13,385 nucleotides of DNA from Nitrososphaerota archaeon (GTDB lineage: Archaea; Thermoproteota; Nitrososphaeria; Nitrososphaerales; UBA57). Below the pieces are notes generated by a model. That model saw only the letters and a program-made list of their open reading frames with translations. It searched no databases and was not told where the DNA came from. This document shows positions 1 through 13,385 of this stretch, piece after piece. The translations under genes were made by a program, and so were the position numbers. The first letter of the stretch is position 1. Each line of letters begins with the position of its first letter. Where the stretch lies: contig JACAFS010000028.1 in the NCBI GenBank assembly GCA_013378385.1, positions 1-13,385 of the forward strand. Reading direction: 5' to 3'.

Positions 1-450
1 AAGGTGGCCGGTTCTGGATTTATTAATTCTAAAACAGAATTGGATTATTTAATTAAACAGGGCATCTCTGCAATTCTTACACTGACAACTAGTTCTTTGA
101 GCGATGAAGTCATTTCCGATGATTCTGTTACATACAAACATATACCTATTGTAGATCATTCATTGCCTTCTATCAATAATCTTGTAGACTCTGTTACATT
201 CATAAATGAATGCATGTCAAATAACAAACCTGTTGTAGTTCATTGCAGAGCTGGTATTGGTAGAACCGGAACTGTTCTTGGAGCACTACTTATTACCTCG
301 GGAATGTCTGTTGAAAGTTCTGTCAAGGAAGTACGAAAAAAACGTCCTGGTATTGCCGGGTTTAGAAAATCCATAGAATCTCAGCAAATTACATCATTAA
401 CTGAATATTTTGATTATATGAATCGCCAAGGTAATGAAGATGAAAATTAA
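1..450 (+). CDS. Atypical dual-specificity / protein-tyrosine phosphatase (HCX5R family), probably truncated at its 5' end by the window edge
   Basis: The catalytic P-loop VHCRAGIGRTGT matches HCxxGxxR(S/T). VRKKRPGI follows it, as in small archaeal PTPs. The general-acid region is IPIVDHSLP. The frame is open back to base 1 (aag before the GTG at 4). The N-terminal AGSGF aligns, from memory, about 8-10 residues inside Sulfolobus-type PTPs, so the true start is likely upstream of the window. Confidence 0.8.
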   Translation, partial: KVAGSGFINSKTELDYLIKQGISAILTLTTSSLSDEVISDDSVTYKHIPIVDHSLPSINNLVDSVTFINECMSNNKPVVVHCRAGIGRTGTVLGALLITSGMSVESSVKEVRKKRPGIAGFRKSIESQQITSLTEYFDYMNRQGNEDEN

Positions 451-934
451 ATTTTTATCAAAGCGTGAAATAAATTCTCTAGTCGAGAAATTAATTGCTA
501 TTTCTCTAATTTCCGATACTCCGAAAATTAAACAAATCAAATCTTTTGAATTAAACGATGAAATTGAGATTCTCTCGTCAAGTAATTTTATTCTTGTTAG
601 GAATCAAGATGAATTATTTCCATTCCTGCAAGATTCTGATACAATATCCTCACTTCCTAAAATTGTTGTAGATAAAGGAGCAATTCCATTTGTTTGCAAA
701 GGCGCAAATATTATGAGGCCTGGAATAAAAGAACTTCCTGATAATTTCTCAAAAGGCGACCTTGTAGTTATTTCCGAGGAAGTTCATAACCAAAATCTCG
801 CTATAGGTAAAACTCTAAATTCTTCTGAAGAATTACTTGTTCTTGATAAGGGGATGGTCATTCAAAATCTTCATTTTGTAGGCGACTATGTCTGGAATTC
901 CTGTAAGGAACTTAATCTTTCTCTTAATGACTAA
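434..934 (+). CDS. PUA-domain RNA-binding protein (archaeal MCT-1/Tma20-like, COG2016-type)
   Basis: 166 aa. The C-terminal half has the PUA signature VDKGAIPFVCKGANIMRPGI, then VVISEE and LAIGK. Size and pre-PUA plus PUA layout are typical of archaeal family members. The ATG at 434 overlaps the phosphatase gene by 17 nt. Confidence 0.7.
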   Translation: MKMKIKFLSKREINSLVEKLIAISLISDTPKIKQIKSFELNDEIEILSSSNFILVRNQDELFPFLQDSDTISSLPKIVVDKGAIPFVCKGANIMRPGIKELPDNFSKGDLVVISEEVHNQNLAIGKTLNSSEELLVLDKGMVIQNLHFVGDYVWNSCKELNLSLND

Positions 935-937
935 CTA

Positions 938-945
938 TTTTTTTT
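938..945 (+). terminator. Oligo-T tract (T8) 3 nt after the PUA gene stop; candidate archaeal intrinsic terminator
   Basis: The TAA stop at 932..934 is followed by cta and then tttttttt. Archaeal RNA polymerase terminates at oligo-T runs. The flanking A/T-rich tttaaattaataa (about 943..955) could also serve as the TATA element for the next gene. Confidence 0.4.
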
Positions 946-978
946 AAATTAATAAGTGATGGGTCCATATTATTTTCA

Positions 979-1275
979 TTGTCTTCATTAAAAATCGACA
1001 AAAAATCAATCGGCAAAGATCAACAAATGTATCTTAAAGCAATACCATTGAAAAATCTCGATCAAATAGCAACAATTAAAGATGAAGTCTCTCAAAACAT
1101 GATTGTAATATTGAGAATTACTCCTATAGCACAAAAAAATGTCCAAGAACTTAAAAAAGCCATTGAAGAACTATATGGATATGTGTCTTCCATTGGCGGA
1201 GATATTGTAAGACTTGGAGATGAAAGAGTTGTACTTACTCCTCCTGGTGTAAAAATCTGGAGAGGCCTATCTTAA
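979..1275 (+). CDS. sepF: DUF552 / SepF-like small protein
   Basis: YLKAIPLKNLDQIATIKDEV..MIVILRITPIAQKNVQELKKAIEELYGYVSSIGGDIVRLGDERVVLTPPGVKIW matches the archaeal DUF552/SepF core pattern as I remember it. That pattern is a conserved strand, the partner loop, then GGDI.RLG..R.VLTP..V.I. The start is ambiguous: TTG at 979 (98 aa) or the first ATG at 1027 (82 aa). Confidence 0.55.
   Translation: MSSLKIDKKSIGKDQQMYLKAIPLKNLDQIATIKDEVSQNMIVILRITPIAQKNVQELKKAIEELYGYVSSIGGDIVRLGDERVVLTPPGVKIWRGLS
1251..1255 (-). terminator. T5 run on the minus strand 17-21 nt downstream of the aCPSF1 stop, embedded in the opposing SepF-like codons
   Basis: Plus-strand aaaaa at 1251..1255 reads ccagatttttac on the minus strand. 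It is the only oligo-T run available to the psmB-aCPSF1 transcript, because the convergent genes overlap. Weak evidence. Confidence 0.25.
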
Positions 1276-3185
1276 ACTAGCTTGATTGCTTCTTGAACTT
1301 CGGGTCTATGCGTTCTTATTCTGTAAATTCTTGATATTGAATTCGCTAAATTCTCAACCTTTGTATGCTCTCCATGATTGATTATTACATTTCTTAATTT
1401 AGGCCTGAGTTTTCCAACAAATCTAATTAGTTGATTATAATCTGAATGTCCACTAAAACCATCGATCTTTTCTTTTGGACATTTTATATCTACAATCTTA
1501 ATCTTTCCATCTTGATCAACTATACTTGCTTGATTCGCTCCATCCATTATTCTTCTTCCTAATGTTCCTGCGATCTGATACGATACAAAAATTAATTTAT
1601 TCTTCTCAATTGGGGCTAATTCTTCAAAGTATCTCATTACTGGCCCTCCTTCTAACATTCCCGAAGTTGCCATAATTATTGACGGTTCATCTCTTAGCAC
1701 CTCCGCTCTTTTACTATGATGATCTATTACTGTGAAATATTCACTTTGGAATGGATTACCTTGACCTCTTGCAATACTATTCTTTAAATCACGACTTAAA
1801 AATTCTGTTGACGCTACATGTATTGCAGTTGCTTCTGAAATCATTCCCTCAAGATAAATAGGACATTCGATTAATTTCTTTTCACGCATCTGCTGATCTA
1901 ATACTAACATTATTTCCTGTGCCCTTCCAACTGCAGGACTTGGAATCAATACTTTGCCTCCCTTTTCTAATGTTGAATTTATTGAATTTACTAAATTTGA
2001 CTCCATTTGGTCTCTTGTAGGCATCATATCTGCTTTTCCACCATACGTACTTTCCATGATTAGAGTTTCTACCCTTGGATAGTTCCAAATAGTCTCATCA
2101 AAAAGTTTTGTTTTTGCGAATTTAAAATCTCCTGTGTAGAGAATATTGTGCAGACCTTCTCCAATGTGCAGATGTGAAGTTGCAGAGCCTAATATGTGCC
2201 CTGCATTGTTAAGAACTAATTTGATATCGGGAGATATGTCTGTAACCAATCCATATGGCAATGTAATTGTATGTTGAATCATTTTTCTTACATCTCTTCC
2301 TTCATACAATACTTGTGAACCCTCATGAGAATTGATCTTTACATAATCATTGTGTAGTAATGCCATCAATGATAATGTTGGATCTGTACAGTATACTGGC
2401 CCTCTGTATCCATATTTGAATAATACTGGTAGATATCCTGAATGATCTAAGTGCGCATGTGATATTACTACTGCGTCTAAGTCATCCATGTCGAAATCAG
2501 CCCAATCTAATCTTGGGTATGAATCCCATGTATTTCTAGCATTGGGCAGTATTCCACAGTCTAAAAGAATCTTACTTTCTGGAGTTGTAAGCAACATACA
2601 AGATCTTCCCACTTGGTTGAATCCTCCCAAACTCTTCAGAGTAACATTCGACGCTTGAGATAATTTTGGCCTGAATATTTCTTCTCCTACTTGTCTGTAG
2701 AACTCACTTCTAGCTTCTGATTCAGCTTGTTTAACATAATATATCGTCTTTATACTTGTTGATGGCAAATCCGACCCTTTTTTCACTATGACTTTCCAAC
2801 CAATATCTGCAGATAGTTTATGTAAATTAACTTCTGGATTATTTGTTAATTTTTGTGGCTCTAAAGCTTCTATAATTACTTCGCCAAGCGCATCGTCATA
2901 ATATATATTTCCTAATCCTACATCTTCTGCTATTGAATTTTTTAATATTTCTGTTGCATCATTTTCTTTTTTTCTAATTGATTTATCCGTTCTAATTACT
3001 AATCTTCTTTTTACAGTGTTTACAATGTCTGAAATTATGTAATTATTACTAGCTAAAAATTCGTAATTTTTTGTATAGATTGATATTCTTGGCCCTTCAT
3101 ATTCTATACGTGTGATTTCTGCTTCTGCAGGTAATGATTTTAATATTGTCGTCATTAATTCCTGTGATTTACTCATCACTGCCAT
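1272..3185 (-). CDS. fttA: aCPSF1 / FttA: archaeal CPSF73-like beta-CASP ribonuclease with N-terminal KH domains
   Basis: There is a metallo-beta-lactamase motif, VVISHAHLDHSGYLP. An N-terminal KH-like region of about 180 aa and a C-terminal beta-CASP region (GFSGHSDYNQL, INHGE) are present, and the length fits. The track ORF extends to 3233, but the ATG at 3185..3183 (MAVMSKSQ...) sits 1 nt after the psmB TAA stop (3189..3187). This removes a 47-nt overlap, so I prefer 3185. Confidence 0.9.
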   Translation of the reverse strand: MAVMSKSQELMTTILKSLPAEAEITRIEYEGPRISIYTKNYEFLASNNYIISDIVNTVKRRLVIRTDKSIRKKENDATEILKNSIAEDVGLGNIYYDDALGEVIIEALEPQKLTNNPEVNLHKLSADIGWKVIVKKGSDLPSTSIKTIYYVKQAESEARSEFYRQVGEEIFRPKLSQASNVTLKSLGGFNQVGRSCMLLTTPESKILLDCGILPNARNTWDSYPRLDWADFDMDDLDAVVISHAHLDHSGYLPVLFKYGYRGPVYCTDPTLSLMALLHNDYVKINSHEGSQVLYEGRDVRKMIQHTITLPYGLVTDISPDIKLVLNNAGHILGSATSHLHIGEGLHNILYTGDFKFAKTKLFDETIWNYPRVETLIMESTYGGKADMMPTRDQMESNLVNSINSTLEKGGKVLIPSPAVGRAQEIMLVLDQQMREKKLIECPIYLEGMISEATAIHVASTEFLSRDLKNSIARGQGNPFQSEYFTVIDHHSKRAEVLRDEPSIIMATSGMLEGGPVMRYFEELAPIEKNKLIFVSYQIAGTLGRRIMDGANQASIVDQDGKIKIVDIKCPKEKIDGFSGHSDYNQLIRFVGKLRPKLRNVIINHGEHTKVENLANSISRIYRIRTHRPEVQEAIKLV

Positions 3186-3186
3186 T

Positions 3187-3858
3187 TTATTTTCTACCAG
3201 AAAGATCTTTGAGTATTTCTTGTTTCTCTTCAAGTGAATATTCTTTTAGAATGTCTTTTTTTATTGTAACGATATTTAGGCCATCTCCTGTTCCTGAATT
3301 TCTTAAAATAGCCCCATAAACCGCTCTTATAGCAATCGGTAAAGCTTCATCTACACTTAATGCTTGTTTAAATTCACTCTCAAGTATTCCATATGCAACG
3401 GGAGATCCACTTCCAGTTGAATAATATTCTTCTTTTGTTAGTGTTCCAAACATGTCTATGTTGTATAATTGAGGCCCATCCATATCTACTCCGCCTACTA
3501 AGATGTCTGCATAATATGGCGATACTTGATGATTTGCTGAGAAAAATAAATTTGATGTTAATCTTGCTGCCGATGATATTGGTAATTTCTGAAATTTTTC
3601 CAATTTAAAAATATTAGACTGATACTTTAATTGATCAACTACATATTGAGCATCCGCAACACCGCCCGCAATTGTTAATGCACAATGATCATCAATTACT
3701 GCAATCTTGTTTACTGTTCTACTTGCAATATAATATCCCATTGAAGCACGCGTATCGGTCGTCAATACAATTCCATCACTGCATACTAGACCTACGGTGG
3801 TTGTGCCATGAACTTGATTCTTTATTTCGTTTTCTTTATACAATAGAATAATCTCCAA
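3187..3858 (-). CDS. psmB: 20S proteasome beta subunit with short propeptide
   Basis: The propeptide ends ...NQVHG and is followed by the catalytic N-terminal TTTVGLVCSDGIVLTTDTRAS. Length (223 aa) and the remaining sequence are typical of archaeal PsmB. The first canonical start in the ORF is TTG at 3858..3856; there is no in-frame ATG before the Thr1 site. Confidence 0.92.
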   Translation of the reverse strand: MEIILLYKENEIKNQVHGTTTVGLVCSDGIVLTTDTRASMGYYIASRTVNKIAVIDDHCALTIAGGVADAQYVVDQLKYQSNIFKLEKFQKLPISSAARLTSNLFFSANHQVSPYYADILVGGVDMDGPQLYNIDMFGTLTKEEYYSTGSGSPVAYGILESEFKQALSVDEALPIAIRAVYGAILRNSGTGDGLNIVTIKKDILKEYSLEEKQEILKDLSGRK

Positions 3859-4023
3859 AAAAATTGGATACTTTATGTTAATAAATCAGAGTAAATAAAT
3901 CTTCTTAATTGTTTATATTCCGTCTAATTCACCTTTTTTTTATTTTTATTATTCCGGTCACTAGAATCTATTTGCTGGGTCTGACTTAATACCTAGTTTG
4001 GATTATCTATTCAAAGGGGAGAA
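3859..4023. promoter_or_regulatory. Divergent intergenic region (psmB operon leftward, MoxR cluster rightward) with several A/T-rich TATA-like elements
   Basis: On the minus strand, TTTATTAA (plus 3878..3885) lies about 23 nt upstream of the psmB TTG. On the plus strand, the run tttttttttatttttattatt (3934..3953) is followed directly by TTCCGGT (3952..3958). A GGGGAG Shine-Dalgarno-like element lies at 4016..4021. No exact TSS can be assigned from sequence. Confidence 0.3.
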
Positions 4024-4803
4024 GTGTTGAGTGCGTCTGTAAATTCTATTTTACTTCAGGTTGTTCTTATATCTGTAGCTATTTTGACAAGTTCTTTTGT
4101 TGTATTGAATTATCCTGAACCAAAACCTCCAGATCCAGAGTTATTGCCTATGCATGCTATCACTATTGAAACCTGGACTCATGATAAAAATATTGGAGAG
4201 AGATATGTGACTACTCCTACTTCTGGAATTAATGTTGTGTTCTATTTCTGGAATGATATCGGTGCAACTGATTCAATTGCAGTAACTGGATCTACTAATG
4301 GAACTGGCCAAGTTACCGTTCTTGTTGAAGAAGGAACTTATGATTTAAAAATTGGAGAATGGACTACTGAAACCTTAGACATTTTTGAGAATATTACAAT
4401 TAGATCCGACCACTATGACCTGGAAATACGCCCTAATTCAATTGAAATAGAAGCATTATCTGCAAGTTGGCAAGTTACATCTGATGATATAATTTTTGTA
4501 TCTTATACTAGTACTTTTGATTTTGAAGTTAATTTAGATTCAATAAAGATGTCCGGCCTTGAATTGAATAATGTTGCCTGTGAACTTACTGACGATGCAG
4601 AAGCTGCAGTTCCTGTTGGCGGACCTGACGATCTATATGCATCGGGTAATAATTGTGAATTAGATGCATTATTGTTTCCATATTCTGACTGGTCTGACAG
4701 TTTTCGAATTCCTGCAGGAATAACTATTCCTTGGTCAGTAGCTAAACTCAATCCAGAGGTTGTTCTAAATGTTTCTTATACGGAGACTGGTGTCGATGAG
4801 TGA
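4024..4803 (+). CDS. Hypothetical surface protein: N-terminal TM anchor, Pro-rich linker, beta-rich ectodomain (carboxypeptidase-regulatory/Ig-like feel)
   Basis: The hydrophobic segment ILLQVVLISVAILTSSFVVL is followed by PEPKPPDPELLP. The rest is acidic and rich in Thr, Ser and Val, with strand-like periodicity (VTGSTNGTGQVTVLVEEGTYDLKIG). The start is GTG 4024 or TTG 4027, after GGGGAG. This is the first gene of the co-directional cluster. I recognise no family. Confidence 0.6.
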   Translation: MLSASVNSILLQVVLISVAILTSSFVVLNYPEPKPPDPELLPMHAITIETWTHDKNIGERYVTTPTSGINVVFYFWNDIGATDSIAVTGSTNGTGQVTVLVEEGTYDLKIGEWTTETLDIFENITIRSDHYDLEIRPNSIEIEALSASWQVTSDDIIFVSYTSTFDFEVNLDSIKMSGLELNNVACELTDDAEAAVPVGGPDDLYASGNNCELDALLFPYSDWSDSFRIPAGITIPWSVAKLNPEVVLNVSYTETGVDE

Positions 4804-5224
4804 TCCTTTTACTGAACTGATTATCTTACTAAGACCATATAACACTGTATTGGCTGCAGGTCTGTCTATTCTTTTGCTTTCTGAATTCCTTCTATTCCGT
4901 AATAATATTGTCAGAGAAAAAATTGTTAAACAAAAGATTCAATTTACTAAAAAATACGATGAAAAGTTTCTTAAATTATATAAAACACTGAAAGTATCTG
5001 CTTTTACATCTGGTCTGGATCAAAGAGATTCTTATACTATAAGAGAACTAACCGAATTTCTCATTGGTAAAAATCCTGCAGATGCCGACATTCTTCATTC
5101 TATTCTTTCTTCAATGGAGAAATACGCTTACGGTAATCAGGAAATAGATAAATCTGGCTATAATCTTATTTCTAAATGGATGTCTAATCAAAAAACTTCT
5201 AGTTTAGCGAGGGCGAGAATATGA
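4796..5224 (+). CDS. Small single-pass membrane protein with DUF4129-like cytoplasmic helical domain
   Basis: I prefer the ATG at 4796 (MSDPF...), which overlaps the upstream stop in ATGAGTGA. The track start at 4769 would lie deep in the previous gene. The TM segment is TVLAAGLSILLLSEFLLF. The tail FLKLYKTLKV..GLDQRDSYTIRELTEFL....ADILHSILSSMEKYAYGNQEI follows the DUF4129 pattern as I remember it: a short helix, then T-x-R-E, then a terminal E..(R/K)Y(A)YG. Confidence 0.5.
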   Translation: MSDPFTELIILLRPYNTVLAAGLSILLLSEFLLFRNNIVREKIVKQKIQFTKKYDEKFLKLYKTLKVSAFTSGLDQRDSYTIRELTEFLIGKNPADADILHSILSSMEKYAYGNQEIDKSGYNLISKWMSNQKTSSLARARI

Positions 5225-6192
5225 TAACTGAAATTAAAGATATATCTGATATTCAAAAAGCAGCAAATGCACTTGAAGCTGAAATTTCACAATATGTTGT
5301 TGGATGGCCTAATGTTATCAAGTTTCTAGCTATTGGCGTATTTACTGGTGGCCATATACTTATCGAAGGAGTTCCTGGAACTGCAAAAACATATCTTGCT
5401 AAAATCTTCTCTGATACTATAAATCTATCTTTTCGTAGAATTCAATCTACTCCTGATTTGATGCCATCTGATATTACCGGTTCACATATTTTTAATGTAA
5501 AGACTCTTGAATTCGATTTTCACGCAGGACCTATTTTCTCTAACATCGTTCTTATGGATGAAATTAATCGTGCTCCGCCAAAGACCCAATCTGCATTGCT
5601 TGAAGTTATGCAAGAAGGACAAGTAACAATTGACGGTAACACCACTCAACTTGAACAACCATTTATGATAATAGCTACCAAGAATCCAATTGAATTTGCA
5701 GGTACATTTCCTTTACCTCCTGCACAGTTAGATCGATTCATGGCACGTTTAATCATGAACTATCCTTCTAAGGATGCATGGATTGACATACTTGAAAAGA
5801 AAAATCAACGCGGCGAATCTGTAGAAGTCGAACAGGTTCTTGACGCATCCTCTGTAATTTCTGCACGAAAGTTAATTCAAGATCAAGTTAGTTTAGATGA
5901 CAACGTTTTAAGTTTTATTTCAAATTTGTGTAACACAACTAGAGATAATTCTCGTATCATACTTGGAGCAAGCCCTACTGCTTCGGTTTCTCTCCTCAAT
6001 GCATCAAGAGGTTATGCAGCAATAATTCGAGGAAGTGACAAGGTTACTACCGAAGATGTAAAGGCCGTTGCATTCGATGTTCTTAACCATCGTTTAGTAA
6101 TTCGTGATCTTGAAGAAGGTCAGGATACTAAAGATTATGGAATAACTAAAATTAATGATCTACTACAATCCAGTATGGAGTCTATACAGTGA
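5221..6192 (+). CDS. moxR: MoxR-family AAA+ ATPase, paralog 1
   Basis: Walker A is GVPGTAKT, Walker B is VLMDEINRA, and the sensor-1 region is IIATKNP. AQLDRF carries the Arg finger. RIQSTPDLMPSDITG is the MoxR-specific motif. The lid motif is GASPTAS (Thr where the family has Arg). The ATG overlaps the upstream stop (ATGA). Confidence 0.9.
   Translation: MITEIKDISDIQKAANALEAEISQYVVGWPNVIKFLAIGVFTGGHILIEGVPGTAKTYLAKIFSDTINLSFRRIQSTPDLMPSDITGSHIFNVKTLEFDFHAGPIFSNIVLMDEINRAPPKTQSALLEVMQEGQVTIDGNTTQLEQPFMIIATKNPIEFAGTFPLPPAQLDRFMARLIMNYPSKDAWIDILEKKNQRGESVEVEQVLDASSVISARKLIQDQVSLDDNVLSFISNLCNTTRDNSRIILGASPTASVSLLNASRGYAAIIRGSDKVTTEDVKAVAFDVLNHRLVIRDLEEGQDTKDYGITKINDLLQSSMESIQ
5965..6096 (+). 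repeat. Near-identical nucleotide tract shared with paralog 2 (copy A)
   Basis: 132 nt with 6 mismatches against 6937..7068. The core 5992..6096 against 6964..7068 is 103/105 identical. This was hand-aligned codon by codon. Confidence 0.85.
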
Positions 6193-6195
6193 TTT

Positions 6196-7170
6196 ATGAT
6201 GACCGATAATATTAATTCACTTTCTGATATTACAAAAATGTCTGAAGATATCCGTTCTGAGGTCAATAAGTCAATTGTCGGTCTCACTAATCATATTGAT
6301 ACTCTTACCTTGTCTCTATTGACAGGTGGACATGTCTTACTTGAGGGATTACCTGGTACTGCGAAAACATTTTTGGCCGTATCCTTTTCAAATACATTGT
6401 CCCTTGAGAACAATCGTATTCAATCCACTCCTGATATGATGCCTGGTGATGTAACGGGCACTAGAATTTACAACCCTAAAACTCTTGAATTCGATTTTCA
6501 CGCAGGACCTATATTTGCTAATATGGTTATTGTCGACGAAATTAATCGTGCTCCTCCTCGAACACAAGCTGCTTTTCTTGAAGCAATGCAAGAAGGGCAA
6601 GTTACTGTTGATGGAGAAACATCAATATTAGACCAACCATTTATGGTTCTTGCAACTAAAAATCCCCTTGAATACGAAGGAACTTTTCCATTATCTCCAA
6701 CACAATTGGATCGTTTTATGTTCCGTATTAATCTTAATTACCCAACTCTGGACGAAGAGATCGAAATTCTTCGTAATAAAACTAAATCTTTAGATTCTTC
6801 TAGTCGGATAATCTCTAAAGATCAAATTCTCCAGGCTCGAAAATTCCTTATTGATAATATGTCAGTTGACGATGGAATTTCTGAATATATTTCCAGCATC
6901 GTTCAATCTACAAGAACACAAGAAGGTATAATTATTGGAGCAAGCCCTACTGCTGCTGTATCCCTCCTCAATGCATCAAGAGGTCATGCAGCAATAATTC
7001 GAGGAAGTGACAAGGTTACTACCGAAGATGTAAAGGCCGTTGCATACGATGTTCTTAACCATCGTTTATTGATAAAACAATCTGATATTGCCGATTCAGG
7101 CACTGATGCCGAATCAAGTAATACTGCAGAAAAAATTATTACTGATATCATTCAATCTGGAGGCACCTAA
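6196..7170 (+). CDS. moxR: MoxR-family AAA+ ATPase, paralog 2
   Basis: Walker A is GLPGTAKT and Walker B is VIVDEINRA. Other motifs are LATKNP, TQLDRF and RIQSTPDMMPGDVTG. The lid motif is GASPTAA. The gene starts 3 nt after the paralog 1 stop. Confidence 0.9.
   Translation: MMTDNINSLSDITKMSEDIRSEVNKSIVGLTNHIDTLTLSLLTGGHVLLEGLPGTAKTFLAVSFSNTLSLENNRIQSTPDMMPGDVTGTRIYNPKTLEFDFHAGPIFANMVIVDEINRAPPRTQAAFLEAMQEGQVTVDGETSILDQPFMVLATKNPLEYEGTFPLSPTQLDRFMFRINLNYPTLDEEIEILRNKTKSLDSSSRIISKDQILQARKFLIDNMSVDDGISEYISSIVQSTRTQEGIIIGASPTAAVSLLNASRGHAAIIRGSDKVTTEDVKAVAYDVLNHRLLIKQSDIADSGTDAESSNTAEKIITDIIQSGGT
6937..7068 (+). repeat. Near-identical nucleotide tract shared with paralog 1 (copy B)
   Basis: See copy A. 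Both differences in the 105-nt core are nonsynonymous (tat/cat Y/H and ttc/tac F/Y). Confidence 0.85.
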
Positions 7171-7172
7171 TT

Positions 7173-8156
7173 ATGATTAACTCTTTGAAATCTACTGACG
7201 ACATTAAAAATCTTAGAGATTCACTCAAGACGGAGATTGGAAAACATGTTGTAGGACTTGATAATATTGTTGATTCATTAATAATCTCAATACTTGTTGG
7301 AGGCCATGTTCTTATCGAGGGATTTCCTGGCACAGGTAAGACCTTAATGGCTAATTTATTCAGTAAATCTATAGAATCTACTTCGAATAGAATTCAATCT
7401 ACTTCTGACCTAATGCCATCTGATATAACCGGTACTCGTATTTACAATCCTAAAGAACGAGAATTTGAATTCCGTTCCGGTCCTATATTCTCTAATTTTG
7501 TTATTGTCGACGAAATTAATCGTGCTCCTCCTAAGTCACAATCCGCTTTATTGGAATGTATGCAAGAAAGACAAGTTAGTGTTGAAGGCATGACTAGAAA
7601 AATGGACGAACCATTTATTGTTCTTGCAACTAAAAATTCTATCGAACTAGAAGGCACTTATCCTCTTCCAGAAGCACAATTAGATAGATTCTTATTCAGA
7701 TTAATTATTGATTATCCTGATGCAGCAAGTGAGGCAGAAATAATCAGACGTAAGATTGGTCCATCTGTTGAACTACATCCTATAGTTTCAAAACAAGCAA
7801 TTCTTGAAGGAAAAGATATGATTCATACAGGTATTAATGCAGAGAAAAACGTTCTCGAGTATATTTCTTCAATAGTTCAAAACACTTCAAATATTCCTAA
7901 AGTCACTCTTGGCGCAAGTCCACGTGCATCTGTCGCTTTATTGTACGCATCTAAAGGCTATGCAGCTGTTACTGAAGGTCGTTCATATGTAATTCCTGAC
8001 GATGTCAAAGCTGTCGCATTTGATGTACTTAATCATCGATTAATCTTACAACAGAATGCACTTCTTGATCTAGATGACGGTGATAGTAATTCTGCTACCG
8101 AATATCTGAGAAAATTAATCAAGGGCTGTATAGACGAAGTAATTGTTCCAGTTTGA
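7173..8156 (+). CDS. moxR: MoxR-family AAA+ ATPase, paralog 3 (most canonical motifs)
   Basis: Walker A is the canonical GFPGTGKT and Walker B is VIVDEINRA. Other motifs are LATKNS, the canonical LPEAQLDRF, and the lid motif GASPRAS followed by EGRSYVIPDDVKAVA, which matches the family consensus GRdyV.PdDV. GGAGG lies at 7159..7163, 9 nt upstream of the ATG. Confidence 0.9.
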   Translation: MINSLKSTDDIKNLRDSLKTEIGKHVVGLDNIVDSLIISILVGGHVLIEGFPGTGKTLMANLFSKSIESTSNRIQSTSDLMPSDITGTRIYNPKEREFEFRSGPIFSNFVIVDEINRAPPKSQSALLECMQERQVSVEGMTRKMDEPFIVLATKNSIELEGTYPLPEAQLDRFLFRLIIDYPDAASEAEIIRRKIGPSVELHPIVSKQAILEGKDMIHTGINAEKNVLEYISSIVQNTSNIPKVTLGASPRASVALLYASKGYAAVTEGRSYVIPDDVKAVAFDVLNHRLILQQNALLDLDDGDSNSATEYLRKLIKGCIDEVIVPV

Positions 8157-8162
8157 TTTAAT

Positions 8163-9395
8163 ATGAAGAAACATATTCGACTTCTTATTGGTTTCTTTGG
8201 ATTGATGACTATGTGTAGTCTGGCTTTATTGCCTAATGCTACTCTTGCTATGCTTTCTGTTATGCTTGCTTTGTGCATTAATCTTGTTTTGTTCAAATAC
8301 CTAAAACCATCAAACAATTTCGAGGTTACACGTGTTTTTGATAAATACCAAGTAATGCCTCCTGCTGATATTAATGCTTCATTGGAAATGAAATATAATG
8401 GTAGATTCCCTGCAAACGCATCTGTTGAATTTGATTGTCAAAGTTTAGGTCTAAATATTAACACCGGTACTGTTGTTTTCCAACCTGGTCAAAAATACGA
8501 CATCTCAAAAACTTTTGTCGCAGATCGCCGTGGCGTTCATAAAATCTCAGCCACTAAAGTTGTTGTTAAAGACTGGCTGTTATTATCTGGAATTACTATT
8601 ACATCTAACGACGAAGCAGAAATTCTTGTACTTCCTCACATTTATCCATTCGAAACATCTCCTCAAACATCTGCCGCCGGATTATTGGGAGTTTCATCAG
8701 CAGTTAAACAAGGTAGAAGTAGTGAAGTTTGGGGCATTCGTGATTACCAACCTGGAGATGATTTTAAAATTATTTCATGGAAAGCTATGGCTAAATCTCC
8801 TGATCATAAACCCAAGTCGAAGATTACTGCTGGAGAAGAGGGACAGGCAATTACAATTGTTACTGATATAGGCAAAGACAGCGAACTTCCTAACGGAGAC
8901 CAAATTTCGCTTGATATATCTGCAGATCTTGCAGCATCTTTATCTTATAATTTCATTAAACGTGGAACTCGAACTGGCTTGGTATTGTTTGATACTCGTA
9001 CTCGAGCTGTCTTAAAACCGGCACGTGGCGAAACTCATGTCGATTCATTATTGCGTAATCTTGCAAAAGTACAACCTTCTCAAGATAAGTTCCTTATTAC
9101 AAGTTTTACAAATTCTTATCTAGAACTCTCTGCTTCTGAATTCGGAAATAGTTTCATTCTAATTCTTACTCGTACTGATGATAGATTGATTGAATCATAT
9201 CTGTCAAAGCTGAAATCTAGCCGTGATCTAATTATCATACTGATCTATAACGAAGATAATTATGAGAGGGCACAACAAATACAAAAAACAGTCGAAGAAA
9301 ATGGTGTTCAAATGATTCTTACAAATCATAGTTCTGTACTAGACACAATGAAAAAAATGGAGGAGTGGTCATATGCTACCGTTAAGAGAACTTAG
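8163..9395 (+). CDS. DUF58-family protein (N-terminal TM hairpin, beta-sandwich, degenerate VWA-like C-terminal domain)
   Basis: Two N-terminal hydrophobic helices are present (LLIGFFGLMTMCSLALL and ATLAMLSVMLALCINLVLF). The family signature is EVWGIRDYQPGDDFKIISWKAMAKS, matching (E/D)f.G.R.Y.pGD..r.I.WKa.Ar. The following ITIVTDIGKDS sits where VWA domains carry the DxSxS MIDAS motif, so the site looks degenerate. Position directly after moxR is the canonical arrangement. Confidence 0.85.
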   Translation: MKKHIRLLIGFFGLMTMCSLALLPNATLAMLSVMLALCINLVLFKYLKPSNNFEVTRVFDKYQVMPPADINASLEMKYNGRFPANASVEFDCQSLGLNINTGTVVFQPGQKYDISKTFVADRRGVHKISATKVVVKDWLLLSGITITSNDEAEILVLPHIYPFETSPQTSAAGLLGVSSAVKQGRSSEVWGIRDYQPGDDFKIISWKAMAKSPDHKPKSKITAGEEGQAITIVTDIGKDSELPNGDQISLDISADLAASLSYNFIKRGTRTGLVLFDTRTRAVLKPARGETHVDSLLRNLAKVQPSQDKFLITSFTNSYLELSASEFGNSFILILTRTDDRLIESYLSKLKSSRDLIIILIYNEDNYERAQQIQKTVEENGVQMILTNHSSVLDTMKKMEEWSYATVKRT

Positions 9396-10212
9396 AACAT
9401 ATATTTCTGCACTTTCCATTGCTCCAATCGCTGTAATGATTGCTAATCCTGTCGTACTGAATGCATTTGTATCTTATTTGTCATCTATTGCCTTCTTCAG
9501 CGCATTCGGATTAATCGCTGTATACCTTATGCTTAAACAAATAGGTTTCATCAAATCATTAGGTGCAAATCAACAAGTTTTCTTTGAAAGTTTACTTTTG
9601 GTACTTCCGATTATCATCCCTATGTTTACCGTTCTAACTACTCAAAATCCTGCAGATTTCATCGCTGCATTTCTTGCTTATTTGGTAATAGGAACTGTTG
9701 TTTCTCTTTCTCGTGTTGTTGTTGGAGCTGGTGTCGGGGCATTTGGTAAAGTTCTCTACTTCTTTTTTGCATACATGATGGCATTGATGGTTTATGCAGG
9801 TTGCGTTGCAGGAGCTATTACTGGCGAAACATTCTCCTTATTATTAGCATTCGATCAAATTGCAGGAATAGCAACTTATCTTGGTTATGAAGGACATCCT
9901 ATCGAACTTCCTCTTATTGAATATGTAAGGCTAGGAATGGCATTTGCCATCCCGGGTATTACTTTCTCTGCATTAGCAGCACAAGTGAGATTGTCAGAAG
10001 TTCGTGATAATCCTGGGGCAGAATCAAAAATGGTAAGCTCCTTGCGATCATCTGTAGCACTTCTTACTTTAGGCAGTGCCATATTATTACTTCCAGTTTA
10101 CTTAATTTCTATCGCGATAGTGAATTTCGCTCCATATCTTGTAACAATAATTCCTCCTGTTCTTGTAATGGGATTCATTCTACTTGTATTATATTTCGTG
10201 GAGAGGGACTAA
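9373..10212 (+). CDS. Polytopic integral membrane protein (about 7-8 predicted TM helices), unknown family
   Basis: 279 aa, almost entirely hydrophobic segments separated by short loops. A strong Shine-Dalgarno GGAGGAG lies at 9359..9365, 7 nt before the ATG. The gene overlaps the DUF58 gene by 23 nt. Confidence 0.7.
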   Translation: MLPLRELRTYISALSIAPIAVMIANPVVLNAFVSYLSSIAFFSAFGLIAVYLMLKQIGFIKSLGANQQVFFESLLLVLPIIIPMFTVLTTQNPADFIAAFLAYLVIGTVVSLSRVVVGAGVGAFGKVLYFFFAYMMALMVYAGCVAGAITGETFSLLLAFDQIAGIATYLGYEGHPIELPLIEYVRLGMAFAIPGITFSALAAQVRLSEVRDNPGAESKMVSSLRSSVALLTLGSAILLLPVYLISIAIVNFAPYLVTIIPPVLVMGFILLVLYFVERD

Positions 10213-10213
10213 A

Positions 10214-12247
10214 TTGCGTTCATCAATTATTATTCTCTTGTTATTTGTTTCGACTATTGTATTGTTACCTGTATCATTTTCTCAGGTTGACGATCGTGTA
10301 TGTCCTGCATCTGCCGCTTGTGAAGAACCTTTTGACCCCTCTCAATTGACGAATATGATGCCTGATTTCGCTAATCTTGGTTTTAACGAAGAAAGTATGT
10401 CTATTCCAGCTTCTGGAAGTACTATCGTAGTAGGTCCTGGTGAAGAATTATTTATTCTTGCTGAAAAACAAATAATTATTACATTGGGAGAACCTGGCGA
10501 AGATTTAATGTTCCGTGGAATTGTTCCAGGTCGTCGAATTAATCAATTGGAGTTGCCCGTAGTTGGCGTTGGAGAAACTATGTTGGTTGAATTAACAATG
10601 TTGGAAGTCACCGCAGACGAACTTGCAAATGCTGGTTTTCCAGCTGATAATCCTATATTTGCAGGTATTAATGCTAGAGATGATGTCGATCAGGTTGCTA
10701 ATTGTTTAAGTTTACAAAATCGTATTGAAGGACTCCGTAAAAATATTGGAGAGAGAAATTCAGATATTGTTGATTTACGTAATCAACCAGGCAATTTTCA
10801 AAATCAAACTATCCAAAGACTAATAATAAGAATGCAGAATGACAATGACCGAGATAGAGAACTTCTCCCCACACTTGATGCACAATTTGAAATTCTTCAG
10901 TGTGAACGCGTTCCTAGAGATGAACAGGAAAGACCTGAAGCAAGACCAACAGACCTATCTGAAGAATCATTTCAACGATCACATATATTAGTTGTAGGGG
11001 AAGGCAGTCCTTCTGGATTTATCCCCAATTATCAATTGACTGGCAGTAATCTATTCATGGAAAAATCTGAAACCCTCGAATTAGCAATCCTTGAACCGAC
11101 TGATGGCTTTCATATTATAAGTGGCTCATATGGCGCTATTGAATATCCTAGTGTTATTTCTCCTGGATCTGAATATATAATTAGATACAATAATACCGTT
11201 GAAGATTTTGATCCATCTGGCGAAAGTATTGAATTTGTTCTTGAAACTACAAGAAAGTTGAGAATCGATTCTCATACTGCAGATCTTACTACTAGTATTG
11301 AGAAAAATGGAACAATTGCTTCCACTACACTTAATCTCCCTAATGCTCAAACTGGGTATTTTCAGATAAACATCCCTGAGATAGGCGAATCTGAAAACGG
11401 CGATTCACCATTACAGTATGGCCTACATTTCTTCCATATCCACTCTAATTTCGTAGGAATCGGAACTCTTGACACATATCTTCCAGTTTATGTTGTTCCA
11501 TCTGGGGAGTATAATCTTGTAGGATATTCTATGGCATCTGAACCTGATTTACGTATTAATCTTGCTGATTATGTGCCAAATGCCCCTGAACTTTTCATAA
11601 TTAGTAAATCCAATGACGTAACCACGTTTATTGAATCTCAGGAAATCAACATTCCTGTAGCTGTTATCTCTGTATCTGATAATCTTGGACCAATTAATCT
11701 ATACGAAATTGTTCTCGACGCCGATTTCATTACAAGTTCTTTTGATGGAAAAATGTATGTCTTGGCCAATAGCGCCACTGATACTTTTTCAATATCTAGC
11801 CTGAAAATTTTTAATTTTATCACGACTGATTTTAATATTATTGATAGCACTGACAAAACTAAAACATACAACAATAAATTGGGATTTCCTATTAATGTAG
11901 ATCTCATGCTCGACATCAATACTATTGATATTTCTGTTTTCGATGAATTTGAACAACCATTCATTGACGGTCAAATAATTATACAAAAAGCAGATGAAGA
12001 ATTCACTGCCGACCTTTTGGATATTCCTCGATTAAAGCTTCCCGACGGAAATTATAAAATTACTCATATTGTGGAAGACGAAATAAAATCCGAGCAAGAT
12101 CTATCTATTAGTAGTTCTGGATTGATTCAATTTAATGTTAAAACATTGTTGTTGGAAGATCAAATTCTTACTATTGCAATAATTATAGAATCTATATTGA
12201 TTGCATTCTTCACATTTAGAATAATGTCAAAGTACTTTAAAGGATAA
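10214..12247 (+). CDS. Large secreted/surface protein with N-terminal signal peptide, central charged coiled-coil-like segment, beta-rich body and C-terminal TM anchor; unknown family (BatD-like topology)
   Basis: I prefer the TTG at 10214 (MRSSIIILLLFVSTIVLLPVSFSQ...). It lies 1 nt after the upstream TAA and is preceded by GGAGAGGG at 10200..10207. The track start, TTG 10184, adds 10 non-signal-like residues inside the previous gene. The C-terminus is ILTIAIIIESILIAFFTFRIM followed by SKYFKG. A charged segment runs about NRIEGLRKNIGERNSD...DEQERPEARP. Confidence 0.7.
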   Translation: MRSSIIILLLFVSTIVLLPVSFSQVDDRVCPASAACEEPFDPSQLTNMMPDFANLGFNEESMSIPASGSTIVVGPGEELFILAEKQIIITLGEPGEDLMFRGIVPGRRINQLELPVVGVGETMLVELTMLEVTADELANAGFPADNPIFAGINARDDVDQVANCLSLQNRIEGLRKNIGERNSDIVDLRNQPGNFQNQTIQRLIIRMQNDNDRDRELLPTLDAQFEILQCERVPRDEQERPEARPTDLSEESFQRSHILVVGEGSPSGFIPNYQLTGSNLFMEKSETLELAILEPTDGFHIISGSYGAIEYPSVISPGSEYIIRYNNTVEDFDPSGESIEFVLETTRKLRIDSHTADLTTSIEKNGTIASTTLNLPNAQTGYFQINIPEIGESENGDSPLQYGLHFFHIHSNFVGIGTLDTYLPVYVVPSGEYNLVGYSMASEPDLRINLADYVPNAPELFIISKSNDVTTFIESQEINIPVAVISVSDNLGPINLYEIVLDADFITSSFDGKMYVLANSATDTFSISSLKIFNFITTDFNIIDSTDKTKTYNNKLGFPINVDLMLDINTIDISVFDEFEQPFIDGQIIIQKADEEFTADLLDIPRLKLPDGNYKITHIVEDEIKSEQDLSISSSGLIQFNVKTLLLEDQILTIAIIIESILIAFFTFRIMSKYFKG

Positions 12248-12589
12248 TTATCCGATTTCTGAACCTGCGTTCATTTCATTATCAGTCTGAAGTAATGATA
12301 CTTTGTCTCCATCAATTGAAGCTAGTAGCATCCCTTGTGATTCCACTCCGAATATCTTTCTTGGTTCTAAATTTATTAAAACAATTACTGTTTTATCAAC
12401 TAAATCTTCTAACGAATAATACTTTGCAATTCCCGCAACAATCTGCCTCTCTTCATCACCGATGTCTATTTTCATTTTAATTAATTTATTAGATCCAGTT
12501 ACTGCTTCTGCATTGATTATTTTTCCAACTCTAATTTTTAGTTTAGAAAAATCATCGAAGTTAATTATATCCATGAATCTTTTTTTCAT
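12248..12589 (-). CDS. Stand-alone tRNA-binding OB-fold protein (Trbp111 / CsaA / MetRS C-terminal domain family)
   Basis: DFSKLKIRVGKIINAEAVTGSNKLIKMKIDIGDEERQIVAGIAKYYSLEDLVDKTVIVLINLEPRKIFGVESQGMLLA closely follows the Trbp111/EMAPII-type tRNA-binding domain consensus. An alternative start is Met6, at 12574. Confidence 0.85.
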   Translation of the reverse strand: MKKRFMDIINFDDFSKLKIRVGKIINAEAVTGSNKLIKMKIDIGDEERQIVAGIAKYYSLEDLVDKTVIVLINLEPRKIFGVESQGMLLASIDGDKVSLLQTDNEMNAGSEIG

Positions 12590-12598
12590 CTTAGAATG

Positions 12599-12673
12599 AT
12601 ATATGTATTTTTCCGGTAAGATATTTGTTAAATTTATGTATATTCTGCTTCCGGTGCAGTAAAATACATATAT
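12599..12673. repeat. Perfect 13-bp inverted repeat (atatatgtatttt at 12599..12611 and aaaatacatatat at 12661..12673) in a divergent promoter region
   Basis: Read directly: the right arm is the exact reverse complement of the left arm, with a 49-nt spacer. Each arm is itself BRE/TATA-like when read as AAAATACATATAT. TTCCGGT direct repeats at 12611..12617 and 12649..12655 lie between the arms. Confidence 0.8.
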
Positions 12674-12706
12674 GAAAACGAATTATGTGAAATATTTTAA
12701 AATGCA

Positions 12707-12713
12707 TTATATA
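12707..12713 (+). promoter_or_regulatory. TATA-box candidate (TTATATA) for the PQQ-type dehydrogenase gene
   Basis: It is centred about 26 nt upstream of the ATG at 12736. That is the classical archaeal TATA-to-TSS distance and implies a leaderless or near-leaderless mRNA. The element is preceded by A-rich aaaatgc (BRE-like). Confidence 0.4.
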
Positions 12714-12735
12714 GTATGATTGTACTAAGATTTCC

Positions 12736-13385
12736 ATGAATCATAGGTATTGGCTTATATCTATACTAGCAGCTTTGCTGTTAGTAACTTCAAGTTGGGG
12801 ATACGCTGCTCTTTCAAATAGTAATGATACAGCAGTAGTTCCTTCAGTTGAAGCGGTTGGTCCAGGAAATTGGGAATGGATCAATTATGGACCTGATGGC
12901 GGAAGTTTCAGCCCTCAAACACAGATCAATAAGGAAACAGTTGCATATCTGGAAATGAAATGGATTTATCCATTCCAATCAGATGTTGAAACCACTTTCC
13001 CTAACTCTGTGCAAGAAGGTGCTTCTGCTCCCCCTATAATTGTTGACGGCGTTGTTTATGTCGCAAAGAACAAACAAGATGTTGTCGCAGTTGATGCAAA
13101 GACAGGCGAACAAGTATGGTACAGTGATGTAATCACTCAAGCTGCCGACTTTGACGCATGGCTTGCAGAATTTCCTTACATGCAAGGACAGTATGGACAT
13201 ACTCATGCAATTAATTATTACGCCGACCGTAACGAGCTTATCTTGAGCTCCGCACCATGTTGGTTGAAATCATTAAATGCTGAAGATGGAACTATGGCAT
13301 GGCAATTAGGACCTGAACTCCTTTGTGGTACACAAGCTGAAATGGGTAATCCATTAGGCGCAATGGGTACATTCAAGAGTAAAGG
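12736..13385 (+). CDS. Secreted PQQ-dependent dehydrogenase-like beta-propeller (quinoprotein family), 3' end outside the window
   Basis: Not in the supplied track because it has no stop in the window. My hand translation shows 216 codons with no stop. The signal-like N-terminus is MNHRYWLISILAALLLVTSSWGYAA. Next comes NWEWINYGPDGGSFSPQTQINKETVAYLEMKWIYPF...APPIIVDGVVYVAKNKQDVVAVDAKTGEQVW. This matches the N-terminal consensus of quinoprotein alcohol/glucose dehydrogenases: W..yg.d...fSp..qIn..nv..L...W, then P.v.dG.mY, then v.AlDa.TG...W. Confidence 0.75.
   Translation, partial: MNHRYWLISILAALLLVTSSWGYAALSNSNDTAVVPSVEAVGPGNWEWINYGPDGGSFSPQTQINKETVAYLEMKWIYPFQSDVETTFPNSVQEGASAPPIIVDGVVYVAKNKQDVVAVDAKTGEQVWYSDVITQAADFDAWLAEFPYMQGQYGHTHAINYYADRNELILSSAPCWLKSLNAEDGTMAWQLGPELLCGTQAEMGNPLGAMGTFKSK

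Follow-up and report, generated by a model that had tools for sequence, protein, structure and literature searches.

MoxR ATPases are encoded in several described arrangements. In the TgpA type (moxR-DUF58-tgpA of Pseudomonas aeruginosa), an MRP-type MoxR and a DUF58 protein with a TM hairpin accompany a transglutaminase protein, and DUF4129 forms the C-terminal end of TgpA proteins. In the Bat/Mxa type (moxR-DUF58-batABCDE; mxaRSACKL), the MoxR and DUF58 core is followed by membrane-anchored envelope proteins, among them BatD, which has a signal peptide and a C-terminal TM. The original function of MoxR relates to a PQQ enzyme, with MxaR (MoxR) and MxaS (DUF58), together with MxaACKL, serving methanol dehydrogenase. 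The targets of MoxR systems are often encoded outside the MoxR locus. To our knowledge, the characterised MoxR ATPases (RavA, CbbQ and NorQ) are all homo-hexamers. In Mg-chelatase BchI/BchD (ChlI/ChlD), from the AAA+ clade common to MoxR, a competent AAA+ subunit is paired with a degenerate AAA+ paralogue linked to a VWA domain. The actinobacterial MoxR2 cluster presumably has a free-standing DUF4129 gene nearby or upstream. The initial annotation of the locus studied here counted the TgpA and Bat arrangements as the two normal ones and missed a third annotated one, the actinobacterial Rv3689-Rv3695 type, in which MoxR and DUF58 are preceded by a membrane protein and DUF4350 and followed by two proteins with several membrane passes (SpoIIM-like and RDD); this MoxR2-type block is co-regulated in M. 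chelonae (PMC8191103).

The window, i.e. the whole stretch of 13,385 nt that was analysed, contains eight plus-strand ORFs, g1 to g8, between positions 4024 and 12247, all of them where they had been annotated initially. They encode, in this order, an anchored β-rich ectoprotein, a DUF4129-like single-pass protein, three MoxR ATPases, a DUF58 protein, a polytopic protein and a large protein with a signal peptide and a C-terminal anchor. The junctions from g1 to g8, calculated with the annotated starts, were reproduced to the nucleotide (-8, -4, +3, +2, +6, -23 and +1 nt), and the starts of g2 (ATG 4796) and g8 (TTG 10214) match the N-termini of their orthologues. A GGAG or GAGG element is located 4-20 nt 5' of six of the eight starts, compared with 6.5% of cluster positions (binomial p ~2e-6), including a GGGGAG element 4-9 nt upstream of the GTG start of g1. 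The earlier description of GGAG-type Shine-Dalgarno elements before the internal genes is therefore correct in general but fails for g6, which has no such element upstream, and at g4 the element is 19 nt from the start. A Pfam scan of the eight proteins detected AAA_3 in g3, g4 and g5, DUF58 in g6 and a weak DUF4129 match in g2. Membrane topologies were assigned from TM predictions and the positive-inside rule applied to the sequences, and hydropathy agrees with those proposed earlier.

Table 1. Features of the eight-gene cluster and of the region preceding it
Feature	Position	Strand	Description	Evidence
Intergenic region	3859..4023	.	Divergent; presumed cluster promoter region	Between psmB (-) and g1 (+)
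g1	4024..4803	+	259-aa β-rich ectoprotein, N-terminal anchor (N-in, C-out)	One TM, residues 9-27
g2	4796..5224	+	142-aa single-pass protein, C-terminal DUF4129-like domain	DUF4129 below gathering score
g3	5221..6192	+	MoxR (MRP-type) AAA+ paralogue 1	AAA_3 E 1.5e-60 and AAA_lid_2
g4	6196..7170	+	MoxR paralogue 2, sister to g3	AAA_3 E 2.7e-56
g5	7173..8156	+	MoxR paralogue 3, ancestral-like	AAA_3 E 5e-59
g6	8163..9395	+	DUF58 protein with N-terminal TM hairpin and cytoplasmic VWA-like domain	DUF58 54.5 bits
g7	9373..10212	+	279-aa all-helical polytopic protein, ~8 predicted membrane helices	AF2 model
g8	10214..12247	+	677-aa type-I membrane protein	Signal peptide and C-terminal TM (nt 12152-12238)

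In its layout the cluster resembles the Rv3689-Rv3695 type of M. tuberculosis more closely than TgpA or Bat. In both, the MoxR and DUF58 genes are surrounded by genes of membrane proteins, those upstream encoding anchored extracytoplasmic proteins and those next to DUF58 encoding polytopic partners, and both lack a transglutaminase and BatA/B. However, neither DUF4350 nor SpoIIM/DUF95 or RDD is detectable here, the ATPase is triplicated, and g1, g7 and g8 appear, from the searches described below, to be families of Thaumarchaeota only. The cluster also shares with the TgpA type an MRP-type MoxR, a TM-hairpin DUF58, a DUF4129 module and a large extracytoplasmic domain, but it has neither a transglutaminase core nor Cys-His-Asp, its DUF4129 module is a separate protein, and polytopic g7 is unrelated by sequence to its TgpA-type counterpart. 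The Bat/Mxa type has the same MoxR-DUF58 core followed by membrane-anchored envelope proteins and possibly the same link to a PQQ enzyme, through a dehydrogenase gene neighbouring the cluster; unlike it, the cluster has no VWA BatA/BatB (MxaC/MxaL), no TPR proteins and no BatD match. The Bifidobacterium PFNA cluster (pkb2-fn3-moxR-duf58-tgm) likewise keeps the gene of a β-sandwich (FN3/Ig-like) surface protein in constant order with moxR and duf58 (PMC8430577). It differs in its Ser/Thr kinase, its transglutaminase and its single ATPase, and homology to g8 or g1 was not detected.

Related loci belong to Thaumarchaeota wherever they are named in the genome and metagenome scans, and the eight-gene unit (class A) is carried by uncultured marine Thaumarchaeota with a heterotrophic lifestyle and by organisms related to them. 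Its order and close junctions recur across 18 contigs from metagenomes and 11 species-level genomes, far more than chance would allow. Every class A locus that is complete enough has the identical gene order, and tight junctions are conserved too. Two loci, L005 and L086, are apparent two-MoxR exceptions; the metagenome contig L086 (no Ns) has only one g3-type and one g5-type gene, so g4 may be dispensable, unless the assembly collapsed. The cluster also stays intact where the flanks are completely different, namely in a MAG from groundwater and in metagenome contigs related to it. For instance, the order is kept in L008 between unrelated housekeeping genes (HAD, TrxR and UDG upstream; DapA, DapB and LysA downstream), and in L090 and L093 with none of the flanking genes of the window.

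Class B loci (L095-L101) contain six genes, g1, g2, one MoxR, DUF58, g7 and g8, and thus combine a single MoxR with the same four accessory families (HMM scores of 66-168 bits for g1, g2 and g7 and of 336-350 bits for complete g8). In the tree this MoxR, with the motif GGSPRGS, is sister to the g5 clade. These comparisons show that the eight-gene unit descends from a six-gene g1-DUF4129-MoxR-DUF58-g7-g8 cluster by triplication of the ATPase gene. The architecture, initially considered unplaceable, is no isolated oddity but a version of this single-MoxR cluster of Thaumarchaeota in which the ATPase is tripled. The seven-gene class C clusters have only the g8 family in common with the eight-gene unit. 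Between the window and L006, identity is 54-63% for MoxR, DUF58 and g7 and 28-33% for g1, g2 and g8, rates that would fit a cytoplasmic and membrane core with exposed clients.

The three ATPases form three orthologous groups, each conserved separately, with g5 clustering with the single MoxR of the six-gene loci; the genes are always adjacent, with spacers of 0-12 nt in loci with measured junctions. All three retain intact Walker A and Walker B motifs and an intact Arg finger (in g3, Walker A at 5368-5391 and Walker B at 5557-5571). They differ at the sensor-2 position, which is Thr in g3 (GASPTA, 5965-5982) and g4 (GASPTA, 6937-6954) and Arg in g5 (GASPRA, 7911-7928), whose nearest solved structure is 2R44 (E 2.5e-73). 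The Arg of g5 aligns with the sensor-2 Arg in the GDAR motif of Cdc6. Thr is found in 24 of 24 g3/g4-type sequences (GASPTA or GGSPTA, GASPTG, GASATA), and Arg in 15 of 15 g5-type and 12 of 12 single-copy MoxR sequences; canonical MoxRs also keep this arginine. The triplication reported initially is real and unusual, as all 60 of the 60 other MoxR-containing DUF58 loci have exactly one MoxR. In MoxR proteins (clade 7), sensor 2 acts in trans, on the ATP site of the neighbouring subunit (PMC6987120).

The g6 protein scores well above the Pfam cut-off for DUF58 (23.4 bits), has TMs at residues 5-23 and 26-44 and, between residues 259 and 356, weakly matches the VWA domain of the anthrax receptor. 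Its MIDAS position reads D-I-G-K-D-S (8865-8882) instead of DxSxS, so that clients may not be bound through a metal in the usual way. D-x-G-x-D is conserved in the DUF58 proteins of classes A and B. The degenerate MIDAS had thus been read correctly, but it is not special to this cluster: such degeneracy is common among the DUF58 proteins sampled, including the other thaumarchaeal and some bacterial ones. The DUF4129 identity of g2 is weakly indicated by its profile match (E about 8e-4, 7.5e-4; 19.9 bits against a cut-off of 24.8), and the same region matches DUF4129 in seven of eight orthologues, with the conserved motif YD..F...S.T.RE...L..K.P...L...S.E..YG. The domain is predicted to be cytoplasmic from the K/R-rich stretch that follows the TM. 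At the same position in class C, the 182-aa protein of L019 matches DUF4129 above the cut-off (E 2.4e-9), while that of L012 has no DUF4129 match at E<=1; hhalign relates g2 to its class C counterpart weakly (E 3.4e-3).

No Pfam or NCBIfam family was found for g1, g7 or g8, either in the window proteins or in their orthologues. The g1 family, with no Pfam match in eight orthologues, comprises only 12 homologue clusters, all thaumarchaeal; g1 carries a Pro-rich stalk (YPEPKPPDPE, 4111-4140) and weakly matches the protein encoded first in class C clusters (hhalign E 3e-4) over a CarboxypepD_reg-like β-sandwich (Pfam E 5e-4 in L012). The best-conserved accessory protein is g7, with the family signature ..IP.ITFSALAAQVR.. 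(9961-9990) and family-wide invariant residues N25, D161, R225, Y51, Y103, Y134 and Y141. It has no Pfam match, and its AF2 model (pLDDT 73.5) consists of helices throughout and has no PDB fold match with E<1. Adjacent pairs of g1-like and g7-like genes, with g1 homologues directly upstream of g7 homologues, also stand alone without MoxR in L073, L075 and L076. Homologues of g8 fall into only 28 clusters, and no Pfam domain occurs in any of them; hhalign (99%, E 2e-18) shows full-length homology between g8 and the protein encoded last in class C clusters. The AF2 model of g8 (pLDDT 78) has a β-sandwich at residues ~50-131 and a β-sandwich array at 254-641, separated by a lineage-specific helical-hairpin insert (residues ~133-250, nt 10610-10963).

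Two alternatives question the cluster as a unit of its own kind. The eight genes could be mere neighbours, independent units packed tightly in a streamlined genome, given that HMT genomes are small and gene-dense (PMC7300363) and that unrelated flanking genes in the window are tightly joined too, for instance by a 17-nt overlap at 434-450. This is hardly credible, because the order holds down to 38-39% DUF58 identity in class B and the cluster moves as a block between genomic contexts. The earlier proposal of one operon is thus borne out to the extent that the cluster is, by its gene arrangement, one conserved operon-like unit, and the eight genes are probably co-transcribed and translationally coupled. 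Alternatively, this could be a TgpA or Bat system in disguise, with g7 as the N-terminal TM bundle of TgpA, g2 as its C-terminus, and a transglutaminase or BatD/VWA hidden in g8 or g1. The DUF4129-like domain of g2 and the signal peptide and C-terminal TM of g8, as in BatD, point that way. However, neither a transglutaminase nor a BatA/B-type VWA or DUF4350 is detectable in the four accessory proteins or their orthologues; profiles of Transglut_core, TgpA_N, BatA, BatD, VWA and TPR gave nothing at E<=1 in window proteins or at E<=10 in 37 window and orthologue sequences scanned singly, in line with the initial reading of no transglutaminase Cys motif and no VWA BatA/B. No Cys is conserved across the g7 or g8 families, the β-sandwiches and hairpin of the g8 model matched only generic pilin, adhesin and Ig arrays of the PDB in Foldseek (TM-score <0.15), and an exhaustive HMMER search with the g7 profile among 1.84 billion representatives returned 13 clusters, all of its own family. 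We consider a disguised system very improbable. Of TgpA modules split across genes, as initially suggested, the DUF4129 part in g2 stands, but g7 has no detectable kin beyond its own tiny family.

On balance, we lean towards a membrane-tethered, chaperone-type MoxR/DUF58 unit that was built from a triplicated ATPase, is probably hetero-oligomeric and would remodel an envelope complex of g1, g7 and g8. Judging by co-conservation and motif asymmetry, g3, g4 and g5 would assemble into one hetero-hexameric ring, in which only the ATP sites completed by g5 would be fully canonical, giving a built-in asymmetric ATPase cycle. The ring would dock at the cytoplasmic membrane face on the VWA-like domain of DUF58, held by the TM hairpin, and the DUF4129 domain of g2 would probably assist docking. 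NorQ/NorD, CbbQ/CbbO and RavA/ViaA indicate how the unit probably works, with a hexameric AAA+ ring of clade 7 engaging a VWA-type adaptor; in the MoxR-class NorQD ring, a VWA finger of the adaptor enters the pore and the adaptor-bound target is remodelled, which offers a mechanistic precedent (PMC13036017). These systems are homo-hexamers with canonical-MIDAS adaptors, whereas the present cluster has three paralogues and a membrane-anchored adaptor with DxGxD. BchD fuses its degenerate AAA+ to a VWA domain; here, the Thr-bearing paralogues stand alone and keep both Walker motifs, and a gene of its own encodes the VWA-like protein.

The paralogues could instead form three separate homo-hexamers, each with its own client or partner (g1/g7, g8 or proteins encoded elsewhere). 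All three could bind and perhaps hydrolyse ATP, since each has Walker A/B and an Arg finger. The characterised RavA, CbbQ and NorQ are homo-hexamers (PMC6987120, PMC13036017), and L086 has only two paralogues. We regard this as unlikely, although worth serious attention: a ring made up solely of g3 or of g4 would lack the sensor-2 Arg at every site, yet both are strongly conserved across the class A sequences examined, and the three constantly adjacent genes share one DUF58 adaptor and one DUF4129 protein. A further reading takes the cluster as a maturation system for the membrane-anchored PQQ dehydrogenases of the lineage, inserting metal or cofactor on the outer face as MxaR/MxaS and MxaACKL would, in keeping with the founding MoxR function. 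A PQQ-dependent dehydrogenase gene (12736-13385 in the window; PF01011 E 1.5e-36; full length in L011) starts 147 nt past the gene next downstream of the cluster, an adjacency kept in the marine subclade (L002, L004, L005, L011 and L086), and HMT genomes encode 4-19 such dehydrogenases, mostly membrane-anchored and highly expressed (PMC7300363). We find this reading improbable, as a convergent tRNA-binding-domain gene separates cluster and dehydrogenase, L008, L090 and L093 have the intact cluster with no dehydrogenase gene nearby, and a Pfam scan of window proteins detected no MxaA/C/K/L-type VWA proteins in the cluster.

For the favoured mixed ring, ATP hydrolysis would drive the assembly, maturation or conformational switch of a membrane/envelope complex, by analogy with NorQ/NorD, CbbQ/CbbO, RavA/ViaA and MxaR/MxaS. 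The members of this complex would be polytopic g7 with the ectoprotein g1 as its partner, and g8, the large protein with the Ig-like array. It is the gene neighbourhood by itself that suggests g1, g7 and g8 as clients; g1 and g7 may form a basal module that exists also without MoxR, and since relatives of g8 are seen only beside MoxR-DUF58 (classes A, B and C), g8 is most likely the ATPase-dependent client. A ring tethered by DUF58 and acting on surface proteins, as proposed in the initial annotation, is plausible. What is new in this cluster is the triplicated ATPase with the sensor-2 Arg kept in one copy only, its six-gene ancestry and the g1/g7 pairs that occur free of MoxR.

The cluster is a bona fide MoxR(MRP)-DUF58 system, a kind already known; what is new is a conserved three-paralogue ATPase with a sensor-2 asymmetry, together with three envelope protein families. 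Its eight co-directional genes encode a β-rich ectoprotein (g1), a DUF4129-like protein (g2), three MoxR ATPases (g3, g4 and g5), a DUF58 protein (g6), a polytopic membrane protein (g7) and a signal-peptide protein with a C-terminal anchor (g8). The ORFs and junctions of the initial annotation were reproduced exactly (-8, -4, +3, +2, +6, -23 and +1 nt with its preferred starts), and the two non-trivial starts, ATG at 4796 for g2 and TTG at 10214 for g8, match orthologue N-termini. The Shine-Dalgarno elements it had described are present as GGAG or GAGG 4-20 nt 5' of six of the eight starts, but g6 lacks one and that of g4 lies 19 nt away; against a background of 6.5% of positions in the cluster, their enrichment at starts reaches p ~2e-6. 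Hydropathy agrees with the topologies it had assigned, namely one N-terminal TM in g1, one TM in g2, an N-terminal hairpin in g6, a polytopic g7, and a signal peptide plus C-terminal TM in g8.

With g6 as the query, one genome per GTDB species was scanned; full-length orthologues at 51-97% identity were retrieved in 11 species, all of them Thaumarchaeota MAGs, and every such locus on a long enough contig carries the identical eight genes in identical order. A metagenome scan added 18 further eight-gene loci (L077-L094; L-numbers denote related loci from either scan). Junctions at related loci are at most 25 nt or overlapping. The flanks are syntenic in the marine clade and in L006 and L009. 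At L008, from a groundwater MAG, the intact cluster has unrelated neighbours, namely genes for HAD hydrolase, thioredoxin reductase and UDG at one end and for DapA, DapB and LysA at the other, and the related metagenome loci L090 and L093 lack any flank gene of the window. Since gene order is kept in these three loci despite the different flanks, the eight genes move together as one block, strong evidence that they form a functional unit. Between the window and L006, MoxR, DUF58 and g7 are 54-63% identical, while g1, g2 and g8 are 28-33% identical.

An apparent two-MoxR variant at L005 was rejected, as the loss reflects a 100-N scaffold gap. The marine metagenome contig L086, free of Ns, has just two MoxR genes, one of the g3 type and one of the g5 type; it is otherwise of the same content and has the same flanks, and its close relative L094 has three MoxR genes. 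Either a natural deletion or the collapse of a repeat during assembly accounts for the two-MoxR state of L086.

HMMs built from orthologue alignments were used to sort the thaumarchaeal loci into three classes. Class A has three MoxR genes, in the layout of the window. Class B, from deep-ocean metagenomes with a GC of 37-39% (L095-L101), has the order g1-g2-MoxR-DUF58-g7-g8 with a single MoxR and a DUF58 protein 38-39% identical to g6; each of the four accessory proteins has a clear homologue there. Class C (L012, L013, L018, L019, L105, L106, L109, L110 and L112-L115) comprises seven genes: those for an anchored β-protein, a TM+DUF4129 protein and a small TM protein are followed by one MoxR and DUF58, then by a polytopic protein (~9 predicted TM segments) and finally by a signal-peptide/C-anchored protein of ~575 aa. 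The last of these is a full-length homologue of g8 (hhalign 99%, E 2e-18), the first matches g1 weakly (E 3e-4), and homology of the polytopic protein to g7 is not detectable. Classes A and C coexist in one MAG in two cases (L006 with L012, L007 with L013).

The three ATPases match AAA_3 (PF07726) with 189-203 bits (cut-off 27) and AAA_lid_2 with 50-59 bits, and g5 matches PDB 2R44 with E 2.5e-73. Walker A (GxPGxAKT), Walker B (DEINR) and the Arg finger (LDRF) are intact in g3, g4, g5 and all orthologues. The triplication noted in the initial annotation is distinctive, as 60 of 60 other DUF58 loci with MoxR carry a single copy. With mutual identities of 48-56%, g3, g4 and g5 form three orthologous groups in neighbour-joining trees, and no complete class A locus lacks a member of any of them. 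The three groups make up a clade apart from the class C MoxRs; g3 is sister to g4, and the g5 group to the single MoxR of class B. The lid motif G-x-S-P-R is shared by g5 (GASPRA), 2R44 and the MoxRs of classes B and C, and its Arg aligns with the GDAR sensor-2 Arg of Cdc6. This Arg is replaced by Thr (GASPTA or close variants) in all 24 g3- and g4-type sequences examined, the window included. The residue concerned is R251 in g5, T253 in g3 and T252 in g4. Tree placement and lid-motif distribution together mark the duplication as derived and the g5 type as ancestral-like. Clade-7 AAA+ proteins, MoxR among them, receive sensor 2 in trans from the adjacent subunit (PMC6987120). Because the sensor-2 Arg is present in g5 and missing from g3 and g4, the latter two are MoxR members with an atypical active-site complement, retained though neither can contribute a canonical sensor 2.

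In the sensor-1 region, class B MoxRs and all three class A paralogues have ATKN(P/S/A), and class C thaumarchaeal MoxRs and the MoxR of a Thermoproteota MAG (L072) have ATQNP; the Q-to-K change is common to every MoxR that accompanies the g7 family.

The DUF58 assignment of g6 is secure (PF01882, 54.5 bits against a gathering score of 23.4; TMs at 5-23 and 26-44), and a weak match to the anthrax-receptor VWA domain supports a VWA-like fold. Its MIDAS position, singled out earlier as degenerate, indeed reads D-I-G-K-D-S rather than DxSxS...T...D, but this is not distinguishing: D-x-G-x-D is kept throughout class A and B DUF58, even the first Asp is missing in class C, and among sampled bacterial DUF58 some are degenerate (e.g. 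DIGRPM) and others keep DxSxS. The DUF4129 match of g2 (E 7.5e-4, 20 bits) falls below the 24.8 cut-off, with seven of eight orthologues matching the same region; the class C counterpart in L019 exceeds the cut-off (37.5 bits, E 2.4e-9).

The view that no described MoxR arrangement fits was borne out for three of them, as the cluster lacks the defining features of the TgpA, Bat/Mxa and actinobacterial DUF4350 types. The TgpA type is set apart by its transglutaminase core (Cys-His-Asp), the absence of which had been suggested from motifs: Transglut_core has no match at E<=10 in 37 window and orthologue sequences of g1, g2, g7 and g8, and no Pfam match to the TgpA_N/DUF3488 TM bundle was obtained for g7 or 10 orthologues. 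The Bat/Mxa type is built from BatA/BatB (MxaC/MxaL) VWA proteins with a BatA_N anchor, TPR BatC/E and BatD. Likewise as proposed, BatA/BatB-type VWA proteins are missing, with VWA, BatA, BatD and TPR unmatched in all eight proteins (Pfam, NCBIfam), while the genuine Bat-like locus L066 gives clear BatA/VWA_2 matches with the same tool. This Acidimicrobiales DUF58 locus, being of the Bat/ABC type, was rejected as a DUF4350 comparator. The actinobacterial DUF4350/DUF4129-MoxR-DUF58 type (PMC8191103) resembles the present cluster in general layout; its DUF4350 ectoprotein and SpoIIM-like/RDD polytopic partners are unmatched here, and orthologues of g1, g2, g7 and g8 give no signal for VWA, BatA/D, DUF4350, SpoIIM, RDD or transglutaminase. 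A β-sandwich surface protein is likewise encoded with MoxR-DUF58 in the Bifidobacterium PFNA cluster, which, however, adds a kinase and a transglutaminase (PMC8430577). An anti-phage defence system with a MoxR-like ATPase was rejected, since PADLOC gave only weak partial AAA matches for the ATPases (E >= 3e-5) and nothing for the other five proteins. In the literature searched, no description of a MoxR cluster of Thaumarchaeota/Nitrososphaerota, this one included, was found, and searches for DUF4350/DUF4129/DUF58 returned gene tables only.

The cluster defines three unannotated envelope protein families, g1, g7 and g8. None was assigned to a family in Pfam, NCBIfam and PADLOC scans of the window proteins and of the individual orthologues, and no match among PDB sequences was obtained with profiles of g8, g1 or g2. 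In databases, g7 and g8 are named 'hypothetical protein' and the ATPases 'AAA family ATPase' or 'MoxR-like ATPase'. For g8, none of 28 homologue clusters is annotated; its AF2 model (pLDDT 78, pTM 0.66) consists of a β-sandwich, a long helical hairpin, a β-sandwich array and a TM helix, for which Foldseek against the PDB returned only generic pilin/adhesin/Ig arrays with TM-scores <0.15 and no papain-like fold. The hairpin insert, a surface feature that evolves fast, is confined to the subclade of the window and partly present in L009; the orthologues in L006-L008 and L010 lack it. The g7 model (pLDDT 73.5) has about eight membrane helices and no Foldseek match in the PDB below E=1. An exhaustive HMMER search of 1.84 billion representatives yielded 13 clusters, all of the g7 family itself, in which N25, D161, R225 and several Tyr are the invariant polar residues. 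Neither the g8 nor the g7 family has a family-wide conserved Cys. The g1 protein has 12 homologue clusters; an internal relationship to g8 was rejected, hhalign giving a probability of 1%.

Distant g7 homologues (38-41% identity) occur at three loci with no MoxR, DUF58 or DUF4129 gene nearby (up to 10 kb per side, L075 ending ~200 nt downstream). A g1 homologue lies immediately upstream in L073 (E 6e-18) and L076 (E 2e-30), and in L075 a shorter, possibly truncated g1-like ORF ends ~240 nt upstream (E 1e-13). Class A clusters are also present in the MAGs that contain two of the three loci. Within class A and B clusters, g1 and g7 enclose the block g2-MoxR(s)-DUF58, and g8-type proteins were found in MoxR-DUF58 clusters only. 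This distribution suggests that g1 and g7 form a basal membrane module to which the ATPase block and g8 would be an ATP-dependent addition. Small cupredoxin genes stand beside two of the pairs.

The cluster is flanked by archaeal housekeeping genes (see table), in a window of low GC (32-38%) for which Rfam and tRNA scans were empty. The SepF-family gene is present in all syntenic loci. The longest form of the presumed CPSF-like ORF (TTG at 3233) overlaps the end of the ORF upstream by 47 nt; its true start is probably an internal ATG near residue 17, as orthologue matches begin at residue ~16-21 in some loci. In class A (marine clade, L006, L009) the proteasome-β-like gene adjoins the cluster and is transcribed divergently from g1, and a paralogue ~32-33% identical to it lies co-directionally just upstream of the first class C gene in the same MAG lineage. 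The presence of such a gene beside both classes may be coincidence.

Location of the cluster, its flanking genes and related features
Feature	Location	Strand	Remarks
Eight-gene cluster, g1-g8	window 4024-12247	+	
DSP phosphatase gene			upstream flank
PUA-domain protein gene			upstream flank
SepF-family protein, 98 aa	window 979-1275	+	PF04472, E 1e-12; between PUA-domain gene and presumed CPSF-like gene
Presumed archaeal CPSF-type β-CASP nuclease, 653-aa ORF	window 1272-3233	-	read from sequence
Presumed proteasome β subunit, 223-aa ORF	window 3187-3858	-	read from sequence
MoxR with ATKN-type sensor 1 (example)	window 7173-8156		
g8 helical-hairpin insert	window 10610-10963		residues ~133-250, bracketed by Cys164 and Cys230
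tRNA-binding-domain protein gene			downstream flank, convergent
PQQ-dependent dehydrogenase, N-terminus	window 12736-13385	+	PF01011, E 1.5e-36; last 650 nt, runs off end
PQQ-dependent dehydrogenase, full length	L011:12589-14892		767 aa, signal-peptide/TM-anchored
Class C-associated proteasome-β-like paralogue	L012:4141-4740		
Class C-associated proteasome-β-like paralogue	L013:1281-1880		
Class C-associated proteasome-β-like paralogue	L106:3243-3785		
Stand-alone g1-like + g7-like pair	L073:9264-10837		
Stand-alone g1-like + g7-like pair	L076:8370-10023		
Stand-alone g1-like + g7-like pair	L075:9175-10843		
Small cupredoxin gene	L073:8715-9107		sequence appearance
Small cupredoxin gene	L076:10025-10300		Pfam Copper-bind
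Two MoxR genes (g3-type, g5-type)	L086:6022-7994		

The close relatives of the source are marine 'Thaumarchaeota/Nitrososphaerales' MAGs (ATL, ALOHA, ASW2, UBA223, Langseth). Together with the low GC and the PQQ dehydrogenase, they match it to the heterotrophic marine Thaumarchaeota (HMT) as described in PMC7300363. The dehydrogenase gene adjoins the cluster, after the convergent tRNA-binding-domain gene, throughout the marine subclade and not in groundwater relatives; L002 and L005 have two tandem copies.

By the positive-inside rule, the g2 DUF4129 domain, the g6 VWA-like domain and the short C-terminal tail of g8 are predicted to face the cytoplasm, and the ectodomains of g1 and g8 the outside. 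In NorQ/NorD a VWA finger enters the AAA+ pore (PMC13036017). By analogy with this pair and further ones of MoxR and VWA proteins, the ring would engage g6 at the membrane, and ATP hydrolysis would then assemble or switch a g7/g1/g8 complex. The sensor-2 pattern points to a mixed g3/g4/g5 ring in which competent and impaired sites are predetermined; the main alternative is that each MoxR paralogue forms separate homo-hexamers. Our joint reading, which we regard as possible but rather doubtful as a whole, is an obligate hetero-hexameric MoxR ring in which only ATP sites completed in trans by the g5 sensor-2 Arg fire. This hard-wired asymmetric motor would act via the DUF58 hairpin, the DUF4129 protein and g7 on the assembly or conformational switching of the lineage-specific surface proteins g1 and g8 across the archaeal membrane, and might serve the PQQ-dehydrogenase-based energy metabolism of HMT. 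The evolutionary rates, with MoxR, DUF58 and g7 conserved and g1, g2 and g8 divergent, fit the proposed picture of ring and clients. Two points make a role of the cluster in maturing PQQ dehydrogenases attractive: a PQQ enzyme is what the founding MoxR/MxaR system serves, and the marine clade has a dehydrogenase gene beside the cluster. This adjacency is, however, lost in L008, L090 and L093. To our knowledge, a hetero-hexameric MoxR ring, if true, would be the first described.

MoxR/DUF58 is, as far as we know, one of the most widely distributed AAA+ systems of prokaryotes whose mechanism is not known. The expansion of one ancestral ATPase gene to three, with a clean and conserved loss of the trans sensor-2 Arg in two of them, constitutes a natural experiment, and through this asymmetry subunit order and site usage in a MoxR ring become directly testable. 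The occurrence of the g1/g7 module with and without the ATPase narrows the search for the MoxR-DUF58 client. HMT are abundant in the dark ocean, uncultured, and have genomes of ~1 Mb; that an 8.2-kb cluster is kept in genomes of this size argues for an important envelope function.

Follow-up and report, generated by a model that had tools for sequence, protein, structure and literature searches.

Three consecutive genes of a Nitrososphaerota archaeon encode full-length MoxR AAA+ ATPases (P1, P2 and P3), none of which keeps the full set of family-invariant residues. As read from the sequences, the pattern is one of reciprocal loss, rather than one good copy accompanied by two degenerate copies. 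On balance, P1-P3 are predicted to be subunits of one mixed hexameric AAA+ ring, which would work with a DUF58 protein and with the membrane and surface proteins that the operon also encodes. A more specific and more tentative proposal is that the MoxR ring would be an obligate hetero-hexamer, the first in the family, with the lid arginines divided between the paralogs, and that it would be permanently asymmetric and would pre-position DUF58. A literature search found no published description of such a MoxR triplet.

Operon organization

The window, i.e., the whole 13,385-nt stretch of DNA that was analysed, contains at 5221-8156 the three MoxR genes in tandem on the + strand with 2-3 nt gaps. 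The triplet lies inside eight same-strand genes forming a membrane-associated MoxR-DUF58 operon:

4024..4803, + strand: operon gene 1, 259 aa, N-terminal membrane anchor (ORF)
4769..5224, + strand: small membrane protein, 151 aa, weakly DUF4129-like (longest ORF)
5221..6192, + strand: MoxR paralog 1 (P1), 323 aa (ORF, Pfam AAA_3 and AAA_lid_2)
6196..7170, + strand: MoxR paralog 2 (P2), 324 aa (ORF, Pfam AAA_3 and AAA_lid_2)
7173..8156, + strand: MoxR paralog 3 (P3), 327 aa (ORF, Pfam AAA_3 and AAA_lid_2)
8163..9395, + strand: DUF58 protein, 410 aa, N-terminal membrane helices (Pfam DUF58, E = 1.1e-14)
9373..10212, + strand: polytopic membrane protein, 279 aa, overlapping the DUF58 gene end (ORF)
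10184..12247, + strand: large protein, 687 aa, last operon gene, with an N-terminal signal/anchor and a C-terminal membrane helix (ORF)

The stop codon of the small membrane protein gene overlaps the P1 start in an ATGA junction. In identical contigs this protein is called as 142 aa from 4796 (gene call, L001), and its match to Pfam DUF4129 (E = 8e-4, 19.9 bits) lies under the cutoff of 24.8. Operon gene 1 gave no family match in Pfam or NCBIfam, and the polytopic membrane protein gave none in Pfam. The DUF58 gene, which begins 7 nt past P3, is the sole VWA-like partner gene of the operon, and one such partner gene is typical of MoxR operons. The 687-aa protein is presumably surface-exposed, and the operon probably acts on the cell envelope.

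This layout recurs in related loci. A gene of 257-283 aa occupies operon position 1 in L005, L006, L084, L086, L088, L090 and L092, a gene of 110-163 aa stands at the position of the small membrane protein in all related loci, and a DUF58 gene of 406-413 aa directly follows P3 in every one. Counterparts of the polytopic membrane protein (279-322 aa) and of the last operon gene (557-705 aa) are also kept, the latter followed by a convergent tRNA-binding gene. An anti-phage or conflict MoxR-VWA system was rejected, since PADLOC returned only marginal matches (IetA and mad8, E = 3e-5 or weaker, below 22 bits).

MoxR family membership

Three consecutive full-length MoxR proteins of 323, 324 and 327 aa had been recognized in the original prediction, with which both the ORFs and the Pfam domains agree. 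All three match AAA_3 (E = 1e-56 to 1e-60, 189-203 bits, cutoff 27) and AAA_lid_2 (E = 1e-13 to 1e-16, 50-59 bits, cutoff 22.7), and their bpMoxR scores of 28-39 bits are far under those for AAA_3. The pairwise identities (54-56% for P1/P2, 46-48% for P1/P3 and about 49% for P2/P3) bear out the earlier estimate of about half to 60 percent. The closest solved structure is that of the MoxR protein 2r44 (CHU_0153; E = 2.5e-73, 39-45% identity), which is also the top PDB fold match of the P3 AF2 monomer model (TM 0.76), followed by MCM and RavA. In this model of moderate confidence (pLDDT 67; beta-hairpins at 88-101 and 134-143), P3 is predicted to have the clade-7 fold, with the helix-2 insert, the pre-sensor-1 hairpin and the pre-sensor-2 insert.

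K56, T57, D113, E114, N155 and R172 are invariant in 27/27 triplet sequences. The cis motifs of P1 are thus complete (Walker A K56, Walker B D113-E114 and sensor-1 N155), with the R-finger R172 present too, and those of P2 are likewise complete, with R-finger R173. P1 and P2 are MoxR members by descent, although divergent rather than canonical because they lack the sensor-2 Arg of GxSPR.

Complete cis sites and an R finger in all three paralogs are also what would be expected of separate homo-hexamers, each paralog serving its own client or step, for instance its own membrane or surface protein from the operon, with DUF58 shared and with the motif changes adjusting how fast each ring hydrolyses ATP or how tightly it binds its partner. 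Paralogous AAA+ genes of one operon can form separate homo-oligomers, and several uncharacterised membrane proteins of this operon are possible separate clients. The paralog-specific residues in the N-terminal region, pore loop and helix-2 insert (GSHIF in P1 vs. GTRIY in P2 and P3; S78 in P3) would suit different substrates. Moreover, the MoxR proteins characterised so far are all homo-hexamers (PMC6987120, PMC13036017). This alternative is nevertheless considered unlikely, though it is the strongest of the rivals, in view of the lid residues and the gene conversion described below.

Sensor 2 and the lid arginine

The motif strings quoted in the original prediction are all present in the translations, namely GVPGTAKT, PLPPAQLDRF, GASPTAS and RGSDKVTTEDV in P1, GLPGTAKT, PLSPTQLDRF, GASPTAA and RGSDKVTTEDV in P2, and GFPGTGKT, PLPEAQLDRF, GASPRAS and EGRSYVIPDDV in P3. 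When the MoxR set is aligned by profile with E. coli RavA (hhalign, probability 97.4%), the Arg of GASPR falls on RavA R251 and the Arg of LDRF on RavA R170, which have been named Sensor 2 and R-finger, respectively (PMC6987120). The earlier claim that Thr replaces the sensor-2 Arg in P1 and P2 is thereby upheld. The residue is Thr253 in P1 (nt 5977-5979) and Thr252 in P2 (nt 6949-6951), whereas P3 retains R251 (nt 7923-7925), which opens helix 250-266 in the AF2 model, the place expected for sensor 2, at the beginning of lid helix alpha-7. All 77 of 77 single-copy loci and 143/144 representatives have Arg at position 251, and 18/18 P1/P2 sequences have Thr. Among the 120 nearest database clusters, all but a few have Thr here; in these few, mostly shorter sequences, a pattern search saw no GxSP motif, and Arg was found in none.

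P3 had been described as keeping the canonical motifs, but this did not hold, as P3 lacks R239, P78 and P156. The lid Arg R239 is Arg in 141/145 other MoxR representatives and in 18/18 P1/P2 sequences (R241 in P1, nt 5941-5943; R240 in P2), and is replaced by Ser or Asn in 9/9 P3 lineages (Ser239 here, nt 7887-7889). In addition, P3 has Ser78 for the pore-loop Pro and Ser156 for the Pro adjoining sensor 1.

Having Thr at sensor 2 does not necessarily rule out hydrolysis, and classic-clade AAA proteins do without a sensor-2 Arg altogether. The sensor 2 of clade-7 AAA+ proteins is a trans-acting element (PMC7973254, PMC6987120), and the Thr of P1 and P2 would therefore alter the ATP site of the neighbour, not their own. 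Homo-hexamers would lack the sensor-2 Arg (P1 or P2) or R239 (P3) at six of six sites, although R251 and R239 are both 97-99% conserved in the family, while reciprocal losses are expected if a neighbour buffers each loss.

That P1 and P2 both lack the sensor-2 Arg, E167 and P275 could instead indicate, by analogy with BchI/BchD, that P3 alone forms the working hexamer and that P1 and P2 would be ATP-binding, slow-hydrolysing adaptors or regulators, in a second stacked ring or as caps. Degenerate AAA+ paralogs with an active partner are known in clade 7, and a weak NCBIfam similarity to Mg-chelatase BchD was found. However, P3 deviates at three near-invariant positions and hence cannot count as an unmodified motor; strong purifying selection acts on P1 and P2, which, unlike typical pseudo-ATPases, have kept the Walker B Glu, sensor 1 and the R finger, and which have no extra domain usable as an adaptor. 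This arrangement is therefore rather improbable.

Walker A and other paralog-specific positions

The Ala before the Walker A Lys, counted in the original prediction as part of the asymmetry, is rather the family norm and an ordinary polymorphism. It occurs in 30/77 single-copy MoxRs as well as in 2r44 and RavA, the Walker A of P3 is also GTAKT in two lineages (L006 and L084), and the Ala-containing version is the one listed for MoxR (PMC5039278).

[quoted passage not shown] P275, the Pro of VxPxDV, is present in P3 and missing in P1 and P2, and P1 has the private substitutions E160A and E187W. Each copy thus has its own changes at near-invariant post-sensor-1 loop positions (156, 160 and 166-168). 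Any roles of R239, E167 and P275 in MoxR are putative.

Conservation and gene conversion

The same ordered operon was found in nine sampled, diverged thaumarchaeal lineages, several of them closely related. They come from marine, lake and groundwater sources, and the most distant orthologs share 55-60% identity. The triplication is thereby shown to be, as the original prediction asked, ancient and conserved. Against 77 single-copy MoxRs the triplet forms one clade (200/200), within which the P3 clade (200/200) and the P1+P2 clade (148-165/200) are recovered. The P1 clade is supported by 187/200 in seven lineages, or by 176/200 on the N-terminal 140 residues in nine lineages, and the P2 clade by 110/200, this weaker support being due to gene conversion. 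Purifying selection acts on every copy (dN/dS 0.04-0.15). The view that an operon usually has a single MoxR gene also fits, as 77/77 other loci have one. A strain-specific recent duplication is ruled out by the nine lineages, the clade support and dN/dS.

The possibility that the triplet has no functional meaning, being a recent tandem duplication with decaying copies or an assembly artefact, might be raised because tandem repeats that undergo gene conversion may be of recent origin, and because among related contigs one (L093) reads as collapsed to two MoxR genes, a P1/P2 hybrid and P3, and another has a split P2. Yet three contigs assembled independently all have an identical P1 protein followed in the same order by P2 and the start of P3, the paralogs are saturated at synonymous sites outside the conversion tracts, and the database clusters for the three copies combined number well over a hundred; together with the orthologous clades and the low dN/dS, this makes the possibility very remote. 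If the two-gene state of L093 is real, the P1/P2 distinction would be dispensable in some strains. No natural fusion of the P1/P2/P3 paralogs was found.

Gene conversion between P1 and P2 was located by nucleotide identity in the lid region:

5954..6101, + strand: gene-conversion tract, P1 copy, including GASPTAS...VTTEDV
6926..7073, + strand: gene-conversion tract, P2 copy, identified by nt identity to the P1 copy

The two copies share 93% nt identity, vs. 65% with the P3 copy (7900-8047), and P1 and P2 differ by 0.18 synonymous differences per site inside the tract vs. 0.69 outside. The identity of RGSDKVTTEDV in P1 and P2 thus reflects conversion, not independent conservation. P1 and P2 have been homogenised repeatedly, with tracts of 150-420 nt at 93-100% nt identity vs. 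about 60-70% elsewhere in the genes, and such interchangeable C-terminal halves are hard to fit with separately tuned homo-hexamers. Despite this conversion, the P3 lid is distinct in every lineage (lid-only tree, 156/200), and conversion erasing the difference was not seen in any lineage, which points to selection on the difference.

Proposed mixed ring

In the mixed ring favoured here, P1, P2 and P3 would be specialised subunits of a single membrane-associated MoxR machine working with the single DUF58 (VWA-like) partner. Every subunit would bring its own ATP binding and hydrolysis motifs (Walker A/B and sensor 1) and a trans-acting arginine finger, and the subunits would differ in the elements offered to the ATP site of the neighbour or, presumably, to the partner. 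With R251 kept by P3 and R239 by P1 and P2, the trans action of sensor 2 in clade 7 would create ATP sites of two chemically distinct kinds, P3-lid-closed and P1/P2-lid-closed. [quoted passage not shown] The asymmetry of hydrolysis and partner docking would then be hard-wired, and the permanently asymmetric ring would be a genetically frozen form of the transient asymmetry of NorQ-NorD and RavA.

Comparison with known systems

The operon resembles MoxR-DUF58 operons (e.g., CHU_0153, 2r44; in bacteria with a transglutaminase/DUF4129 membrane protein) in its AAA_3 and AAA_lid_2 pair and clade-7 fold, in the DUF58 gene directly downstream and in its membrane proteins, one of them weakly DUF4129-like. 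It differs in having three ATPase genes, vs. one in 77/77 other loci, and in having no copy with complete family-invariant residues.

RavA-ViaA, NorQ-NorD and CbbQ-CbbO are homohexamers acting on one VWA partner, and here also a single partner gene stands beside the ATPases. In these systems, the ATP site of the neighbour is completed by a trans-acting sensor 2 and R finger, and one VWA-type partner engages the ring asymmetrically via the post-sensor-1 loop and the helix-2 inserts (PMC6987120, PMC13036017). Here, the changes that set the paralogs apart are concentrated in the post-sensor-1 loop and in the lid. In RavA, NorQ and CbbQ asymmetry arises from the nucleotide state of identical subunits, whereas here it would be genetically fixed, and the putative partner is DUF58, a divergent VWA-like protein.

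Paralog-built rings such as Mcm2-7, Rpt1-6 and RFC (concatenated in dynein and midasin) share with the triplet old duplications kept as orthologous sets and uneven interface catalytic residues, here R251, E167 and P275 lost in P1/P2 and R239, P78 and P156 in P3. Mcm2-7, dynein and midasin are also clade 7 with a trans-acting sensor 2 (PMC7973254, PMC5039278). In contrast, those rings have five or six paralogs rather than three, and here co-assembly is a prediction, neighbouring genes undergo ongoing conversion and the system is confined to one archaeal lineage.

Mg-chelatase BchI/BchD (ChlI/ChlD) likewise combines a clade-7 ATPase, an altered paralog and a VWA domain, with weak sequence similarity. 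The degenerate AAA+ module of BchD is without functional Walker motifs and is fused to its VWA domain. A pair of this type was rejected, as P1 and P2 are stand-alone proteins with Walker A/B, sensor 1 and R finger, and DUF58 has no AAA+ domain. In the FHA-MoxR-MoxR tandem fusion P0121, two MoxR modules are necessarily in the same assembly, so duplicated MoxR modules can share a ring. Unlike P1-P3, it is a single polypeptide of an unrelated organism, and both modules keep E167, R239 and R251, i.e., duplication without reciprocal loss.

Significance and host lineage

The mode of action of MoxR is poorly understood, and the studied examples are all identical-subunit rings, asymmetric only via nucleotide state and partner. 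Fixed different subunits, if true, would allow roles to be assigned gene by gene to single ATP sites and to post-sensor-1 and lid elements, a site-by-site dissection that Mcm2-7 and the proteasomal Rpt ring gave for their own families. The lid Arg (P3 239) and the Glu of LPEAQ, near-invariant in MoxR but little discussed, are also flagged as candidates for a functional link to sensor 2.

The operon is one of few conserved multi-paralog systems of its host group, which appears to be an abundant, uncultured marine thaumarchaeal group. Heterotrophic marine Thaumarchaeota have been described as small-genome organisms (PMC7300363, PMC13374868), and the host lineage likewise appears to have a small, streamlined genome, so that three retained copies argue against redundancy. 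This view of the genome also draws on a GC content of about 35% and on a PQQ dehydrogenase gene in the L092 neighbourhood.

Operon context of the three MoxR genes

The window (13,385 nt, GC 32–38%) reads as a fragment of an archaeal chromosome, in which a proteasome beta subunit, an aCPSF1-type KH/beta-CASP nuclease, SepF and a PUA protein are also encoded. Eight closely spaced plus-strand genes extend from 4024 to 12247, with junctions consisting of one ATGA overlap, gaps of 3, 2 and 6 nt, and two further overlaps; by all appearances they form a single operon, in the order listed below.

Genes of the operon, in order
Gene 1, plus strand, membrane-anchored protein of 259 aa
Gene 2, plus strand, membrane protein of ~145 aa, weakly DUF4129-like
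5221–6192, plus strand, MoxR ATPase P1
6196–7170, plus strand, MoxR ATPase P2
7173–8156, plus strand, MoxR ATPase P3
8163–9395, plus strand, DUF58 protein
Gene 7, plus strand, polytopic membrane protein
Gene 8, plus strand, 687-aa protein with hydrophobic segments at its N- and C-terminus

Three independently assembled contigs, with TARA Oceans data among their sources, encode a P1 protein identical to that of the window, with P2 and the start of P3 behind it in the same order. A comparative-genomics study proposes that archaeal MoxR/vWA pairs, linked with membrane and surface proteins, make up envelope systems (PMC5898192), in agreement with this operon context. A reading as a defence system was rejected, as it found no PADLOC support. 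Marine relatives keep the flanks of the window, both upstream (1–3858; dual-specificity phosphatase, PUA protein, SepF, aCPSF1 nuclease, proteasome beta) and downstream (a tRNA-binding-domain gene at 12248–12589). The operon stands in other surroundings in the lake/groundwater relatives L006 and L084 (L44e, S27e, thioredoxin reductase and UDG, with DapA/DapB downstream).

Identity of the proteins and the sensor-2 position

All three proteins are full-length MoxR, as originally predicted, with matches to both AAA_3 (E 1e-56 to 1e-60) and AAA_lid_2 (E 1e-13 to 1e-16); the closest solved structure is 2r44 (E 2.5e-73). The by-eye estimate of roughly half to 60% identity was borne out by values of 54–56% (P1/P2), 46–48% (P1/P3) and ~49% (P2/P3), and every motif that had been quoted was found in its place.

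The Thr of P1 and P2 had been assigned to the sensor-2 site. Searching the PDB directly by sequence yielded no alignment of MCM or BchI over the lid, with only weak matches to Cdc6 and ChlI, and the site was mapped instead by hhalign, using a 98-sequence MoxR profile against E. coli RavA (probability 97.4%). This alignment pairs the Arg of GASPR with R251 of RavA and that of LDRF with R170, which are Sensor 2 and the R-finger, respectively, both supplied by the neighbouring monomer (Jessop et al., PMC6987120). An AF2 model of P3 (pLDDT 67) places the sensor-2 residue at the start of helix 250–266, the canonical location of sensor 2 (PMC5039278). Replacement of the sensor-2 Arg by Thr in P1 and P2 is thus confirmed. 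These two copies fail one defining MoxR motif, the sensor-2 Arg, and all three belong by descent to the MoxR-proper group, within a MoxR–DUF58 membrane operon.

Reciprocal loss of near-invariant residues

The 27 triplet sequences (18 P1/P2 and 9 P3) were compared with two backgrounds, 77 single-copy loci and the 150 nearest 50%-cluster representatives. The former had been fished with the exact P2 peptides EAMQEGQV, TPDMMPGD and DRFMFRIN, which inflates conservation inside these peptides; the latter is free of this bias. The Walker A Lys/Thr, Walker B Asp-Glu, sensor-1 Asn and R finger are kept in all triplet members, and the changes lie elsewhere, as listed below in P3 numbering.

Residue changes in the triplet and the residue found among the representatives
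P1 and P2, R251 to T, 18/18; representatives R 143/144
P1 and P2, E167 to P/A/V, 18/18; representatives E 139/150
P1 and P2, P275 to various residues, 18/18; representatives P 127/143
P3, R239 to S/N, 9/9; representatives R 141/145
P3, P78 to S/A, in the pore-loop region, 9/9; representatives P 138/148
P3, P156 to A/S, adjoining sensor 1, 9/9; representatives P 143/150
P1 only, E187 to W, 8/9; representatives E 137/150
P1 only, E160 to A, 7/9; representatives E 105/150
P2 only, P166 to S, 9/9; representatives P 145/150
P2 only, A168 to T/V/G, 8/9; representatives A 138/150

P3 keeps R251, E167 and P275, while P1 and P2 keep R239 (18/18); therefore, no copy possesses the full near-invariant set, and the losses are reciprocal. 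The description of P3 as canonical has to be given up, since R239, P78 and P156 are gone from all nine P3 sequences. The Walker A Gly/Ala difference, which had been counted as part of the asymmetry, was likewise rejected: Ala is widespread in the family, being present in 30/77 single-copy MoxRs, 2r44, RavA and the P3 copies of two lineages, and the literature gives it as the version of the motif found in MoxR (PMC5039278). With such corrections of detail, the original prediction withstood the in silico tests applied to it. A further candidate, G133 to K/R as a compensating basic residue specific to P3, was discarded: Gly133 reaches 99% in the 77-locus background owing to the fishing peptide EAMQEGQV, the 150 representatives carry R 74, G 32 and K 18, and in the AF2 model of P3 the position is at the distal end of helix alpha-3, remote from the nucleotide.

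Conservation and phylogeny of the triplet

One genome per prokaryotic species was scanned with the exact P2 peptides. Among the best 80 loci, three thaumarchaeal MAGs carry three tandem MoxR genes (93%, 57% and 55% identity to P2), and all 77 remaining loci, from bacteria and other archaea, carry a single MoxR. Look-ups of diverged P1 homologs added further loci, for instance on a lake contig of 1 Mb and on several scaffolds of marine origin, and the full eight-gene operon was found in the same order in nine lineages. Neighbour-joining trees (200 bootstraps) supported the whole triplet clade and the P3 clade (200/200 each), P1 plus P2 (148–165/200), P1 of seven lineages (187/200) and the N-terminal 140 residues of P1 of nine lineages (176/200). 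These groupings indicate two duplications that predate the lineage split, the first separating the Arg-type (P3) from the Thr-type and the second P1 from P2. The triplication is thus ancient and conserved rather than strain-specific. Every copy shows a dN/dS of 0.04–0.15 between close relatives. A meaningless or artefactual duplication, contradicted by these conservation data, is highly improbable.

The three copies together form well over 100 clusters at 90% identity, many from TARA samples, and the host group appears to be abundant. A representative-library search with P1, in which the whole triplet clade falls into one 50% cluster (P0122), found no further Thr-type clades; a P3 homolog search was dominated by relatives of 90–99% identity and added no diversity. 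The low GC, the TARA/marine source and a PQQ-dependent dehydrogenase gene just past the operon in one compared contig (L092, 14400–14972) suggest that the window comes from heterotrophic, non-ammonia-oxidising marine Thaumarchaeota. Heterotrophic marine Thaumarchaeota with small genomes have been described in two studies, the text of which makes no mention of MoxR (PMC7300363, PMC13374868). On the JGI contig L091 (7926–8812), P2 is broken into ORFs of 162 and 106 aa and P1 reaches only 305 aa; a frameshift or an error in sequencing may account for this, or else P2 is decaying in a single strain.

Gene conversion between P1 and P2

A 148-nt tract (P1 5954–6101, P2 6926–7073) is 93% identical between P1 and P2 at the nucleotide level and 65% identical to P3, with 0.18 synonymous differences per site inside the P1/P2 tract and 0.69 outside. 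The RGSDKVTTEDV motif is indeed shared by P1 and P2, as had been noted; however, it reflects this conversion tract. P1/P2 tracts occur in every lineage examined. The lid tract is 94–99% identical in the window and the compared locus L004 and 100% identical in L005, while L090 (region 7001–8936) is 100% identical over ~420 nt (residues ~140–280) and L084 over the Walker B region. Overall, the tracts span 150–420 nt at 93–100% identity, and the rest of the genes shows ~60–70% nucleotide identity with saturated synonymous sites. In region-wise trees, the P1 and P2 lids pair by genome (L005 149/200, L090 199/200) and the P3 lid stands apart (156/200). Recombination has thus been frequent enough to have erased the lid difference between P3 and P1/P2; its persistence in nine lineages argues that this difference is under selection.

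Several apparent mosaics were also seen. Contig L093 (1737–3688) carries only two MoxR genes, the first a hybrid of a P1 N-terminus and a P2 C-terminus joined inside the 420-nt P1/P2-identical stretch of its sister contig L090 (compared over 7001–9922); at 2.5x coverage, this state could result from collapse during assembly or from a genuine unequal crossover. P2-type clusters among P0032–P0042 are unusually P1-like (62–64% instead of 55–58% identity to P1), and two P1-type clusters (P0021 and P0028) are unusually P3-like (~61% identity to P3), suggesting more conversion mosaics in natural populations.

Mechanistic implications

AAA+ proteins of clade 7 have a pre-sensor-2 insert that brings the lid over the adjacent subunit, and each ATP site is then completed by a sensor 2 and an R finger that come from the neighbour (PMC7973254, PMC6987120, PMC5039278). 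With sensor 2 acting in trans, the Thr would alter not the ATP sites of P1 and P2 themselves but that of any subunit that they cover. The ATP sites of a shared ring would then fall into two classes, those covered by a P3 lid (R251, without R239) and those covered by a P1/P2 lid (R239, without R251 and E167). The paralog-specific changes at 156, 160 and 166–168 fall in the post-sensor-1 loop, which in NorQ is where the C-terminus of NorD, its VWA partner, is bound, a single NorD engaging the NorQ hexamer asymmetrically (PMC13036017). By analogy, a mixed ring could hard-wire both the hydrolysis asymmetry and the docking of a single DUF58 partner.

The reciprocal losses, the conserved gene order, purifying selection and retention in a seemingly streamlined genome make it, on balance, somewhat probable that P1–P3 assemble into one hetero-oligomeric MoxR ring. 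Counting against the mixed ring, AAA proteins without sensor 2 can be active. Separate homo-hexamers with distinct clients would fit all precedent, as well as the paralog-specific pore-loop and helix-2-insert residues; however, every ring would then lack an arginine that is 97–99% conserved, and the C-terminal halves of P1 and P2 are interchangeable, leaving this arrangement possible but rather unlikely. That P3 is the motor and P1 and P2 are two attenuated regulators is more doubtful still, given that P3 carries deviations of its own and that P1 and P2 are strongly constrained at their cis catalytic residues.

Comparison with related assemblies

Heteromeric AAA+ rings as such are common. The triplet would work like the paralog-built rings of its clade, i.e., Mcm2-7 and the concatenated dynein and midasin, and loosely like BchI/BchD, without being a member of any of these families. 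It is a real, conserved variant of a known system and apparently an undescribed one; the literature searched for tandem MoxR paralogs or a heteromeric MoxR ring contained no description. Its value lies in being a natural system through which the functions of individual sites can be approached in an ATPase family that is poorly understood.

The representative library also holds P0121, a 916-aa protein in which an N-terminal FHA domain precedes two entire MoxR modules, each made up of AAA_3 and AAA_lid_2. It would be a covalent 'tandem dimer' MoxR and, as such, a precedent for duplicated MoxR modules in one assembly; unlike the triplet, it keeps E167, R239 and the sensor-2 Arg in both modules, with no reciprocal loss. 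Inteins (Intein_splicing, one with LAGLIDADG_3) interrupt four other MoxR genes of the library (P0123, P0136, P0170 and P0257), either behind the sensor-1/post-sensor-1 region (~residue 165) or after ~residue 120.
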